Source of the DNA: a virus
Lineage: Duplodnaviria > Caudoviricetes
Reading direction: 5' to 3' (one strand)
Length of the DNA: 64,000 nucleotides
IMG/VR virus record: IMGVR_UViG_2974637922_000001
Location: 96,001 to 160,000 of that record
This document shows, in pieces, positions 1 through 64,000 of the stretch. The notes under the pieces are model-generated. The model was given only the letters and a program-made list of their open reading frames with translations, was not told where the DNA came from and searched no databases. How positions within the stretch are numbered: position 1 is the first letter of the stretch; the number at the start of each line of letters is the position of its first letter. The position numbers were made by a program, and so were the translations under genes.

Positions 1-1290
1 TATATTGATCCTATGAAGATCAAGTTTGTTCGTAAGATCAATAACAAAGCACAAAATAGTCCTATTGCAAGTAAGGTACTAACACTAAACAATACTGGAG
101 CACAGATTCCTAACGGTAGAAACGATGCTTTCAGTGCTGGTATTGATGAGTATTATGTTTATACTCCTGGCGCATCTACTGGTGGTTGTGGAACTGCTGG
201 TATGGCAGTTGGTAACTCAGCACAATCATCCATCAAGATTGCTAAAGATTCAATTGCCTACTGTAACTCTGGTCTAGTTGATAGAAACGCACAGACAGTT
301 TTGTCCTGGATTCACAAGGCAATCAAAGCGGCCAATCAACTCCGTATGATTGAAGACTCTATTGTTATCTACAGACTATCAAGAGCACCAGAAAGAAGAA
401 TCTTCTATATTGATGTTGGTAATCTACCCAAAGTAAAGGCAGAGCAATACCTACACCAGGTGATGCAGAGATATAGAAATAAGATGACGTATAACGCATC
501 TACTGGTGAGATGAAGAGTGATAAGAAAGTACTTTCTATGTTGGAAGACTTCTGGTTGCCTAGAAGAGAAGGTGGTAGAGGAACAGAAATCTCTACACTT
601 CCCGGTGGTCAGAACCTAGGTGAGATCAGTGACCTAGAGTATTTTAGGAATAGACTATATGATTCCCTAAACGTACCTCGTTCCAGACAACCTGGTTCCA
701 GCGATGGTTTTAGTTTGGGACGTTCCAGTGAAATTCTAAGGGATGAAGTTAAGTTCTCCAAGTTCGTAGCTAGACTCCGTAAGAGATTTGCTGGTCTATT
801 CAATGATATCCTAAAGACTCAACTGATTCTCAAGAATATCATTACTCCCGAAGATTGGGAGATGTTAAAGGATAACATCCAGTATGATTTCCTCTATGAC
901 AACCATTTTGCCGAACTCAAAGATACTGAACTTATGCAGGAGAGATTCAATCTCCTAGCACAGGCAGAACCTTATATCGGTAAGTATTATTCCCAACAGT
1001 ATATCAGAACTAAAATCCTCCGTCAAACTGACGGTGAGATGGTAGAGGAAGATAAGCAAATTGAGAAAGAAATTGAGAGTGGGGCTATTCCAGATCCCGC
1101 TCTTATTGATCCCATTACTGGGGAACAAATGATTCCTGGTGGTGAATCTCCACCTGTTCCAGGAGAAGATCAACCTCAAGATGGTGTTGGTGGTAAAGCT
1201 GAAATGGGAGCCCCTATTCAAGATAATGATGTGAAGGTTAACATTGATCGGTCTACCAAAATGCCTGAAAAGGGATTAGGTGAAATCTAA
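1..1290 (+). CDS. g20: Portal vertex protein gp20 (5' end outside window)
   Basis: RLSRAPERRIFYIDVGNLPKVKAEQY and MLEDFWLPRREGGRGTEISTLPGGQNLGEI; frame is open from the window start. Confidence 0.98.
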   Translation, partial: YIDPMKIKFVRKINNKAQNSPIASKVLTLNNTGAQIPNGRNDAFSAGIDEYYVYTPGASTGGCGTAGMAVGNSAQSSIKIAKDSIAYCNSGLVDRNAQTVLSWIHKAIKAANQLRMIEDSIVIYRLSRAPERRIFYIDVGNLPKVKAEQYLHQVMQRYRNKMTYNASTGEMKSDKKVLSMLEDFWLPRREGGRGTEISTLPGGQNLGEISDLEYFRNRLYDSLNVPRSRQPGSSDGFSLGRSSEILRDEVKFSKFVARLRKRFAGLFNDILKTQLILKNIITPEDWEMLKDNIQYDFLYDNHFAELKDTELMQERFNLLAQAEPYIGKYYSQQYIRTKILRQTDGEMVEEDKQIEKEIESGAIPDPALIDPITGEQMIPGGESPPVPGEDQPQDGVGGKAEMGAPIQDNDVKVNIDRSTKMPEKGLGEI

Positions 1291-1294
1291 ACCT

Positions 1295-1302
1295 AATAAA
1301 TA
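1295..1302 (+). promoter_or_regulatory. T4-type late promoter AATAAATA
   Basis: NATAAATA 20 nt upstream of the head-assembly gene at 1322. Confidence 0.6.
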
Positions 1303-1321
1303 AAACATATATCTTTTTATT

Positions 1322-1549
1322 ATGGAAATCGACACATCGGTTGTGGATGCCATTGTGAGTGGTGAAACACCCGCAGGTATTACACAATCCATTAAGGATC
1401 TTCTGTATGCAAAAGCAAGCGAAAGGGTTGATACCTATCGTGATGTAGTAGCAGACAGAATGTTTGGTGGTTCCGAAGTTCCCGAAGGGGAAACAGAAGA
1501 ACCAGTAGCCGAACTTGAGAGTGATGAGGAAGGGGTAGAAGAAGAGTGA
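1322..1549 (+). CDS. Small acidic prohead core protein (gp67/gp68 position)
   Basis: Lies between g20 and g21; very acidic C-terminus. Confidence 0.6.
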   Translation: MEIDTSVVDAIVSGETPAGITQSIKDLLYAKASERVDTYRDVVADRMFGGSEVPEGETEEPVAELESDEEGVEEE

Positions 1550-1803
1550 TTAAGATTGTATTCTCCGAGGTTGATAGTCCAACGGACTCTGACCAGGCAA
1601 TCAGTCTCAACAACTCTAGTGGTGTTAGGGCAATTAATTGTTCTAAAAAACCATATCTACTCTACCTAATCGATAACATAAGTGGAGAGACTAGATCACT
1701 TACATTAGTGAGTAATGAAAGTCTTATCCTTAAAAAACACAGTTACGATAAGGTATATGCTTCATCGAAAACTGTTCGTATCGCTGGAGTAAGCATCTAC
1801 TAA
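1546..1803 (+). CDS. Hypothetical protein
   Basis: ORF coupled between the core gene and g21. Confidence 0.6.
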   Translation: MIKIVFSEVDSPTDSDQAISLNNSSGVRAINCSKKPYLLYLIDNISGETRSLTLVSNESLILKKHSYDKVYASSKTVRIAGVSIY

Positions 1804-1804
1804 C

Positions 1805-2455
1805 ATGAAACTAATTACAGAAGAAATTAACAAGGTTGAATTTATTGTCGAAGAAAACAATGGCAAACAGTCATGTTTTATTGAGGGAAACTTCCTTCAG
1901 GGCAATATTAAAAACCGAAATGGTCGTGTCTATAGAACCGAGACACTAGCCCGTGAAGTTGCCCGTTACAATGAACAGTATGTTCAGAACGGACGCGCTC
2001 TCGGTGAACTTGGGCATCCTGATGGACCCACAGTTAACTTGGACCGAGTATCACATAACATTATTTCACTTCGTCAAGAGGGAAATAATTTCATAGGTAA
2101 GGCAAAACTTCTTGATACTCCTATGGGAAATATCGCTAAGAGCCTTATTGGTGAAGGTGTTAAGCTTGGTGTTTCTTCTCGTGGTGTTGGTTCCATTAGT
2201 GAAACGAAGCAAGGATATAAGCTTGTTGGTGAAGACTTTATGTTGGCAACCGCAGCTGATATTGTAGCTGATCCTAGTGCCCCAGACGCTTTTGTTCAGG
2301 GTATCATGGAAGGAAAAGAGTGGGTTTTTGTTAATGGACTCTTGAGAGAGAGTGACATTAAGAGCACACAGTCTACAATTGACAAACTAGTTGTCACAAG
2401 GGAACTTGAAGAGAAGAAGGTTCAACTTTTTCAAGATTTCCTTTCAAATCTATAA
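1805..2455 (+). CDS. g21: Prohead protease gp21
   Basis: NRNGRVY, ALGELGHP, LGVSSRGVGS, DIVADPSAPDAFV. Confidence 0.97.
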   Translation: MKLITEEINKVEFIVEENNGKQSCFIEGNFLQGNIKNRNGRVYRTETLAREVARYNEQYVQNGRALGELGHPDGPTVNLDRVSHNIISLRQEGNNFIGKAKLLDTPMGNIAKSLIGEGVKLGVSSRGVGSISETKQGYKLVGEDFMLATAADIVADPSAPDAFVQGIMEGKEWVFVNGLLRESDIKSTQSTIDKLVVTRELEEKKVQLFQDFLSNL

Positions 2456-2459
2456 ACTC

Positions 2460-2467
2460 TATAAATA
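2460..2467 (+). promoter_or_regulatory. Late promoter TATAAATA
   Basis: Exact gp55 consensus upstream of g22. Confidence 0.8.
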
Positions 2468-2524
2468 AACATAGATTTATATTATATAAATTACACTCGT
2501 CGGTAGCAACCTATTTTACAAGAC

Positions 2525-3628
2525 ATGGAAAACGTAGTAACGAAAGGTGCTAAGTCGGCTGAGGCTATGGATAAAGTCTCACCCAGCGTAGTACCCGGAC
2601 AGTCAATCACCGATCTCGGTGGTCCTACTCCCGAAAACTATACTAATGAGCCTGACGGCTCTGCGAAGCTTAATGACGCCGGTGGTCCCCTCAAGAAAGT
2701 TGAGGATGTGGTCACCAAAGGCGCTAAGAAGTCAGAAGGTATGGAAAAGGCATCCCCAGAACCACCATCTGGTGGAACAACTGATGCCCGATCCGCTTCT
2801 TCACAAGCTGAGAAAGTAACAACCAAACCCCCCGGTCAAACCACTAAGGAAGAGACTGAGGTAGAGGAAGAGGAAGTTCTTATTTCAGAAATTGATATTG
2901 AAGAAGACGTAACTGCACTTCTAAGTGGTGAGGAGCTCTCTGAAGAATTTCAGAGTAAGGCTCGTACCATCTTTGAAGCGGCCATCCGTAACAAGGTTGC
3001 TATCGCTAAAGAAGAACTCCAAGTAGCATACGAAACTCGCCTAGTTGAAGAACTAGAGCTAGTACGTGAGTCAGTCGCTAGTCGAGTTGACGCATACTTA
3101 GAGTACGTAGCCGATGAGTGGATGGCTGAAAACGCCATCGCCGTCGAACATGGACTAAGAACTGAAATGACAGAGAGCTTTATCTCTGGCATGAAGCAAC
3201 TATTTGACAGTCACTATGTTTCAATCCCTGAAGAGAGATTTGATGTAGTAGAGTCCATGGTTGAGAAACTTGATGAAATGGAAGAAAAACTCAATGAGCA
3301 AATTGAGCGTAACATCACCCTAAACAGCCGTTTAGGTCAAACTGTTGCTGAAGGTATCTTCATAGAAGTATCTGAAGGATTAGCTGAAACCCAAAAGGAT
3401 AAGCTTATCGCCCTTGCTGAAAACGTTGAGTTTGATAGTGAAGCAGGTTATCGTGAGAAACTAGAGAGTCTCAAGGAATCTTATTTCCCTGGTAGACCCT
3501 CAACTATCGCGAGCAGAAACAGTGTAGAGGACCTTACTGAAGAGGTTAACGTTGGTGGGGAAGCCCGTCAGGTTACCGGTTCAATGGCCGCCTACCTACA
3601 GACACTCGATAGAGTTTCTAAAAAGTGA
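2525..3628 (+). CDS. g22: Prohead scaffold gp22
   Basis: Acidic coiled coil with KARTIFEAA and YLEYVADEW; directly before g23. Confidence 0.93.
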   Translation: MENVVTKGAKSAEAMDKVSPSVVPGQSITDLGGPTPENYTNEPDGSAKLNDAGGPLKKVEDVVTKGAKKSEGMEKASPEPPSGGTTDARSASSQAEKVTTKPPGQTTKEETEVEEEEVLISEIDIEEDVTALLSGEELSEEFQSKARTIFEAAIRNKVAIAKEELQVAYETRLVEELELVRESVASRVDAYLEYVADEWMAENAIAVEHGLRTEMTESFISGMKQLFDSHYVSIPEERFDVVESMVEKLDEMEEKLNEQIERNITLNSRLGQTVAEGIFIEVSEGLAETQKDKLIALAENVEFDSEAGYREKLESLKESYFPGRPSTIASRNSVEDLTEEVNVGGEARQVTGSMAAYLQTLDRVSKK

Positions 3629-3681
3629 ATTCTAAATTATTAGATCAAACAAAACATTTTTAACAATAGGTTTTAAAACAA

Positions 3682-5085
3682 ATGTACAATTCCGCAAACT
3701 CCGAATTTCTCCAGGAGAAGTGGGCACCAATCCTCGAGCACGGTGAGTCCATCCAGGACGCACACAAGCGTGCCGTAACTGCCCAACTTCTAGAGAACCA
3801 GGAAGTAGCCCTTTCCGAAGAGCGTGCTTTCCTTTCAGAAGCTCCAACAGTAAACACCGACCCTAACGCAACTGGCAACGCTGGTTTCTCTGGTAATGGT
3901 GATCAATCAGTAGCTGGTTTCGATCCAGTACTCATCAGCCTCATCCGTCGTTCAATGCCTAACTTGATGGCATACGACCTTTGTGGTGTTCAACCAATGA
4001 ACGGTCCTACCGGTCTTATCTTCGCGATGAGAAGCCGTTATGACTCACAGACAGGCGACGAGACCTTCTACAACGAAGTCAACTCTGCCTTCTCCGCACA
4101 GAACCAGTCCGGTACAGCTACTCAGGGTAACTACTCTGGTCAAGTTGGCGCTGGTAACACAGTTGGTTTCGGTACAACCGCACAACGTGGTTCTAACCCT
4201 TCAATCCTCAACCCCGAGCCCGGTGACCAAGTTGGTTACAACGTAGGTCAGGGTATGTTGACCCAGGACGCTGAGAACCTTGGCGAAACTGGTACAGAGT
4301 TCAATGAGATGGGCTTCTCAATCGAGAAGGTCACCGTAACTGCTAAGTCACGGGCACTCAAGGCTCAGTACAGCATGGAATTGGCTCAGGATCTCAAAGC
4401 GATCCACGGTCTAAACGCCGAAGCTGAACTATCTAACATCCTCGCCTCTGAAATTCTTTCAGAGATCAACAGAGAAGTTGTTAGAACTATCTACAAGTCA
4501 GCTGTATTCGGTGCTCAGAACAACGTAGCCACTCCTGGTGTATTTGACCTAGACGTTGATTCCAACGGTAGATGGTCAGTTGAGAAGTTCAAAGGACTTA
4601 TCTTCCAGATCGAAAGAGACGCTAACGCGATCGCGCAACAAACTCGTAGAGGAAAGGGTAACTTCATCCTTTGTTCCGCGGATGTTGCTTCAGCTCTAAC
4701 CATGGCTGGTGTACTTGACTACACCCCAGCACTCAACGCTAACCTTAACGTTGATGACACCGGTAACACCTTCGCTGGTGTTCTACAAGGTAAGTATAGA
4801 GTCTACATTGACCCATACGCAGCTAACGTCAGCAACAACCAGTACTATGTCGCTGGTTACAAAGGTTCCTCACCTTATGACGCTGGTCTATTCTATTGTC
4901 CTTACGTTCCTCTCCAGATGGTTCGTTCAGTTGGACAGGACACCTTCCAGCCACGGATCGGATTTAAGACCCGCTACGGCATGGTCGCTAATCCTTTCGC
5001 TGAAGGTCTTGAGGCTGGATACGGACGTATCACCCCTAACTCCAACGTCTACTACAGACGCGTTCAAGTCAAAAATCTTATGTGA
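3682..5085 (+). CDS. g23: Major capsid protein gp23
   Basis: CGVQPMNGPTGLIFAMR, AKSRALKAQYSMELAQDLKAIHG, FQPRIGFKTRYG; maturation site AFLSE|A. Confidence 0.99.
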   Translation: MYNSANSEFLQEKWAPILEHGESIQDAHKRAVTAQLLENQEVALSEERAFLSEAPTVNTDPNATGNAGFSGNGDQSVAGFDPVLISLIRRSMPNLMAYDLCGVQPMNGPTGLIFAMRSRYDSQTGDETFYNEVNSAFSAQNQSGTATQGNYSGQVGAGNTVGFGTTAQRGSNPSILNPEPGDQVGYNVGQGMLTQDAENLGETGTEFNEMGFSIEKVTVTAKSRALKAQYSMELAQDLKAIHGLNAEAELSNILASEILSEINREVVRTIYKSAVFGAQNNVATPGVFDLDVDSNGRWSVEKFKGLIFQIERDANAIAQQTRRGKGNFILCSADVASALTMAGVLDYTPALNANLNVDDTGNTFAGVLQGKYRVYIDPYAANVSNNQYYVAGYKGSSPYDAGLFYCPYVPLQMVRSVGQDTFQPRIGFKTRYGMVANPFAEGLEAGYGRITPNSNVYYRRVQVKNLM

Positions 5086-5123
5086 TCCAATAGCTCCGAC
5101 GAGTTATCACATATGTGTTTCAC

Positions 5124-5148
5124 GAGGACCCTTCGGGGTCCTTTTTTT
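5124..5148 (+). terminator. Intrinsic terminator after g23
   Basis: AGGACCC-TTCG-GGGTCCT followed by a T run. Confidence 0.92.
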
Positions 5149-5217
5149 ATGCACTCATAAATGGGAGCAGAGTGGTGATATCCCTACATCATGTTGCCGG
5201 ACGCAAATACTTAATGT

Positions 5218-5225
5218 TATAAATA
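5218..5225 (+). promoter_or_regulatory. Late promoter TATAAATA
   Basis: Exact consensus upstream of the OMP gene. Confidence 0.75.
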
Positions 5226-5285
5226 CTAGGAATACATACCTAGTGTATGTGTTATACTTAACAGTCCGTATTCGGAGAAGAATTA

Positions 5286-5693
5286 ATGAGTCTTAAAATG
5301 ATTGCGCTAGCTAGTCTAGCTGCCCCCGCTGCACTACTAGCAGCACCTTCAGCACAAGCTGAAGTAATCTTTGCTGGCGAACCACAAGAACTAAGTGGTT
5401 TCTATGTAACCACCGAAGCCAACTCTGGTTGGACCGGTGATGACTACAGAGGATCCATCATTGATGTTCGCGCTGGTTACGAAGCCGCACTTACAGACAC
5501 AATCGACGCATATGTCGAAGTAGGTCCTGCCTTCCTAATGCCTGATGGTAGTGACAACACAACCGAAGTCGGAGCTGAAGTAGGTGCATCTATTGCCGCC
5601 ACCGATCACCTAGAATTCTACGGAGAATTCGAAGTCATCTCTGGTGATCTTAATGATTATGGCACCAAGTTTGGCGCTACATATCGCTTTTAG
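5286..5693 (+). CDS. Small outer-membrane beta-barrel protein with signal peptide
   Basis: Sec signal ending AQA; amphipathic strands; C-terminal GATYRF (terminal Phe). Confidence 0.75.
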   Translation: MSLKMIALASLAAPAALLAAPSAQAEVIFAGEPQELSGFYVTTEANSGWTGDDYRGSIIDVRAGYEAALTDTIDAYVEVGPAFLMPDGSDNTTEVGAEVGASIAATDHLEFYGEFEVISGDLNDYGTKFGATYRF

Positions 5694-5702
5694 TGTTATA
5701 AT
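5694..5702 (+). promoter_or_regulatory. Extended -10 sigma70-type promoter
   Basis: TGTTATAAT. Confidence 0.55.
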
Positions 5703-5730
5703 GTAAGTAGCTTGGGAAGCTGAGTTACTC

Positions 5731-5758
5731 ACCCCTACCCAAGCGGTGGGGGTTTTTT
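5731..5758 (+). terminator. Intrinsic terminator
   Basis: ACCCCTACC-CAAGC-GGTGGGGGT followed by a T run. Confidence 0.8.
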
Positions 5759-5777
5759 ATTGCCTAGATAAACAACT

Positions 5778-6038
5778 ATGAACGGATCATTAGACCCAGA
5801 CGAAAGAGTGTTGAGTGCTAACTCCAAACTATCAGAAGTACCAGTATCCCTACAAAGGGCTATTGATATTCTTGGTTGGGATGATGTAGACGACATTCGT
5901 GTAGAGATTGGTGGATGTGCTACTAGTGGTATTCACCAGAAAGAAGACGCAAACCCAAAGTGGTCTCGTGAATTTGGTGATACTGTCTATAACAAGGACG
6001 CGTTTATTGTTATCAAAAATAGAAGCAGAAGTCAATGA
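5778..6038 (+). CDS. Hypothetical protein
   Basis: ORF coupled to g3. Confidence 0.65.
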   Translation: MNGSLDPDERVLSANSKLSEVPVSLQRAIDILGWDDVDDIRVEIGGCATSGIHQKEDANPKWSREFGDTVYNKDAFIVIKNRSRSQ

Positions 6039-6616
6039 CCAACATCTACTACAAACAACTAGATAATAGAAACTTTATGAGTCCTATTGGATTCCAGTTT
6101 TCTATTGCTAGATATCCTAAAGTTTCTTTCTTTAGTAATAAAGCAGGACTACCTGAGATTCGTTTGGGTGGGGCAGAACAAGCCAACTATCTAAAACAGA
6201 TTATGCACCCTGGAGACAGGGTAGAGTATGGTGAACTCAATATTGAGTTCCTAGTGGACGAAGATATGTTGAACTATACTCTCATTCATAACTGGATTAC
6301 TGGATTGGGATTCCCAGAGACTCCCCAACAATTCAAAGATATCACCACCAATCAAAAAGGTGAAGATGATATGAAGATCCAGTATAGTGATGGAACACTT
6401 GCTATTTTGAATAGTAACTATAATACTATTGCGAAAGTTAAGTTCTGGGATCTATACCCCACTTCACTATCAACTCTTGAGTTCTCTGCTACAGATGCTG
6501 ATATCAATTACTTCATTGCAAGTACAACGTTCAGTTTCTTGTACTATCAGATCTTGGGTAAGGATAATGAACCCCTAACTCCTGAATTTGTAAACCAATC
6601 ATTGAATACTCGATGA
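6035..6616 (+). CDS. g3: Tail completion/sheath stabiliser gp3
   Basis: NRNFMSPIGFQF, PGDRVEYGEL, FLVDEDMLNY; precedes uvsY. Confidence 0.85.
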   Translation: MTNIYYKQLDNRNFMSPIGFQFSIARYPKVSFFSNKAGLPEIRLGGAEQANYLKQIMHPGDRVEYGELNIEFLVDEDMLNYTLIHNWITGLGFPETPQQFKDITTNQKGEDDMKIQYSDGTLAILNSNYNTIAKVKFWDLYPTSLSTLEFSATDADINYFIASTTFSFLYYQILGKDNEPLTPEFVNQSLNTR

Positions 6617-7047
6617 ACCTTGATGAACTTCAATCCATGTGGGAGCGTGACTCCAAGATGGATATGGATAACTTACACGATGAATCACTAAAGATACCCC
6701 AACTTCACCAGAAATACTTTACCCTGTATACCACTACCAAACTTCTAAAGAAGAAGGCAGAGGATACTATCAGTAAGGTGAGGTTGGAACGCCACAACTA
6801 CTATAGTGGCAAAGCCCCCGCAGAGGTATATGTGGAGGAACCCTTTCCATATAAGGTAAGGGACAAAGAATCTATGAACCTACACCTGAACGCAGATGAA
6901 AAACTGACGAAGGTGAAGTTGAAAATACAGTATTACGAAATGATGTTGGAGTATCTTGAGGATGTCCTCAGGATGATTCATGCACGTGGATACCAAATTA
7001 AAAACAGTATAGATTTCCTCCGGTTCCAAGCAGGGATCGGCATGTAA
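6613..7047 (+). CDS. uvsY: Recombination mediator UvsY
   Basis: SLKIPQLHQKY and RGYQIKNSIDF; synteny with uvsW. Confidence 0.88.
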   Translation: MNLDELQSMWERDSKMDMDNLHDESLKIPQLHQKYFTLYTTTKLLKKKAEDTISKVRLERHNYYSGKAPAEVYVEEPFPYKVRDKESMNLHLNADEKLTKVKLKIQYYEMMLEYLEDVLRMIHARGYQIKNSIDFLRFQAGIGM

Positions 7048-7052
7048 CAACT

Positions 7053-7241
7053 ATGAAACAATACGACTACTCAGTAGATCTCACAATAGATGATGTAAAA
7101 CTCATCCACCATTGTGTAACCAAGAGGATTGAAATGTGGGAGGGTTCTCCTGCACGTCCCCCAGAAGAACAAGAACACTTGTGGGCACTAAGGGATGGGT
7201 TTTTCACTATCATCCTAGAAGAAACATTTAATAGAAAGTAA
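7053..7241 (+). CDS. Hypothetical protein
   Basis: 62-aa ORF between uvsY and uvsW. Confidence 0.6.
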   Translation: MKQYDYSVDLTIDDVKLIHHCVTKRIEMWEGSPARPPEEQEHLWALRDGFFTIILEETFNRK

Positions 7242-7288
7242 TACTATTTGATGGCATATACATACTAATAGGTTATGCCTATTACATT

Positions 7289-8752
7289 ATGTCATCTGAC
7301 TTGACTATAACCAAAGTTAATGAAGTATATTTAAAAGTAGATTGTGACCCTCATATTCAGTATGAGTTGAGGGATGCTTTCTGCTTTGAAGTTCCTGGTG
7401 CTAAATTCCATCCGTCATACAGAAAGAAGTTCTGGGATGGAAATATTCACCTGTTCTCACCACAGACTAGACAACTATACGTAGGTCTATTGGATAGACT
7501 GATTGCCTTCTGTGATCAGTATGGGTATACGTATGCCTTTAAAGATAATAAGTTCTATGGTCTCCCATATGAGATTAACGAGAACATCTCCCCAGAAGGG
7601 GTTACAGACTGGGTGAAGTCTATTACCAGTTATAAACCCCGTGACTACCAGTTGCATGGTATCTACGCCGCTCTAAGGTCCAATAGGAAGTTGATTGTAT
7701 CTCCTACTGCATCTGGTAAGTCATTAATGATCTATGCCTTGGTGGCATACTACACACAGAAACACGAAAATATATTGATTGTTGTTCCTACTACATCTCT
7801 AGTGGAACAGATGTATAAGGATTTTGCAGACTACGGGTTTGATGTGGGAACGAACTGCCATAAGATATACGCTGGTAGAGAAAACACAACAGATAAACAA
7901 GTAACTATTACAACCTGGCAGTCTATCTACAAGTTACCTAAGACATACTTTCAGAAGTATAGTGTAGTGATTGGGGATGAAGCACACAACTTTAAGTCTA
8001 AGTCTCTAGTATCCATTATGAGTAAGTTGTGTGATGCAAAGTATAGATATGGGTTCACAGGTACTTTAGACGGGTCACAGACCCATAAGTGGGTGTTAGA
8101 GGGGTTGTTTGGTCCTTCATACAATACCATCAGAACAAAAGAGTTGATGGAGGCAGGTCATGTTGCTAAACTAGACATCAAAGTTCTTCTACTAAAACAT
8201 GATGAACAAATCTTTCCAAGATTTGAGGATGAAATCCAATATCTAATTGGACATGAGAAGAGAAACAAGTTTATCAGTAACTTATCTTTAGATCTAAAAG
8301 GTAACACTCTAGTTCTCTTTGCTAGGGTGGAGAAACACGGAGAGGTCCTCTACAATCTAATAAATAGTAAGGCAGAAGAGGGTAGAAACGTCTTCTTCGT
8401 TCATGGTGGTGTTGATGTAGAGTCCAGAGAACAGGTACGAACTATTACTGAGAGGGAGAACAATGCTATTATCATTGCCTCTTATGGAGTTTATAGTACG
8501 GGTATTAACATTAAAAACCTACACAACGTTATCTTTGCTTCCCCATCTAAGTCCAGGATCAGGAACCTGCAATCGATTGGTAGGGTACTGAGAAAGGGAA
8601 CAAATAAAGATAAGGCAATGTTATATGACATTGCTGATGACTGCACAAAAGGATCAAGAAGAAACTACACACTTAATCATCTTATAGAGAGGATCAAGAT
8701 TTACAACAATGAAAAGTTCAATTATGACATAGTAAATATCAATCTAAGGTAA
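7289..8752 (+). CDS. uvsW: SF2 helicase UvsW
   Basis: SPTASGKS, DEAH, GFTGT, QSIGRVLR. Confidence 0.97.
   Translation: MSSDLTITKVNEVYLKVDCDPHIQYELRDAFCFEVPGAKFHPSYRKKFWDGNIHLFSPQTRQLYVGLLDRLIAFCDQYGYTYAFKDNKFYGLPYEINENISPEGVTDWVKSITSYKPRDYQLHGIYAALRSNRKLIVSPTASGKSLMIYALVAYYTQKHENILIVVPTTSLVEQMYKDFADYGFDVGTNCHKIYAGRENTTDKQVTITTWQSIYKLPKTYFQKYSVVIGDEAHNFKSKSLVSIMSKLCDAKYRYGFTGTLDGSQTHKWVLEGLFGPSYNTIRTKELMEAGHVAKLDIKVLLLKHDEQIFPRFEDEIQYLIGHEKRNKFISNLSLDLKGNTLVLFARVEKHGEVLYNLINSKAEEGRNVFFVHGGVDVESREQVRTITERENNAIIIASYGVYSTGINIKNLHNVIFASPSKSRIRNLQSIGRVLRKGTNKDKAMLYDIADDCTKGSRRNYTLNHLIERIKIYNNEKFNYDIVNINLR
8359..8366 (+). promoter_or_regulatory. Possible late promoter inside uvsW
   Basis: AATAAATA overlapping the codons for L-I-N-S. 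Confidence 0.4.
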
Positions 8753-8756
8753 TCTT

Positions 8757-9161
8757 ATGAATGAGGTAAGACTAGCAGCAATCAAATTAGATAGTGGTGA
8801 AGAAATTATATGCTATGTCGTAGACGTAGTAGATAGGGGTTTGAATAAGAACCTTATAATTAAAGATCCACTTAAAGTTGAATATGTAGAAAGTACTAGA
8901 AAGAAAGCATATAAATTTACTCCATGGTTTCTACTAACTACAAGTAGGGAACATGAAATAGACATGAATAAGATCTTTGCTATCACAGGTGTCTATGATG
9001 AAGAAGTTAAAAAAGAATACACTAAATCATTTCACTTACAAATTGGACCACATAGTTTCAACCATACCAGTGAAACTGGTTATGTTGGATCAGTGAATAG
9101 GTTTAGAAAGCTTTTAGAGAAGATCTATAAGGAGGTGCCAAGTTCTCCTGATGAATGCTAA
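8757..9161 (+). CDS. Hypothetical protein, putative Sm-like beta fold
   Basis: N-terminal IKLDSGEEII motif. Confidence 0.65.
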   Translation: MNEVRLAAIKLDSGEEIICYVVDVVDRGLNKNLIIKDPLKVEYVESTRKKAYKFTPWFLLTTSREHEIDMNKIFAITGVYDEEVKKEYTKSFHLQIGPHSFNHTSETGYVGSVNRFRKLLEKIYKEVPSSPDEC

Positions 9162-9188
9162 GCGACCCCTTTTCAACTCCACAAGAGT

Positions 9189-9217
9189 ATTATAACGACC
9201 ACCTGTTCAAATGGCAA
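9189..9217 (-). promoter_or_regulatory. Antisense sigma70-type promoter
   Basis: TTGCCA-17nt-TATAAT on the minus strand. Confidence 0.6.
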
Positions 9218-9240
9218 GTATGAACCCCAAGGTATTCGTG

Positions 9241-9249
9241 TGTTATAAT
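9241..9249 (+). promoter_or_regulatory. Extended -10 promoter for g55
   Basis: TGTTATAAT 30 nt upstream of the ATG. Confidence 0.65.
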
Positions 9250-9279
9250 ATAAACATACTCAGATCCTAAGGAAATGAC

Positions 9280-9756
9280 ATGGCAAAGGCTAAATCAGAA
9301 CACTACGTAAACAATAAAGAGTTGCTAGCAGCACTCATCGATTATCGTGATAGGTTGGATATCGCAAGAAGAAGAGATTTACCTAAACCACGTATCAGTA
9401 ACTACGTAGGAGAGTGTTTCCTTAAGATTGCCACTCACCTTTCATACAAACCCAACTTCGTTAACTACATGTTCCGTGAGGACATGATCTCGGATGGTAT
9501 CGAGAACTGCGTACAATACATTCACAACTTTGACCCTAATAAGTCCAGAAACCCCTTTGCCTACTTCACTCAGATCATCCACTATGCTTTTCTGCGTAGG
9601 ATCCAAAGAGAGAAGAGACAACTAGACATCAAGAACAAGATTGTGGAGAAGACTGGTTTTGAGTCTCTGATGACAAGTGACACTAACTTGACAAACGAGT
9701 ATAGGAACGACTATAATGCCATCAGGGAAAACATTATTAACAAACTGAACTCATGA
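9280..9756 (+). CDS. g55: Late sigma factor gp55
   Basis: HYVNNKE, DMISDGIENC, NPFAYFTQI. Confidence 0.97.
   Translation: MAKAKSEHYVNNKELLAALIDYRDRLDIARRRDLPKPRISNYVGECFLKIATHLSYKPNFVNYMFREDMISDGIENCVQYIHNFDPNKSRNPFAYFTQIIHYAFLRRIQREKRQLDIKNKIVEKTGFESLMTSDTNLTNEYRNDYNAIRENIINKLNS
9688..9717 (+). promoter_or_regulatory. Sigma70 promoter inside the g55 3' end
   Basis: TTGACA-18nt-TATAAT, upstream of g47/g46. Confidence 0.65.
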
Positions 9757-9917
9757 ATCAGTACCCCACATCGTCTGATAATAGAAGGAATGATGCACAT
9801 CAAGAAGGCAGAACAACTTATATTAGTGAATCTGACTGCAAGGAATGTGGGTGTGTAGTCAAACTTGTATGGTCCAATAGGTGTCATTTCTGCACCATCA
9901 ATAAATCAAACTCATAA
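9753..9917 (+). CDS. 54-aa CxxC...CxxC zinc-ribbon protein (not in ORF track)
   Basis: MNQYPT...CKECG...CHFC...; ATGA overlap with g55. Confidence 0.6.
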   Translation: MNQYPTSSDNRRNDAHQEGRTTYISESDCKECGCVVKLVWSNRCHFCTINKSNS

Positions 9918-9932
9918 AGGGAACAAACTAGA

Positions 9933-10982
9933 ATGGCATTGATCGCAGTTATCACGGATACTCATTATGGGGCGAGAAAAGGTGCTCAGTATCTTCATGA
10001 TCACTTTGAGAAGTTCTACTCTGAGGTATTCTTCCCCACACTAAAGGAGAGAGGTGTTAAAACCATTCTCCACATGGGTGACGCCTTTGATAGTAGGAAG
10101 TCTATTGGGTTTGAGGTACTCAACTGGGCAAAGAGAGTTGTATTCGATCCTATGGCAGAATACGATGTACATATGATCGTGGGAAATCATGATTGTTATT
10201 ACAAATCTACCAACAGAACTAACTCTCCAGACCTACTACTCAAAGACTACGACAATATCACCACCTATCATAGACCTACAGAGGTAACTCTAGAGGGTAT
10301 GGATACACTCCTACTCCCTTGGATTTGTGATGACAACAGGGAAGAGTCCCTGAAGATGATCAAGTCTTCCAAGTCTAAGTTTGCTGCTGGTCACTTAGAA
10401 CTAGATGGGTTTGAGGCATATAGGGGACATACTTACAGAGATGGTAAGTTGGACAATGGAGTATTCAATAACTTCGATAAAGTATTCTCTGGACACTTCC
10501 ATACTCGTTCAGACAACGGAAAGATCTTCTATGTGGGTAACCCCTATGAGATGTTCTGGAATGATGTAAATGATCCCAGAGGGTTTGTTCTACTGGATAC
10601 TGAAACTCTAGAGGTTGAGTATATCAACAATCCACATACCCTTTTCTCCGTTATCTACTATGAAGATACCAACTATAAACTCTTCAATGCCAAAGAGTAT
10701 GAAGGTAAGATTGTAAAGGTTATTGTCAGAAAGAATACTGACAGGAAACTCTTTGATAAGTTTCTAGACAAACTTATGAAGACCAATATCCTAGACATGA
10801 AGATCGTAGAGAACTTCAATATTCAGGAGGGGGAGGACTTCCAGGTAGAAGATATCGAAGAGAACACCCTATCAATTCTCAACCGATATGTAGATGAAGC
10901 AGACTATGAAGATAGTTCTATTCAGAAAGATGATATTAAGAATCTTATCTCTCAAATCTACCGAGAGGCATGTGAGGTATGA
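9933..10982 (+). CDS. g47: Recombination endonuclease gp47 (Mre11-like)
   Basis: TDTHYG, HMGD, VGNHD, SGHFH. Confidence 0.96.
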   Translation: MALIAVITDTHYGARKGAQYLHDHFEKFYSEVFFPTLKERGVKTILHMGDAFDSRKSIGFEVLNWAKRVVFDPMAEYDVHMIVGNHDCYYKSTNRTNSPDLLLKDYDNITTYHRPTEVTLEGMDTLLLPWICDDNREESLKMIKSSKSKFAAGHLELDGFEAYRGHTYRDGKLDNGVFNNFDKVFSGHFHTRSDNGKIFYVGNPYEMFWNDVNDPRGFVLLDTETLEVEYINNPHTLFSVIYYEDTNYKLFNAKEYEGKIVKVIVRKNTDRKLFDKFLDKLMKTNILDMKIVENFNIQEGEDFQVEDIEENTLSILNRYVDEADYEDSSIQKDDIKNLISQIYREACEV

Positions 10983-11272
10983 GAGACGCATGTTATATCA
11001 TTACTGCATCAGAAGCAAAGGGTATGGATGTATACACCATCAAATCTGAGGGTGTGAAGAATGTTCTAATCTTTGAGAAAGGTGAAGACGCTGAGAGGTA
11101 TGTTATAATGTTGAATGAAGATGAAGGATACATTGTGGGTGAAACACTAGAACTGGAAGTTTTTGAGGTTCCACTATCTGCCGTGGTAGAATCCCTGAAC
11201 GAGAAAGGTTATAGTTACATCTATGTGAAACCCGATGACCTGTTTATTCCACCTGATGCCAAGAAAGTTTAA
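10979..11272 (+). CDS. Hypothetical protein
   Basis: ORF between g47 and g46. Confidence 0.65.
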   Translation: MRDACYIITASEAKGMDVYTIKSEGVKNVLIFEKGEDAERYVIMLNEDEGYIVGETLELEVFEVPLSAVVESLNEKGYSYIYVKPDDLFIPPDAKKV

Positions 11273-11274
11273 TT

Positions 11275-13002
11275 ATGTTGTTGTTTAAGAAACTAAGATG
11301 GCAGAACTTCCTATCCACTGGAGACAAGGGTATTGAAGTTGATTTCCTAATGAACAATACCAATCTTATCATTGGTAGTAATGGTGCTGGTAAGAGTACC
11401 CTTTTGGATGCTCTTACCTTTGTTCTATTCAATAAGCCATTCAGGAAGATCACCAAACCTCAACTAGTTAATAGTATCACTGAGAAGAGGTGTGTAGTTG
11501 AGATTGAGTTTGAAACAAACAATAAGAGTTACTTGGTTCGCCGTGGAATCAAACCTAATGTATTTGATATCGTAGTAGATGGGAAACTATTAGACAAGCG
11601 TGGTGATGACAGGGATAACCAGAAACTATTAGAAGAGAATATTCTTAAGGTTAATTATAAATCATTCACTCAGGTGATTATCCTTGGGGCATCTACTTTC
11701 GTCCCCTTTATGCAACTCACTGCCTCCAATCGTAGAGATGTGATTGAGGATCTACTAGACATCCGTGTATTTAGTCAGATGTCAGGTATCGTCAAGGATC
11801 GTATCAGGCAACTCCGTGAAGATATCAAGATTCTAGATCTCAAGAGGGGATCTCTTAGAGATAAGTCTGAGATGCAGAAGAACTTTATCAATGAGATTAC
11901 TAAGAAGGGTGAGAGTAATATTGAATCCAAAGGAGAGAAGATCAAGACTCTATTGTTTGAGAAGCAAACTCTAGAAACCGAGAATATCACAACTCTAACT
12001 AAACTGAAAGAACTTCAGGATGAGTTGGAGGGACTAGAGGATGCTTCTGATAAACTACGTAAGTTGGGTAGTCTAAGGGGTAAGATTTCCCAGAAGATTA
12101 CTACACTCACTAAGGAACACAAGTTCTTCAAAGACAATGCTTCCTGTCCTACCTGTACTCAGGATATTGATGAAGAGTTTCGTAGTGTCAGACTAAGTGA
12201 GTTGGGTGACAAAGCAAAGGAGATGAACAAAGGGTTTAAAGAACTAGAAGATACTATTGAACGAGAAGAGAACCGAGAGAATGAGTTTAAGAGTATCTCC
12301 AAACAGATTCTAGAACTCAACACCCAGGTAAGTACCAATAATACAAAGAACACCAGTATCAGTATGAATATTGGTGATCTCGAAAGTGAGATTGGATCTA
12401 TCAGGCACTCCATTGATAACCAAACAGAGGAGAAAGAGAAACTAGATCGTTTTCAAGATGACCTGAGTCGAGTATTTGATACCCTCTCCACTAGAAACTC
12501 TGAGATGGATAACAATAAGTTTGTCTATGAGTTACTGAAAGATGGTGGAGTGAAGACTAATATCATCCGCAAGTACATCCCCTTCATCAACAAACAGGTG
12601 AATAGGTATCTCCAGATGATGGAGTTCTATATTAACTTCGAGTTAGATGAAGAGTTTAATGAGACTGTAGTATCACCTATTCATGAGAACTTCTCATACT
12701 CTTCCTTCTCTGAGGGTGAGAAGATGAGAATTGACTTGGCACTTCTATTCACCTGGAGAGAAGTTGCTAGGGTTAGAAACTCTGTGAATACAAACCTCCT
12801 AATTATGGATGAGGTGTTTGATAGTTCTCTAGATGGTTTTGGAACAGAAGAGTTCCTCAAAATCATCAGATATGTTGTCCAAGATGCTAATGTATTCATA
12901 ATTAGTCACAAACAAGAACTCCACGAACGTTTCGATAGTGTTCTACGATTTGAAAAGGATAGAGGGTTCTCCAAACTAACTCTAAATAAAACAAACGATT
13001 AA
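11275..13002 (+). CDS. g46: Recombination ATPase gp46 (Rad50-like)
   Basis: GSNGAGKS, CPTC hook, FSEGEK, IMDEVFD. Confidence 0.97.
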   Translation: MLLFKKLRWQNFLSTGDKGIEVDFLMNNTNLIIGSNGAGKSTLLDALTFVLFNKPFRKITKPQLVNSITEKRCVVEIEFETNNKSYLVRRGIKPNVFDIVVDGKLLDKRGDDRDNQKLLEENILKVNYKSFTQVIILGASTFVPFMQLTASNRRDVIEDLLDIRVFSQMSGIVKDRIRQLREDIKILDLKRGSLRDKSEMQKNFINEITKKGESNIESKGEKIKTLLFEKQTLETENITTLTKLKELQDELEGLEDASDKLRKLGSLRGKISQKITTLTKEHKFFKDNASCPTCTQDIDEEFRSVRLSELGDKAKEMNKGFKELEDTIEREENRENEFKSISKQILELNTQVSTNNTKNTSISMNIGDLESEIGSIRHSIDNQTEEKEKLDRFQDDLSRVFDTLSTRNSEMDNNKFVYELLKDGGVKTNIIRKYIPFINKQVNRYLQMMEFYINFELDEEFNETVVSPIHENFSYSSFSEGEKMRIDLALLFTWREVARVRNSVNTNLLIMDEVFDSSLDGFGTEEFLKIIRYVVQDANVFIISHKQELHERFDSVLRFEKDRGFSKLTLNKTND

Positions 13003-13007
13003 ATCTT

Positions 13008-13136
13008 ATGAAAAGGTTCTTGTTATTTGGTGCTATATTCGCACTAGTTGGTGCTGGACTATCACATGGTCAGTTTCACCTCTACAACTCTTCTGTTCCA
13101 CATGTTCATGAAAATGGAGTAATTCATTCACACTAA
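13008..13136 (+). CDS. 42-aa signal/TM peptide with His-rich tail (not in ORF track)
   Basis: MKRFLLFGAIFALVGAGLSHGQFHLYNSSVPHVHENGVIHSH; CTAAATA at 12982-12988. Confidence 0.65.
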   Translation: MKRFLLFGAIFALVGAGLSHGQFHLYNSSVPHVHENGVIHSH

Positions 13137-13140
13137 TATT

Positions 13141-13863
13141 ATGCAAGGTCTAGATCTAGTTATTGAATACCCAAACGTATTTCCCGATGATCTATGTGAT
13201 GAGATGATCGAGAGGTTTGAGGAGGATGATAGGAAAAGTAAGGGACATAACGGCTCCTTTGGACCTGAATTTACAACAGATAAGGTATCAATAGACCTAT
13301 ACTATACAGGACTACCCGAATGGGTTGATATTGATACTAAATCATTTGAGTTAATAACACCCTATGTTGCGGAATATGTGAATTTATTGAGTGATAACTT
13401 CCACATGAAGGAAACTGCTTTTATAAATGACCAGGGATATCAGATACAGAGAACTGATCCTGGTGGTTTCTTTAGTTGGCACTGTGACCATACTTCATAT
13501 CCAATACTAGACCAACGCCTTATCAATACGCAGGGTGGTGATTCATATTGTATTCGTGATAGGATAGCTACCTATATCATATACTTAAATGACAGAACTG
13601 GACTATCTGATGGAGTTACAGAGTTTGGGTTTGGTGATAACTTGAAGACAGTCACTGCAGAAAAAGGAAAACTCATCATGTTTCCTGCTAACATTTTATA
13701 TCCACATAGGGGAACTACCCTGGAAAACGGAGTAAAATACTTAATGACAGGTTGGGTAGTCCGTGACGCAGTGATGAGATCTGAAATTTCACCACAAGAT
13801 TATGAAGAAAGGTTTGAGAGATACGAGAGGATGCCCTATCTCACTCCAGTGGACAATCGATAA
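13141..13863 (+). CDS. 2OG-Fe(II) oxygenase
   Basis: WHCD, YLND, YPHRG, KYLMTGW. Confidence 0.88.
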   Translation: MQGLDLVIEYPNVFPDDLCDEMIERFEEDDRKSKGHNGSFGPEFTTDKVSIDLYYTGLPEWVDIDTKSFELITPYVAEYVNLLSDNFHMKETAFINDQGYQIQRTDPGGFFSWHCDHTSYPILDQRLINTQGGDSYCIRDRIATYIIYLNDRTGLSDGVTEFGFGDNLKTVTAEKGKLIMFPANILYPHRGTTLENGVKYLMTGWVVRDAVMRSEISPQDYEERFERYERMPYLTPVDNR

Positions 13864-13907
13864 ACTGTCCACCCCCACCAGTCATGGGGGTTTTTCTATG
13901 CCATAAT
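13849..13907 (+). promoter_or_regulatory. Promoter cassette: palindrome, GC hairpin, extended -10
   Basis: GTGGACA-N10-TGTCCAC; CCCCCA..TGGGGG; TGCCATAAT. Confidence 0.55.
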
Positions 13908-13931
13908 AGGTTCATACCAAGGGAAACACCT

Positions 13932-16076
13932 ATGATCAACCTAGAAGTCAAAGGACAACTAGCGAAGCTCCTAGCAACTGAGGATCTTATTGTGGAACAC
14001 CGCAATGTAGATACTGCGATGTTCAATGTGGATACTCGCGTCCTGACTCTTCCTAGGTGGGATAAAGCAAGTAATACCGTATTTGATCTTCTAATCTCAC
14101 ATGAGGTTGGCCACGCTCTCTTCACTCCTAATGAAGACTGGACTGCTAAGGTATCCTGTCCAAAGATGTTTGTGAATGTAACTGAAGATGCTCGTATTGA
14201 GTCTCTGATGAAGCGTAGGTTTGGTGGACTACCCAAGACTTTCTATAACGGATATAAAGAGTTATACAATGAAGACTTCTTTGGTATTGGTGATGAAGAT
14301 CCATCTGGTATGCAGATTGCAGATAGGGTAAACCTACACTTCAAAGTTGGCAACTTTATCAAGATCCCCTTCACTAAAGAGGAACAGGTTGTTGTTGATC
14401 AGATTGCTAGTGCAAAGACTTTCAAAGACGCATTAGAATCCGCTGAAGCGTTATACGCCCTTCATAAAATAGAGAAAGAAGAGAAGGAGAAAGAGGTGGT
14501 GGCACCAATATCAGGTGATGATGGTGGCGGTGAATCTGATCAAGAAGATACAGATGGTGAGGAAGAAACAATCCAAACAGAAACTGATAGTGGGGTTGAG
14601 GGTGGAGATAATACTGATGATGAACCAGGAGATTCTGAATCTAATACAGAAGACACAGTAGATAGTTCTGGTGGTGGAGATCAGAGTGATATAGATGATG
14701 ACATAGTGAAGACTATGGAGAATGTGGAGGATAAACTAAAAGATCTAACCAACCCAAACCTCAGTGGTGAACCAATATATCTTACCCACCCTAAGATTGA
14801 TTTGGATAAAGTTGTTATTTCCAATGAAACAGTTCACGAACGCATTGCCAGACACTGGAATATTCGTTTGTCACTACTCAAAACTGAGGATGAATCGAAA
14901 CTAAAGGAAGTTGAATACTTTATCCATAGGGATTATGGTAGACATGAAGAAAGTTTCAGGAAGTTTAGGAAAGATATTCAACCTGAAGTTAACTATATGG
15001 TGAAAGAGTTTGAGTGTAAGAAGTCCGCAGATGCATACTCACGAGCAACAGTTTCTAAGACTGGTGTTCTGGATTGCACCAAACTACATACTTACAGATA
15101 CAATGAAGATCTGTTCAGGAAAGTTACCACTCTCCCTGAAGGTAAGAACCATGGTTTGATATTTGTTCTTGACTGGAGTGGTTCCATGTGTGAGGTTCTT
15201 TCCAACACTGTGAAGCAACTCCTATCACTGGTTATGTTCTGTGATAAAGTTGGTATTCCTTTTGATGTGTATACCTTCACCAATGACTACAACAAATATG
15301 ATCCATATGCTCCCAGAGAACTTGGGGAGGTGAATACCTTTGATCTAGGTGGCAATTTCAATATGGTGAATATTCTAACCAGTAAGGTTAACCGTAAGAC
15401 TCTAACCAAACAGATGGAGAGAATCTATATGATTGCCGAAATGTTTACCTATGGTAACTATGGATGTGTTCCTGATTGTATGTGCCTCTCAGGAACTCCC
15501 CTGAATGAAGCTATCCTTACTCTTCACTCAATTCTCCCTAAGTTCCAGAGTGAAAACAATGTTCAGAAAACACATATTATCATTCTTACTGATGGTGAAG
15601 CGGGTGGTTCTAGATGTGTAAAGGAAAATAACCAGGAAGGTGGACGTGGTAAGTATGTTAGTCGTTTTGTTGGTAACCATACTTACCTCCGTAATAGGAA
15701 AACAGGTGTAACTCGTAAGATTGAAACCTTTGGTGTTACTAAAGACCTATTAGAAGATCTCCGTGAAACCTTCCCCCACAGCACTTTCACCGGGTTTCGT
15801 ATTCTAGAAATTGGTGGTAGTTGGTTTGTTCGTCAGGCTGTTGGTTATGATCAACAGAAACTAACAGAATGGAAAAAGAACAAATCAATTTGTTTAGAAA
15901 ACCAAGGTTATAATAAATACTTTGTTATACAATCAAACAAACTCAAGTATGATACTGAGTTTGATGTTGATGAAGGAGCTACAAAGGCGAAGATCAAATC
16001 CTCATTCGCCAAGTCCCTTAAAGGGAAGAAGAACAACAAACGTATCCTAGGTGATTTTATTGGAATGATCGCCTGA
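13932..16076 (+). CDS. CobT-like VWA protein with N-terminal HExxH domain
   Basis: HEVGH, acidic linker, DWSGS MIDAS, GTPL, LTDGE; start moved to ATG 13932 behind the promoter. Confidence 0.85.
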   Translation: MINLEVKGQLAKLLATEDLIVEHRNVDTAMFNVDTRVLTLPRWDKASNTVFDLLISHEVGHALFTPNEDWTAKVSCPKMFVNVTEDARIESLMKRRFGGLPKTFYNGYKELYNEDFFGIGDEDPSGMQIADRVNLHFKVGNFIKIPFTKEEQVVVDQIASAKTFKDALESAEALYALHKIEKEEKEKEVVAPISGDDGGGESDQEDTDGEEETIQTETDSGVEGGDNTDDEPGDSESNTEDTVDSSGGGDQSDIDDDIVKTMENVEDKLKDLTNPNLSGEPIYLTHPKIDLDKVVISNETVHERIARHWNIRLSLLKTEDESKLKEVEYFIHRDYGRHEESFRKFRKDIQPEVNYMVKEFECKKSADAYSRATVSKTGVLDCTKLHTYRYNEDLFRKVTTLPEGKNHGLIFVLDWSGSMCEVLSNTVKQLLSLVMFCDKVGIPFDVYTFTNDYNKYDPYAPRELGEVNTFDLGGNFNMVNILTSKVNRKTLTKQMERIYMIAEMFTYGNYGCVPDCMCLSGTPLNEAILTLHSILPKFQSENNVQKTHIIILTDGEAGGSRCVKENNQEGGRGKYVSRFVGNHTYLRNRKTGVTRKIETFGVTKDLLEDLRETFPHSTFTGFRILEIGGSWFVRQAVGYDQQKLTEWKKNKSICLENQGYNKYFVIQSNKLKYDTEFDVDEGATKAKIKSSFAKSLKGKKNNKRILGDFIGMIA

Positions 16077-16077
16077 T

Positions 16078-16136
16078 GTGACACTCCACAAACTGGCACA
16101 ATGGGGGGTTGCAGGAATCCCCTTCCCGTGTATAAT
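16078..16136 (+). promoter_or_regulatory. Promoter cassette for cobS
   Basis: GTGACA-N10-TGGCAC; TTGCAG-16nt-TATAAT. Confidence 0.6.
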
Positions 16137-16169
16137 AGTTGTATACCAAACAAGGAAACCACAAACTCA

Positions 16170-17303
16170 ATGGCCCGACTCGCTATGACAACTGATCAAA
16201 TTGTTGAGAAACTGAAAGAGACCTATGGTGAGAACGTAACTACAGCTGAACTCAAAGCCTTCTGTGCTATGAATGATTGTGGTTACCCTACAGTCACTCG
16301 TCGATTGGAAGAATATAAGTCTGGTCGTGGTCGTTGGAATCTAACCCTAAACGAGAAGTTGGAACAAACCTATCAAGGACCATCTGGTGTCCCTGCTGTT
16401 ATGGATATTTCAGAAACAAACCTTGTTCCAGACAAAGATAGTAACTTTGTTTCATTCGGTAACTTCACTGATTTGAAACAAGTCATCAAGTCTGGTATCT
16501 TCTATCCTACCTTTATCACTGGTTTATCTGGTAACGGAAAAACCTTTGGTGTAGAACAAGCTTGTGCTCAACTTGGTAGGGAACTGATTCGAGTAAATAT
16601 TACAATTGAAACCGATGAAGACGATCTTATTGGTGGTTTCCGTCTCATTGATGGTGCTACTGTTTGGCATAATGGTCCAGTCATCGAGGCTCTGGAACGG
16701 GGAGCTGTTCTTCTTCTAGATGAGATTGATCTGGCTTCTAACAAGATTCTTTGTCTTCAATCTATCCTAGAAGGTAAGGGAGTATTCCTCAAGAAGATTG
16801 GTAAGTTTGTGAGACCTACCAATGGGTTCAACGTGATTGCAACCGCAAACACAAAAGGTAAGGGTTCTGACGATGGTAGGTTTATTGGAACTAATGTTCT
16901 GAATGAAGCATTCCTAGAACGTTTCCCTGTAACCTTTGAGCAGGAATATCCAGTAGCATCAGTAGAAACTAAACTCCTGAAGAAGTATGCTTCTTCATTG
17001 GGTATCGTAGATGATAAGTTTTGTAAGTATCTGGCAGACTGGGGTGATATCATCCGTAAAACATTCTATGATGGTGGTGTAGATGAGGTTATCTCCACAC
17101 GACGTTTGGTTCACATCCTTCGAGCATACAGTATCTTTGATGACAAATCAAAGGCAGTTGCTATCTGTCTAAACAGGTTTGATGATGAAACCAAACAAGC
17201 CTTTATGGATCTTTACGACAAGATTGACAACGAAGTCACCTTTCAATTTGGTGAAGGTACAGATAACGTTCAGTACTCTGAAACACCAGATACAAACTTC
17301 TAA
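16170..17303 (+). CDS. cobS: CobS-like/MoxR AAA+ ATPase
   Basis: GLSGNGKT, LLLDEID, ATANTKG, NEAFLERF. Confidence 0.92.
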   Translation: MARLAMTTDQIVEKLKETYGENVTTAELKAFCAMNDCGYPTVTRRLEEYKSGRGRWNLTLNEKLEQTYQGPSGVPAVMDISETNLVPDKDSNFVSFGNFTDLKQVIKSGIFYPTFITGLSGNGKTFGVEQACAQLGRELIRVNITIETDEDDLIGGFRLIDGATVWHNGPVIEALERGAVLLLDEIDLASNKILCLQSILEGKGVFLKKIGKFVRPTNGFNVIATANTKGKGSDDGRFIGTNVLNEAFLERFPVTFEQEYPVASVETKLLKKYASSLGIVDDKFCKYLADWGDIIRKTFYDGGVDEVISTRRLVHILRAYSIFDDKSKAVAICLNRFDDETKQAFMDLYDKIDNEVTFQFGEGTDNVQYSETPDTNF

Positions 17304-17744
17304 ATGATTTATCCTACTATGAACTCCTGGTCTATGTTATTCGATGAAATTGGTGAAATCAATTTTGATGACTCCGAATACACTGAAGACGTTATTATTC
17401 AACCCAACACTATGAAAGAAACAACTAAAGACGAAACATTCTGGAGGTATGATGAGGGTAAAATTCTCCGTGAAGTAGAAGCTTACCTCTCAAGTACATA
17501 CAAAGGTCACTACGTTGGGGGTGAAACCAAAATCCAAACTCTAGATCTTATTGATTCTATTGGTGATTCTGAATCATTCTGTAGATCTAACGCAATCAAA
17601 TACCTCTCTAGGTTTGGGAAGAAGGAGGGCAAAAACCAGAAGGATCTCCTAAAGGTTATTCACTATGCCATCCTCCTTTACCACTTCGCAGGACTACCCT
17701 TCACAGAAGATGCTGTGGAAACTCACTCGCCTACTGGGCGTTAA
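17304..17744 (+). CDS. Conserved phage protein (DUF3310-like)
   Basis: FCRSNAIKYLSRFGKKEG..KDLLK. Confidence 0.7.
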   Translation: MIYPTMNSWSMLFDEIGEINFDDSEYTEDVIIQPNTMKETTKDETFWRYDEGKILREVEAYLSSTYKGHYVGGETKIQTLDLIDSIGDSESFCRSNAIKYLSRFGKKEGKNQKDLLKVIHYAILLYHFAGLPFTEDAVETHSPTGR

Positions 17745-17800
17745 CCCATATCTGTGGTATAATACACAGGAAACCATCTCATCCTTTATCTTTTATATTA

Positions 17801-18469
17801 ATGAAACTATCTGACGAAACTATTGCAGTGTTGAAGAACTTCTCTTCTATCAACCAGAGCATCATTGTTGGTGAGGGTAACACCCTAAGAACTATTTCTG
17901 TCATGAAAAACATATTGGCAGAAGCAACAGTCTCTGAGAACTTTGAGAAGTCCTTTGCTATCTACGACCTCAATGAGTTTCTAAATGGTTTATCACTTCA
18001 TGACAACTACGCATTGGATTTCACCAATGATACATTCGTTGTTATCCGTGAAGGTCGTCGCCGTGTGAACTATCACTTCGCAGACCCTGAAGTTATTGTT
18101 GCTCCACCTGATAAGCAACTCCAACTTCCCTCTGAGGATGTATGTTTCCAATTGGATCACAGCCAACTCCTACAACTAGTGAAAGCTGCTTCTATCTACA
18201 AACTCCCTGATCTATCTGTTGTTGGTGAGAATGGTACTATCTCCCTAGTTGTTCGTGATAAGAAGAACGACTCATCCAATGTGTATTCTGTGGATGTTGG
18301 TGAGACTACCGATGACTTCACCTTCAACTTCAAGGTTGAGAATACTAACAAGATTCTCGCTGGTAACTATGATGTAGTTATCTCCCAGAAACTACTCGCC
18401 AAGTTCACTGGACAGAAGAACAATGTTGAGTATTTTATCGCTTTAGAACCAGACAGCACCTTTGGGTGA
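17801..18469 (+). CDS. g45: Sliding clamp gp45
   Basis: MKLSDETIAVLKNFSSINQSI, FAIYDLNEFL; promoter TGGTATAAT upstream. Confidence 0.96.
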   Translation: MKLSDETIAVLKNFSSINQSIIVGEGNTLRTISVMKNILAEATVSENFEKSFAIYDLNEFLNGLSLHDNYALDFTNDTFVVIREGRRRVNYHFADPEVIVAPPDKQLQLPSEDVCFQLDHSQLLQLVKAASIYKLPDLSVVGENGTISLVVRDKKNDSSNVYSVDVGETTDDFTFNFKVENTNKILAGNYDVVISQKLLAKFTGQKNNVEYFIALEPDSTFG

Positions 18470-18475
18470 TATTAT

Positions 18476-18500
18476 GGGAGGGTAACACCTCCCTTTTTTT
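18476..18500 (+). terminator. Intrinsic terminator
   Basis: GGGAGG-GTAACA-CCTCCC followed by a T run. Confidence 0.8.
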
Positions 18501-19028
18501 ATGAACATATTCGTCACAGATCACTCACCCTATGCTAGTGCAGTTGTATTACCTGACCGCCATGTAAATAAAATGGGTTTAGAAGCATGTCAGATGGTGG
18601 CTATCATCTACTCTCACTGGTATTACAACTGGGGTGAGATACACAAAGCGAACGGAGAACCATACTCTACTGAGAAGGGTGCGTTTCGCAACCACCCCTG
18701 CACCAAGTGGGCGGCAGAGAGTATGTACAACACAGCCTGGTTGATCGCTCATGGTCTAGCACTCTGTACTGAATACACTGCTAGGTATGGTAAAGTTCAC
18801 TCTTGTGCTAAGACCTTGTTTGAAGCCAAGAAGATGTTCCATAGATACACTGGTGAGACCATCCTATGTTACAATATGGTGGAGGATTTCACCCGTGCCA
18901 TGCCTGATGAGTTCAAGCTTGACACTGGTATCTCTACCTTTGATGCGTATAAGATGTATATTTCATCCAAACCTTGGGTGAAAGACAACTATCTCCGCAA
19001 ACCTGAACGCAAACCCTCTTGGGTTTGA
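18501..19028 (+). CDS. Pyrimidine-dimer glycosylase/DenV-like (Pyr_excise) protein
   Basis: MNIFVTD, DRHVNKMGLEACQM, NHPCTKW, EYTARYGKVH. Confidence 0.75.
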   Translation: MNIFVTDHSPYASAVVLPDRHVNKMGLEACQMVAIIYSHWYYNWGEIHKANGEPYSTEKGAFRNHPCTKWAAESMYNTAWLIAHGLALCTEYTARYGKVHSCAKTLFEAKKMFHRYTGETILCYNMVEDFTRAMPDEFKLDTGISTFDAYKMYISSKPWVKDNYLRKPERKPSWV

Positions 19029-19049
19029 TTACTTTATTATCTTTTTATT

Positions 19050-20000
19050 ATGAACGAACGCACTGATTTCCTATGGACAGAGAAATACCGCCCACAGGTT
19101 ATTGATGATTGTATTCTCCCCGATCACGTAAAGAATACATTCAAGGAGTTTGTTGCTAAGGGTGAGATCCCTAACCTCTTGTTATCTGGTCCTCCTGGTA
19201 TTGGTAAGACCACAATTGCCAAAGCTCTTTGTAATGAGATTGGTGCCGACTACTATGTAATCAATGGATCCGATGAGGGAAGATTCCTTGATACAGTCCG
19301 TAACCAAGCAAAGAACTTTGCTTCCACAATGTCCCTTACCTCGGAAGCAAAACACAAGGTCATCATTATCGATGAGGCAGATAACACAGGTAGTGATGTT
19401 CAGATGTTGCTTCGTGCAAACATCGAGGCATTCTACAAGAACTGTCGTTTCATCTTTACCTGCAACTATAAGAACAAGATCATTGAACCCCTCCACAGTA
19501 GGTGTGCAGTGGTTGAGTTCTCCGCTAAGGGTAAGGATAGACAACAGATCGCCGCGTCCTTCTTCCAGAGACTCTCTGGTATCCTAGAGAAGGAACATGT
19601 AGAGGCTGACAAAAAGGTTCTGGTAGAACTAGTTCAGAAACACTTCCCTGACTTCAGGAGGGTTCTAAATGAGGTTCAGAGGTATTCCAGTAGTGGTAAG
19701 ATCGACTCTGGTATCCTAGCAACCTTCTCTGAAGTTAAGGTAGAGGACCTTATCAAACACCTTCGTGAGAAGAACTTTGTTGAAGTCCGTAAGTGGGTTG
19801 TTGCTAACTTAGATAACGATACTAATAGTATCCTCCGTAAGTTATACGACACCCTATCTACACAACTAAAAGGTCCTTCCATCGCTGCTGCTGTATTGGT
19901 TATCGCCAAGTATCAGTACCAGGGAGCCTTTGTAGCTGACCAGGAGATTAACCTCCTAGCAGCTCTAACCGAAATTATGATTGAATGTGAGTTTTCTTAA
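19050..20000 (+). CDS. g44: Clamp loader large subunit gp44
   Basis: WTEKYRP, GPPGIGKT, IDEAD, SRC. Confidence 0.97.
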   Translation: MNERTDFLWTEKYRPQVIDDCILPDHVKNTFKEFVAKGEIPNLLLSGPPGIGKTTIAKALCNEIGADYYVINGSDEGRFLDTVRNQAKNFASTMSLTSEAKHKVIIIDEADNTGSDVQMLLRANIEAFYKNCRFIFTCNYKNKIIEPLHSRCAVVEFSAKGKDRQQIAASFFQRLSGILEKEHVEADKKVLVELVQKHFPDFRRVLNEVQRYSSSGKIDSGILATFSEVKVEDLIKHLREKNFVEVRKWVVANLDNDTNSILRKLYDTLSTQLKGPSIAAAVLVIAKYQYQGAFVADQEINLLAALTEIMIECEFS

Positions 20001-20002
20001 TT

Positions 20003-20293
20003 ATGAATGTTAAACTAATCCGTATGAATTCCGGCGAAGATGTTATCGCCGACCTCATCAGTGAGACTGATGATACACTAGTTCTATCCAACCCTATTGT
20101 TTTAGTTCCTGGTCAAGGTGGAACACTGGGTTTCGCCCCATGGTCACCAGTTCTCTCCCCAGATGTTAAGGAGATTACAATCAAGTCCAGCTACATTGTA
20201 TTCATGAGTGAGCCAAATGAGGATGTAGTGGATAACTACAACCAAATCTTTTCCCCCATTGTCACACCAAGCAGTAAAGGATTAATCTTATGA
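20003..20293 (+). CDS. Hypothetical protein, putative Sm-like fold
   Basis: VKLIRMNSGEDVIA. Confidence 0.7.
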   Translation: MNVKLIRMNSGEDVIADLISETDDTLVLSNPIVLVPGQGGTLGFAPWSPVLSPDVKEITIKSSYIVFMSEPNEDVVDNYNQIFSPIVTPSSKGLIL

Positions 20294-20532
20294 TGGATAC
20301 AGTTGTACTCTATACAAACAACGGTCAAGAGTCGGAGAGAATCCAACAACTACTGACTAGTGTAGGTGGTGAGTTTCATATCTATACCTTAGATCAAGAC
20401 TTCACACAGGACCAATTCCGTAAGGAGTTTGGTGTATCTGCGGAATACCCACAGGTCGCCATAGGTTATAATCATATTGGGGGTCTCAAGGAAACCCTAC
20501 ATTATCTAACGGACGAAGGACTTATTAAATGA
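20290..20532 (+). CDS. Glutaredoxin-fold protein lacking CxxC
   Basis: YPQV..HIGG glutaredoxin C-terminal motif; no cysteine. Confidence 0.7.
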   Translation: MMDTVVLYTNNGQESERIQQLLTSVGGEFHIYTLDQDFTQDQFRKEFGVSAEYPQVAIGYNHIGGLKETLHYLTDEGLIK

Positions 20533-20939
20533 CCCTGGAACTCAAAGACTGGTTGAATAGTTTAAACATGAGTAAGGAAGACCTTATTGATGGAGATCCT
20601 GATGTGGAGAAAGAGTATCCACCATTCATTGTCAATAAGTGTATGTCTGGTCAGATGGACGCACTTATGTTTGCTAATGAGATGAATAAGTTCCCCTCAC
20701 TAGATAAAAAGTTACAATATGATTTTTATCTAAATAGTTTGCGGAAGAGAAAGCGTTTCTCTCCTTGGTTAAGGAAGGATAAGATTAAACACCTTGAGAC
20801 CGTTCGTAAGTTTTATGGCTTTTCCACTGAAAAAGCAGAACAAGCTTTGAATATTTTATCCAATGAACAACTTGACTTTATCTATGATAAGCTTGACACT
20901 GGGGGAACCAAACCATGCAAACGGACGAAAGGGGGGTAG
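20529..20939 (+). CDS. g62: Clamp loader small subunit gp62
   Basis: LKDWLNS, YPPFIVN, QYDFYLNSLRKRKRFSPW. Confidence 0.94.
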   Translation: MTLELKDWLNSLNMSKEDLIDGDPDVEKEYPPFIVNKCMSGQMDALMFANEMNKFPSLDKKLQYDFYLNSLRKRKRFSPWLRKDKIKHLETVRKFYGFSTEKAEQALNILSNEQLDFIYDKLDTGGTKPCKRTKGG

Positions 20940-21343
20940 TATCTTGGGACCCCTCATATATGATAGAAGTATTTTTGTCAGAACCTGACGACTTCTTAAA
21001 AGTAAGAGAAACTCTTACTCGTATTGGTGTGGCATCTCGCAAAGAGAAGAAGATATATCAGTCTTGTCATATTCTACATAAACAGGGAAGATACTTTATA
21101 GTTCATTTTAAGGAACTCTTTGCCCTTGATGGTAAGCATACTACAATTACCTTGAATGATATACAGAGACGCAATCGTATTGTTAAACTACTATCCGATT
21201 GGAACTTGATTGAAGTTTCGGATAGTATCGATATTACAGATGTTGCCCCTCTGAATCAAATAAAGGTTCTCTCATATAAAGAAAAGGAAGACTGGATACT
21301 GGAACCGAAATATAACATTGGAAGTGTGAAACGTTCAGAATAA
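20915..21343 (+). CDS. regA: Translational repressor RegA
   Basis: DDFLKVRETLTRIG, QSCHILHKQG, VHFKELF. Confidence 0.97.
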   Translation: MQTDERGVVSWDPSYMIEVFLSEPDDFLKVRETLTRIGVASRKEKKIYQSCHILHKQGRYFIVHFKELFALDGKHTTITLNDIQRRNRIVKLLSDWNLIEVSDSIDITDVAPLNQIKVLSYKEKEDWILEPKYNIGSVKRSE

Positions 21344-21345
21344 CA

Positions 21346-21375
21346 GGGAGGGGGGGTATCCACACCCCCTTTTTT
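21346..21375 (+). terminator. Intrinsic terminator after regA
   Basis: GGGGG-GTATCCACA-CCCCC followed by a T run. Confidence 0.75.
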
Positions 21376-21386
21376 GTGCCTAATCT

Positions 21387-21394
21387 GATAAATA
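21387..21394 (+). promoter_or_regulatory. Late-type promoter GATAAATA for hsp20
   Basis: NATAAATA between the terminator and the hsp20 leader. Confidence 0.6.
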
Positions 21395-21399
21395 GATGA

Positions 21400-21456
21400 G
21401 TAGTCGCCACTCAGGGACTACACCTTATACATCTCGCTTATTAGGAGAAACACATG
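21400..21456 (+). promoter_or_regulatory. ROSE-like RNA thermometer in the hsp20 5' UTR
   Basis: GTAGTC/GACTAC hairpin, then TCTCGCT-TATT-AGGAGA pairing the SD with a bulged G. Confidence 0.55.
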
Positions 21457-21897
21457 TCTGGATTAGCACGCTATTATGGTTCTGGGGATATTGAGAAGTT
21501 CCTCAAGGACGTTGATAAGTATTCAATCGGAATGGATGAATGGTTCCATAGGTTCGGAGCACTTCACCAAACAGAAGCAAACTACCCACCCTACAACGTT
21601 ATTCAGGAGAATGCAGTCTCCTATCGTGTGGAGGTTGCAGTTGCTGGATTTGCAACAAAAGAACTAGAAGTATTCACAGAGAACAACAAACTCTACGTGG
21701 AGGGTCAGAAGGAACTGGCAGAGCCTAAGGAGGGTGAGTCCTATGTTCATCGTGGGGTGGCTGCAAGGTCCTTCAAGAGGGTCTGGACCATCTCTGATGA
21801 CGTGGAAGTGAAGGACGTGGAGGTTTCCAATGGTCTCCTCACCATCCGACTCTCTCGTATCGTTCCTGACCACCAGAAGAGACGTTCCTATCTCTGA
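21454..21897 (+). CDS. hsp20: Small heat shock protein
   Basis: NYPPYNV, VAVAGF, HRGVAARSF, NGLLTI. Confidence 0.95.
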   Translation: MSGLARYYGSGDIEKFLKDVDKYSIGMDEWFHRFGALHQTEANYPPYNVIQENAVSYRVEVAVAGFATKELEVFTENNKLYVEGQKELAEPKEGESYVHRGVAARSFKRVWTISDDVEVKDVEVSNGLLTIRLSRIVPDHQKRRSYL

Positions 21898-21958
21898 CCT
21901 ATATATCAGTGAGACTATTTTCTCTGGGAGTATTGATCTCCCAAATATCGTCGCACCT

Positions 21959-22010
21959 GGGGGGTCCTGTCACAAAACAGGGTTGCCCCCTTTTTGGTGC
22001 ATGTTATAAT
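21959..22010 (+). promoter_or_regulatory. Terminator-like hairpin overlapping a sigma70 promoter for the g43 operon
   Basis: GGGGG...CCCCC with T run; TTGCCC-16nt-TATAAT. Confidence 0.55.
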
Positions 22011-22025
22011 ATAGTATAAACTAAA

Positions 22026-22412
22026 ATGAACAATGATTATGATAGGGAACTTCCTTCCCCAACCGGATCTACGGGGGCAGTTGAACTAATGATTGAATCT
22101 ATTGACTTGATGAGCAACAATGATCCAGTAGTAAAACTAGTTCTACTGAAGAATAATGAAACTATTATTGCTGAGGTTCGTGAGAGTATCGATGGAAGTA
22201 GTGTTCAGCTCATTGATCCTCGTGTAGTTCTACTACAGGCAGCAAGACCATCTGATGACGGACAGACTACAACAACTGCCATCTCATATACCGACTGGTT
22301 ACCTTTGTCTGAGAGTAGAAACTTCACTATTGATGGTGATTATGTGGTCCTTATCACTGATCCCATTGAAAGTTTAGTACAAAGTTATACACAGGCACGA
22401 CAAAATGGATGA
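22026..22412 (+). CDS. Hypothetical protein, putative Sm-like fold
   Basis: VKLVLLKNNETIIAEV..WLPLS. Confidence 0.7.
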   Translation: MNNDYDRELPSPTGSTGAVELMIESIDLMSNNDPVVKLVLLKNNETIIAEVRESIDGSSVQLIDPRVVLLQAARPSDDGQTTTTAISYTDWLPLSESRNFTIDGDYVVLITDPIESLVQSYTQARQNG

Positions 22413-22686
22413 AACTATTAGAGTATTGGTCTTGACCAATGGAAAAGTCCTTATCAGTAAGATCGAAGAGATAGGAGGTGCTGATATCGGGGAGCCAGAC
22501 TGCCGTCTAACCGACCCAGTATGGTATAATGATGAGGTGGAGGAAATGACCGAAGGGTTCAAACGCTTTCCTGGTAAGGGGATCACACCCGATACCAAGT
22601 TGGCCATCTCTTCTGTCAATATCTTGACTCTGGTTACCCCAGATAATAAACTCCTCAGTGAATACCTCGTGTTTATTAGTGATTAA
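22405..22686 (+). CDS. Hypothetical protein upstream of g43
   Basis: GADIGEPDCRL; coupled to g43A. Confidence 0.7.
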   Translation: MDETIRVLVLTNGKVLISKIEEIGGADIGEPDCRLTDPVWYNDEVEEMTEGFKRFPGKGITPDTKLAISSVNILTLVTPDNKLLSEYLVFISD

Positions 22687-24161
22687 TGTCTAACAAGTTC
22701 TACACCAATGTTCAGCTTTATGGTAACAACATCCTCCTACGCGGGTATGAGAACGGAGAGAAGTTCCACACTAGGGAACAATACTCCCCTACACTATATG
22801 TGAGTTCCAAGAAACCCAGTAAGTGGAAAACACTTACTGGTGAGAATGTTCAACCAGTGAAGCCCGGATCTATTAGAGATTGTAGGGATTTTATCAAGAA
22901 GTATAAAGATGTAGAGAACTTTAATGTGTTTGGTAATGAGAGGTTTGCCTTTCAATACATTGCAGACAACTATCCTGGGGAGATTGAATATGATCCCCAG
23001 TTGATTAATATCTTGAGTTTGGATATTGAGGTTGAGTCTGAACATGGTTTCCCAGATCCAGAGTCTGCTAATGAGGAAGTACTACTCATTACTATTCAGG
23101 ACTATGTTACCAAACAAATCATTACTTGGGGTCAGATAAAGCATGGGGAGTTTGATAACCAACAGGATAATGTAGATTTCCGTCCCTGTGAGAGTGAGTA
23201 TCACCTACTGAGTGCCTTTATTCAGTGGTGGCAACAGAACCCACCTGATGTTATCACTGGGTGGAACATTGACTATTATGATATTCCATACCTCGTCAGA
23301 CGCATGAAGAGAGTGTTGGGTGATAAACTAGCAAGCACTATCTCCCCTTGGAAGTTCGTAACAGACGAAGAGCACTTCTTCAAAGGTATGAACAAACTAT
23401 ACTACAATATCGCTGGTATCACCCAACTAGACTACCTAGTTCTATACACTAAGTTCACATATACCAACCAAGAGTCATACAGACTAGACCATATTGCTAA
23501 CGTGGAGTTGGGTCAGAAGAAGTTAGACCACTCTGAGTTTGAAACCTTCAAAGACTTCTATCGCAAAGGTTGGCAGAAGTTTGTAGAATACAACATTGTT
23601 GACGTGGAACTAGTTGACAGACTGGAAGAGAAGTTGAAACTCATTGATCTTGCCATCACTATGGCGTTTGATGCTAAGGTGAACTTCCAGGATGTATTCT
23701 CACAGGTGAGACTATGGGATACTATTATCTACAACTATCTCAGAGATAGGAACATTGTCATCCCTCAGAAGGAACAAACCAGTAAGAGTGAGAAGTTTGC
23801 TGGAGCATATGTGAAAGAACCTAAACCAGGTCTATATGACTGGGTGGTGTCCTTTGACCTTAACTCCCTGTATCCTCACCTACTGATGCAATACAACATC
23901 TCCCCAGAAACTCTGATGGAAGAGAGATGTCCTAATATCTCCATTGAGAAGGTATTGAATGAGGAAGTGACCTTTGAGATGTATAAAGACTACGCTGTTT
24001 GTCCCAATGGTGCAATGTATCGCAAAGATGTGCGTGGATTTCTCCCAACTCTGATGGAGAAGATGTATGATGAAAGAAAGGCATTCAAAAAGAAGATGCT
24101 GAAGTCCAAACAAATCCTCGTTGATATCGAGGCTGAAATGAAAAGAAGAGGTGTATTATGA
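22686..24161 (+). CDS. g43: DNA polymerase gp43, N-terminal part (g43A)
   Basis: Exonuclease motifs DIEV and TGWNIDYYD; Pol motif A SFDLNSLYP; stops within the fingers. Confidence 0.95.
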   Translation: MSNKFYTNVQLYGNNILLRGYENGEKFHTREQYSPTLYVSSKKPSKWKTLTGENVQPVKPGSIRDCRDFIKKYKDVENFNVFGNERFAFQYIADNYPGEIEYDPQLINILSLDIEVESEHGFPDPESANEEVLLITIQDYVTKQIITWGQIKHGEFDNQQDNVDFRPCESEYHLLSAFIQWWQQNPPDVITGWNIDYYDIPYLVRRMKRVLGDKLASTISPWKFVTDEEHFFKGMNKLYYNIAGITQLDYLVLYTKFTYTNQESYRLDHIANVELGQKKLDHSEFETFKDFYRKGWQKFVEYNIVDVELVDRLEEKLKLIDLAITMAFDAKVNFQDVFSQVRLWDTIIYNYLRDRNIVIPQKEQTSKSEKFAGAYVKEPKPGLYDWVVSFDLNSLYPHLLMQYNISPETLMEERCPNISIEKVLNEEVTFEMYKDYAVCPNGAMYRKDVRGFLPTLMEKMYDERKAFKKKMLKSKQILVDIEAEMKRRGVL

Positions 24162-24316
24162 GTTTTCGTCACAAAACATATGGTGGTCTAGTTCATTATG
24201 ACCACAATGATAAGATTATCGTCATTGAACGTCGATTGAATCCAATGCAACATCACGCTATGCTTGTGAGTAAGTTGAAGGAAGAGTATCCAGAGTATCA
24301 AGTAGTTACTGGATAG
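24158..24316 (+). CDS. 52-aa hypothetical between g43A and g43B (not in ORF track)
   Basis: MSFRHKTYGG...YQVVTG; GAGG SD and ATGA overlap with g43A. Confidence 0.6.
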   Translation: MSFRHKTYGGLVHYDHNDKIIVIERRLNPMQHHAMLVSKLKEEYPEYQVVTG

Positions 24317-24531
24317 TGAGTGGTTTAGTTGCTGAGATTATGCAAGTCGTTACTATGATTACTATGCTATTCAATATGTGCAATAGTAATGAGTTCAACA
24401 GACAAGCATGTATGAAAGACTGGGATACTTGGTTATTACCTGAGATATCCCGTGCGTGGCAAATTAAAACAGGTCAGGAAGCCCCTTACCAAAACGAGGA
24501 AGATGTGGTAGAATGGCACCAACAGCAGTGA
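24316..24531 (+). CDS. Hypothetical protein between g43A and g43B
   Basis: 71-aa ORF coupled on both sides. Confidence 0.6.
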   Translation: MSGLVAEIMQVVTMITMLFNMCNSNEFNRQACMKDWDTWLLPEISRAWQIKTGQEAPYQNEEDVVEWHQQQ

Positions 24532-24532
24532 G

Positions 24533-25702
24533 GTGTTTATCGGTTATCTTATTGGTGGTTCGAGTGAAGGACCCGATGAGGAGATTGTACAATCAGATAG
24601 TGACTATTCTAAACTATCTGATAAGCAACTGCAATACCTAAGAGCACAAACCATAAAGGATATCGCTAAGTTTTATAACTTCCAGCAAGTAAGGAAAATT
24701 ACCCTAAACTCCGCTTATGGTGCTTTGGGTAACCAATACTTCAGATACTACAAACTGGCGAACGCGGAGGCAGTGACCTTCTCTGGTCAGTTAAGTATCC
24801 GTTGGATTGAGAATAAGATGAATGGATTCATCAATGAGATTCTAAAAACAGAGGGTAAGGATTATGTGATCGCCTCTGATACTGACTCTATCTACATTAA
24901 CTTTGGTGATGTGGTAGATAAGTTCTTGAAGAAGTTTGATGGTGATAAGGAGAAGACTGTATCAATGGTAGATAAGATCTGTAAGGATCAACTAGAACCC
25001 TTCATTGATAAGTGCTATTCTCAGTTGGGTGAGTATGTGAATGCATACGAACAGAAGATGCAGATGAAGAGAGAGAATATTGCAGATAGGGGTATATGGA
25101 CAGCGAAGAAGAGATATATCCTGAACGTGTGGGATAGTGAAGGTGTTCGTTATGAGGAACCTAAACTGAAGATGATGGGTATTGAGGCTGTGAAGTCATC
25201 TACACCTGCCCCTTGTAGAACTATGATCAAGGATGCTCTCCGTATTATCATTGAGAAATCTGAGGATGAAGTCATTGACTACATTGATGATTGTAGGAAG
25301 AAGTTCAAACAGATGAAACCAGAGGAGATCGCGTTTCCTCGTTCCGTTAGTGATATGATCAAGTTTCGTTCTGGGACAACAATATATGCTAAGAGTACTC
25401 CTATGCATGTGAGGGGGGCGTTACTATTCAATCATCACATTAAGAAGGGTGGGTTGGAGAACAAGTATTCTCTCATCAATAGTGGTGAGAAGATCAAGTT
25501 CTGCTACCTCAAGATTCCTAATCTAATTGGTGAGAATGTTATCTCATTCATCTCCGACTTTCCTAGGGAACTTAAGTTGGAGAAGTATGTTGATTATGAT
25601 ACCCAATTCAATAAAGCATTCCTAGATCCACTCAAGATCATCTTGGATGCTATTGGTTGGAACTGTGAGAAGCAGATGTCCTTGGAGTCATTTTTTACCT
25701 GA
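24533..25702 (+). CDS. g43: DNA polymerase gp43, C-terminal part (g43B)
   Basis: Motif B KITLNSAYG, motif C ASDTDS, KKRY, C-terminal clamp-binding SLESFF. Confidence 0.95.
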   Translation: MFIGYLIGGSSEGPDEEIVQSDSDYSKLSDKQLQYLRAQTIKDIAKFYNFQQVRKITLNSAYGALGNQYFRYYKLANAEAVTFSGQLSIRWIENKMNGFINEILKTEGKDYVIASDTDSIYINFGDVVDKFLKKFDGDKEKTVSMVDKICKDQLEPFIDKCYSQLGEYVNAYEQKMQMKRENIADRGIWTAKKRYILNVWDSEGVRYEEPKLKMMGIEAVKSSTPAPCRTMIKDALRIIIEKSEDEVIDYIDDCRKKFKQMKPEEIAFPRSVSDMIKFRSGTTIYAKSTPMHVRGALLFNHHIKKGGLENKYSLINSGEKIKFCYLKIPNLIGENVISFISDFPRELKLEKYVDYDTQFNKAFLDPLKIILDAIGWNCEKQMSLESFFT

Positions 25703-25730
25703 TATATAAAACCCCCAGAGGAGATCACCA

Positions 25731-25889
25731 ATGGAAAAACAAAATCTAGCGATGGATCTATTCATCGAGTCTGTAATCAAACCAGACAGTGACCTTAGGG
25801 GTCAAGCATCAGAACAGGGTTGTCTAGAAGAACTATTGCAAATCCGTGATGATGTGATAAAATATCTTTATAACGAGAGGAAAAACTAG
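25731..25889 (+). CDS. 52-aa hypothetical (not in ORF track)
   Basis: GAGGAG SD; MEKQNLAMDLFIESVIKPD... Confidence 0.6.
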   Translation: MEKQNLAMDLFIESVIKPDSDLRGQASEQGCLEELLQIRDDVIKYLYNERKN

Positions 25890-25892
25890 TTT

Positions 25893-26126
25893 ATGGCGTT
25901 ATCCCAATCAGTGGAGAATTCCCTCAGGGAGGCAAGTTCGTCCCTGAGGAATGCTCTAGCTTTTGCTGCCAGACAGGAGAGATCACATACCTGTCAGCAT
26001 ATTGCTAAAGTATTAAACGATATTGATCTTATTCAGAGAACGGATGAGATGTTTGATACCCTTGATAGTATCAAGGATGGTAAGGGTGGTAGCAACCCAT
26101 TTGGTAAATTTGGTTTTGATGAATAA
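25893..26126 (+). CDS. Hypothetical protein
   Basis: MALSQSVENSL..LRNALAFAARQE. Confidence 0.65.
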   Translation: MALSQSVENSLREASSSLRNALAFAARQERSHTCQHIAKVLNDIDLIQRTDEMFDTLDSIKDGKGGSNPFGKFGFDE

Positions 26127-27133
26127 TGGATTTCTTAAAGGATATTGTAAATGAAATTGGTGGCGACTTCACTCAGATTGCCTCAGAGATTGAAGAAAAC
26201 GAAACATACGTGGACACTGGTTCGTTCATCTTTAATGCTCTTGTATCTGGGTCTATCTATGGTGGTGTATCTGGTAACAAGATTACTGCAATTGCTGGGG
26301 AAAGTTCTACTGGAAAGACTTTCTTCTCACTCGCCGTGGTCAAGAACTTCTTGGATACTAATCCCGATGCATATTGCCTTTATTTTGATACTGAAGCTGC
26401 AATCAATAGAAACCTTCTTGAGTCACGAGGTATTGACCTTAAGCGGTTGGTTGTCGTCAATGTCGTTACAGTAGAAGAGTTTAGGATGAAGGCACTTAAG
26501 TGTGTCGATATCTACCAGAAGAAACCAGAAGACGAACGCAAACCTTGTATGTTTGTCCTAGATTCTCTGGGTATGTTGTCTACAGAGAAAGAGATCAATG
26601 ATGCTCTGAATGACAAGAACGTTCGTGATATGACTAAATCACAACTCATCAAAGGGGCTTTCAGGATGTTGACCTTGAAACTAGGTCAGGCTAAGATCCC
26701 AATGATTGTTACTAACCACACCTATGATGTGATTGGTGCCTATGTTCCTACTAAGGAAATGGGTGGTGGTTCAGGTCTCAAGTATGCCGCCTCTACTATT
26801 ATTCACCTCACTAAGAAGAAAGAGAAAGACGGTAAGGATGTTATTGGTAACATTATCAAGTGTAAGACAGCTAAGTCCAGACTCTCCAAAGAGAATACAG
26901 ACGTAGGTGTTAGACTATTCTATGATGAACGGGGTTTGGATAAGTACTATGGTCTCCTAGAACTTGGTGAGCTTGGTGGTATGTGGAAGAACGTAGCTGG
27001 TCGTTATGACTTGGGTGATGGTAAGAAGATCTACGCTAAAGAGATACTAAAGGATCCAGAGAAGTACTTCACCGAAGAAGTTATGGAGAAACTAGATGTT
27101 GTTGCTAGGGGAACATTCTCATATGGGTCATAA
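26126..27133 (+). CDS. uvsX: RecA-like recombinase UvsX
   Basis: GESSTGKT, DSLG, MGGGSG. Confidence 0.95.
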   Translation: MDFLKDIVNEIGGDFTQIASEIEENETYVDTGSFIFNALVSGSIYGGVSGNKITAIAGESSTGKTFFSLAVVKNFLDTNPDAYCLYFDTEAAINRNLLESRGIDLKRLVVVNVVTVEEFRMKALKCVDIYQKKPEDERKPCMFVLDSLGMLSTEKEINDALNDKNVRDMTKSQLIKGAFRMLTLKLGQAKIPMIVTNHTYDVIGAYVPTKEMGGGSGLKYAASTIIHLTKKKEKDGKDVIGNIIKCKTAKSRLSKENTDVGVRLFYDERGLDKYYGLLELGELGGMWKNVAGRYDLGDGKKIYAKEILKDPEKYFTEEVMEKLDVVARGTFSYGS

Positions 27134-27138
27134 ACAAT

Positions 27139-27669
27139 ATGAGTGAGTATATCAAACACTATAGGGGAGTTCTAACAGATACATCTTGTGATGTTCTGAT
27201 AGATGCTCTTCTGAGTGTAGATAGAAAGCATATAAAGGAACATCGAACAGATCGTAAAACATTTGATCAGGTGTTTCTTAATGCTGCAAATATGGATCTG
27301 ATTCCAGGTATTACTAAAATAGTTGGTAATGTAATCAAACAATACAAGATGGATGTTCCATACTTCACACAGTTCTTTCCCAAGGGACTGGAGATTGAAA
27401 CACCAAAGGTCAAAGGTTACAGTCCTGGAGGACAATTCAAACCACATTGTGATGTGGATGCTACTTCCTGTCCAAGGTATCTTGCCTTTCTATTTTATCT
27501 TAATGATAATTTTACAGGTGGACAAACAGAGTTCTTACCTGGTATAATGGTGGAACCTGTGAAAGGTTCAGTGGTGGTATTTCCACCCAACTGGCAACAC
27601 CCTCATTGTGGATTACCAGTGGAGACTGGTAACAAATATATTATGTCAACTTATCTAAGATACGTTTAA
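27139..27669 (+). CDS. 2OG-Fe(II) oxygenase
   Basis: PHCD, FYLND, GGQTEF, HPHCG, KYIMSTY. Confidence 0.88.
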   Translation: MSEYIKHYRGVLTDTSCDVLIDALLSVDRKHIKEHRTDRKTFDQVFLNAANMDLIPGITKIVGNVIKQYKMDVPYFTQFFPKGLEIETPKVKGYSPGGQFKPHCDVDATSCPRYLAFLFYLNDNFTGGQTEFLPGIMVEPVKGSVVVFPPNWQHPHCGLPVETGNKYIMSTYLRYV

Positions 27670-29036
27670 TGGATCGAATTGAGAATTTAATACTAAGATC
27701 ACTCTCACATAGTGAAGGGTTTTCTAGGAAGGTTATCCCCTTCATCAAACCAGATTATTTCCATGATAATGCTGAGAAAGTTCTCTTCGAAGAAATCGCA
27801 CAATACATTGTCAAGTACAACTCTAATGTTACTGTACAGGCTCTAAGTATTGAGGTGGAACAGAGAACCGATTTATCTGATAGTGATGTCAAAACTATCA
27901 GAACTATCCTAGATGACTTTGATGCAGTCACAGGAACTGATGAGTGGATGATTGATTCCACTGAGAAGTGGTGTAAGAAACAGGCAATTTACAACGCTCT
28001 TATGGAGTCTGTGAGTATTGCCAATGGAGATAGTCAGACTAAGGCTGAAGACGCTATCCCCAGTATCCTCTCAGAGGCTCTGGGTGTATCCTTTGATAGT
28101 AATGTAGGTCACGACTACATTGAGAACGCAGAGGATAGGTGGGAGTACTACCACCAGAAGGAAGATAAGATTCCCTTCGATATTGATCTACTCAATGCGA
28201 TTACTAAAGGTGGATTACCTAACAAGACACTGAATATCGCACTCGCTGGTACTGGTGTTGGTAAGTCACTCTTTATGTGTCACGTAGCAGCCTCTAGTTT
28301 AATGCAGGGTAAGAATGTTCTATACATCACTGCTGAGATGGCAGAAGAGAAGATCGCAGAACGTATTGACTCCAACCTACTCAACGTTAATATTAAGGAT
28401 CTATCTGAACTACCCAAACAGATGTTTGAGAAGAAGATAGATGCGGTATCTAAGAAGACACAAGGTTCCTTGGTTATCAAGGAGTATCCTACAGCTTCTG
28501 CACACTCAGGACACTTCAAGTCTCTACTTAACGAACTAAAACTCAAGAAGAACTTCACACCAGATATTATCTTTATTGATTATCTCAATATCTGTGCTTC
28601 CTCTCGTATCAGAGCTGGTGCTAACGCTAACTCCTACACACTAGTGAAGAGTATCGCAGAAGAGATTCGTGGTCTAGCGGTAGAGTTCAACGTTCCTATC
28701 GTGAGTGCTACTCAGACGACTCGTAGTGGGTATGGAAACAGTGACGTGGGTATCACAGATACCTCTGAGTCTTTCGGTCTTCCTGCAACCGCTGACCTTA
28801 TGATCGCTCTTATCTCCACAGAGGAGCTAGAAGGTCTAGGTCAAATTATGGTTAAACAACTCAAGAACAGATACAATGATCCCACCATCCACAAGCGTTT
28901 TGTTGTCGGTATTGACAGAGCTAAGATGCGGTTGTATGACTGTGAGCAGGCGGCTCAGGATGATATTCTGGATAGTGGTGACGACTCTGAGGAAAAGACT
29001 TCCCTCAAGGATAAGTTGGCAAAACTGAGTTTCTAG
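27669..29036 (+). CDS. g41: Replicative helicase gp41
   Basis: AGTGVGKS, IDYLNI, SATQTTR, KQLKNRY; no intein. Confidence 0.97.
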   Translation: MDRIENLILRSLSHSEGFSRKVIPFIKPDYFHDNAEKVLFEEIAQYIVKYNSNVTVQALSIEVEQRTDLSDSDVKTIRTILDDFDAVTGTDEWMIDSTEKWCKKQAIYNALMESVSIANGDSQTKAEDAIPSILSEALGVSFDSNVGHDYIENAEDRWEYYHQKEDKIPFDIDLLNAITKGGLPNKTLNIALAGTGVGKSLFMCHVAASSLMQGKNVLYITAEMAEEKIAERIDSNLLNVNIKDLSELPKQMFEKKIDAVSKKTQGSLVIKEYPTASAHSGHFKSLLNELKLKKNFTPDIIFIDYLNICASSRIRAGANANSYTLVKSIAEEIRGLAVEFNVPIVSATQTTRSGYGNSDVGITDTSESFGLPATADLMIALISTEELEGLGQIMVKQLKNRYNDPTIHKRFVVGIDRAKMRLYDCEQAAQDDILDSGDDSEEKTSLKDKLAKLSF

Positions 29037-29038
29037 TG

Positions 29039-29122
29039 TATAATGGTTATGTTGGGAAGAAACCCCAACCTCCTTTGTGATGTGGTGTTTGTTGGGGAAG
29101 GGGTGGTTCCCTTCCCTTTTTT
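29039..29122 (+). promoter_or_regulatory. Promoter, structured leader and terminator upstream of mazG
   Basis: TATAAT; GTTGGG/CCCAAC hairpin; GGGAAGGG/CCCTTCCC with T6. Confidence 0.55.
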
Positions 29123-29146
29123 ATTGTTTATTGGTATTCAATTATT

Positions 29147-29551
29147 ATGAGCGTAGATTTTTCTAAGTACGGTGAGTTTGTAGACACAGTAACTAGTGCC
29201 CCCTCCAAGGGAACTGGTGAGATGATCGCAGTACTCAAGGACCTTAAGCTTCGTGGAGCACAACCCGAAAGACTTCTTACTGGTGCAGTTGGTATCTGTG
29301 CTGAGGGTGGTGAGTTCATGGAAGTGGTCAAGAAGATGGTATTCCAAGGCAAACCCTATGACCAAGATAATGTCTGGCATATGAAGCGTGAGTTGGGTGA
29401 TATTATGTTCTATGTACAAACAGCGTGTATCGCTCTAGGTACCTCTGTTGATGAGATTGTAGAGATGAATGTGGAGAAACTAGAAGCACGATATCCAGGT
29501 GGTCAATTTAGTGTAGAGAATAGTGAGAACCGAGTAGAGGGTGACTTATGA
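29147..29551 (+). CDS. mazG: MazG-like NTP pyrophosphatase
   Basis: EGGEFMEVVKK, RELGDIMFY, KLEARYP. Confidence 0.92.
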   Translation: MSVDFSKYGEFVDTVTSAPSKGTGEMIAVLKDLKLRGAQPERLLTGAVGICAEGGEFMEVVKKMVFQGKPYDQDNVWHMKRELGDIMFYVQTACIALGTSVDEIVEMNVEKLEARYPGGQFSVENSENRVEGDL

Positions 29552-29670
29552 TTGCATCTGATACACATAATGAACCCACTGAGTTAATCAGACAAATCAA
29601 TGATTCAGTGGAACGTGCTAGAATGAAGGAACAAGACGATCAACTAAACTACGACACAGGAGGTAAATGA
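29548..29670 (+). CDS. 40-aa hypothetical (not in ORF track)
   Basis: ATGA-coupled on both sides. Confidence 0.5.
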   Translation: MIASDTHNEPTELIRQINDSVERARMKEQDDQLNYDTGGK

Positions 29671-29975
29671 TGGACAAGCCAATTACAGTTGAGGAATATC
29701 AAGAGGCTGGTAAAGAGTTCTGGCCTAAGTATTGGTATGTTGCTAAAGAACTTGGTGAAAACGCTAAGACTGAAGATGTCCTACACGTTATGGAGTCTCT
29801 TGCTGGTGTTGTTATGGTCAACAGAAGCAATGAAAAGAAAGAATATTCTGGTATGATTGGGTTCAATAAGTCCCTAGAAGACAACCCATTGGCTTCTGCT
29901 ACATACCACGGACAACCAGTTACAGAGTGTCCCCCAGGGACTATCTACTGTAACGGTGAATGTTGTGACCTATGA
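29667..29975 (+). CDS. Hypothetical protein
   Basis: GGAGG SD; FWPKYWYVAKEL; Cys-rich tail. Confidence 0.65.
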   Translation: MMDKPITVEEYQEAGKEFWPKYWYVAKELGENAKTEDVLHVMESLAGVVMVNRSNEKKEYSGMIGFNKSLEDNPLASATYHGQPVTECPPGTIYCNGECCDL

Positions 29976-29983
29976 GGTAAATT

Positions 29984-30118
29984 ATGGCTAAAAGAACTTA
30001 TACTACAAAGTCTGGAGATGTGTTTGAGTGGGAAGAGACCCCTGAAACTACTGCAGCACTCAAAGCTCTCCACAGACAAGTGGCAGAGACAAAACAGAAG
30101 CTTGACAGCACCAAGTGA
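29984..30118 (+). CDS. 44-aa hypothetical (not in ORF track)
   Basis: GAGG SD; MAKRTYTTKSGDVFEWEETPE. Confidence 0.55.
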   Translation: MAKRTYTTKSGDVFEWEETPETTAALKALHRQVAETKQKLDSTK

Positions 30119-30130
30119 GTCTGTTATAAT
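30102..30130 (+). promoter_or_regulatory. Consensus sigma70 promoter for the RNA operon
   Basis: TTGACA-17nt-TATAAT with extended TG. Confidence 0.85.
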
Positions 30131-30157
30131 ATGAGAGTTGGGAAGGAAACCCCCCAA

Positions 30158-30207
30158 CTGCGGTGACCCCCTTGGTAGTTCAGGGTTAGCGGCGATAGGA
30201 ACTACCA
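30158..30207 (+). ncRNA. H-type pseudoknot RNA
   Basis: TGACCC/GGGTTA stem; loop TGGTAGTTC pairs with downstream GAACTACCA (9 bp). Confidence 0.55.
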
Positions 30208-30210
30208 CAA

Positions 30211-30284
30211 GGGTTAATAGCTCAGCTGGACAGAGCAACGCTCTTCTAAAGCGTCGGTCGTTGGTTCGAATCCAACTTAACCCG
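30211..30284 (+). tRNA. tRNA-Arg(TCT)
   Basis: GGGTTAA/TTAACCC acceptor stem; ACGCT-CTTCTAA-AGCGT anticodon arm; GGTTCGAATCC; no encoded CCA. Confidence 0.95.
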
Positions 30285-30306
30285 TTGGGGTCTAATTAAC
30301 CCCATA

Positions 30307-30491
30307 GGATGTGACAGAATGAACCGTTTGGTTAATACCGGTCATTGTATAGTAGGGAAGGCTGTGGTGGCCGCCAGAAAGACTAGGAGACTAGAGTTCT
30401 GAGAACCCATACCAGGGTCCCGAAAGTTCAGAGGTATTACTATTCTTAGTATGACCCCTCTGTTGGAGGTAAAAAGATAATCCTCCCATCC
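30307..30491 (+). ncRNA. ~185-nt multi-stem RNA between the tRNAs (manA-motif-like candidate)
   Basis: Closing GGATG/CATCC; internal stems AATGA..TCATT, CAGAA-CTAG-GAGA-CTAG-TTCTG, CAGAGG/CCTCTG, GGAG/CTCC. Confidence 0.6.
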
Positions 30492-30497
30492 ACCCAA

Positions 30498-30569
30498 TCC
30501 ACAATAGCTCAGCGGTAGAGTCGGCGACTGTTAATCGCCTTGTCCCTGGTTCGAATCCAGGTTGTGGAG
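30498..30569 (+). tRNA. tRNA-Asn(GTT)
   Basis: TCCACAA/TTGTGGA acceptor stem; GGCGA-CTGTTAA-TCGCC anticodon arm; GGTTCGAATCC. Confidence 0.95.
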
Positions 30570-30587
30570 TTCTTTATTATCTTTGAT

Positions 30588-31304
30588 ATGGATGTATCCA
30601 ATCCTGATAACTGGTATATTGGTAGATTTTGTGAATCTAACTTCCTAGATCAAACAGCACTCTCCTCAGTGAGGTCATGGATTGATACTCAATCATGGGT
30701 AGATGGAGTTTTAACTTTGGACTACTCTAAAGATAAGGATCCATATCAACTGAAAAGAAATCAGGCAACGAGAAATATAATCCCACCCAGACTATTTTGG
30801 CCACATGTTGATAAGAACGAAAAGTTCGCTCGGTTCACCTGTCCCCGATCAAGCACCGATCCAAACTGCACAAAAACATCTAAGGGTGAATACTACAAAC
30901 CACACTTTGATGATGTAGTTAATGGGCACTTCTCAACTACGATCTTTATCAGTGATCCTGATGAATATGATGGTGGTGAGTTAGTTCTGTATATTGACGG
31001 GAAGGAAGTATTCTTCAAACCAAAAGCAGGTGAAGGTGTAACTTATGAGACTGGTATTGGTCATAGAGTCAATACAGTCACAAGGGGTGAGAGATTGGCA
31101 TTTGTATTCTGGACAGATTGTCGATGGGATGATATTGATGATTATCGTGATTGGCGTTATTATAACTATATGAAAGACTACCTAATGACAACTCCTTATG
31201 TTGATACCTTATATGAGTTTTGTAACGAACCCCATACTATATTCAAAGGGAAATCATATGATATTATGAGAAAGGTTATGAGGAAAGTTATTCCTAATGG
31301 TTGA
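30588..31304 (+). CDS. 2OG-Fe(II) oxygenase (PKHD-type)
   Basis: YKPHFD, PDEYDGGEL, HRVNTVTRGER; start moved past tRNA-Asn. Confidence 0.87.
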   Translation: MDVSNPDNWYIGRFCESNFLDQTALSSVRSWIDTQSWVDGVLTLDYSKDKDPYQLKRNQATRNIIPPRLFWPHVDKNEKFARFTCPRSSTDPNCTKTSKGEYYKPHFDDVVNGHFSTTIFISDPDEYDGGELVLYIDGKEVFFKPKAGEGVTYETGIGHRVNTVTRGERLAFVFWTDCRWDDIDDYRDWRYYNYMKDYLMTTPYVDTLYEFCNEPHTIFKGKSYDIMRKVMRKVIPNG

Positions 31305-31830
31305 ATCATTTTACGGAGAAATACTCAACTCGGATGCTACTGGGCATCTGTATTCGTATGCCCAAAGTATTCAAGACTGGCAAACCATAAACCAAGACTA
31401 CATGGGTAAGAAATACCAGTCTGTTATGGCTCATAAAGTCCCTAGGGGAAATGAGATTGAGAAGTATGTTGTCAGAACTTTTCTCACATTCAATAAGTTA
31501 TATTTCAACTACGATTTAGTAGGAACATTTGAAACACAGATTCTGAAATACAATGTGCATGATGGGTATGATTGGCACTGTGACTATGGTGTGAGTGAGA
31601 ATCCCAATGCAGTTAGGAAACTGAGTATGATTATTCAACTCAGTGATATGTGGGACTACAACGGTGCAAATGTATTCCTAAGGGACTGGCACAACCGAGA
31701 ACACATCCTAAGTAAGGAGTCTGGGTATGTTACCGTATTCGACTCTAGGTCCCCTCACAGGGTCTCTCCCCTAGCTATCGGAGAACGATACTCACTGGTA
31801 GCCTGGGCTCACGGTCCAGAGTGGAGATAA
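31297..31830 (+). CDS. 2OG-Fe(II) oxygenase
   Basis: YDWHCD, RKLSMIIQLS, HRVSP, RYSLVAW. Confidence 0.88.
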   Translation: MVESFYGEILNSDATGHLYSYAQSIQDWQTINQDYMGKKYQSVMAHKVPRGNEIEKYVVRTFLTFNKLYFNYDLVGTFETQILKYNVHDGYDWHCDYGVSENPNAVRKLSMIIQLSDMWDYNGANVFLRDWHNREHILSKESGYVTVFDSRSPHRVSPLAIGERYSLVAWAHGPEWR

Positions 31831-31855
31831 ATAAAATACAAAGAAATGGAAACAT

Positions 31856-32170
31856 ATGCTTTCTACACAATATCGTCTTCGCCTTGAGGCTATCTGCCGA
31901 AAGATTGCGAATAGTGAATCTGTGGATTTGAGTGACATGATCTGGGCAGACAAATTGGCAAAGAGCCATACTACTGCTAGAGACTGGTTACAGCAGGCAA
32001 GAAGACAATCAGCCCATCAAATTGAAGAAGGTACCATAGATGATTTTATGAATAGGATGGGTTTAGGTGATCCCGATCCGTCCAATCATAAGAAGGGATT
32101 TGATAGTGCCGATGATATTAAGGACTGGTTTCAACAGGATAAGCCCAAAGACTGGAGACAAAGAGACTAA
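31856..32170 (+). CDS. Conserved cyanophage hypothetical protein
   Basis: MLSTQYRLRLE..GLGDPDP..DWRQRD; GATAAATA at 31826. Confidence 0.7.
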   Translation: MLSTQYRLRLEAICRKIANSESVDLSDMIWADKLAKSHTTARDWLQQARRQSAHQIEEGTIDDFMNRMGLGDPDPSNHKKGFDSADDIKDWFQQDKPKDWRQRD

Positions 32171-32172
32171 CT

Positions 32173-32352
32173 ATGGCTAATAAAAACGACAAAGGCAATC
32201 ACCCAAGAGAAGAGGGTTGGTTCACCGAAAAGTTGAAGAGAAGACTCAGGAATGATCTCATACATCCTGAACATCTAGTTCCCATTCTTATTGAAGAGAA
32301 TGAGGCACTTAGAGCAGAGATTGCAACACTAAAAGCAATGCATAAATGGTAA
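32173..32352 (+). CDS. 59-aa hypothetical (not in ORF track)
   Basis: Fills the gap; C-terminal coiled coil EENEALRAEIATLK. Confidence 0.55.
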   Translation: MANKNDKGNHPREEGWFTEKLKRRLRNDLIHPEHLVPILIEENEALRAEIATLKAMHKW

Positions 32353-32353
32353 A

Positions 32354-33655
32354 ATGGCAGCATTAAGTTCCACTTCCCCAGGACAACTAGGTAAGTATGT
32401 CATCCCCACAGTCCAGAAACTAAATGATGCGATGAAACGCAGAACTAGTCTTGGTAGGGGGAGTGGTAAGTCTTATACCATTAAGAATACCCCTGCGAAT
32501 GTGGCAGCTATCAAGGAGTTCTCTCGTATTGGTAGCTCCCCCAAGTCACAGAAAGAAGCACTTGCTATTAGTCTGCAGACCACTGATACTAAAGTTCCTA
32601 CTATTACTATCGGCAGTATTGATAAACCTAATATCAAATACAACCTTGGAGATATGTCCGAGGCTGTAGTTGGCGCTGCTATTGCTGCCAGGTTTATCTA
32701 CAAGAATAGAAGTATTACGACTTCAAATGTTTATGGTGTTCTATATGGAATGCCACCATCATCTAACTACCCAGGGAAGAAGGGAAAATATACAGAGAAG
32801 ACATTCCAGTCAGTTAATGAAAATAAGAAGGTTACAGATCAAGTTAAGGTGTATATCTCCTTAGCTGAGGTTAATATGGCTGCTGTGATGGATAGATCCA
32901 ATAAGGATCTTATTCTTCCTTATGTTCGTTCTGCAGTCAGATATGCCAATAGTACTACTGTTAAGAAGTGGTCCAAACTACTTTATGAGAACAATAGATC
33001 AGACAAGATTGATGTAATGTCTGATGGTCTGGGAGGACAAACCACAACTAAAGTGGATGTATATGTAAAAGTTAATGATGAGAAAGTAAATATTAATGTG
33101 TCACTGAAGGCTGGTGATGTCAAACAGTTTGGTCAGGTCTCTGGTATTGAGTTTGAGAAACAAACTAAACTATGGGAAACCTCCTTTGGTTTTGGTAGTG
33201 AGATTAAGAGTCTAGAGTCAAAGTATAACCAGTTGATCTCAGATAAATCAACAGTCCCACAGGCTGTAACTATGGTGTATCAAGAGGTGGCTAACCTTTT
33301 TAATCAAGGTATTAAGAGAGGTGATGCTGGTATGATAAGGAAATTTGCCAACTCCATTAAGTATTTCGCTACACTAAATGAAGACAATGTAACCCTACTA
33401 CAGGTGGGTAATGACGCAGCAAAGCTCTATTCGTTTGATGATATATACCAAGGAATAGAAAACATGCAACTGAACGCTTCTATTACTATGGGTAAGAGTG
33501 GTCTTCCAACCTTACTAATAAACGAGACTGCTAGTGGGCAACCCCTCATTCAGTATCGTGTGAAGCAGGAGTTCAAACCCGATGGGTCTCCATACATCAG
33601 AAACTATGTGGAGAAGCAAACTGTTCTAGGGAAACTTATTGGTGAAAACCTCTAG
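32354..33655 (+). CDS. Putative PD-(D/E)xK restriction-endonuclease-like protein
   Basis: NLGDMSEA helix ... KVDVYV ... NVSLK; adjacent to an MTase. Confidence 0.55.
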   Translation: MAALSSTSPGQLGKYVIPTVQKLNDAMKRRTSLGRGSGKSYTIKNTPANVAAIKEFSRIGSSPKSQKEALAISLQTTDTKVPTITIGSIDKPNIKYNLGDMSEAVVGAAIAARFIYKNRSITTSNVYGVLYGMPPSSNYPGKKGKYTEKTFQSVNENKKVTDQVKVYISLAEVNMAAVMDRSNKDLILPYVRSAVRYANSTTVKKWSKLLYENNRSDKIDVMSDGLGGQTTTKVDVYVKVNDEKVNINVSLKAGDVKQFGQVSGIEFEKQTKLWETSFGFGSEIKSLESKYNQLISDKSTVPQAVTMVYQEVANLFNQGIKRGDAGMIRKFANSIKYFATLNEDNVTLLQVGNDAAKLYSFDDIYQGIENMQLNASITMGKSGLPTLLINETASGQPLIQYRVKQEFKPDGSPYIRNYVEKQTVLGKLIGENL

Positions 33656-33658
33656 GTG

Positions 33659-33667
33659 TGTTATAAT
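33659..33667 (+). promoter_or_regulatory. Extended -10 promoter for MTase 1
   Basis: TGTTATAAT 23 nt before the ATG. Confidence 0.65.
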
Positions 33668-33690
33668 ACCATTGTAGAGATTTCTATTTT

Positions 33691-34590
33691 ATGAAGGAAC
33701 GCAGAAAGTATCCAACCGTATTGAGGTATCCAGGCGGTAAGTCTAGGATTATCTACTATTTGTTTAGGGAAAATATGATCCCTAAGAATGTCAAGGAATA
33801 CCGTGAGGGTTTCCTAGGTGGGGGTTCTTGTGCTCTTGCGTTTTCTGTGATGTACCCAAACACCCCAGTTTGGGTCAATGATCTTTACTATAATCTGTTT
33901 ATCTTCTGGACACAACTCCAGAAGAATCCAGATCCACTTATCAATAGACTCCTAGAATTAAAGGACGAAGCCTGTGATGCATCAGGTACAGAAGAACTAG
34001 AGAAAAAGCATAGAAAACTCTACACAGATATGCGTGATCTCATTAACACCTCTAGTGATCACCTTGATATTGCAACCTCCTTCTACATTCTAAACCGATC
34101 TAGTTTCGGTGGATTCACTGAACAAAACAAGAATGCCTTCATCCGAGACTCATACAAGAATACTATTTTCTCTCAGAGTAAAATCCGTAAGTTGGCTAAT
34201 ATCTCTGAGATTATCCAACCCTGGAGAATTACCAATACACACTACAAGGAACTAATGAGAGCTCCTGGTGATGATGTATTTGTGTTCCTAGACCCTCCAT
34301 ATCTAATCAAGGATATGTTGTATGGTAAGGACAAGGAGATGCACACTGGGTTCTCTCATGAAGAGTTTGTGAGTGAGTGTAAAGGTTCTACACATGACTG
34401 GATGATTACCTACAATGAACACGAATGGTTGAGATCCCAGTTCGCTGACTATCATATGGAGTCTTTCGAGTTCCGTTATAGTCTCGCCCACAGGGAAGAG
34501 AATGGCAACAAGAAAGAAGAACTCCTCATAATGAACTATGAGATTCCTCGTGATATCCCAAACCCACTAGAGGTAGTTTTGTATGGATGA
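33691..34590 (+). CDS. dam: Dam-like N6-adenine DNA methyltransferase
   Basis: LRYPGGKS, EGFLGGGS, FLDPPY. Confidence 0.92.
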   Translation: MKERRKYPTVLRYPGGKSRIIYYLFRENMIPKNVKEYREGFLGGGSCALAFSVMYPNTPVWVNDLYYNLFIFWTQLQKNPDPLINRLLELKDEACDASGTEELEKKHRKLYTDMRDLINTSSDHLDIATSFYILNRSSFGGFTEQNKNAFIRDSYKNTIFSQSKIRKLANISEIIQPWRITNTHYKELMRAPGDDVFVFLDPPYLIKDMLYGKDKEMHTGFSHEEFVSECKGSTHDWMITYNEHEWLRSQFADYHMESFEFRYSLAHREENGNKKEELLIMNYEIPRDIPNPLEVVLYG

Positions 34591-35038
34591 TCTAGAGCTA
34601 GAGTATCATCTTTATCTGGATGGAAACCCTATTCAGACACTGAAGGATGACGCTAGTACAATGACTTTAGCCAAGAAGAGAGTTATCGGTCCTTACATTC
34701 GTAGAGCTGAATCTTTTATTAAAATATCAGAACCATTTAGGGAACTACTTCGTCTTGATGATGGTAAGGATAAACTTCTAGATGCAATAGGTGTTGTCTG
34801 GGCACACTACTTTGAACATAAGATTAACAAGAAGTATATGGTTATCCCTAAGGATGCATCTCTTGATTTTATGGAATACTTTGGTACTATGGCACAGAAG
34901 GATAAGTTTCCAGATGATAAATATATTAAGAAAGCTCAGCGTATTATTCTCTCCCACGAAAAGAGTATTGACGCTTTCATTAAGGCTTTTCATAGTATCC
35001 GTTTAGCCAACGACAAATATCTCTCCCTGAAGAAATGA
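34583..35038 (+). CDS. Hypothetical protein
   Basis: Overlaps both MTase 1 and the 980-aa gene. Confidence 0.65.
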   Translation: MDDLELEYHLYLDGNPIQTLKDDASTMTLAKKRVIGPYIRRAESFIKISEPFRELLRLDDGKDKLLDAIGVVWAHYFEHKINKKYMVIPKDASLDFMEYFGTMAQKDKFPDDKYIKKAQRIILSHEKSIDAFIKAFHSIRLANDKYLSLKK

Positions 35039-37977
35039 TCACACCGAAGTCCCTACTATCATTCCTATCTGAAGCCGCTGATTCTGAGGCTGCACAACAG
35101 GCTAAGGAGATGGGTTTAACCTCTGCCGGTTATGGTAACTGGAGAGATAGGACGGGCAATGTTGTTGCCAAAACTGTAGATGGTCAGTTGGTAATGATTG
35201 ATGCCAAGGCAGATCCTATGGCTAGACCAGAGGCGCCTGAGAAGGAAATGCCACCTGAAGAGGAGGAGGAGCCTCAGTTTGTAGAACCAGATCCAGATAT
35301 GGTTGAGAAAGTAGCTAAGGGTCTTTCTGGTGGTAGATATGATATTGCATCAGCACAAAGGAAGAAAGAGTTACTGGCTTCTGCTAGACAGGTATTAATC
35401 AATAAACAGATCCAAGACGCTCAGATGCAGGCTGACGCTGAGGCTCAGGCAGCGGCACAAAACCCACCAGAACCCACTCCAGAGGAGTTGGCACAACAAC
35501 AGGCGGATATGGAACTACAGCAACAGAATGCTGTAATGGATACCGAACTGAAGGCACAGAGTGTTGAGAACGGGAAACTGGACCTTCAGATGAAGAAGGA
35601 CCAGATGAAGCAACAGAAGGAGGCAGAGAAAGAAGCCAAGGCTATGGATAAGTTAGCCAAGAAAGCAGAGGCACAGAAACAAGCAGAAGCCGACGCACAA
35701 GCTCAAGCTGAAGCGGAATCTAGTAATGTTGAGGCAGAACCAGAACCAAAAGCTCCAGCTGAGTTGGATCAATTATTATCGGATATTCGTAGTGGTGACG
35801 AGACCAAACTAGCAAAGTCTCTTCAGAAACTACAGAAGAAAGAAGGTCCTAAAAAGCCAAAACCAAAGGCACCAAAACTAGATATCGAACAGGTAAAGGC
35901 TCAAGCAGTAGAAGACGCTAAGCCTGGTGATCAACAGACTGCATACTTTGGTCCTCCTCCTGGAAATACAGGTGAGGAGATGAATAATGTAGTTAATCTT
36001 ATTGAACAAGTATCTACAACTAATAAGGGCACAGTTCCAAAGTATGCTCAGAAGATGCTCGATAAGTTCAATGACCCTGTTGCTAAGAAGCAGTTTGGTG
36101 AGTATTTGGAGTTTAGTGCTCAGGAAGAAGCTAGAATCGAAGAGAACTGGAAGAAACTATCCAAAGTTAAAAATATTGATGATGCGAAGAGATTACTTAC
36201 CGAAGGTATGGGTTTAATTGAAGGTCCAAAGGGACTGGAGTTTAGACCAGTATCACCTGGTATGCGTGAGTTCATGTCTATGGCGAAGAGTAATACTCAG
36301 AAAGGTTATCGTGGACTTCAGTATAGGGAAGTCGCCCACTTAGCAAACCCAGAAGTTCAGGAAAGAATTCTCAATACTGATAGACAGCAAGTTAACGCTG
36401 ATACTATTATTAACCCTGATGTAACTTGGGAGATGGCTACCGAACTTTATGACTCTATGTCTGGAAAGGTGAAGGGTGTATTTAACAAACTAGGAGGTGC
36501 TGACGCTATGCGTGAGGCTTTCGATCCCAAAGTTCCTGTAGTATATCTAAAAGATAGTTCTGGTAAGGCTACTGGACTTACTAATATTGATGTTATGGCA
36601 AATACTGATCCTGAGACATATAAAGAACAGTTTGCTAAAACAGGTGGCAGAAACCGAGGTATCTTTATCATGCAGAAGTTGATGGCTACTGGTGGTATGG
36701 ATCAACTCACAGGTCTTCCTAACTTCCTAACTCCTGAGAGTGGAACTATCGATCACCTAGAGGGTAGGTCACAGAAGATGGCGGACAAGTCCATCCGTAA
36801 GGACTCTCCTATCAATATGGCTATTGTTTCTAACTCAGTTAACTGGGCAAAGGCAGACGCTGCTGATCCTGAAACTGGAGCAAAGGATACTATTCCTGGT
36901 TTGGTTGCTCTAGGTCAATCTTACAGTGGAGGTATTAACCCAGCTGCCAAGAAAATCATAGAACAGGGTGGTGAAGAATCCATGAAACAAGCTTGGATGA
37001 CTCAGAGAATTTCGGGTATTGATATCAGAACACAGGCAGACGCCGAGAAGAAAGATACAGAACCTGATAGTCTTGATACTTTTATGGACGTACCTATGGG
37101 TAAATCCGGTGGTGTTGTTAATAGACTATCGGACGCTACTTCTTTTGGATATGATCTTCGTAATATGACTATGTATTACCCACGTGCGGATCATAAAAAT
37201 AAGTATGACCAAAACTCTTGGTCTGGTAACCCCAGAAAAGGTTCAAACCGAGGTTACTATGCAGTTCTAGACGGTTGGAGAAAGTCTGTTCTATCTGGTG
37301 CCATGTATGGTCCTGAGATTAGTAATTTGGTAGATAGTCATAGGGAAGAACTTACCAACGAAGTCCTCAAAAAGAGGGGAGATGAACCAAGACTAAGATC
37401 TGAAACTGAAGTTGATGAAGAACTCAGAAAGTTTAAGAAGAACTATGTTAAGTATCAGTACTCTATGCCTATGAGAGCCATTGCTTCTGCTTGGACAACT
37501 GGTATGATATCAAGACAGGATTATATCAAAGAGCTAAAGAGACTTAGTGATAAGGCTCTTGGTCAATTAGGTCCTGGTGGTGAGGTACATAGAGCTAGAT
37601 TGGTAAAGGAAAGGGACGAGTCTCTTAATCAATATCTATCTGAAATTGAAACTCATCAAGGTGTTGACGAACTATCTGAGGTTGACGAGGAGTGGTTGAT
37701 GGAGAATATTGGAAGCAATCCTGTTATGAATATGGCTTTATCTGAGTTTGGTAGAGGAGTTTTACGTAAGAAGTATCCAGCTGTTCTAGACGCGTTTGAC
37801 GCGGGTATTGCTGACGGCAGTGTTTCTTCAGGTAACTCTTTGACTGTTGGAAATAAAAAGAACGCTAAGAAACTTGTAGATCCGTCACAAGGGAAGTTCT
37901 TTGAGCACTTTGACTTGACAAACCAAGAAAACAGTGGTATGATGGATACGTTAAAGAGGTTGAGGAAAACCCGTTAA
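35035..37977 (+). CDS. 980-aa putative internal head protein with HNH-like domain
   Basis: SFLSE|A leader; shared GL..G.G.W.D..GN.VA.TV.G domain; coiled coil; GGMDQLTG..TIDH..N..N..K. Confidence 0.6.
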   Translation: MITPKSLLSFLSEAADSEAAQQAKEMGLTSAGYGNWRDRTGNVVAKTVDGQLVMIDAKADPMARPEAPEKEMPPEEEEEPQFVEPDPDMVEKVAKGLSGGRYDIASAQRKKELLASARQVLINKQIQDAQMQADAEAQAAAQNPPEPTPEELAQQQADMELQQQNAVMDTELKAQSVENGKLDLQMKKDQMKQQKEAEKEAKAMDKLAKKAEAQKQAEADAQAQAEAESSNVEAEPEPKAPAELDQLLSDIRSGDETKLAKSLQKLQKKEGPKKPKPKAPKLDIEQVKAQAVEDAKPGDQQTAYFGPPPGNTGEEMNNVVNLIEQVSTTNKGTVPKYAQKMLDKFNDPVAKKQFGEYLEFSAQEEARIEENWKKLSKVKNIDDAKRLLTEGMGLIEGPKGLEFRPVSPGMREFMSMAKSNTQKGYRGLQYREVAHLANPEVQERILNTDRQQVNADTIINPDVTWEMATELYDSMSGKVKGVFNKLGGADAMREAFDPKVPVVYLKDSSGKATGLTNIDVMANTDPETYKEQFAKTGGRNRGIFIMQKLMATGGMDQLTGLPNFLTPESGTIDHLEGRSQKMADKSIRKDSPINMAIVSNSVNWAKADAADPETGAKDTIPGLVALGQSYSGGINPAAKKIIEQGGEESMKQAWMTQRISGIDIRTQADAEKKDTEPDSLDTFMDVPMGKSGGVVNRLSDATSFGYDLRNMTMYYPRADHKNKYDQNSWSGNPRKGSNRGYYAVLDGWRKSVLSGAMYGPEISNLVDSHREELTNEVLKKRGDEPRLRSETEVDEELRKFKKNYVKYQYSMPMRAIASAWTTGMISRQDYIKELKRLSDKALGQLGPGGEVHRARLVKERDESLNQYLSEIETHQGVDELSEVDEEWLMENIGSNPVMNMALSEFGRGVLRKKYPAVLDAFDAGIADGSVSSGNSLTVGNKKNAKKLVDPSQGKFFEHFDLTNQENSGMMDTLKRLRKTR
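37915..37943 (+). promoter_or_regulatory. Sigma70 promoter for MTase 2 and the sigma factor
   Basis: TTGACA-17nt-TATGAT with extended TG. Confidence 0.75.
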
Positions 37978-38858
37978 TGGCAAAACCATTATTCAAATGG
38001 ACTGGGGGTAAGGGGCGACTCCTTCAAAAGTACACAGACCTAAACTTTTTCCCCGACTCTAGTCAGTTTGATACTTTCGTTGATTTGTTCTTTGGTGGGG
38101 GTGCTGTGACTATGTGGGTTGCTGAAAAGTATCCAGATAAGAAACTTATTATTAACGATCTCAATACTGAGATGATGAATCTGTATATTCAGATTCGAGA
38201 TAACTGGGAAGAATTCAGGGAACACTACCTGCGCATCAGTGGGGTGTTTATTGAAACCCCTCAGGATAAAAGGAAAGCTTTATATAATTGTTATAAGAAA
38301 CGATATGCCTGGAACTATAAGTGGTTGAGTGAAGCTGAGATAGCTGCTAACCTTTTGGTTATGTTAAAGACAAACTTTAACGGTATCTGGCAGGGATATA
38401 TTATGTACGGCGGTAGATACTCTACACCCCCTGGACATATCAATTACAAACCCACACTCTTTGATATCAATAAAGTAGAACAGTTCCGAGACGTTCTTTG
38501 TAGGTCTACAATATATAACCGTTCTTTTGAAGACGTACCTATCCCTGAGAACTCTTGGGTATTTGCTGATCCTCCATATCGTGACACCAAGAAGATGTAC
38601 TCCGACCAGTTCGACGATGAACTGCAGAGTAAATTAGCTAACTTTTTAACTTCCAATAGCTGCTTATATGCGGAGTCTAATAAGGAAACCGGTGACGGTT
38701 TTTGGCAGGCACATTATCCAGAAGAACACATTAAGTTTCTAGATCATAAGTATACCTGTGGTCACGGTGGTGCAGTAAACCCTGTAACTGAAGTTCTTAT
38801 AAAGAACTATGGGAATAATATCCCACAACCAACTACCCTTGATTCCTTTTTTAACTGA
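37977..38858 (+). CDS. Second D12-class N6-adenine DNA methyltransferase
   Basis: PLFKWTGGK, FVDLFFGGGA, INDLN, ADPPY. Confidence 0.9.
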   Translation: MAKPLFKWTGGKGRLLQKYTDLNFFPDSSQFDTFVDLFFGGGAVTMWVAEKYPDKKLIINDLNTEMMNLYIQIRDNWEEFREHYLRISGVFIETPQDKRKALYNCYKKRYAWNYKWLSEAEIAANLLVMLKTNFNGIWQGYIMYGGRYSTPPGHINYKPTLFDINKVEQFRDVLCRSTIYNRSFEDVPIPENSWVFADPPYRDTKKMYSDQFDDELQSKLANFLTSNSCLYAESNKETGDGFWQAHYPEEHIKFLDHKYTCGHGGAVNPVTEVLIKNYGNNIPQPTTLDSFFN

Positions 38859-38860
38859 TT

Positions 38861-39553
38861 ATGCAAAAGAAAAACCGTATCTCCCACGAAGAAGAAATCA
38901 AACTATGTCGCCAAGCACAACTACATGATCATACATCCAAGTATGCTATGACTAAAATGGTTAACGCTAATATTGGGTTGGTTGAAAAACTTGCCAACAA
39001 ACTCTACATCAAGAATGATCAATACTCTTTTGATGACCTATACCAAGAGGGTGTATTTGGTCTTATCAGAGGAGTGAATAAGTTTGATCCTAGTGTTGGG
39101 TGTAGGTTTTCCACATATTCATACTACTGGATCTATAGTTATATCATGAGGTATTGTGAGAATAACCTAGGTAAGATCCGTATTCCCACTCACCTCCGTG
39201 AGAAGATGAGGAAACAGAAAGATAATAAGGTAGAGTTGGACAGACTAAAGTCCAAAGTCCCGTCAGTAGTATCATTAAATACAATAGTGGGTGAATCACT
39301 ATCCTTGGATAATGTAGTTACATACACCGAGAATATCTCATTTGATGATGAGATGGAACATGTTTTGGTTGTTATGGATGAGGTTTTGGATGAAAGAGAA
39401 CACCAGGTTCTCTGTAGTAGGTTTGGTATTGGTGGCGAGAAGCCACTATCCCAGAGAGAGTGTGCTAAACTACACAATGTTACCCATGGTGCTATCTATT
39501 TGATTGAGAAGAAATCAATCAAGAAAATCAAACACCATATGGGGTATAAATAA
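38861..39553 (+). CDS. Sigma70-family sigma factor (regions 1.2-4)
   Basis: ANIGLV, DLYQEGVFGLIRGVNKFDP, RFSTYSYYWI, IRIP, C-terminal HTH. Confidence 0.9.
   Translation: MQKKNRISHEEEIKLCRQAQLHDHTSKYAMTKMVNANIGLVEKLANKLYIKNDQYSFDDLYQEGVFGLIRGVNKFDPSVGCRFSTYSYYWIYSYIMRYCENNLGKIRIPTHLREKMRKQKDNKVELDRLKSKVPSVVSLNTIVGESLSLDNVVTYTENISFDDEMEHVLVVMDEVLDEREHQVLCSRFGIGGEKPLSQRECAKLHNVTHGAIYLIEKKSIKKIKHHMGYK
39545..39552 (+). promoter_or_regulatory. Late promoter TATAAATA
   Basis: Exact consensus 17 nt before ATG 39570. Confidence 0.8.
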
Positions 39554-39569
39554 TACTATAGTAGATTCT

Positions 39570-40784
39570 ATGACGATGAGATCGTTTCTAACATTCCTAA
39601 CTGAGGCTCGTTCTCGTGCATCTAAAAGAGCCAAAGAGTTGGGACTCACTGGCAACGGTCATGGTGGATGGGAAGATAGCGAAGGTAACCTAGTCGCTAT
39701 GACTGTGAAGGGTGATCTGGAGTTTGTGAAGGGAAGAGAACCCAAAGAGGAAGAAGAACCCGATGAAAAGACTTCTGCCCCTGAAGAGGAACCAACATCC
39801 AACAAAGCGCCTGGGGTAGATCCAGAAAATACAGATACCCCACAACAGGAACAACCAGCACCTGTTCCCAAAGATAAAGGTATTCTAACTGTTGCTTTCG
39901 GTAGGTTTAACCCTCCTACTATTGGGCATGAGAAGTTAATTAATACGGTAGCATCATATTCCGAGGATGGAGATTATATTATTGTTCCTTCCCGTAGTGA
40001 AGATAAGAAGAAGAATCCTCTAGATGTTGATACAAAAGTCAGCATCATGAGGCAGATGTATCCACAACATGCCGAGAAGATTGTTAACGATCCACATAAC
40101 AGAACCATCTTTGATGTTATGCGTAAGGCGCATAATGATGGTTACGCTGGTATTAGGATTGTTGGTGGTGGAGATAGAGTTAAGGAATATGAGAAGTTAG
40201 CCAACGCATATAACGGATCTACCTATCAGTTTGATGAAATTGATATAGTAAACGCTGGTGACAGGGATCCAGATGCGGAAGGTGCGGAAGGTATGTCTGC
40301 CTCCAAGATGAGAAAGGCGGCAGCTGATAATGACTTTGCTTCTTTTAGAAAGGGAATGCCAAAGACTCTCAGTAACGACCAGATGGTTTCTATCTACACT
40401 CAGGTTCAGAAGTCTATGGGTGTAACACCTAAGGAAGCTGTAATTGAAAACTGGAAAGTTGCTCCTAGACTGTATCCACAGGAACTGAGAGAGGCTTATA
40501 TCCAAAACGAAATCTATAATATTGGTGATACTGTCAGTCATGACACCACTGGTATGGTAGGTAAGATCGTAAGAAAGGGAACCAATCACCTCATTTGTGT
40601 AACAGAAAGTGAAGAGATGTTTAAGACCTGGACACAGGATGTGAGTCCTGCCGACCTAAAACCACAACCAGCAATCTCTACTCCAAAGGAGAGGGAAGTT
40701 GGAACAGATTCCCTCAGATCTTTCCTTCAGAGAATCACTCCAGGGGAGAAAGAGCAATCCTTTATAAATAAACATAAGAAATAA
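39570..40784 (+). CDS. Cytidyltransferase-like nucleotidyltransferase, probable virion protein
   Basis: FGRFNPPTIGH, KNPL, GMSASKMR; FLTE|A leader. Confidence 0.85.
   Translation: MTMRSFLTFLTEARSRASKRAKELGLTGNGHGGWEDSEGNLVAMTVKGDLEFVKGREPKEEEEPDEKTSAPEEEPTSNKAPGVDPENTDTPQQEQPAPVPKDKGILTVAFGRFNPPTIGHEKLINTVASYSEDGDYIIVPSRSEDKKKNPLDVDTKVSIMRQMYPQHAEKIVNDPHNRTIFDVMRKAHNDGYAGIRIVGGGDRVKEYEKLANAYNGSTYQFDEIDIVNAGDRDPDAEGAEGMSASKMRKAAADNDFASFRKGMPKTLSNDQMVSIYTQVQKSMGVTPKEAVIENWKVAPRLYPQELREAYIQNEIYNIGDTVSHDTTGMVGKIVRKGTNHLICVTESEEMFKTWTQDVSPADLKPQPAISTPKEREVGTDSLRSFLQRITPGEKEQSFINKHKK
40763..40770 (+). promoter_or_regulatory. Late promoter TATAAATA
   Basis: Exact consensus upstream of 40804. Confidence 0.75.
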
Positions 40785-40803
40785 GACAGTTCCTTTTTAG
40801 AAG

Positions 40804-42300
40804 ATGGATTTCAACGTAACCGAAGCTGTCGAGCTAATCGTATTGTTAGCCGAGACAGAACAGCTAACACTACAAGATGCTCTACAGGAGTTCCTATCAG
40901 AGACCGAATTGGACTCTGAAACGGCATCCCATCTAAAGGGTGCCCTCTTTGAGAAATATTCACTCAGGGAGATGGCTACTGACGCCGTAACAAACGCTAT
41001 GATGAAAGTGTTTGTTAGTCGTCCAGTAGTAGAAGAGGAAGTGGAGACTCCTGATGGTAATCTCTATTTTGTAGAGGTTGAACTAGAGGAGGAAGTTCTA
41101 GAAGGTTATCTAACCCTAGAAGAAATCCAGAATATGAGAGTGGATGCTGATGTTCTATCCGTTAAGTTAGTTGATGAAGGTGTTCGTGACACTGACGCCG
41201 AGAAAGGAACAGAGGAAAGAAAGAAACGCCTTGAGAAGAAGCGTGGAATGAAGTTGGACGACCATCCTCAGTATCTGGAAACAGATATGAAGAAGCGTCA
41301 GGAGAATAACGAGAAGGCTCGTAAGGATATGGATAAAGTGAAGGGTCAGAAGAACCCCCACTTCGAAGAGTATGATATTTCTGAAGGTCGCAAAGAAGGT
41401 GAGTCTTCTAAAGATTACGCCGATAGAATGACTAAGAAGTATTCTGGTGGTAAGTCTAAGTCCTATGATCCCATGAAGGATAAGAACTTCGACCATGACA
41501 AGGCAGAAAGAACCCGTGGTTCTATGGAAGAAGGTCTAGACGCCGTAGGTGGCGAAGACGCTGACATTAATAACGATAATAAGGTTGATAAGACTGATAA
41601 GTATCTACACAATCGTCGTAAGGCTATCGGAAAGGCGATGAAGAAGGAATCAGCTTGGGCTGAGTATCTAAATCGTAGAGGAATCTCTGAGGAAGTATTC
41701 TCTGAAGGTGACCTAATTGATGCAGGTCGTAAGAATGAGGGAGAAAGAAGGGGAAAAAAGATTACCGGGGAGGGTGTTGATAACTCCTCCTCTGTGAAGT
41801 TGATGCCTCGTATCGCTGAAGCTGCTATTATCACTGAGAAGTCAGAGAGTAAGTCACAACAGCGTCTCTTTGGTATGGTAAGAGCAGCTCAGAAGGGTGA
41901 GAAACCCGCCTCTGGTAAGGTTGCTGAACTAGCTTCTAAGGTTGGTAAGAAAGACGTTCTAGACTTCGCTAAGACAAAACACAAGGGTTTGAAAGAGAAC
42001 TGTTGTGATAAGTGTGGCACTCCTGATTGTACTTGTGATGAGAAGCCCAAGGCTAAGAAAAAGAAAGCTAAACTAGATGAAGCAGGGATGCCTATTCTAG
42101 AGTATTCTAGAAACAACGCTGAAGGTCCTACACCTGAAATGATTGATCCTCCAAAGGATGAAGAAGGTAAGAAGGGTGTAAAGAACCCTAAAGGTAAGGC
42201 TAAGAGACCTGGTGCAGGTGACAGAAGACCTAACGACGGTGGTTCCGAACTACCATTCGATATGGGAACCGTACCTGGTGGCGGCGGTTGTGGTTGCTAA
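40804..42300 (+). CDS. Charged modular late protein, probable internal head protein
   Basis: Many hydrophobic-x-E junctions; DINNDNKVD module; KSESKSQQRLFGMV module. Confidence 0.65.
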   Translation: MDFNVTEAVELIVLLAETEQLTLQDALQEFLSETELDSETASHLKGALFEKYSLREMATDAVTNAMMKVFVSRPVVEEEVETPDGNLYFVEVELEEEVLEGYLTLEEIQNMRVDADVLSVKLVDEGVRDTDAEKGTEERKKRLEKKRGMKLDDHPQYLETDMKKRQENNEKARKDMDKVKGQKNPHFEEYDISEGRKEGESSKDYADRMTKKYSGGKSKSYDPMKDKNFDHDKAERTRGSMEEGLDAVGGEDADINNDNKVDKTDKYLHNRRKAIGKAMKKESAWAEYLNRRGISEEVFSEGDLIDAGRKNEGERRGKKITGEGVDNSSSVKLMPRIAEAAIITEKSESKSQQRLFGMVRAAQKGEKPASGKVAELASKVGKKDVLDFAKTKHKGLKENCCDKCGTPDCTCDEKPKAKKKKAKLDEAGMPILEYSRNNAEGPTPEMIDPPKDEEGKKGVKNPKGKAKRPGAGDRRPNDGGSELPFDMGTVPGGGGCGC

Positions 42301-42326
42301 ATAGTGATGTAGTTTTTAGGTATTAC

Positions 42327-42503
42327 ATGTCAAAAGTAGTGAGTCTACTCAAGCCAGCACTTCTCTGGTTACGTGATTCTACCGAAGTGAAGAAGTTAGT
42401 AATTGAACTCCTCCAGCGTTACGCTGAGAGTACGAAGACTGATGTTGATGATTTACTCGTCGCCACAGTCAGTAAAGCACTCCTCCCCGAAGGAGTTGAG
42501 TGA
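42327..42503 (+). CDS. Small hypothetical protein
   Basis: ATG follows CTAAATA at 42297. Confidence 0.6.
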   Translation: MSKVVSLLKPALLWLRDSTEVKKLVIELLQRYAESTKTDVDDLLVATVSKALLPEGVE

Positions 42504-42676
42504 TGGAGTGTTTGTTAGTATCCCATACTACGTTTTGGGTACTAACAGGCGCGTTACTTCTTTCTGAAGCTATCGGTGAAACCAAATGGATTAAATCCAA
42601 TGGAATTTTGTCATTCATCTTTGAACTTTTAGAGCAACTAGCTCGTATAGTCCGAAAGGCACTATATCAACGTTAA
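42503..42676 (+). CDS. 57-aa membrane protein (not in ORF track)
   Basis: FWVLTGALLLSEAIG..KSNGILSFIF. Confidence 0.55.
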   Translation: MECLLVSHTTFWVLTGALLLSEAIGETKWIKSNGILSFIFELLEQLARIVRKALYQR

Positions 42677-42709
42677 CCTAGGGGGTATTCAAAACCTTCT
42701 AGGTTTTTT
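42675..42709 (+). terminator. Intrinsic terminator
   Basis: AACCTAGGGGG..CCTTCTAGGTT followed by a T run. Confidence 0.75.
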
Positions 42710-42712
42710 CTA

Positions 42713-42720
42713 TATAAATA
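42713..42720 (+). promoter_or_regulatory. Late promoter TATAAATA
   Basis: Exact consensus. Confidence 0.8.
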
Positions 42721-42755
42721 AAACTACCGGATATTCACACTAAAGGAATCAACAA

Positions 42756-43562
42756 ATGGCACTCTGGGGAAACAAAGACAATTTATCAGGTCCAACTCCA
42801 GTTACTATTGTCGGCACAGCAACCTCCGAGTTTTGGACTGCTGCCGCAACTGGAATTGGCACTATCGCAACAGGAACAACCATCGTATTAGGTGATGGTG
42901 GTTCAGCAGGTTTTGCAGTCATCGAAGCAAGTTTGGGGGCAGACCTAGTAAAGGTTAACCACCTATCAGCACTTGCTGGATCTAACTCGGCTGTATATTC
43001 ACTACAACCTATTTCACTTAAGAACGATCCTGGATACGCACCTACTTCAGCCGATGGCTCACTAGGACGTACTCAGAGACCAGTTGGTTTGAGTTCTGCA
43101 AACATGACAGCATCAGCTGGAACTGTGTGGGAAGCTGATCACAGTGGTTGGGTTGGAGTTACAACCTACATGGACAACTCAGCAACACCTCCAGTGATGC
43201 GTGTTAAGAAGGAAGTTCTAGTCGCTATGTCTGGTATTCAGACTGGTGGACGTGAGTATCCTGGTATGTTCAGTAACGCAGCTGCCGCAGTTGTTATTGG
43301 TGCAGCATCCGTAAGTGGTTCTGCCACACCTGTAGCACTCACACCATCAGCATATACAGTATCTACTGCTTCAGCAACCGCTGGTGACCTAACCTATGTT
43401 TGGTCTACTAACGATGGTTCTGCTACAATTACTGGTGGCACTACAACTACCGCTAACATTGGATTCAGTACAGCTGGTAGCTACAACGTTACTTGTACAG
43501 TTTCTTCTGGAACTGCCTCTGATTCACCATCAGCAGATACACTTGCAGTAGTCGCTAGCTGA
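42756..43562 (+). CDS. Virion structural protein with C-terminal PKD/Ig-like domain
   Basis: MALWG start; HSGWVG; EVLVAMS; LTYVWS..FSTAGSYNVTCTVS. Confidence 0.75.
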   Translation: MALWGNKDNLSGPTPVTIVGTATSEFWTAAATGIGTIATGTTIVLGDGGSAGFAVIEASLGADLVKVNHLSALAGSNSAVYSLQPISLKNDPGYAPTSADGSLGRTQRPVGLSSANMTASAGTVWEADHSGWVGVTTYMDNSATPPVMRVKKEVLVAMSGIQTGGREYPGMFSNAAAAVVIGAASVSGSATPVALTPSAYTVSTASATAGDLTYVWSTNDGSATITGGTTTTANIGFSTAGSYNVTCTVSSGTASDSPSADTLAVVAS

Positions 43563-43578
43563 TAACCAAGAGTAAGAG

Positions 43579-43962
43579 ATGAGATTTGACGAACTAAATG
43601 ATGATAATTATCTCTTGTTTGCTATCAAGTTTTACGAGAACCCTCACGCGGTAACCCGTGATGATTTTGAGGATGATCTGAAGAAGATTAAGTATGTTAA
43701 ACGTCTACTAAGACGTTATAGAAATATGGGTGTGTTAAAAACGCACCTCATACTTAATCACTTGATAGTATTATTCAATGTATTTGGGGATGCTGCCGTT
43801 CCCCTCCTGTTCTATAACATAGAAAAGGACCTATGGCCAGCACTGAAGGGGTTCCTTGTGTTTATGCACAAACTTCCTGAGTTTCCTAGGACACTTATGG
43901 ACGAGGTTCCCTTAGACGAATATTGCCTAGAACAACTGGAGAACATAGATGAGTCATCCTAA
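43579..43962 (+). CDS. Conserved T4-like hypothetical protein
   Basis: FAIKFYENP, DLKKIKYVKRL, LILNHLI. Confidence 0.75.
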   Translation: MRFDELNDDNYLLFAIKFYENPHAVTRDDFEDDLKKIKYVKRLLRRYRNMGVLKTHLILNHLIVLFNVFGDAAVPLLFYNIEKDLWPALKGFLVFMHKLPEFPRTLMDEVPLDEYCLEQLENIDESS

Positions 43963-44134
43963 ACTAGATATTCTAATAGAAGCCTTCAGGAAACTGAGGG
44001 AAGACGCAGGGATGACTGTAGGTGGTGGTAACATTGCCGGTATGCCTCCAGAAGATACTGATCCCCCTGTGGATCTAAAGAAGAAAAAGAAGAAGGTATT
44101 ATCTACCTTCCGTAGAAGTTTACCCAACCAGTAG
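43949..44134 (+). CDS. Small hypothetical protein
   Basis: LRED..GNIAG..PPV, Lys run. Confidence 0.6.
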   Translation: MSHPKLDILIEAFRKLREDAGMTVGGGNIAGMPPEDTDPPVDLKKKKKKVLSTFRRSLPNQ

Positions 44135-44141
44135 GAAATTT

Positions 44142-44528
44142 ATGTTCCAGAGGAATGACAATGTGAAATTGGCAGTCCTTGAGGAGAAACTAAGTACAAC
44201 ATCTGAAGTTATCTCCAAGCTTGATGAAAATATCGAGCAACTTAGTCATCTGAGTGTCAATGTCAGCAAAATGTTAGCTGTCCACGAAGAAAAGATAGAG
44301 GTTTCCAGAGAAGCCCACCTAGAAACTGAAAAGGAAATAGGAGAACTATCAGACAGATTAGAAGAAAAGTATAAATGTTTAGCTAAAAGACTCACTGCTT
44401 TGGAGTTTAGAGTCTGGATGGCTGCGGGCGCCTTTGCTATTATAGGTATCTGCCTCCAAATTGGTATTATAGAGGGCGTCACATTATCCCAAAAGTCTGT
44501 TATAATGGAGGTGTCCCAGACTGAGTGA
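44142..44528 (+). CDS. Coiled-coil protein with C-terminal TM helix
   Basis: KMLAVHEEKI; WMAAGAFAIIGI. Confidence 0.65.
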   Translation: MFQRNDNVKLAVLEEKLSTTSEVISKLDENIEQLSHLSVNVSKMLAVHEEKIEVSREAHLETEKEIGELSDRLEEKYKCLAKRLTALEFRVWMAAGAFAIIGICLQIGIIEGVTLSQKSVIMEVSQTE

Positions 44529-44535
44529 ATACTGA

Positions 44536-45516
44536 ATGGATTTTGTTGATTCCAAGTTCATAAGTCTAGTATCCTCTCGCTTAGAGAAGTTCAAACAGAA
44601 GAAGTCTGACCTGTATAACTGCAGGTGTCCCATTTGTGGAGACTCTTCTAGGAACCGAACTAAAGCGAGGGGATATATTTATGCAGTGAAACAAAATACA
44701 AACTACAAATGTCACAACTGTGGTGTGAGTATGTCATTCTCTAACTTCCTGAAGGAGATAGATCCAGTATTACATAAGCAATATGTCTTTGAGAAGTTCA
44801 AGGGAAAGAACTCTACGCCCATCAAGAACGTTAAGTCAGTTCTGGATAAGTTTTCCTACGAACCCAAGTTCAAGAAGAAGACAAAGATTGATTTGCCCTC
44901 CGCCTTTGATGTAAAACTATCTAAGGAGTATCTGGATAACAGAAAGATTACCTCTGGGGAGTTTTATTACACAGATAACTTCAAAGAGTTTGTGAATGTA
45001 ATCAAACCAAGAACGTTTGATGACGAACGTGGGGGACCTAGAATTGTAATTCCCCTGTATGACAGGGATGGTGTATTGTTTGGGTTACAGGGAAGATCTC
45101 TTCTCCCCAGTAAGGTTAAATACATCACAATCATCCTTGATGAAGACCAACCAAAAGTGTATGGTTTGGAGAAGATAGACCCCACACAGAGGGTTTATCT
45201 AGTGGAGGGTCCTTTCGATTCCACATTCATAAATAACTCACTCGCTATGTGTGGTGCTGATGTAGTATTAGATACACTGGGACTACAAGAACTAGTATAT
45301 GTGTACGATAACGAACCTCGTAACAGGGAGATCTGCAATAGGATCAATAAAGTTATCGATCAGGGTAAGAAGGTTGTTATTTTCCCCACAAATATAGAAC
45401 AAAAGGACATCAATGATATGATCTTAGCAGGGCATGATATAATGACTGTATTGGGATCCAATGTCTACCAAGGACTAACTGCTAAAATTAAGTATAACGA
45501 ATGGAAAAGATTATGA
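44536..45516 (+). CDS. g61: DNA primase gp61
   Basis: CPICGDS/CHNCG zinc finger, EGPFDS, YDNEPRN; TGTTATAAT at 44498. Confidence 0.96.
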   Translation: MDFVDSKFISLVSSRLEKFKQKKSDLYNCRCPICGDSSRNRTKARGYIYAVKQNTNYKCHNCGVSMSFSNFLKEIDPVLHKQYVFEKFKGKNSTPIKNVKSVLDKFSYEPKFKKKTKIDLPSAFDVKLSKEYLDNRKITSGEFYYTDNFKEFVNVIKPRTFDDERGGPRIVIPLYDRDGVLFGLQGRSLLPSKVKYITIILDEDQPKVYGLEKIDPTQRVYLVEGPFDSTFINNSLAMCGADVVLDTLGLQELVYVYDNEPRNREICNRINKVIDQGKKVVIFPTNIEQKDINDMILAGHDIMTVLGSNVYQGLTAKIKYNEWKRL

Positions 45517-47813
45517 ATTCTGTGATCAGTGTTGTTAAGAGGTCTGGTGACAAGGAAGTACTTGACATTAACAAACTTCACGTAATGGTCGAGGCTGCTT
45601 GTGACGATCTATCTGGAGTCTCTGCCTCACAGGTAGAGATGAACTCAAATATTCAGTTCTATGATGGAATTACAACTGATGCAATTCAGGAAATTCTTAT
45701 TAAGAGTGCTTCTGATTTGATTGATCTTGATCACCCAAACTATCAGTTTGTTGCTGCTAGGTTGTTGTTGTTTGCTGTACGCAAACAGGTTTTTGATCGG
45801 ATGCATGAACTACCTGATGTTAAGTCGCATGTTAGGAAGTGTGTAGACGCAGGTGTTTATGATGCCGAAATCTTTGATCTCTATAGTGACGAAGAGTTTG
45901 CTGAGTTTGATAAGATTATTAATCACGACAGAGACTACATCTTCACCTTTGCTGGTCTCCGTCAGGTGGTGGATAAGTATTTGGTTCAGGATAGAACCAA
46001 CAATAAGGTATATGAAACACCCCAGTTCATGTATCTCCTTATCGCCGCTACTATCTTCTCTCAGTATTCTAGAGAGACACGAATGTCCTATGTGAAACGT
46101 TACTATGACGCAATCTCAAAGCACCGCATCAATATTCCAACGCCTATTATGGCAGGCGTTAGAACGCCCCTTAGGCAGTTCGCTAGCTGCGTTCTTATTG
46201 ATTCCGACGACAGTCTCGATTCTATCTTTAGTTCTGATATGGCTATTGGCAGATACGTTGCGCAAAGAGCTGGAATCGGGATCAACGCTGGAAGAATCCG
46301 TGGTCTCAACAGTAAAATCCGTGGTGGAGAGGTAAGCCATACCGGGGTAATTCCATTTCTCAAGAAGTTTGAAACTACCGTTAGGTGTTGTACTCAGAAT
46401 GGTATTAGGGGAGGTTCGGCAACAGTTCACTTCCCTATCTGGCACCAAGAGATCGAAGATATCATGGTGTTGAAGAATAACAAGGGTACAGAAGACAACC
46501 GAGTGAGGAAACTTGACTACTCCATCCAACTATCAAAGATTTTCTATGAGCGTTTCATCCAGAATGGAGAAATTAGCTTGTTCTCACCGCATGACGTACC
46601 AGGTTTGTATGATGCTTTTGGTACTGATGACTTTGACACTCTATATCGGATGCATGAACTCAATGATGCTGTTCCAAGAACGACACACAAAGCACAAGAG
46701 TTAATCATGGATCTCTTGAAGGAGAGATCTGAGACTGGTCGTATCTACTTAATGAATATCGATCATTGTAACTCCCACTCGTCCTTCTTGGATAAGGTGG
46801 AGATGTCCAACCTCTGTCAGGAGATTACACTACCTACAAGACCCCTAAACCATATCGATGATACCGAAGGTGAGATTGCTCTCTGTATCCTCTCTGCGTT
46901 GAACGTAGGTAAGTTACGCAACCTAGAAGAGATGGAGGAGCTATGTGACTTGGCAATTCGTGGTTTAGATGAACTCATTGACTTCCAGAACTACCCCATC
47001 AAGGCAGCTGAAATTGCCACTAAGAATCGTAGGTCTCTAGGTGTTGGTTACATTGGGTTGGCACACTACCTAGCGAAACATAGAGTTGGGTATAATGATC
47101 AGGAAGCATTCCAATTGGTTCATGATCTAACTGAACACTTCCAGTACTATCTAATCAAGGCAACAACTAATCTCGCCAAAGAGAAAGGAGCTTGTGGTTG
47201 GTCTGATCGTACTAAGTATAGTCAGGGTATTCTACCTATTGACACATACAAGAGTGATGTGGATGAGATTGTTCCCAACGTCCTCACACTAGACTGGGAA
47301 GCTCTACGAGCCGATTGTCTGAAGTATGGAGTCCGTAACTCCACTCTATCCGCACAGATGCCCTCTGAGTCCTCCTCAGTCGTCTGTAACGCCACTAACG
47401 GTATCGAACCACCCAGAGGGTTCCTATCGGTGAAGAAGTCCAAGAAGGGAACCCTGAAACAGATTGTTCCTTCCTATCCATACCTCAAGCAGTTCTACAC
47501 TCTCCTATGGGAAATGGGTAGTAACGAGGGATACATCAAGATTGTGGCTGTGATGCAGAAGTTCTTTGACCAGGCTATCTCTGGGAACTGGTCTTACAAC
47601 CCTAAGGACTACCCAAATAATGAGGTTCCAATGAGTGAGATGGTCAAAGATTGGCTCACTACATATAAGTACGGTTGGAAGACTTCTTACTACCAAAACA
47701 CATATGATATGTCCACCGATACTGGGGAATCTGACACCAAAGAAGAACTAGAAACATTACTGTCACAGATCGAACTCCTCGAAGATGACGACTGTGACAG
47801 TTGTAAAATCTAA
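45501..47813 (+). CDS. nrdA: Class Ia ribonucleotide reductase alpha subunit (start may be 45513)
   Basis: ATP cone, RQFASCVL, SNLCQEI, KTSYY, CDSCKI. Confidence 0.97.
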   Translation: MEKIMNSVISVVKRSGDKEVLDINKLHVMVEAACDDLSGVSASQVEMNSNIQFYDGITTDAIQEILIKSASDLIDLDHPNYQFVAARLLLFAVRKQVFDRMHELPDVKSHVRKCVDAGVYDAEIFDLYSDEEFAEFDKIINHDRDYIFTFAGLRQVVDKYLVQDRTNNKVYETPQFMYLLIAATIFSQYSRETRMSYVKRYYDAISKHRINIPTPIMAGVRTPLRQFASCVLIDSDDSLDSIFSSDMAIGRYVAQRAGIGINAGRIRGLNSKIRGGEVSHTGVIPFLKKFETTVRCCTQNGIRGGSATVHFPIWHQEIEDIMVLKNNKGTEDNRVRKLDYSIQLSKIFYERFIQNGEISLFSPHDVPGLYDAFGTDDFDTLYRMHELNDAVPRTTHKAQELIMDLLKERSETGRIYLMNIDHCNSHSSFLDKVEMSNLCQEITLPTRPLNHIDDTEGEIALCILSALNVGKLRNLEEMEELCDLAIRGLDELIDFQNYPIKAAEIATKNRRSLGVGYIGLAHYLAKHRVGYNDQEAFQLVHDLTEHFQYYLIKATTNLAKEKGACGWSDRTKYSQGILPIDTYKSDVDEIVPNVLTLDWEALRADCLKYGVRNSTLSAQMPSESSSVVCNATNGIEPPRGFLSVKKSKKGTLKQIVPSYPYLKQFYTLLWEMGSNEGYIKIVAVMQKFFDQAISGNWSYNPKDYPNNEVPMSEMVKDWLTTYKYGWKTSYYQNTYDMSTDTGESDTKEELETLLSQIELLEDDDCDSCKI

Positions 47814-47870
47814 TCCATAACGTGATATAATAGGATCACTACTTAAACCATAAACTAACTCTCACCAACT

Positions 47871-49037
47871 ATGAAGTTTCTAACAAATACAGGAAATATC
47901 GAAGGAATGACCGTGTTTAATCAGAATGAAGTTGATGCTAAGACCCAACCAATGTTTTTTGGTAAGCCTCTGGGGATACAACGTTATGATACCTTCAAGT
48001 ATCCTATCTTTGAGAAGCTAACTCAACAACAACTAGGATACTTCTGGAAGCCAGAGGAGATCTCTCTTCAGAAAGATAGGTCTGACTATCAGAAGTTGCG
48101 TCCAGAACAGAAACACATCTTTACTTCTAACTTAAAGTATCAGATTCTTCTAGATTCTGTACAAGGTCGTGGTCCTGGTATGGCTTTTGCTCCCTATTGT
48201 TCTCTCCCAGAACTAGAAGGATGTCTTAAGGCTTGGGAGTTTATGGAGATGATTCATAGCAGATCTTATACTCATATTATCAAGAACCTATACCCAGATC
48301 CTTCTGAAGTATTTGATACTATTCTGACAGATGAAAAGATCCTTGAGCGAGCAAAGACGGTTACAGCGGCTTATAACGAATTCATTAATGCCGCTCACGA
48401 ATACGACAACGGTAACACATGGCAACACGCAAATGAAGACGTACCTACGGCTCTTGTCAACCGTTATGACCTTAAGCGTAAGCTTTACCGTGCTATGGCT
48501 AACGTTAATATCCTAGAGGGTATTCGTTTCTATGTTTCCTTTGCATGTTCTTTCGCCTTTGGTGAGTTGAAGCAGATGGAGGCATCAGCCAAGATCATTT
48601 CACTCATTGCCCGTGACGAATCACAACACCTAGTTATCAGTCAGAACATTCTGAAGAACTGGAGGAATGGTGATGATCCTGATATGATTAAGATTGCTGA
48701 GGAACAGAAGCCTTGGTTGATTGAAACCTTTAAGTTGGCAGTGGATCAGGAGAAAGCCTGGGCGGAATACCTCTTTAAAGATGGTTCTATGATTGGTTTG
48801 AACGAGAAACTACTAGGAAACTATGTTGAGTGGATTGCTAACCGTCGTATGAAGGCTGTTGGTCTAGAACCCATCTACGATATCGCAGCTAAGAACAACC
48901 CCCTCCCCTGGACAGAACACTGGTTGAACTCCAAGAGTGTTCAGGTTGCCCCTCAGGAGACTGAGATTACCTCCTATATCGTTGGTAATGTGAACCAGGA
49001 TGTGAAATCAGATCAGTTTGCTAACTTCTCCCTATAA
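47871..49037 (+). CDS. nrdB: Ribonucleotide reductase beta subunit
   Basis: FWKPEE, EMIHSRSY, EGIRFY, RDESQH, QETEITSY. Confidence 0.97.
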   Translation: MKFLTNTGNIEGMTVFNQNEVDAKTQPMFFGKPLGIQRYDTFKYPIFEKLTQQQLGYFWKPEEISLQKDRSDYQKLRPEQKHIFTSNLKYQILLDSVQGRGPGMAFAPYCSLPELEGCLKAWEFMEMIHSRSYTHIIKNLYPDPSEVFDTILTDEKILERAKTVTAAYNEFINAAHEYDNGNTWQHANEDVPTALVNRYDLKRKLYRAMANVNILEGIRFYVSFACSFAFGELKQMEASAKIISLIARDESQHLVISQNILKNWRNGDDPDMIKIAEEQKPWLIETFKLAVDQEKAWAEYLFKDGSMIGLNEKLLGNYVEWIANRRMKAVGLEPIYDIAAKNNPLPWTEHWLNSKSVQVAPQETEITSYIVGNVNQDVKSDQFANFSL

Positions 49038-49042
49038 TTTGA

Positions 49043-49684
49043 ATGGAACTATATTATGAAAAGTTAGATAAGAATCTCTATGTATTAGATGATTTCTTTA
49101 CTATGGATGAATTCATGCCGTTACATGATGAACTACACGGCATGTACCATACTTTTTTGAGAAAGAGGGAGAACTATGTGGGTGGTGAAAACCCATATTG
49201 GTTTGCACTCAGTAAGAATAATACTCCAAATTCATCACCAAATAACGGACTCGGGGAAAATATGGTTTTCCTCGATAGAGCCACAAAGATAAGATGGGCA
49301 ATAAACAAAATACTGAGACCTGATTTCTCCTTTTACCTGAAGAGAATCAATACTAACCTGCAATGGAAGTTTCAGGATTCATCTTTCCATTTAGATTCGT
49401 ATAGTAATGAACTAGACGAGAAATACTGGGGTTGGACTTTCCTCGCCTGCACCCAAACGGATTGGGATTATGAGTGGGGAGGTGAGTTTGTGTGTCAGGT
49501 TGCAGACAGAACCTACAAAAACATCTCATACTCACCAAATAGGTGTATACTATTCAATGGGGATTGTTCCCATAGGGGAGCTGCCCCCAATATCTTTGCA
49601 CGGGATTTTAGAACTACCGTAGCTTGGACATTTGTATCTGTGGACGCACATATAACCCCCGATGCAACTAGCCATATTTCCTAG
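49043..49684 (+). CDS. 2OG-Fe(II) oxygenase
   Basis: FHLD, WGGEF, HRG, RTTVAW. Confidence 0.8.
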   Translation: MELYYEKLDKNLYVLDDFFTMDEFMPLHDELHGMYHTFLRKRENYVGGENPYWFALSKNNTPNSSPNNGLGENMVFLDRATKIRWAINKILRPDFSFYLKRINTNLQWKFQDSSFHLDSYSNELDEKYWGWTFLACTQTDWDYEWGGEFVCQVADRTYKNISYSPNRCILFNGDCSHRGAAPNIFARDFRTTVAWTFVSVDAHITPDATSHIS

Positions 49685-49731
49685 ATAGTCACGTCACATG
49701 ATAGAATGACGTATATCACGAGGAGGATGTC

Positions 49732-49947
49732 ATGTCGAGTGAACCATTTCTTGAATGGATGGTGAAGCCGCCCATTTCAGATGAAGAGTTGATGTTGATT
49801 TGCCTAAAGAATGCCCCGTGTGGCACGAATAGGAAGCAAGCAATGAAATTGATCAGAGTGTTGGAAGTAAAGTTGGCGGAACCTACGGGATTTGCTAATA
49901 TATTTCCACAACCCAAACCAGGTGGGGAGTCTGATTATGCTGGGTAA
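49732..49947 (+). CDS. Hypothetical protein
   Basis: GAGGAGG SD. Confidence 0.6.
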   Translation: MSSEPFLEWMVKPPISDEELMLICLKNAPCGTNRKQAMKLIRVLEVKLAEPTGFANIFPQPKPGGESDYAG

Positions 49948-50065
49948 TGTTTTACTTTGGATATCAATTCCCTTTGTAGTTGCTACCATATTCTTTGGTA
50001 TCTACAGAGGTGAAAATTATTATTATGAGAGTAGTGACTATGATGGAAATGGAACATCGCATTAA
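49937..50065 (+). CDS. ndhP: NdhP-like NDH-1 small subunit, 42 aa (not in ORF track)
   Basis: Single TM then FFGIYRGENYYYESSDYDGNGTSH, resembling the NdhP C-terminus (FG..NGFY....Y.GNG.AH). Confidence 0.8.
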   Translation: MLGNVLLWISIPFVVATIFFGIYRGENYYYESSDYDGNGTSH

Positions 50066-50258
50066 GATGCGTTACGAATTCGCTATGAGTTCGTTCGCTA
50101 GAATGTACGGAGTGAGAGCTGTTTCTGGATCAGGGCACCATGTCAAATTCTGCAAAAGGTGGGCAGATACTAGTGTTGAGGAAGCTCCTAATGGAACTCT
50201 AACTGAAGTTGATTTCTACTTCAGGGATTTGTGGGACATTTGGGGGGAGTATATATAA
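50043..50258 (+). CDS. Hypothetical protein
   Basis: 3' part of track ORF 49980-50258; start moved downstream. Confidence 0.55.
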   Translation: MEMEHRIKMRYEFAMSSFARMYGVRAVSGSGHHVKFCKRWADTSVEEAPNGTLTEVDFYFRDLWDIWGEYI

Positions 50259-50341
50259 TGAGAACATATATTCCAGCGTTTTTCATACTAACCTTTGTGA
50301 TAGTATTTGTTACTTGGGGATTGAATAACGCCTACCCATAA
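50258..50341 (+). CDS. 27-aa single-TM peptide, NdhQ-like (not in ORF track)
   Basis: MRTYIPAFFILTFVIVFVTWGLNNAYP; W-x-L-x-x-A-Y end resembles NdhQ. Confidence 0.5.
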   Translation: MRTYIPAFFILTFVIVFVTWGLNNAYP

Positions 50342-50349
50342 AATTACAT

Positions 50350-50493
50350 ATGATTGCTTCGTATAAGAAACTCGAAACGGAAAACTTCATGTTGCGTTTG
50401 GAAGTCGAGAGACTACGAATGGCACTACAAGAGACCCAAAACGAGTGGTCACACCCAGAGTCTTGTGTTAGAAAACAAAGTCTCTGGAAATAG
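50350..50493 (+). CDS. 47-aa coiled-coil hypothetical (not in ORF track)
   Basis: KLETENFMLRLEVERL; followed by a terminator. Confidence 0.5.
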   Translation: MIASYKKLETENFMLRLEVERLRMALQETQNEWSHPESCVRKQSLWK

Positions 50494-50496
50494 GTT

Positions 50497-50535
50497 AGGG
50501 GGGTGGTTGCCACCTCCCTTTTTTTGTGCTATAAT
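50497..50535 (+). terminator. Terminator with overlapping promoter
   Basis: AGGGGGGTGG-TTG-CCACCTCCCT with T run; TTGCCA-17nt-TATAAT. Confidence 0.75.
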
Positions 50536-50760
50536 ACCTTTGTGAAGGGAAACAGGGGCTGCTTAGCATCTAAATACTTAATGAGAGGAGTTATCATTTA
50601 ATATGGCATACAGAGTTTGGCATTCACCAATAAAGAGTATTATCCTACAAACCTATGAGGAGGTAGTTGTATACTATGCAATGCAAAGAGCAGCACATAA
50701 CACTACTCCAGAAGGTTGGGAAGAAGTTGCTGCATAGATATGGTAGAATGATTATGTTAT

Positions 50761-51201
50761 GTGAAAGAAGTAAATTATGAGAACCCATGGATATATCTGG
50801 AGAGACCTTTCACTGATGATGATATTCTGGACTACTTTGGTTTTGTTTATCGTATTACCAATAAGACAACAGGGAGAAAGTACCTGGGAAGAAAGGTATT
50901 TTGGTTCCACAGAAAGCCTCCTGGTAAGAAACGAAGGGTAAAGAAACCATCAGACTGGAAGAAGTACTATGGATCCAGTGATGAACTTAAAGCAGATATT
51001 CAACTCTTAGGGAAAGATATCTTCACCAGGGAGATTATATCATTGCATAAGACCCTAGGAAAGACAAACTTTGCAGAGACAGAAGCACTCTTCCAATACA
51101 AAGTATTGACAGAGAAACTTGACGATGGGTCTCCAATGTATTATAATGCGAATATACTTTCGAGATACTACAGGAAAGACTACTTTGATTATGAGGACTA
51201 A
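50761..51201 (+). CDS. GIY-YIG endonuclease
   Basis: GFVYRITN..KYLGRK, YYGSS. Confidence 0.85.
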   Translation: MKEVNYENPWIYLERPFTDDDILDYFGFVYRITNKTTGRKYLGRKVFWFHRKPPGKKRRVKKPSDWKKYYGSSDELKADIQLLGKDIFTREIISLHKTLGKTNFAETEALFQYKVLTEKLDDGSPMYYNANILSRYYRKDYFDYED

Positions 51202-52289
51202 TGAGTTATTTTACTGATCGTTTTGGTGATACCTATAAGGTTATCCGTAACTATATCTCTAGTGAAGAAGCAAATACTTTAGGAGAGAACTATAAAGAGT
51301 TTGTATCTACTGATGGGGTGCCTACAGAGGCAACCATGATTACTTCGAATGCATATGATTTCTACAACCGACCTGAACAGGTAGCACTACTATCAGAGAA
51401 AGTATCACATATTAATGAACTATTGGGTAAGAAAGTTCTTCCTGCCTATTCCTTTGTTAGACAATACGGAGTTGGATCCTTTCTAGGCAAACATACGGAC
51501 AGAAAGTCCTGTGAGGTATCTCTGAGTATCCACCTGTGTGGTGATAAGGAATGGCCGTTCTGTATAGAGGATAAGGAAGGAAACCCCGTAGAACTCATCC
51601 TACACCCCGGAGATGCAGTTCTATATGATGCACCTAATGCAACTCACTGGAGAGAAGAATATGATGGTGAGTTCTATATTCAAACCTTTCATCACTATGT
51701 AACTTTAGGTGGTGAGTATGAGAATCTATTCTTTGATAATAATGATAAAGAATTCTCACTAACCAATTATATTAAACAATATAAGGAATCAGTACCTCCT
51801 GATATCTGTGATATGATTGTTAAATACGCAGAACAATTCCCCAATAGGTGGGAAAATGCTACTACTATACAATCTATAAAAGATAATACTACTGATACTA
51901 GGATATGTGAGAGTTGGAATGTTTTACCAACTGATAGTATTGATGATGTTGTTTATAAGTATATAACTGAAGCATCTTCTAAGTTCTGTAATACCTTCCC
52001 ACACTTTAATCTTACTCAGGACACTGGATATCAGATTTTAAGATACAAACCAGGTGGTAAGTATGACTACCATACAGATCAACATGCCACTTATAACAGG
52101 GAAGTTACTATTATTCTAAACCTTAATGATGACTACGAAGGTGGTAACCTATGTCACATTAAAGACAACCATATGATAAAGATGGGTAAGGGTGATATCA
52201 TTATTTTCCCTGCTAACTTTATGTACCCACATCGTATTACTCCCATAACATCTGGTGTTAGGTATTCTATTGTGACTTGGGCAGTCTAA
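51201..52289 (+). CDS. Tandem two-domain 2OG-Fe(II) oxygenase
   Basis: KHTDRKSCE/HWRE and YHTD/YEGG/YPHRI/RYSIVTW. Confidence 0.85.
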   Translation: MSYFTDRFGDTYKVIRNYISSEEANTLGENYKEFVSTDGVPTEATMITSNAYDFYNRPEQVALLSEKVSHINELLGKKVLPAYSFVRQYGVGSFLGKHTDRKSCEVSLSIHLCGDKEWPFCIEDKEGNPVELILHPGDAVLYDAPNATHWREEYDGEFYIQTFHHYVTLGGEYENLFFDNNDKEFSLTNYIKQYKESVPPDICDMIVKYAEQFPNRWENATTIQSIKDNTTDTRICESWNVLPTDSIDDVVYKYITEASSKFCNTFPHFNLTQDTGYQILRYKPGGKYDYHTDQHATYNREVTIILNLNDDYEGGNLCHIKDNHMIKMGKGDIIIFPANFMYPHRITPITSGVRYSIVTWAV

Positions 52290-52311
52290 ATACTCTGTTA
52301 TTTCGGTTACA

Positions 52312-53532
52312 GTGATGAGAATTGATTTCAGTAACTTTTTCCAATACTATGATGGTGATCTAAAGAACCATGTAGAATCAATTGCTCTACTAGAGCGTGA
52401 GATTGAAAAGGTTGCTCCCCATCTCCTCCAGGACGAAGCAGAGTGGGTTAAAGTATATCGTAATACTGCTGAGGTTGAGAAACCAGATAAGGTTATTGCC
52501 TTACCCGTACCTTACTTCCCCCAGACAGATAACTACACACAACCAGAGAGGACTTGTAACTCCTCCTCCTGTGCTATGTGTCTAGAATACTTTAGACCTG
52601 GAACTCTAGTTGGTTCTAAAGGTGATGACGCGTATATCAGAAAGGTATTTGCTGTAGGTGATACTACAGATCACTCAGTTCAAACTAAAGTTCTAGCAGA
52701 CTATGGTGTAGATTCTGAGTTCAACTATTCACTCAGTTTTGATAACCTAGATCACGAACTTGAGAACAAGAGACCTGTTGTGATTGGTATCCTCCACAGA
52801 GGAACCCTAGCACACCCCACAGGGGGTCATATGGTGGTTGTGATAGGTAAGACGGCAGAAGGTGATTACATCTGTCACGACCCCTACGGAGACCTTAACG
52901 ACGGATATACAACCAATGTATACAACGGTCAGTCTGTTGTGTATAAGAGAAATGTTCTAGAGGCTAGATGGACTCCTGACGGTCCTACCAGTGGTTGGGG
53001 GCGTACTTTCCAGGCGAAAGTAACCGCAAAAAAGTCTGAGGAGGGTAAGTTGCCCTCCGCTGGTGTTGAACTTATCAAAGAGTTTGAAGGACTTCATGTT
53101 CTAAAATCTGATGGAATGATCCATGCTTATCCTGACCCTCTATCTGGTGGTGAACCCTGGACTATTGGTTGGGGTTCTACTAGGGATCTTGATGGATCAG
53201 CATTCCATCCTGGGGATAAAATCACCAGAGAGAAAGCAGACATCCTCCTAGAGGAACAACTCAGAAGGGATTATCTTTCTAAGTTAGAACAAACCATCCC
53301 CTATTGGGATGAGATGAACGACAACCAACATGGAGCCCTGCTTAGTTTTGGGTATAATCTAGGAGCCGGTTTCTACGGAAGTCCTGATTTTAACACAATA
53401 ACCCGTGTTTTGCGAGACAAAGAGTGGAATAAAGTCCCCGACGCGTTATACTTGTATCGTAACCCCGGAACTCCTGTAGAGGAGGGTCTTTCTAGACGAC
53501 GGATTGCAGAAGGAGAACTTTGGGAGAGCTGA
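52312..53532 (+). CDS. Endolysin: C39-like peptidase fused to GH24 lysozyme
   Basis: Q..CNSSSCAM, GGHM, HDPYG; IKEFEG..YPD..WTIGWG; GLSRRR; CTAAATA at 52286. Confidence 0.88.
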   Translation: MMRIDFSNFFQYYDGDLKNHVESIALLEREIEKVAPHLLQDEAEWVKVYRNTAEVEKPDKVIALPVPYFPQTDNYTQPERTCNSSSCAMCLEYFRPGTLVGSKGDDAYIRKVFAVGDTTDHSVQTKVLADYGVDSEFNYSLSFDNLDHELENKRPVVIGILHRGTLAHPTGGHMVVVIGKTAEGDYICHDPYGDLNDGYTTNVYNGQSVVYKRNVLEARWTPDGPTSGWGRTFQAKVTAKKSEEGKLPSAGVELIKEFEGLHVLKSDGMIHAYPDPLSGGEPWTIGWGSTRDLDGSAFHPGDKITREKADILLEEQLRRDYLSKLEQTIPYWDEMNDNQHGALLSFGYNLGAGFYGSPDFNTITRVLRDKEWNKVPDALYLYRNPGTPVEEGLSRRRIAEGELWES

Positions 53533-53952
53533 ATGATTGCACTTGATATATTCTGTGACTGGTTCACTGGGAGATGGAACAACCGTGCTCAGGCACATTC
53601 CAACCCCAGAGGTCAGGCATATGTGATGGCTAGACACGATAGGATATCAGACACAGAGTTTCGATGTGTTTATCACTACCATAGGGATAAGACCCCTTAT
53701 AGGGACTTTACCCTGAATATCAACGGACATGATAGTGATATTATTCTGTCTGATAAGGAAACCAGGTTAGTTTATTCTTTATATAACGGAGCGTATACCT
53801 GTCACTTTGATAAGATAATCAAAGGAAAAAGATATGTATTTGATTCTGTATTAGCGAATACTTTCTATAAACTTAATGATCAGTGTTTTGATGGAACCCG
53901 ATTAGTTCGGGGTCTAGAAACCGGTGAGTTTTATGACTTTAGAAAGGAATAA
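53533..53952 (+). CDS. cpeT: CpeT/CpcT-like bilin lyase
   Basis: GRWNNRAQAHSNP, PYR, YDF. Confidence 0.75.
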   Translation: MIALDIFCDWFTGRWNNRAQAHSNPRGQAYVMARHDRISDTEFRCVYHYHRDKTPYRDFTLNINGHDSDIILSDKETRLVYSLYNGAYTCHFDKIIKGKRYVFDSVLANTFYKLNDQCFDGTRLVRGLETGEFYDFRKE

Positions 53953-53954
53953 TA

Positions 53955-54140
53955 TTATCTAATCCCCACCCACCATTCGCGAGCACAGTTTGCGATTTGT
54001 TCTGCGGTGGGGTTTTCTACGCGGATAATCTCAGAGCACTCATCTATCATTTCCTCTAGATGTTTATTGCAGGTAGCGAGATCGTTCATTTGCTTGTGCC
54101 TTGATATTTTCGCAGTCATGAGAATACTAACAATGATCAC
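53955..54140 (-). CDS. Small hypothetical protein; the only credible minus-strand gene
   Basis: Fills the gap; CTAAATA on the minus strand near 54150. Confidence 0.5.
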   Translation of the reverse strand: MIIVSILMTAKISRHKQMNDLATCNKHLEEMIDECSEIIRVENPTAEQIANCAREWWVGIR

Positions 54141-54280
54141 ATATAGAGTTATTTAGTTCTCAGAGAACTCTCAGTTGTGAGAAATGTGTAATATGATATA
54201 ATGTAAATATCTTCATATTTTCTTCATATACATAATGAAGAAACTATTAAGTTTCACATTGTCGTTTGTAAATTAAAGTT

Positions 54281-54925
54281 TTGGATTCCAATAAGAGATC
54301 GATTATTAGAAAACTAGCAGCTATTGCTGCGATTGGCTTCGTGGGTATTCCCGCTGGAGCTGGTCTAATCCCTACTCTAGAACAGTTTCAAGAAGAAAAT
54401 GGATATGGTACTGAGGAAGTAGTAGAGGATACAACTGAAGAGGTAGTAGAAGAAGTAGCAATGACAAGGCGTTGGGTTCTCCCCAATGGAACACATAATG
54501 AGAAGATAGTACTCAGTGCCCTACAGGATAGGGGTATTACTGATAAAGTTGCTCTAGCGGTTGTTTTAGGTAATATCAAACAAGAGTCACGATTCCATTC
54601 CAACATCTGTGAGGGTGGTGCAAGGGTCAACTATCATGGTTGTAGATATGGTGGGTATGGTCTTATCCAATGGACTACTTCAGATAGATATAGAGGACTT
54701 GGACACTACGCTTCTAGGATTGGTGGTGATCCTTCCAGTGTAGAAACTCAGGTTGGATATATCTTCAGAGAGAGGCAGTGGTTAGACATTGAATCATCCC
54801 TCAAAAGAAATGGTCATAGTGTTGGTTACTACATGAATAGGGCATATTACTGGTTGGGATGGGGTCACCATGGAGCCAGAACCCACTACTCACATGACTA
54901 TGCTGCTCGTCTCATCTTTAAATAA
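54281..54925 (+). CDS. Signal-anchored lysozyme-like protein (phage tail lysozyme family)
   Basis: VLGNIKQES, GYGLIQWT; N-terminal hydrophobic segment. Confidence 0.8.
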   Translation: MDSNKRSIIRKLAAIAAIGFVGIPAGAGLIPTLEQFQEENGYGTEEVVEDTTEEVVEEVAMTRRWVLPNGTHNEKIVLSALQDRGITDKVALAVVLGNIKQESRFHSNICEGGARVNYHGCRYGGYGLIQWTTSDRYRGLGHYASRIGGDPSSVETQVGYIFRERQWLDIESSLKRNGHSVGYYMNRAYYWLGWGHHGARTHYSHDYAARLIFK

Positions 54926-54939
54926 ATAGATGAAACCCA

Positions 54940-55335
54940 ATGAAAGTCCCAGAGTTTAAAGTCAGTTTTCAGTTTGGTAAGAAGAAGAAAAACCCCCTAC
55001 GTCTATACATTATAGGGGCAGTTTTGAGCTTTGTTATCGATATGATACATACTTTTATGAGGGTTCCCACAAAGGACCTCTGGGCTTTGGTTGACGAATT
55101 GGGAAAAGAGCTTAGAATAGAAGATATCAATGAGCTCGTTTTGAATAGTCCCGAACTACTACAGGCTAGAATCGAACGAGAAGTTGATGGAGCTATTGAG
55201 GACCATCTTAAAGAAACAGGTCACAAAGACCCAGAGATTGAATCAGTATTTACTGAAACACTAAAGGGAGAAACCCCCTTAGGTGGTGAACTAAGAATCC
55301 GTGGTAAGTGGGTTCCTGAAAATAAGGAGGACTAA
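54940..55335 (+). CDS. Hypothetical membrane-associated late protein
   Basis: AATAAATA at 54921; one TM segment. Confidence 0.6.
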   Translation: MKVPEFKVSFQFGKKKKNPLRLYIIGAVLSFVIDMIHTFMRVPTKDLWALVDELGKELRIEDINELVLNSPELLQARIEREVDGAIEDHLKETGHKDPEIESVFTETLKGETPLGGELRIRGKWVPENKED

Positions 55336-55496
55336 TGAAACGACACAACAAAGTGATGCACCTTATCCGTGAGTCTCTTCGTAATCCAGAAGCATATTCT
55401 GAGGAAGAGATTACATATATGAGAGAGCAACTCAAACTACTGGAGGGTGAGAAGGAAACTATTAAACGGGAGAAGAATCGTGGATTTGGATCTTAA
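55335..55496 (+). CDS. 53-aa hypothetical (not in ORF track)
   Basis: AGGAGG SD; NPEAYSEEEITYM..RGFG. Confidence 0.6.
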   Translation: MKRHNKVMHLIRESLRNPEAYSEEEITYMREQLKLLEGEKETIKREKNRGFGS

Positions 55497-55926
55497 ATTC
55501 ATTGGAGATGAGTGTCTTAGGAAACCATCAGTAAATGTTGAAGATATCACAGAGGATGTGGTAACTTTATCCAAGGCAATGAAACAGAAGATGATTGAGT
55601 GTAATGGTATTGGTCTAGCAGCCCCACAGGTTGGTAGGAATATCAGACTTATAGTTGTGCGACTAATGTGTGGTATGACTGTGGAGATGATTAATCCACG
55701 CATCAGTTGGACTTCTGATGACAGATGCATACTTGATGAAGGTTGTCTTAGTATCCCTGGAAAAACACACCCTGTTGAGAGGTATAAATCCATTAGAGTT
55801 AAATTTCAGGACATTACAGGACAACATAAATATTGGAAATTATCTAAGATGGACGCACGAGTGGTTCTACATGAGTATGATCATTTGGAAGGTTTATTGA
55901 TGGTTGATTACCAGAAGACTGGTTAA
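55480..55926 (+). CDS. def: Peptide deformylase
   Basis: GIGLAAPQVG, EGCLS, HEYDH. Confidence 0.95.
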   Translation: MDLDLKFIGDECLRKPSVNVEDITEDVVTLSKAMKQKMIECNGIGLAAPQVGRNIRLIVVRLMCGMTVEMINPRISWTSDDRCILDEGCLSIPGKTHPVERYKSIRVKFQDITGQHKYWKLSKMDARVVLHEYDHLEGLLMVDYQKTG

Positions 55927-56134
55927 CTTTATAGTATTAACAATGATTATGAAAACGAAGAGAGAGCGTCTTGAAGATGTCATTATGGAATATCTAGATG
56001 AAGAATACTCGTCTCGACGTATCTACGAAGAATTCCTATCAGTAATGATTAATGAATGTCAAGGTAGGGAAGAAGCATCTAAGAAAGCCTTAGAACTTAG
56101 AGACTTGATGTTGGGTGATAGACCTGTATTTTAA
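55904..56134 (+). CDS. Hypothetical protein
   Basis: ORF; true start probably downstream. Confidence 0.55.
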   Translation: MITRRLVNFIVLTMIMKTKRERLEDVIMEYLDEEYSSRRIYEEFLSVMINECQGREEASKKALELRDLMLGDRPVF

Positions 56135-56152
56135 CAAAGGAGATTATCAATT

Positions 56153-56464
56153 ATGACTAAAGAAGTTAGCGATTTGAAACTCACACGACTTGAGTGTGTG
56201 AAGTGTGGCGCCACTTGGATCAATGGTAATCATGTATGGAAGACTGGTAATACTGGAAGTGAAACCGATCTAGCTGGGTTAGTTTGCAATAAACTAGGTG
56301 ATGACGATTGCATCAACCCCCTAAGGGGTGCTGAGACAGGTGACACTTGGGAACAACGCCTTGGTGACCTGGATACTGGATTCAATGCAAGGAGAGAGCG
56401 TCTAGAAGACCAGAGAGCAAGGTTCAAAGAACAATATGGAGAAGACCCTCACTTTGACGATTGA
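56153..56464 (+). CDS. Cys-rich hypothetical protein
   Basis: CVKCGATWING, DLAGLVCN, CINP. Confidence 0.7.
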   Translation: MTKEVSDLKLTRLECVKCGATWINGNHVWKTGNTGSETDLAGLVCNKLGDDDCINPLRGAETGDTWEQRLGDLDTGFNARRERLEDQRARFKEQYGEDPHFDD

Positions 56465-56510
56465 GGAAGTGGCACACCCCCTAGGCAAACCTATGGGGAT
56501 GCGTTATAAT
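56454..56510 (+). promoter_or_regulatory. Promoter cassette
   Basis: TTGACG-N10-TGGCAC; CCCC..GGGG hairpin; TATAAT. Confidence 0.5.
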
Positions 56511-56532
56511 ATGAAGGTAATCAACCAGAGAG

Positions 56533-56748
56533 ATGACACAGCTTAAAACAAAGTTCCGCAGGTATATCGGTGTTCTCACTGAAGCCGTATCTCGTTCCAT
56601 CGAGTTAGACTACTCACAACCCAAACTCTATAAGAAGGTCCGAAGGTTCTACGAGGAACAGGGAGTCTCCTTCACTGGAGACGAGGTAGATGACTACCAA
56701 ATTGTTATGGATTGTTTAACTGAAGATCTAGTAAAGGAGCCAGTATGA
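56533..56748 (+). CDS. Hypothetical protein
   Basis: KLYKKVRRFY..GVSFTGD. Confidence 0.65.
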   Translation: MTQLKTKFRRYIGVLTEAVSRSIELDYSQPKLYKKVRRFYEEQGVSFTGDEVDDYQIVMDCLTEDLVKEPV

Positions 56749-56981
56749 AGACTATTCTTGAGAGAGAAGGTTTCCGTTTCATTGAGAAAGGTATTATTGA
56801 ACTCAATGGAATGCCAGACTACCGACTACAGAAACAAGATCACTATTCCCAACGATGGAATGATGTTTATCTCTTCGATAACAAGATGCAGTGTCTAACT
56901 GCTATGGAAGATATCGAATATTGTAAGTGGTTGTGTGGAGAACCCTGTTATGTTCGTGATGTTGTTGGTTCCTATTCATAG
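56745..56981 (+). CDS. Hypothetical protein
   Basis: LNGMPDYRLQK, YLFDNKMQ. Confidence 0.65.
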   Translation: MKTILEREGFRFIEKGIIELNGMPDYRLQKQDHYSQRWNDVYLFDNKMQCLTAMEDIEYCKWLCGEPCYVRDVVGSYS

Positions 56982-57215
56982 ATGAGAACTACATCCTTCC
57001 TAAGGTATCTTGGAAATACCTTACTAGTGTTGGGTCATTTCACACTCCTTTGGGGGGATACACAGACCGCCTTGACTATCAAAATCATAGGTGGTCTTTC
57101 TTTGTTACCCTTTGCCATCTCCTGGAAGTTGTGGGATGTTGTGGCACTTGAGTTAATATTTGGAGGTATGGATGTAACCAAGTTCATCCAGTTAGTGTTC
57201 GGAGAGACACTTTAA
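56982..57215 (+). CDS. Small multi-TM membrane protein
   Basis: Three hydrophobic segments. Confidence 0.6.
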   Translation: MRTTSFLRYLGNTLLVLGHFTLLWGDTQTALTIKIIGGLSLLPFAISWKLWDVVALELIFGGMDVTKFIQLVFGETL

Positions 57216-57242
57216 ACTTTTCCCTGGCGCGCCCCAATCACA

Positions 57243-57266
57243 CCACTCCTCACGGGGTGGTTTTTT
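57243..57266 (+). terminator. Intrinsic terminator
   Basis: ACCACTCC-TCAC-GGGGTGGT followed by a T run. Confidence 0.8.
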
Positions 57267-57287
57267 ATTGCTTATAACTAGTGTAAC

Positions 57288-57596
57288 TTGGGTTACATTA
57301 TGAAAGCCGACGCACAACTAGAACACCACGCCAATTGCTGGAATGCTATTCGAAATAATGATAAGGAATACTTTAAGATAGGAGTTGGTGTTTATAAAAC
57401 CATCAACGCTGACAGGGAATACTATATCAATAGTCGTATTGAAACTGATAAGAAGAGTGATATATCAGAAATGGATCAAGTGAAAGAAGCCCACTCTAAA
57501 CACTTAAGTTACTTCATTGGATACAAATCAGAAGTAACAGTTGAAGCTATCAGTAGTGATTGGAAATCTACATTATACCGGGTTACTACCTGCTAG
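57288..57596 (+). CDS. Hypothetical protein
   Basis: ORF upstream of gmd. Confidence 0.55.
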
Positions 57597-57628
57597 GGTG
57601 TGTTATAATAGATGAAATGCATGTTGTG

Positions 57629-58627
57629 ATGAAAGCTTTAATCTCTGGAATTACAGGTCAAGATGGATCCTATCTTGCTGAACTTCTACTTAAGAAGGGG
57701 TATGAAGTCCATGGTATTATTCGTAGAACCTCCTCGTTTAATACAGGAAGAATCGATCATATCTTCGATCAGTTACACCTCCACTACGGGGATTTGACTG
57801 ACTCCCTGAACATAGTCTCTATCATTAAGGAAGTAGAACCTGATGAGATCTACAACCTAGGGGCACAGAGTCATGTGAAGGTATCATTCGAGATCCCTGA
57901 ATACACTGCACAAACAGACGCTCTGGGAACTCTACGAGTATTGGAAGCAGTCCGTCTCCTAGGTATGGAGAATAGAGTTCGTATCTATCAGGCATCCACT
58001 AGTGAGTTGTATGGATTAGTTCAGGCAGTTCCACAGAAAGAAGATACCCCATTCTATCCACGATCCCCATATGGTGTAGCGAAACTCTATGGTTACTGGA
58101 TTATAAAGAACTACAGAGAGAGTTATGGGATGCACGCTAGTAGTGGTATCCTATTCAATCATGAGTCACCACGACGGGGTGAGACCTTTGTAACTCGTAA
58201 GATTACTAGGGCACTCTCTCGTATCAGTACAGGACTACAAGATGTTCTCTACCTAGGTAACCTAAACGCCAAGAGGGACTGGGGACACGCAGAGGACTTT
58301 GTAGAGGCTATGTGGTTGATGCTCCAACAGGATAAACCTGATGACTATGTGATTGCCACCGGGGAACAATACTCAGTTCGTGAATTTGTAGAGGCATCTG
58401 CTGAATACTTTGGTATGAAGATTGAGTGGCAGGGTGAGGGATTAGATGAAGTGGGTATAGATAGATTCACTAAGAAAGTCGTTGTTCGTGTCAGCGATAA
58501 GTATTTCCGTCCAGCAGAAGTTGAGTCTCTCTGGGGAGATCCTACCAAGGCTAAAGAGGTATTAGGTTGGAAACCTAAGCATACCTTTAGTTCTTTGGTT
58601 GAAGATATGTGTATTTACGGTCAGTGA
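57629..58627 (+). CDS. gmd: GDP-mannose 4,6-dehydratase
   Basis: [31 protein letters not shown]; TGTTATAAT at 57601. Confidence 0.97.
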
Positions 58628-58629
58628 TT

Positions 58630-59556
58630 ATGAAAAAGGGTTCAACGGTAGCAGTATTTGGTTCGGGTGGATTGGCTGGAAGTGCCATCACCAGGGCACT
58701 CAGGTGTTCCTTTATGGCACATAAGATTCTTACCCCTAGGAGTAAGGAACTAGACCTAAGAGAACAGGCAGATGTTCGTAGTTGGTTTAAGGAGAACAAA
58801 GTTGATTATGTATTCTTAGCCGCCGCCCTAGTTGGTGGTATTATGGCTAACAAGACTAGAAAGGCAGAGTTCTTACACGACAACCTAATGATGCAGTGTA
58901 ATGTAATTGACTCTGCATACTATAGTGGAGTAAAGAAACTCCTATTCTTAGGTACCTCTTGTATCTATCCAGCAGGAAGACACCATCCACTAGTGGAACA
59001 TGAACTACTCACAGGACTATTAGAACCAACCAATGACGCATACGCAATCGCAAAGATCGCAGGGATCAAACAATGTGACTTCTACCGAGAACAATATGGA
59101 TTTGATGCTATCTCTATCATGCCTCCTAATCTATATGGTCCTGGAGATAATTTCAATGAGGGATCAGGACATGTCCTCGCCTCATTGATGAATAGGTTTC
59201 ACCTAGCGAAGGAAGCAGGTGCATCTAGAGTTGAATGTTGGGGTGATGGATCACCTATGAGGGAGTTTCTATATGTGGATGACTTAGCAGATGCTTCCTT
59301 ATACTTTATGAATAGTTATAGTGAGTCTGGGCACATTAATACTGGGACTGGTAGGGATGTAACTATCAAACAACTAGCGGAGACTATTGCTGATGTAGTT
59401 GGATACAAAGGTGAGATAGGTTGGGATACAACTAAACCCAACGGAAACCCAAGGAAACTACTTGACAGCAGTAGGGCAAACCTGTTAGGATGGGAACCCA
59501 AGGTTAAATTTGAAGACGGAATCAAACTCACATACAACTGGTATCTAGCACAATGA
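58630..59556 (+). CDS. fcl: GDP-L-fucose synthase or ColC-type epimerase/reductase
   Basis: GSGGLAG, LVGGIMAN, GTSCIYP, YAIAK, NLYGPGDNF. Confidence 0.93.
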   Translation: MKKGSTVAVFGSGGLAGSAITRALRCSFMAHKILTPRSKELDLREQADVRSWFKENKVDYVFLAAALVGGIMANKTRKAEFLHDNLMMQCNVIDSAYYSGVKKLLFLGTSCIYPAGRHHPLVEHELLTGLLEPTNDAYAIAKIAGIKQCDFYREQYGFDAISIMPPNLYGPGDNFNEGSGHVLASLMNRFHLAKEAGASRVECWGDGSPMREFLYVDDLADASLYFMNSYSESGHINTGTGRDVTIKQLAETIADVVGYKGEIGWDTTKPNGNPRKLLDSSRANLLGWEPKVKFEDGIKLTYNWYLAQ

Positions 59557-60746
59557 CAAAGATTACAAATGGATATACGTGGCCTCTTATGAAGGACACT
59601 GTGACCAAGAGAGATAGGTTGAGGATGGCAAAGTTTATCCTCACCAGTGATAGACTAACACAAGGTAAAGAAGTTCGTAAGTTTGAGGAGCAGTGGAGTG
59701 AGTGGCTTGGAGTTAAACATTCTCTTTTTGTTAGCAGTGGCAGTACCGCTAACCTACTTCTTGTGTCTGCTTGGAAGGAACTATACGAGATCCCAGACCA
59801 GGCGAAAGTAATTGTACCTGCTTGTACTTGGGTAACTAACGTTGCTCCTATTATCCAGTGTGGATTGACTCCAGTCTTTTGTGATATCAATCTAGAAGAT
59901 TACTCTTTTGATTTGGATAAACTACAAGAACTACGTGATGAATATCACGATGACATCAGAGGTATCTTTGTTACTCACCTCCTAGGATTTCCTGCTAATG
60001 TGGAAAAGTTTCGTGATGTTTTCCCCGACGCTCATATTCTAGAAGATGTATGTGAGAGTCACGGAGCAGTCCTCCCTAGTGGTGATAAGGCGGGAACCTT
60101 TGATGTTGGTGGCACATTTAGTTTCTACTTTGGGCACCACATGACTACCATTGAAGGTGGTATGGTGAGTACTAATGATCCAGAACTCTATGATCTAATG
60201 AGAATGAAGCGTTCTCATGGGTTAGCGAGAGAATCACTATACTTTGAAACATACAAAGAGAAGTATCCTGATGTAAATCCACAGTTTCTCTTCGTTACTG
60301 AGGGATATAACTTCCGTAATACTGATCTAGCTGCTGTATTAGGACAGTCTCAACTGAAGAGACTAGACAGTATGATTGGGATTCGTAACAGGAACTATGA
60401 GTTATACCAACAATTACTAAAGAAACACGAACATGACCTTACACATGAGTATGGTGGTTCTTTCTATATCCCCTCCACACAGGGGGATGTAAGTAGTTTC
60501 TGTTTTCCATTTGTAGTTGATAATATGCACTGTTATCTTAAGTTAAAAGAACTTCTAGAAGAATACTATGTTGAGTATCGACCTATTGTGAGTGGTAACC
60601 TCCTACGACAACCATTCTTGAGAGAATATTCTGCTGAGTGTCCCAAGGCAGATATAGCCCATGAAAAGGGACTATATATTGGGAATAATCACTTTGTAGA
60701 TGAGTCTAACTTTCACATGTTAGATGAGATTTTGAGCCAACTTTGA
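59553..60746 (+). CDS. ColD-like GDP-4-keto-6-deoxymannose 3-dehydratase (DegT fold)
   Basis: SSGSTANL, EDVCESHG, FSFYFGHHMTTIEGG (His in place of the PLP lysine). Confidence 0.8.
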   Translation: MTKITNGYTWPLMKDTVTKRDRLRMAKFILTSDRLTQGKEVRKFEEQWSEWLGVKHSLFVSSGSTANLLLVSAWKELYEIPDQAKVIVPACTWVTNVAPIIQCGLTPVFCDINLEDYSFDLDKLQELRDEYHDDIRGIFVTHLLGFPANVEKFRDVFPDAHILEDVCESHGAVLPSGDKAGTFDVGGTFSFYFGHHMTTIEGGMVSTNDPELYDLMRMKRSHGLARESLYFETYKEKYPDVNPQFLFVTEGYNFRNTDLAAVLGQSQLKRLDSMIGIRNRNYELYQQLLKKHEHDLTHEYGGSFYIPSTQGDVSSFCFPFVVDNMHCYLKLKELLEEYYVEYRPIVSGNLLRQPFLREYSAECPKADIAHEKGLYIGNNHFVDESNFHMLDEILSQL

Positions 60747-60747
60747 T

Positions 60748-61542
60748 ATGACATTTTCATTTAATCATATGGGCAACTTGGGGCATCTGGGAAACCAGAT
60801 GTTTCAGTATGCCGCACTCATTGGTATGGGGGCTAAGCATGGGAGGAGTATTTGTATCCCCCATAAACAAAGTTTTGGGCAATCATACTACCAAGAACTT
60901 CGTAGTAATATCTACGATGCCTTCAACCTCTCACCTAATGGTGTAGGTATCAGTAGGTTCCCCACAGTTCAGGAAGGTAGTTTCCACTTTGATGAGAACT
61001 TATTTGAGAACCCACCAGATGAGAACTGTAACCTCTATGGATTCTTCCAGAGTGAAAAGTGGTTCTCACATATCAAAGAAGGTATTAAGAAAGAGTTCAC
61101 TCTAAAGGATGAATACCGGGAAGTGGCACAACTGATGAGAGAACAACTCTCTGGTCAGGTTGTTGCTATTCATGTTCGTAGAACTGACTACCTATCCAAT
61201 CCAAACCACGGAGCATTGGGTTTAGATTACTATGAGAAGGCACTGGAGTTGGTTCCTAATAACCTTACAGTAGTTGTATTCACTGATGATCCAGAGTGGG
61301 CTAAAGAACAACCACTCTTTCCAGATGATAGGTTCTTTGTATCAGAGACAGACTGTCCCTATACAGACCTTGCTCTTATGAGTATGTGTGATTATCATAT
61401 TATTGCCAACAGTTCATACTCTTGGTGGGGTGCATACTTATCTGATAGTAAGAAAGTAATTGCTCCTAAACAGTGGTTTGGGGAACCACTTAAAACAAAT
61501 AACCTGAAAGATCTTTATTGTGATGGGTGGGTGAAACTATGA
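60748..61542 (+). CDS. GT11 alpha-1,2-fucosyl/colitosyl transferase
   Basis: GHLGNQMFQYA, GFFQSE, HVRRTDY, NSSYSWWGA. Confidence 0.92.
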   Translation: MTFSFNHMGNLGHLGNQMFQYAALIGMGAKHGRSICIPHKQSFGQSYYQELRSNIYDAFNLSPNGVGISRFPTVQEGSFHFDENLFENPPDENCNLYGFFQSEKWFSHIKEGIKKEFTLKDEYREVAQLMREQLSGQVVAIHVRRTDYLSNPNHGALGLDYYEKALELVPNNLTVVVFTDDPEWAKEQPLFPDDRFFVSETDCPYTDLALMSMCDYHIIANSSYSWWGAYLSDSKKVIAPKQWFGEPLKTNNLKDLYCDGWVKL

Positions 61543-62162
61543 GTAACTTTGCAAGTGCTAAACAGTTTATCAAGAATGGTATTGATACACAACAGGAGTC
61601 TATCTCTGGTGGTGGCAGCACTATGGCTTCCACAGTTGCCTTCAGATACTTCCTACCAAAGTATATCAAACAGTATGGTATTGAGAGTATCTTAGACATT
61701 GGGTGTGGTGACTGGCATTGGATGTCTACTATCAGAGAAGAGTTTCCTGATGTAGACTATGAGGGATGGGATGCCTCTGAGGATATGATTAATCCCATGA
61801 CTGAGAAGTATGGAACAGAGAATACTAGGTTTGAGGTAAAGGATATCATTGATAACAAGTATCCCAAAGTGGATTTGGTTATCGCTCGTGATGTTCTATT
61901 CCATCTCAAAGAGGATTACCTAAAGAAGGTTCTCAAGAATATCAGTAAGGCAGGTGTGAAGTATCTACTAGCAACCACCTTTCCAGGTTTACCTAAGAAC
62001 GAAGAACTCACTCCTAAGAAATATGACGGTTGGGGATTCAGACCAATCAATCTGGATATCGAGCCTTATAATATGAAAGATTATTGTATCAATGATTTCA
62101 AGGAAACGACAGCCCCTAACAGAGGATACTATCGTCATGTCTATTTGTATGAGGTAAAATGA
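61527..62162 (+). CDS. SAM-dependent methyltransferase
   Basis: SILDIGCGD, RDVLFHL. Confidence 0.85.
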   Translation: MGETMSNFASAKQFIKNGIDTQQESISGGGSTMASTVAFRYFLPKYIKQYGIESILDIGCGDWHWMSTIREEFPDVDYEGWDASEDMINPMTEKYGTENTRFEVKDIIDNKYPKVDLVIARDVLFHLKEDYLKKVLKNISKAGVKYLLATTFPGLPKNEELTPKKYDGWGFRPINLDIEPYNMKDYCINDFKETTAPNRGYYRHVYLYEVK

Positions 62163-62311
62163 AGATCGAAATTGAACTATCTAAAGATGTAGAATACAAA
62201 GGAGAGAAACTAGGTGAGTATATCTGGAACCTAGAAGAGGGAATTAATCATGTTACTGGTTTTGGTGATTCACTTGAGGAATGTTTTAAGGAAATTGTGA
62301 GGTTTAGATGA
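62159..62311 (+). CDS. 50-aa hypothetical (not in ORF track)
   Basis: GAGG SD; ATGA-coupled on both sides. Confidence 0.55.
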   Translation: MKIEIELSKDVEYKGEKLGEYIWNLEEGINHVTGFGDSLEECFKEIVRFR

Positions 62312-63039
62312 AGAAAGTAGCTATTATCTTTATTGGAACAGGTAGATACCTAGAGTTTCTACCAAAGTATTATGAACAGGCAGAAGCAAACCTCTTCCCT
62401 GACAGACCCAAACACTACTATGTGTTTACTGATGGTGACTTAGGTAATGAACTACCTGACAATGTAACTGTATACGAACAGGAACATCTTCAATGGCCAT
62501 ACATCACCCTCTATCGTTTCGGTATTATCCAGAAACACCTAGAGGAGATTGAGAAGGAGTGTGGTTTCCTACTCTTTATGGATGCTGATACACAGGTAGT
62601 ATCCCCTGTATCGTTCGATGAAGTATTCAGGAAGGGAAAACCCTATACAGGTGTTCATCACCCCTGCCACGCCCTGAATATGCCACCACACAATGAGTTT
62701 CCTGGTAGTCTAGAAACTAATACAGCATCCAAGGCAGCATGTAAACCTGGTGATGACTTCTCTGTATATTGGCAAGGTTGTGTATGGGGTGGAAACATAA
62801 AGGGTGCTCGTAAGATTATTGATACTCTCCACCACAGAACTAAACAAGATGAGGAGAATGGAATCATTGCCAAGTGGCATGATGAAAGTCATATCAATAG
62901 ATACTTCCTTGATAACAAAGATAAGGTGAATACCCTATCACCTAGTTTCGCATACCCAGAGTCCTTCACTGAGTATATGGAAGACTACGAACCTAAGATT
63001 GTACACCTAGCAAAAGAGAATTCTAAGTATCAGGTATGA
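62308..63039 (+). CDS. GT6 (ABO/alpha-1,3-Gal(NAc) transferase-like)
   Basis: IGTGRY, YYVFTD, WPYITLYRF, FMDAD, WHDESHINRY. Confidence 0.9.
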   Translation: MKKVAIIFIGTGRYLEFLPKYYEQAEANLFPDRPKHYYVFTDGDLGNELPDNVTVYEQEHLQWPYITLYRFGIIQKHLEEIEKECGFLLFMDADTQVVSPVSFDEVFRKGKPYTGVHHPCHALNMPPHNEFPGSLETNTASKAACKPGDDFSVYWQGCVWGGNIKGARKIIDTLHHRTKQDEENGIIAKWHDESHINRYFLDNKDKVNTLSPSFAYPESFTEYMEDYEPKIVHLAKENSKYQV

Positions 63040-63659
63040 GTTACTTCACAGATTATGACAACGAATTCACAGTATTTGAGGCACCAAAGAACGGGGGAAC
63101 TACTCTCCGTCTTTGGATATACTACGCAGGAACAGGGGAGTTGGTGAAGTCAGCGGAGTCTGAATACTACGCTGGCACTGGAGAAACATACAAACAACTC
63201 CAAGAGTGGGGTTATGTGAATGGGGAATACGAGAACCCCAAGACCCAGATGGTATGTATCAAGAGAGACCCTGTAGATAGGTTTGTAAGTGCCTTCTATG
63301 ATAAGGTAATCAAAGAGGGGAGAATCAAAGTAACCATCGATGAGTTTCTCTCAAACTATGAAGAGATACTTGATAAGTCTACCCTCAAGATGAATGATGG
63401 TAAGACTAACTTCATGAAGTTTCACTTTGAGTCACAGACATATCACTTTGGTAAAGATAGAGATCTATATCATAAGGTCTTTGATATCTCAGAGGTTGGT
63501 ACTGGTCTGAAGAAGTATCTGGAGAGTAAGTGGAATATAGAACTACCTGATGTCCATGCTAGAAATAGTGGTGGTGGTAGAAAGTTTGATCTCTCCAGGG
63601 GACAACTGAATAAGGTAAAGGAAATTTACACACAGGACTATTATAATGGGTGGTACTGA
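63036..63659 (+). CDS. Sulfotransferase family protein
   Basis: PKNGGTT (5'-PSB), RDPVDRFVSAF (3'-PB), HFESQ. Confidence 0.85.
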   Translation: MSYFTDYDNEFTVFEAPKNGGTTLRLWIYYAGTGELVKSAESEYYAGTGETYKQLQEWGYVNGEYENPKTQMVCIKRDPVDRFVSAFYDKVIKEGRIKVTIDEFLSNYEEILDKSTLKMNDGKTNFMKFHFESQTYHFGKDRDLYHKVFDISEVGTGLKKYLESKWNIELPDVHARNSGGGRKFDLSRGQLNKVKEIYTQDYYNGWY

Positions 63660-64000
63660 AGGATATATCCTGATAGGTATTGGTGATAGGTATCTACAGA
63701 TGACAGAGAACCTCACTAAAACTCTAAAGAAACATGGAGATAATAGAGGATCCCTAACTATCACAAGATCGGATAATAGGGAACTCTATAGTGAGTGTAA
63801 CACTGAGTTTGAGAGGAATGGAACTCTACCTAAGATTACCTTAGATAGATACTTACCTTTTGATCACAATATATTCCTAGATGCTGATATGTTATGTGTA
63901 GGTGATACACAACATGTATGGGATCTATTCAGGAGTAGTGATCAGTTTGTTCAACAGGTAGGATGTTTGGGAAGAGATCCTAACTTCCACGCTCACCAGT
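63646..64000 (+). CDS. GT-A fold glycosyltransferase (3' end outside window; not in ORF track)
   Basis: MGGTEGYILIGIGDRY..PFDHNIFLDADML; frame is open to the window end. Confidence 0.7.
   Translation, partial: MGGTEGYILIGIGDRYLQMTENLTKTLKKHGDNRGSLTITRSDNRELYSECNTEFERNGTLPKITLDRYLPFDHNIFLDADMLCVGDTQHVWDLFRSSDQFVQQVGCLGRDPNFHAHQ

Follow-up and report, generated by a model that had tools for sequence, protein, structure and literature searches.

Nuclease-like and methylase genes in a probable mosaic region of a T4-like cyanophage, with evidence for a packaged HNH protein

Background

The systems closest to the locus described here are the internal head proteins of phage T4, the packaged restriction enzymes of chloroviruses, the MspI/HinP1I family of type IIP restriction endonucleases, and the HNH nuclease domain of Cas9. 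In T4, the determinants of capsid targeting and processing are an aromatic residue at each of the positions 4 and 7, leucine or isoleucine at position 8, and glutamate at position 10 (PMC9026906); the N-termini of IPIII and IPII, which we read from the T4 genome, are of the form MKTYQEFIAE|A. Chloroviruses package restriction enzymes in the virion and leave the methylases unpackaged (Agarkova et al. 2006, reviewed in PMC7019647). Mass spectrometry of S-CREM2 virions detected, with 28 peptides, ORF12, which is a homolog of the 980-residue protein that is our main subject, and likewise the protein kinase ORF14, the SAM lyase ORF6, and ORF13; the authors caution that abundant proteins may co-purify with virions (PMC10665884).

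In this article, we analyze part of a 64,000-nucleotide stretch of phage DNA (referred to as the window; all coordinates are window positions unless stated otherwise). Its source is a relative of the Synechococcus phage ACG-2014f and hence a T4-like cyanophage. An earlier sequence-only reading described two nuclease genes, each followed by a methyltransferase gene, and proposed that both pairs are restriction-modification (R-M) systems in which early self-methylation is combined with late-made nucleases. Our ORF check found all four of the ORFs as that reading had given them, namely the nuclease-like NUC1, the methylase MT1, the large HNH protein BIG980, and the methylase MT2.

Results

The BIG980 ORF (35035-37977, + strand, 980 aa) consists of three parts. 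The N-terminal module (35035..35205, +) contains at residues about 5-14 the sequence KSLLSFLSE|A, which matches the T4 capsid targeting sequence and is followed by a conserved GLxSxGxGxWxD...VAKT motif. A low-complexity linker rich in E, K, Q, A, and P (35206..35931, +) leads to a C-terminal cargo module of ~680 aa (35932..37977, +) that holds the HNH core. Members of the BIG980 and cytidylyltransferase families start with (M)K-S-F-x-x-F-L-x-E-A, retaining the determinants at positions 4, 7, 8, and 10, and BIG980 and the cytidylyltransferase encoded further downstream both have the T4-type arrangement of about 10 N-terminal residues ending in a gp21 site (L/I-x-E). The same genome encodes a gp21-type prohead protease (Peptidase_S77, 4.3e-34; genome positions 97856-98308, window ~1856-2308). 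Moreover, the S-CREM2 proteins ORF12, ORF14, ORF6, and ORF13 all share the N-terminal signature of the BIG980 family. The first ~270 residues of BIG980 are 86% shared with the corresponding ACG-2014f protein and the ACG-2014f isolates diverge from BIG980 beyond that point, that is, the cargo is swapped; the N-terminal half of an Eco57I-like methylase was sought in the other reading frames of the ACG-2014f locus and none was found.

The BIG980 family resembles the T4 internal head proteins (IPI, IPII, IPIII, and Alt) in having an N-terminal decapeptide on the T4 pattern in a genome with a gp21-type protease, and in that one leader is attached to diverse, fast-evolving cargoes, with late promoter motifs and with homologs found in virions. 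It differs from the T4 internal proteins, which are small and basic, in that BIG980 carries the ~680-aa HNH enzyme module and a ~250-aa low-complexity linker, in that the leader is followed by a conserved motif of ~40 aa, and in that sister proteins carry kinase, NMNAT-like, or SAM-lyase domains. Among the papers searched, "capsid targeting sequence" and "cyanophage" occur together only in a general T4 review.

The HNH core of BIG980 lies at about 36742-36858 (+; residues 570-608) and includes D573, H574, N594, N603, and K606. D573, H574, N603, and K606 never vary across the homolog alignment and N594 hardly does, and the structural model places a beta-beta-alpha element at strands 570-574 and 595-599 followed by a helix at 600-608. 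The D-H pair, the structural Asn, and the metal-binding Asn/His position that characterize the HNH (beta-beta-alpha-metal) superfamily are thus all found. Cas9 HNH domains match residues 165-332 of the model with Z 4.0 and 16% identity, the ESM Atlas neighbours of BIG980 are HNH families, and the depositors of S-CREM2 annotated its homolog with the same Cas9-type HNH. Conserved residues and the model together favour a Cas9-like HNH domain, in line with the initial description of this ORF as HNH-like. The likeness to Cas9 is confined to the beta-beta-alpha core with D-H, N, and N-x-x-K; unlike Cas9, BIG980 lacks any further Cas9 domain and any CRISPR context. Pfam and NCBIfam gave no HNH match even when E was relaxed to 10 or 0.1, which indicates divergence and does not exclude the assignment, and neither PADLOC nor Foldseek against the PDB returned a match. 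Searches with P0133 and P0134 matched the same nine phage records only, and IMG/VR scans with two alignments yielded no confirmed locus.

MT2 (37977..38858, +; FFGGG, DPPY) is the second, divergent DPPY methylase of the initial description and matches the Pfam D12 MTase family with 2.5e-23 (PF02086 score 83.5 bits vs a cut-off of 22). The corresponding values for MT1 (33691..34590, +; FLGGG, DPPY), which follows NUC1 and had been called Dam-like, are 4e-24 and 86.1 bits against the same cut-off of 22. Both proteins thus exceed the PF02086 cut-off and have motif I (FxGxG) and motif IV (DPPY) of the D12/Dam class, to which we assign both as N6-adenine methylases; the two are just 21% identical to each other.

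The two pairs differ in how far they are conserved as neighbours. In 9/9 phage records and in 4/4 informative metagenome contigs, the HNH protein is followed, at a distance of 20 bp to 1.6 kb, by an MT2 ortholog. Its identity is 77-85% in all loci with the HNH cargo protein, and the adjacency is kept where the HNH proteins are down to 26-27% identical. MT2 is also kept, at 77% identity, in 9 ACG-2014f isolates whose cargo protein is without the HNH part. For the proposed second R-M pair the adjacency is thus conserved in one direction: HNH cargo always has MT2 downstream, and MT2 occurs without HNH in the nine isolates. All cases come from related lineages, so that the adjacency may be inherited gene order.

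NUC1 (32354..33655, +; 433 aa) is a PD-(D/E)xK nuclease-like protein with a predicted MspI/HinP1I-like fold, as indicated by its motif, its AlphaFold model, and its homologs. The motif E103...K233-V-D235...S250-L-K252, already recognized as PD-(D/E)xK-like in the initial description, is borne out by 77 homologs (32-100% identity) in which E103, D235, S250, and K252 are invariant. In the AlphaFold model (pLDDT 87.8) D235 is at the beginning of strand 236-240 and strand 243-253 holds S250 and K252, so that the core alpha-beta fold, the acidic residue, and (D/E/S)xK on adjacent strands that mark the superfamily are present. The best structural matches among 48,161 chains are MspI (Z 7.1, 201 residues) and HinP1I (Z 6.6, 204 residues), covering most of each enzyme, with ThaI, the Cas4-like ACE1, Dna2, and HhaI ranked lower; Z of about 7 is, according to the tool's own note, in a range often reached by unrelated models. 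Foldseek gave only a weak HinP1I match against the PDB and only uncharacterised cyanophage proteins among viral models, NUC1 has no Pfam, NCBIfam, or PADLOC match, and PDB sequence searches found nothing. Like these type IIP enzymes, NUC1 has its E...D...(S)xK residues on the expected helix and strands. Unlike them, it has an extra N-terminal domain within its 433 aa, no sequence-level match, and no cognate methylase, and its conservation and spread go far beyond what is usual for restriction enzymes: it is widespread on marine myovirus contigs and occurs in hundreds of marine phage sequences. Homology of NUC1 to the S-CREM2 SAM lyase and to its frequent neighbour DUF6267 was considered and rejected on negative hhalign comparisons. 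The intact and invariant catalytic residues of both NUC1 and BIG980 argue for real nuclease activity.

MT1 is a member of the Dam family that is common in cyanomyoviruses and is found in 384 phage records, usually adjoining the clamp loader gene and nearly always without NUC1; NUC1 is found in 12 phage records. None of 80 viral contigs (0/80) has an MT1- or MT2-like gene within 8 kb of the NUC1 homolog, no DNA methylase family was matched among 73 neighbour ORFs of NUC1 from 18 diverse loci, and a 162-kb record with a NUC1 homolog that CheckV rates as 100% complete (G002) has no D12, N6_N4, C5, or T1-Dam methylase. NUC1 and MT1 therefore assort independently and are not inherited jointly, and because of this the claim that they form an R-M pair fails by the condition that the earlier reading had itself set.

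As to the genes around the two pairs, two small ORFs (h104 and h59, of 104 and 59 aa; 31856..32352, +) lie directly upstream of NUC1, and the 104-aa ORF also precedes NUC1 in loci L003-L005 and L007. The gene h151 (34583..35038, +; 151 aa), which has no Pfam, NCBIfam, or PADLOC match, lies in relatives between NUC1 and the capsid-targeted cytidylyltransferase. Directly after MT2 comes a gene for a phage sigma-70-family factor (38861..39553, +), in an order that is also found in ACG-2014f and in metagenome contig L092. It is followed by a cytidylyltransferase/NMNAT-like protein (39570..40784, +) that has a late motif at 39546 and the capsid-targeting N-terminus MTMRSFLTFLTE|A. A possible counterpart in S-CREM2, the cytidylyltransferase ORF154, was detected in virions (PMC10665884). 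In none of the 80 IMG/VR loci is NUC1 followed by an MT1 or MT2 homolog; what comes after it is h151 and/or the cytidylyltransferase, the latter being its conserved downstream neighbour in other phages. The S-CREM2 ORF11, labelled "EcoRI-like", has no homolog in the window's genome.

The promoter motifs fall into two types. The late-type motif GATAAATA occurs at 31826..31833 (+), 23 nt ahead of the h104-h59-NUC1 run, and again inside h151 at 34916-34923 (+), 112 nt upstream of BIG980. In L003, L010, L015, L027, and L042 an equivalent (A/C)TAAATA motif precedes NUC1 or its operon by 20-43 nt, and late-type motifs lie 22-29 nt upstream of units of a small ORF and an HNH protein in other phages. 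A candidate sigma70-like promoter with an extended -10, TTGGTG-17-TATAAT (TGTTATAAT; 33639..33668, +), spans the NUC1 stop codon ahead of MT1; its -35 element falls short of what the sigma70 scan lists. The second, TTGACA-17-TATGAT with a TG extension (37915..37943, +), is located inside the 3' end of BIG980 and drives MT2 and probably also the sigma factor gene. A sigma70-type promoter is found 54-65 nt before the MT2 start codon in 10/10 related loci, in five of which (L083, L084, L085, L091, and L094) it lies in or beside a terminator-like hairpin. By count, neither type is enriched (35 sigma70-like sites found by the scan vs 30 +/- 6 expected, and 15 ATAAATA found vs 15 expected); the recurrence of the MT2 promoter in all ten loci and of late-type motifs upstream of nuclease units nevertheless does support them as promoter motifs. 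The sequence-only reading was thus right in assigning promoter motifs of its own to each methylase and late-type motifs to the nucleases, and the motif types fit early methylases and late nucleases, whereas its explanation of that timing by R-M is less favoured than packaging.

Discussion

The most likely reading of BIG980 is that of a packaged and injected nuclease, because its N-terminus matches T4-type targeting and its S-CREM2 homolog is found in virions. It would be a T4-style internal head protein composed of a targeting sequence with a prohead-protease site (FLSE|A), a flexible linker, and an HNH cargo, made late, loaded into the prohead and, as we infer, injected along with the phage DNA when the next host is infected. 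Capsid packaging via a T4-like targeting sequence explains the timing of BIG980 better than does late cutting by an R-M system. Regarding the region as a whole, we consider it moderately probable that it is a mosaic and not two R-M cassettes. The order of NUC1, h151, and the cytidylyltransferase in the 80 loci and the methylase-free neighbourhoods of NUC1 suggest an older run of NUC1, h151, the capsid-targeted cytidylyltransferase, and h498, into which MT1 and a block of BIG980, MT2, and the sigma factor gene would have been inserted in the window's lineage. NUC1 would then be a conserved PD-(D/E)xK-type nuclease with an intact site, probably late, that works without a dedicated methylase and for which a role in host DNA breakdown or DNA processing can be inferred; MT1 would be a cyanophage methylase of the usual Dam family that has a promoter to itself; and MT2 would be a fixed neighbour of the cargo slot, transcribed separately from a host-type early promoter. 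Several observations weigh against this combined explanation: detection in virions concerns the S-CREM2 homologs, the phage of the window being known from its genes; the targeting motif is short, about 10 residues, and in BIG980 starts at residue 5 and not at residue 2; the structural match to HNH, taken over the entire model, is weak (Z 4.0) and is joined by no Pfam HNH hit; the NUC1 matches have Z values that unrelated models often reach; the late motif nearest to BIG980 is 112 nt away within another gene; and the unbroken adjacency of the HNH protein and MT2 would also fit a real functional dependence.

The last of these points could be taken further. In one alternative, limited to the second pair, early MT2 would methylate all progeny DNA and the late HNH protein would be packaged, so that in the next infection it cuts unmethylated host or competitor DNA and spares the methylated phage genome. 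HNH cargo is never found without MT2 downstream (9 records, 4/4 contigs), even at 26-27% HNH identity, and the early and the late promoter motifs are each conserved as separate elements; of the non-structural virion proteins named for S-CREM2, six in all, the HNH homolog is one and ORF8, the MT2 homolog, is not (PMC10665884), and chloroviruses offer a precedent (PMC7019647). As in chloroviruses, the nuclease is likely packaged, the adjacent methylase gene is not reported in the particle, and the two could serve rapid breakdown of host DNA; it is plausible by this analogy that MT2 protects phage DNA from the BIG980 nuclease. The chloroviruses differ in being eukaryotic algal viruses with classical type II enzymes and proven cognate sites, whereas here the virus is a tailed phage and the HNH domain sits within a large cargo protein, MT2 is found without the nuclease, and the link to methylation is a proposed one. 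We consider this alternative unlikely, given the nine isolates that keep MT2 without the HNH part, the lack of any sign of joint divergence (MT2 stays at 77-85% identity while the HNH protein drops to 26%), and the few related cyanophage lineages involved, in which the gene order may simply be inherited.

Possible, if still rather unlikely, is that the methylases are orphan genes with an anti-restriction role, shielding phage DNA from host restriction enzymes with no functional tie to the nuclease-like proteins, which would have other roles, for example in recombination, packaging, or structure. Methylases of the Dam family are frequent in cyanophages and mostly occur alone (our own count; PMC12801897), and MT2 survives replacement of the cargo. 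It also adjoins a SAM lyase in S-H34 and S-CREM2, and SAM lyases have a known anti-restriction function. Such a separation leaves the constant adjacency of the HNH cargo and MT2 unexplained and sits poorly with catalytic residues that are intact and invariant in both nucleases. The full proposal of two R-M pairs with early methylation and late cutting is very improbable: both nuclease folds and both methylases appear to be real and each nuclease is followed by a methylase with a promoter-like site, but the 0/80 NUC1 loci with an adjacent MT1 or MT2 homolog, the 73 neighbour ORFs without a methylase, the record G002, rated complete, with NUC1 and none of the four methylase families, and the 384 MT1-family records, nearly all of them without NUC1, count against it.

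Returning to the packaged BIG980, a broader and more doubtful possibility is that a T4-type leader loads a changing set of enzymes (HNH nuclease, protein kinase, NMNAT-like transferase, SAM lyase) into the cyanophage head and that the HNH cargo with early MT2 is a virion-delivered, R-M-like weapon. If so, the HNH cargo and its always-adjacent MT2 would shred unmethylated host DNA on injection, which would be, to our knowledge, the first natural case of this kind in a tailed phage. As far as we know, it is not settled by what means T4-like cyanophages shut down host DNA and break it down yet leave intact their own genome, in which cytosine is unmodified, and a capsid-delivered nuclease with a conserved early methylase beside it would make this question testable. 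NUC1, as a highly conserved, methylase-free, restriction-enzyme-like nuclease, is a separate lead. The shared targeting leader would also explain why kinases, NMNAT-like enzymes, and SAM lyases recur in cyanophage virion proteomes, and it would allow injected proteins to be predicted from marine phage genomes by a simple rule on sequence. In the window itself, h498 ("gp186"; 40804..42300, +) has, besides a late motif at 40764, the internal motif LQEFLSE|T at residues 26-33, and may be a third packaged protein.

Region and methylases

The analyzed window derives from a 197-kb IMG/VR record (~86% complete), and the + strand carries all genes of the region. Synechococcus phage ACG-2014f (Kyanoviridae, Atlauavirus) is represented by nine isolates that match the region at 91–93% identity over only 64–65% of it, because the middle differs. 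The methylases MT1 (33691–34590) and MT2 (37977–38858), previously described from the sequence as a Dam-like enzyme and a second, divergent DPPY enzyme, do belong clearly to the D12/Dam class and carry motifs I and IV; their sequences share only 21% identity, and the genome encodes no other D12 methylase. Over the whole window GGCC is strongly depleted (13 observed vs 62 expected, O/E 0.21), GTAC (O/E 0.47) and GCGC (0.50) are also low, and GATC is near normal (0.79).

A conserved putative nuclease without a methylase partner

The ORF preceding MT1 (NUC1, 32354–33655, 433 aa) gave no matches in Pfam, NCBIfam or PADLOC searches, and more than 440 clusters of its homologs were found in metagenomes. 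The AlphaFold model, obtained with 37 sequences as input, is confident (pLDDT 87.8). Exhaustive structural comparison of this model placed two restriction enzymes at the top, MspI first (Z 7.1, rmsd 4.4, 201/262 residues) and HinP1I next (Z 6.6, 204/241 residues; second rank with Foldseek), values of Z near 7 not being decisive on their own; ThaI, a Cas4-like nuclease, Dna2, HhaI and I-Ssp6803I followed at lower ranks. The recognition sites of MspI and HinP1I are CCGG and GCGC. Residues E103, D235 and S250-x-K252 are invariant across 77 homologs with identity down to 32%, as is the entire block SLKAGDVKQFGQ. The consistent family of structural hits, and an invariant motif that falls on the strands of the model where it should, make a PD-(D/E)xK nuclease the best reading of NUC1, and the motif noted in the sequence-only reading is thereby upheld, with an MspI/HinP1I-like fold.

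The proposal that NUC1 and MT1 form a nuclease-methylase pair is refuted by the criterion that the sequence-only reading itself set, independent assortment across genomes, as the two genes do not travel together. Eighty viral contigs encoding a NUC1 relative were searched with all window proteins, and in no case did a homolog of MT1 or MT2 lie within 8 kb. A cytidylyltransferase gene (window copy at 39570–40784, 5.9 kb downstream of NUC1) is found in about 45 of the 80, and several also carry h151 (ORF 34583–35038 of the window) and h498 ("gp186", 40804–42300) in unchanged order. Pfam families among 73 neighbor ORFs at 18 diverse NUC1 loci include DUF6267 (7), RNase H, DnaB-type helicase, cytidylyltransferase and others, and no DNA methylase family. 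A D12 methylase is present in only two of five long NUC1 records tested, 12 and 30 kb away from NUC1, and none of four DNA methylase families occurs in a NUC1-bearing record of 162 kb that is rated complete (G002). The MT1 family spans 384 phage records, usually adjoining the clamp loader gene, compared to 12 for NUC1. These neighborhood and co-occurrence results point to the ancestral order NUC1, h151, cytidylyltransferase, h498, and gene order indicates that MT1 is an insertion into it with its own promoter. NUC1 sits between gp41 and gp61 in the replication gene region and is conserved, independent of any methylase.

A ~408-aa DUF6267 protein adjoins NUC1 homologs in seven of the 18 diverse loci (L034, L048, L066, L077, L080, L036, L028); the window lacks this protein, which has no detectable relationship to NUC1.

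An HNH protein with a probable capsid targeting leader

The 980-aa ORF preceding MT2 (BIG980, 35035–37977) gave no protein-family matches, and exhaustive search with its last 680 residues found 26 representative relatives, among which D573-H574, N603 and K606 are invariant. The model (pLDDT 82) places these residues on two strands and one helix, Cas9 HNH domains align with exactly this part of it (Z 4.0, 16% identity), and the ESM Atlas neighbors of residues 440–660 are HNH families, which bears out the earlier description of the ORF as HNH-like.

The HNH module is present in nine phage records, including S-N03, S-H34, MA10, MA01, ME01 and MC09, all at 63% identity, and S-CREM2 at 27%, each with an MT2 ortholog (77–80% identical) 50 bp to 1.6 kb downstream of the HNH protein. 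Six metagenome contigs carry the module; in all four that extend far enough to show the next gene, MT2 (77–85% identical) directly follows the HNH protein (26–84% identity). The nine ACG-2014f isolates retain MT2 (77% identity), and their large protein is common to BIG980 only over the first ~270 residues, with a different C-terminus. In these records, contigs and isolates, the HNH part never occurs without MT2, yet MT2 also occurs without the HNH part. As judged from gene order, the pair is a conserved neighborhood. In the corresponding ACG-2014f slot (L001:8682–12255, L002:6682–10734), the large protein is followed by an ORF with an Eco57I-like NPPY methylase fragment; this ORF starts inside the N6-adenine methylase domain (NPPY, profile positions 73–171). 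The upstream half was not found in any frame, and the ORF could be either a remnant or part of a split gene.

The first ~55 residues of BIG980 recur on the cytidylyltransferase of the same genome, the only two copies genome-wide, and S-H34 and S-CREM2 carry them on protein kinases and on HNH proteins. The leader family begins (M)K-S-F-x-x-F-L-x-E-A; T4 ipIII and ipII, read from the T4 genome, both begin MKTYQEFIAE-A. This ten-residue T4 start is a capsid targeting sequence, with positions 4 and 7 serving targeting and positions 8 and 10 cleavage by the gp21 prohead protease (PMC9026906). The cyanophage leaders retain exactly positions 4, 7, 8 and 10, and a gp21-type protease is encoded in the genome. 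In published mass spectrometry data, the virions of S-CREM2 contained ORF12, the homolog of BIG980 (28 peptides), along with kinase ORF14, SAM lyase ORF6, ORF13 and also a cytidylyltransferase (PMC10665884). The leader is carried by S-CREM2 ORF12, ORF14, ORF6 (MKDFDSFLEE, L084:10504–11748) and ORF13 (MKDLHSFLTE, L084:5039–5275) and by S-H34 gp181 (MKELSKFLRE, L083:4841–5080), and is absent from the N-termini of MT1, MT2 and NUC1. Among relatives of the HNH module (P0133–P0150), the short N-terminal leaders are of at least three unrelated types (MKSF..FL.EA, M.LFSEWLK.EQG, MNNKSIFERL), each followed by a low-complexity Pro/Gln/Glu-rich linker.

The most economical reading is that BIG980 is a modular internal head protein, composed of leader, linker and enzyme cargo, that would enter the prohead and be injected. 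T4 is the textbook case of internal head proteins that bear a targeting sequence, virion-associated enzymes have been reported in cyanophages, and chloroviruses are known to package restriction enzymes; the connection among the three, a T4-type leader on large cyanophage enzyme cargoes, including an HNH nuclease by a conserved early methylase, appears to be undescribed in the literature searched. A late motif lies 34 nt ahead of the h498 gene, and the h498 protein, with an LQEFLSE-T at residues 26–33 that resembles the T4 targeting sequence, may be a third packaged protein.

A packaged nuclease beside the genome in the capsid needs self-protection of some form. Methylation of the phage DNA by MT2 is an obvious candidate, to which we would give a rather low probability. 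A precedent comes from chloroviruses, whose restriction enzymes are packaged and whose methylases are not (PMC7019647). Two observations speak against a strict dependence: MT2 persists where the HNH part has been replaced, and its divergence rate is very different from that of the HNH protein.

Promoters and timing

A head-packaged protein such as the one proposed for BIG980 requires late synthesis. Late-type (A/C)TAAATA motifs occur 22–29 nt upstream of units of a small ORF and the HNH protein in S-H34 and S-CREM2. In three contigs they precede the gene for the HNH protein, and six lineages have them 20–43 nt ahead of NUC1 or of the operon that contains it; NUC1 is probably made late. Most + strand ATAAATA sites of the window lie 12–61 nt before an ORF. 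The MT2 promoter, TTGAC(A/G)-17-TAnnnT, is found 54–65 nt ahead of the start codon in 10/10 loci examined, both where it is intergenic and where it lies inside the end of the upstream gene, the one exception being a weaker -10 (CATACT) in L084. Since the MT2 promoter and the late-type motifs recur across loci, the suggested split timing of early methylases and late nucleases holds at the motif level. The promoter overlaps a terminator-like hairpin in five loci, and MT2 is therefore a separate unit. The -35 hexamer forms part of the loop in a GGGGC-TTGAC-GCCCC hairpin with a T run behind it (L083:~8005–8040, L091, L094, L084), a single element that seems both to terminate the cargo gene and to act as promoter for the methylase gene.

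A sigma-70-family factor gene (38861–39553) follows MT2 after a 2-nt gap, with no promoter-like site of its own, and ACG-2014f and one of the four far-reaching metagenome contigs (L092) share this arrangement; for these reasons the promoter at 37915–37943 probably drives both genes.

Follow-up and report, generated by a model that had tools for sequence, protein, structure and literature searches.

Two otherwise unrelated phage proteins share a predicted T4-type capsid-targeting leader and a small conserved domain at their N-termini

The locus analysed here raises the question of why two phage proteins that differ over most of their length begin alike, and whether this common beginning carries them into the virus particle. 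A large share of ocean picocyanobacteria falls victim to T4-like cyanophages, in whose particles proteomics papers repeatedly report 'cytidylyltransferase', kinases and other enzymes, with the entry route, or contamination, left unstated. The analysed stretch (the window) comprises 64,000 nucleotides of the viral record IMGVR_UViG_2974637922_000001 (positions 96,001 to 160,000) and encodes both proteins, here called A and B, of a T4-like ocean cyanophage. A sequence-only reading of the window had proposed that a module of about 55 residues, beginning at 35035 in A and at 39570 in B and followed by acidic/proline linkers and different catalytic domains, is a portable tag defining a set of virion-delivered effectors. 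The two genes are organized as follows (window coordinates):

35035..37977, + strand: gene A, 980 aa, phrog_3561, with leader, small domain, linker/coiled coil and large cargo (open reading frame, PHROG match)
35035..35073, + strand: A residues 1-13, capsid-targeting-like leader ending in F-L-S-E, predicted cut before Ala14 (comparison with T4 IPII/IPIII)
35074..35205, + strand: A residues 14-57, conserved domain of about 40 residues, helix and three strands, S-A-G-Y-G-x-W-R-D subtype (profile alignment)
35206..35901, + strand: A residues 58-289, acidic/proline linker and Q/A/E/K-rich region (sequence)
35902..37974, + strand: A residues 290-980, exchangeable cargo domain (comparison with relatives and sister proteins)
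36751..36852, + strand: A residues 573-606, HNH-like D-H...N...N-x-x-K motif (conservation among relatives)
39576..40784, + strand: gene B, cytidylyltransferase-like, 402 aa from the family-consistent start at 39576 (alternative ATG at 39570)
39576..39605, + strand: B residues 1-10, capsid-targeting-like leader M-R-S-F-L-T-F-L-T-E, predicted cut before Ala11 (comparison with T4)
39606..39731, + strand: B residues 11-52, conserved domain of about 40 residues, helix and three strands (AlphaFold pLDDT 77-90, family alignments)
39732..39869, + strand: B residues 53-98, acidic/proline-rich disordered linker (AlphaFold pLDDT below 50 for residues 53-90)
39870..40445, + strand: B residues 99-290, HIGH-type nucleotidyltransferase domain, PPAT/NMNAT-like (PF01467, Foldseek and NCBIfam leads)
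40473..40649, + strand: B residues 300-358, small all-beta (SH3-like) C-terminal domain common to other phage proteins (phrog_4808/22379, strands in the model)

In a BLASTP comparison, residues 2-103 of A (980 aa) aligned with residues 1-114 of B (counted from 39570) at 36% identity (E 1e-13), with 26 of the first 58 alignment columns identical, and this N-terminal match was the only significant one between the two proteins. The likeness of the two N-termini was thus borne out, as were the acidic/proline-rich stretches behind the module in both proteins, of which that of B is disordered in the structural model. Judged from sequence, the stretch of about 55 residues consists of two units, a leader of 10-13 residues and a domain of about 40 residues. 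With the first 60 residues of A as tblastn query, only two copies of the module, those of A and B, were identified in the 196,842-base genome, so the envisaged set of tagged effectors has just two members in this phage.

The claim of different catalytic domains held for B and in weaker form for A. The catalytic part of B is, on sequence and structural model, a HIGH-type nucleotidyltransferase: it matches PF01467 with 28.6 bits (cut-off 21, E 1.9e-6), contains a T-I-G-H motif, and its model, with a Rossmann-like fold, retrieved PPAT/NMNAT structures as top Foldseek matches in the PDB (probability 1.0; PPAT 1o6b with E 1e-5 and TM 0.68 by target). B belongs to T4-GC190 of Sullivan et al. (2010), the PHROG 395 core 'cytidylyltransferase', with 50-95% identity to hundreds of proteins, and does not differ from other members in its order of leader, domain, linker, nucleotidyltransferase, SH3-like domain and tail. 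The cargo of A is a plausible HNH-like candidate, based on a motif in which the His is invariant and the Asn and Lys are conserved across relatives. The cargo domain of A is related to proteins of S-H34/S-N03 (62% identity) and to gp12 of S-CREM2 (27%, E 1e-53), which the S-CREM2 authors matched to Cas9 by HHpred (92%, E 0.2; PMC10665884). ESM Atlas searches with the A cargo pointed weakly to HNH families, with a score of 0.84 and a TM that reaches about 0.5 only by target; A had no match in Pfam (E up to 10), NCBIfam or PDB sequences, and a profile of its HNH-like region had none in the PDB.

The first 10-13 residues of both proteins are most likely a T4-type capsid-targeting sequence (CTS), as predicted from their agreement with known examples. 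Leaders of about 10 residues are also present on the T4 proteins IPI, IPII, IPIII and Alt; as in A and B, positions 4 and 7 are hydrophobic or aromatic, and positions 8-10 read (I/L)-x-E and precede an Ala (PMC9026906, PMC3012670). IPII and IPIII start with M-K-T-Y-Q-E-F-I-A-E and then Ala, and the consensus of the cyanophage family is M-K-S-F-x-x-F-L-x-E and then Ala or Ser. Among 22 diverse family sequences, M1 and F7 do not vary, and conservation of F4 and E10 is at least 90%; in a set of 83 sequences, M1, F7 and E10 are invariant. In T4, targeting depends on residues 4 and 7 and processing on residues 8 and 10, according to a review that reports the work of Mullaney and Black (1996; PMC9026906). 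Exchange of the leader Glu for Asp prevents processing in T4 and leaves targeting intact. The leaders of A and B agree with the T4 sequence at all of these positions (4, 7, 8 and 10), a likeness that spans a 10-residue motif and is too short to be scored as homology. B has Phe4 and Phe7; in A, whose leader is shifted by three residues, the equivalent of position 4 is Leu instead of an aromatic residue and that of position 7 is Phe. The leader lengths up to the conserved Glu (10 residues in B, 13 in A) fit the CTS range of about 10-19, and the processing site, (I/L)-x-E followed by a small residue, reads L-T-E/A in B and L-S-E/A in A (the slash marks the predicted cut). Within the genome, B fits a strict leader pattern (M-[KR]-x-[FLY]-x-x-[FL]-[LIFM]-x-E at the start codon) and A an offset version in which as many as six additional residues may follow Met; neither pattern has any other match.

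The head machinery that would handle such leaders, gp21, gp22 and gp23, is common to T4 and this phage:

1805..2455, + strand: gp21-type prohead protease, predicted to remove the leaders (PF03420 E 4e-34, phrog_207)
2525..3628, + strand: gp22-type head scaffolding protein, predicted docking partner of the leaders (phrog_237 E 1.6e-121)
3829..3843, + strand: gp23 residues 50-54, F-L-S-E/A (site scan)

Up to residue 100 of gp23, the major head protein, F-L-S-E/A is the sole (L/I)-x-E-small site, and its five residues are identical to those of the A leader.

Relatives of both proteins have been detected by mass spectrometry in purified cyanophages. Orthologues of B were found in virions of S-SM1 (T4-GC190; PMC3037559), S-SZBM1 (PMC9146016), S-CREM2 (PMC10665884) and S-SCSM1 (called NMNAT; PMC9602691). 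The S-SM1 protein has both leader and domain at its N-terminus, and in S-SCSM1 the module lies within the gene of the B orthologue. Furthermore, S-CREM2 gp12, the relative of the A cargo, was represented by 28 unique peptides in virions (PMC10665884); the module is present on gp12 and also on the kinase gp14, itself detected in virions. A six-frame scan of the whole S-CREM2 genome with the strict leader pattern gave four matches, gp154, gp14, gp6 and gp13, each of which belongs to the virion proteome of 52 among 221 ORFs (hypergeometric p about 0.003). This enrichment comprises four genes, three of them in one block. In the papers searched on the T4-like cyanophage cytidylyltransferase, an explanation for its entry into virions was not found. 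On the basis of their leaders and the analogy with these relatives, A and B are most likely cargo carried in the virus particle.

The idea of a portable tag on virion-delivered effectors thus gains support from the virion-borne relatives and the T4-like leader, and needs refinement as to which part is the tag. The S-CREM2 transferase and SAM hydrolase have the leader and lack the domain of about 40 residues, yet both are in virions; the leader-only proteins of this virion proteome include gp13 and gp6. The predicted packaging signal is therefore most likely the short leader alone, with the domain as a separate unit.

We consider it likely that the module is a two-part N-terminal address for head loading, composed of a T4-type leader and the domain. 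During prohead assembly, the amphipathic leader would dock the precursor on the gp22 scaffolding core, and the gp21 prohead protease would cut after the Glu of F-L-(S/T)-E/A and free the leader. After this cut, the mature packaged protein would begin with the domain of about 40 residues, which the disordered acidic/proline linker connects to an exchangeable enzyme, NMNAT/PPAT-like in B and a putatively HNH-like large domain in A. T4 internal proteins and Alt reside in the capsid and enter the cell at infection, and mature A and B may likewise sit with the DNA in the capsid and be delivered with it. We infer packaging, cleavage and ejection for this phage, as well as any role of the domain of about 40 residues.

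Alternatively, the module could serve in the cytoplasm of the infected cell as an interaction or binding domain through which the different enzymes reach one partner, be it a host protein, a phage protein or a nucleic acid, with the virion detections reflecting carry-over of abundant proteins. The domain of about 40 residues is well conserved, folds alone in the model and is sometimes repeated inside proteins without a leader, features more in keeping with a binding domain than with a tag that is discarded. A and B are surrounded by replication and nucleotide-metabolism genes, and the proteome authors concede that soluble proteins of high abundance may persist through CsCl purification (PMC10665884, PMC9602691). 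We nevertheless regard this explanation as unlikely. The leader fits both the targeting and the processing positions of T4 and the phage's own gp23 site, the transferase recurs in four independent proteomes, every S-CREM2 protein with the strict leader is in virions, and these include proteins without the domain. A cytoplasmic role is also at odds with a late-promoter consensus before B:

39545..39552, + strand: TATAAATA, T4-type late-promoter consensus, 24 bases before the B start at 39576 (18 before the ATG at 39570)

This sequence occurs five times in the window against a mean of 3.7 expected by chance, which is not significant, and it is its position alone that is suggestive. Upstream of A, only G-ATAAATA was identified, about 112 bases before the gene.

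The common N-terminus might also be a functionless by-product of recombination between neighbouring genes, that is, a chimeric gene start. Cassette exchange is indeed clear at the A locus. By blastn, the sister isolate US34 (ACG-2014f) matches the genome at 98% nucleotide identity as far as 35704, has unrelated sequence between 35705 and 37976, and matches again at 92% identity from 37977 onwards; six database proteins have the first 180-310 residues of A in common and unrelated C-termini. Because of this swap and these six proteins, the cargo behind the front end of A is, on sequence comparison, exchangeable. In the profile alignment, however, the A and B copies of the domain are only 45% identical and belong to separate subtypes, which argues against a recent copy, whereas the A copy is 57-61% identical to copies in other phage proteins. 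An exhaustive profile search retrieved the conserved module from 762 representative proteins (E up to 1e-3). Across phage lineages, a Xanthomonas phage among them, the module is fused to four or more classes of cargo. The known classes are nucleotidyltransferase, kinase, NUDIX and HNH-like protein, the kinase-like and NUDIX proteins carrying the domain as well. This conservation largely refutes the by-product explanation, which we hold to be very improbable.

Finally, the leader is N-terminal, short and partly hydrophobic, but it is scarcely credible as an export or membrane-targeting signal, given the lack of a hydrophobic core of signal-peptide length, the invariant Glu at position 10, the predicted amphipathic helix and a cargo of nucleotide- and nucleic-acid-handling enzymes; a signal-peptide reading was rejected on composition.

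Finding the module in databases required the exhaustive profile search, as word-indexed protein searches with so short a query returned near-identical proteins only, and a related-locus search with the two-sequence alignment of A and B returned one locus. The module alone gave only unrelated sub-threshold matches in Pfam, and its fold reached a best Z of 3.4, which is noise level, against about 48,000 PDB representatives. Among 185,579 scanned prokaryote genomes there were seven matches, each on a MAG contig between 1.6 and 49 kb long; these contigs are probably mis-binned phage DNA.

With low confidence, we suggest that the domain stays on the mature cargo as an adaptor that acts in the head or just after ejection. 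A leader sufficient on its own would leave the conservation of the domain without explanation. Tentatively, and with some doubt, the domain may serve as a second address once the leader is removed, for instance by setting the ejection order or by docking the enzymes at a site in the new host cell, and together with the leader define a family of polymorphic, swappable injected effectors that extends from T4-like cyanophages to certain other myoviruses of water and soil.

The T4 internal proteins share with A and B the combination of a constant leader and diverse, exchangeable cargo. Their mature parts have no sequence relation to A or B, and T4 lacks the domain of about 40 residues, whereas many cyanophage leader proteins have one; in addition, the cyanophage cargo consists of large enzymes (43-110 kDa), unlike the T4 internal proteins, and its targeting and cleavage are predictions from sequence. 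The propeptides of ejection proteins in the giant phages SPN3US and phiKZ are, like the leader, N-terminal, target their proteins to the prohead and are cut by a T4-type prohead protease at x-x-E sites (PMC5694885). They comprise 80-275 residues and are removed whole, whereas A and B have about ten residues before the predicted cut and would retain the domain.

A common T4-type leader would provide a simple mechanism for the presence of enzymes in cyanophage particles, and a sequence rule to predict which enzymes are brought into the cell before any gene expression. The domain of about 40 residues and the cargo swap between near-identical isolates suggest, by analogy with the T4 internal-protein genes, an arms-race locus, which points to a possible site of counter-defence functions.

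A further parallel is the virion-associated S-CREM2 block gp15-gp12 together with gp6, which includes a kinase, the 'Cas9-like' protein and a SAM hydrolase; gp12, gp13, gp14 and gp6 are all in the virion proteome (PMC10665884). Although gp12 is related to the A cargo, the domain subtypes of the two proteins differ, and A has one copy where gp12 relatives often have two. The S-CREM2 kinase carries the module, whereas a tblastn search of the whole genome studied here identified no module-bearing kinase. CTases with A-like modules also exist (P0021 and P0022).

The N-terminal module shared by A, a 980-aa protein, and B, a cytidylyltransferase-like protein, is best read as a T4-type capsid-targeting leader (A residues 1-13, B residues 1-10) joined to an undescribed domain of about 40 residues (A 14-57, B 11-52). 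Proteins bearing this module are most likely loaded into the phage head and delivered with the DNA; for this phage itself, packaging, cleavage and ejection are inferred. Virion association has already been published for the transferase and for kinases; new here are a 40-residue domain that is separable from the leader and occurs on several cargo classes, the test of the leader pattern on a published proteome, and a cargo swap between near-identical isolates.

The window derives from a T4-like cyanomyovirus near Synechococcus phage ACG-2014f (Atlauavirus, Kyanoviridae), with 86-90% megablast identity in this region and the same gene order as in isolate Syn7803US34 (US34). Head genes open the window, and A and B sit within a replication/nucleotide-metabolism block, with mazG and 2OG oxygenases on one side and gp61 and nrdA on the other.

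Features of the window
1805-2455, gp21 prohead protease
2525-3628, gp22 head scaffold
3682-5085, gp23 major head protein
35035-37977, + strand, A, 980 aa, phrog_3561, without Pfam family
39576-40784, + strand, B, 402 aa (404 aa when started at 39570), PF01467, phrog_395 'cytidyltransferase'
40804-42300, 498-aa gene directly after B, Syn9 'gp186' type, TATAAATA 41 bases upstream
2460, 5218, 39545, 40763 and 42713, all + strand, matches to TATAAATA

The shared module and the acidic/proline-rich linkers described in the sequence-only reading are real. Likeness between A and B is confined to their N-termini (BLASTP E 1e-13, 36% identity over 115 columns), an acidic/proline-rich stretch follows the module in both, and B residues 53-90 are disordered in the model. 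These are the only two copies of the module in the entire 196,842-base genome. As the A and B copies of the 40-residue domain are 45% identical, and that of A is closer (57-61% identical) to a subtype present in some transferases, phage X1 and the first copy of gp12-type proteins, the pair does not represent a recent duplication.

Translated from the T4 record, the internal proteins IPII and IPIII begin with M-K-T-Y-Q-E-F-I-A-E followed by Ala. B begins with M-R-S-F-L-T-F-L-T-E, then Ala, and A carries four extra residues before K-S-L-L-S-F-L-S-E, then Ala. The mutational work of Mullaney and Black on T4, as reviewed in PMC9026906, places targeting chiefly at residues 4 and 7 and processing at residues 8 and 10. 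The functional positions in T4 are those conserved in the cyanophage leader: among 22 sequences, M1 and F7 never vary, with F4 and E10 at least 90% conserved, and a set of 83 sequences shows no variation at M1, F7 or E10. In established T4 head maturation, gp21 removes the N-terminal propeptide of gp23 at an (L/I)-x-E-small type site (PMC5694885). As an internal control, the gp23 of this phage contains a single such site in its first 100 residues, F-L-S-E|A at 50-54, the same five residues as in the A leader.

Relatives of both proteins have been detected in virions. The core 'citidylyltransferase' T4-GC190 was found in purified S-SM1 virions (Sullivan et al., PMC3037559), and SSM1_190, labelled GC190, bears leader and domain. 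The transferase was also detected in virions of S-SZBM1 (PMC9146016), S-CREM2 (PMC10665884) and S-SCSM1, where it is named NMNAT (PMC9602691) and the module match falls under that gene. The A cargo (residues 290-980) has relatives at 62% identity in S-H34, S-N03 and MA10-type phages and aligns with S-CREM2 gp12 (27% identity, E 1e-53), for which 28 unique peptides were recovered from virions (PMC10665884). Authors of the proteome papers remarked on the repeated detection and cautioned about carry-over; within their searchable texts, a targeting leader is not mentioned.

For a blind test, a strict pattern based on the transferase family was fixed, requiring M-[KR]-x-[FLY]-x-x-[FL]-[LIFM]-x-E to begin at a start codon, and every possible start in six frames of the entire S-CREM2 genome was scanned with it. 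All four matches were annotated gene starts (gp154, gp14, gp6 and gp13), and all four belong to the published virion proteome of 52 of 221 ORFs (hypergeometric p ~0.003, three of the four sharing one gene block and thus not being fully independent). In S-CREM2 and S-H34, leader and domain occur together on the kinase-like protein (gp14) and the gp12-type protein, and S-CREM2 gp13 and the SAM hydrolase gp6 have the leader without the domain. The S-CREM2 transferase gp154 also lacks the 40-residue domain, yet is present in the virion proteome; leader and domain are therefore separable, and virion detection tracks with the leader and does not need the domain. The proposal of a portable packaging, ejection or partner-binding tag on virion-delivered effectors is supported in substance, and its anatomy is refined to a leader plus a separable domain. 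In the present genome, B fits the strict pattern and A an offset version (up to six extra residues after Met), with no other match to either.

Run against 1.84 billion representative proteins, a profile built from 22 modules matched 762 at E <=1e-3 and 308 at E <=1e-10, comprising transferases, many fragments, and long proteins with two or three copies. In the latter, one N-terminal copy has the leader, and internal copies start at profile position 10-16 and hence lack it. Other domains on these long proteins include NUDIX and kinase/APH-like ones, most of the proteins having no further Pfam domain, and a 175-aa protein of Xanthomonas phage X1 contains leader and domain. The domain is modelled as a helix followed by three short strands (AlphaFold, pLDDT 77-90). 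A PDB fold search gave no convincing match (best Z 3.4), and no Pfam or NCBIfam family was found over it. Clear matches in a viral structure library were all cyanophage or unnamed viral proteins, namely transferases, ACG-2014f proteins of 418, 796 and 892 aa, a 1,021-aa S-RIM2 protein, the S-H34 kinase and an S-N03 gp12-type protein; an ADP-ribosyltransferase and an AAA protein of uncultured phages matched weakly. Across 185,579 prokaryote genomes, the module occurred only on seven MAG contigs (L096-L102), labelled Flavobacteriales, Methanobacteriota, Pelagibacterales and Gammaproteobacteria, which are most likely phage DNA that was mis-binned. In the long metagenomic proteins P0203, P0148 and P0253, an internal leader-like F-x-x-F-L-T-E plus domain links a kinase-type N-terminal module to a gp12-type part; they may be polyproteins that the prohead protease cuts within the head, or else products of gene fusion.

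The A locus is 98% identical in nucleotides to US34 as far as window position 35704, which corresponds to A residue 223; similarity is absent over 35705-37976 and resumes at 92% from 37977, where the Dam gene starts. This represents a clean cassette replacement, with the left breakpoint in a low-complexity region of A and the right exactly at the Dam start; US34 has in its place a different C-terminal part and an extra 301-aa gene. Six database proteins share the first 180-310 residues of A (52-85% identity) with C-termini lacking detectable similarity to it, and together with the US34 break these indicate an exchangeable cargo. The constant front and variable cargo resemble T4 internal-protein loci, where a constant leader precedes variable cargo (review PMC3012670). 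GenBank and UniProt list the 892-aa sister of A, Syn7803US34_184 (L001 8001-10679), as a 'cytitidyltransferase'. No Pfam family, PF01467 included, matches it at E up to 0.01, and the name seems to derive only from the shared N-terminal module. The A cargo contains a D-H...N...N-x-x-K motif with invariant His, and weak language-model and structure leads point to HNH families, but no HNH profile match was found, so that the earlier label 'HNH-like' stays a lead.

The T4 late-promoter consensus TATAAATA lies 24 bases upstream of the B start at 39576. Four matches, all on the coding strand, are located 18-65 bases upstream of gene starts (gp22, B, the 498-aa gene and ORF 42756), and the fifth, at 5218, 68 bases upstream of ORF 5286; as their total in the window is not above chance, these positions are only suggestive of timing. 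No clear copy precedes A. The 498-aa gene is a mosaic of short modules matching many different PHROGs. In phage RN05-S, a relative bears the annotation 'virion protein', and in S-SM1 the transferase is followed by this same neighbour (SSM1_191). S-SZBM1_139, a possible homologue of 457 aa numbered next to the S-SZBM1 transferase, is in the virion proteome of that phage.

B is a HIGH nucleotidyltransferase (PF01467, NMNAT/PPAT-like), as previously proposed. A tblastn search with its module hit cytidyltransferase-annotated genes in 202 phage records, nearly all of them from cyanomyoviruses; only ACG-2014f records have two module places. Similarity to B extends to more than 8,000 protein clusters, and N-termini of its relatives are strikingly uniform, consisting of the leader M-K-S-F-x-x-F-L-x-E, Ala/Ser, a block with G-L, D-G-H-G-G-W-Y-D and G-E-F-V-A-K-T motifs, and a low-complexity linker of varying length. 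The SH3-like C-terminal domain of B (residues 300-358, window 40473-40649) is common to other phage proteins and matches PHROGs that bear the annotation ribonucleotide reductase alpha (phrog_4808), which probably accounts for the NrdA/NrdB annotation of module-bearing proteins in S-MbCM25, S-MbCM6 and metaG-MbCM1. The conserved C-terminal tail helix of the transferase family (S-L-R-S-F-L-Q-R..., B 378-387, window 40707-40736) resembles the N-terminal leader.
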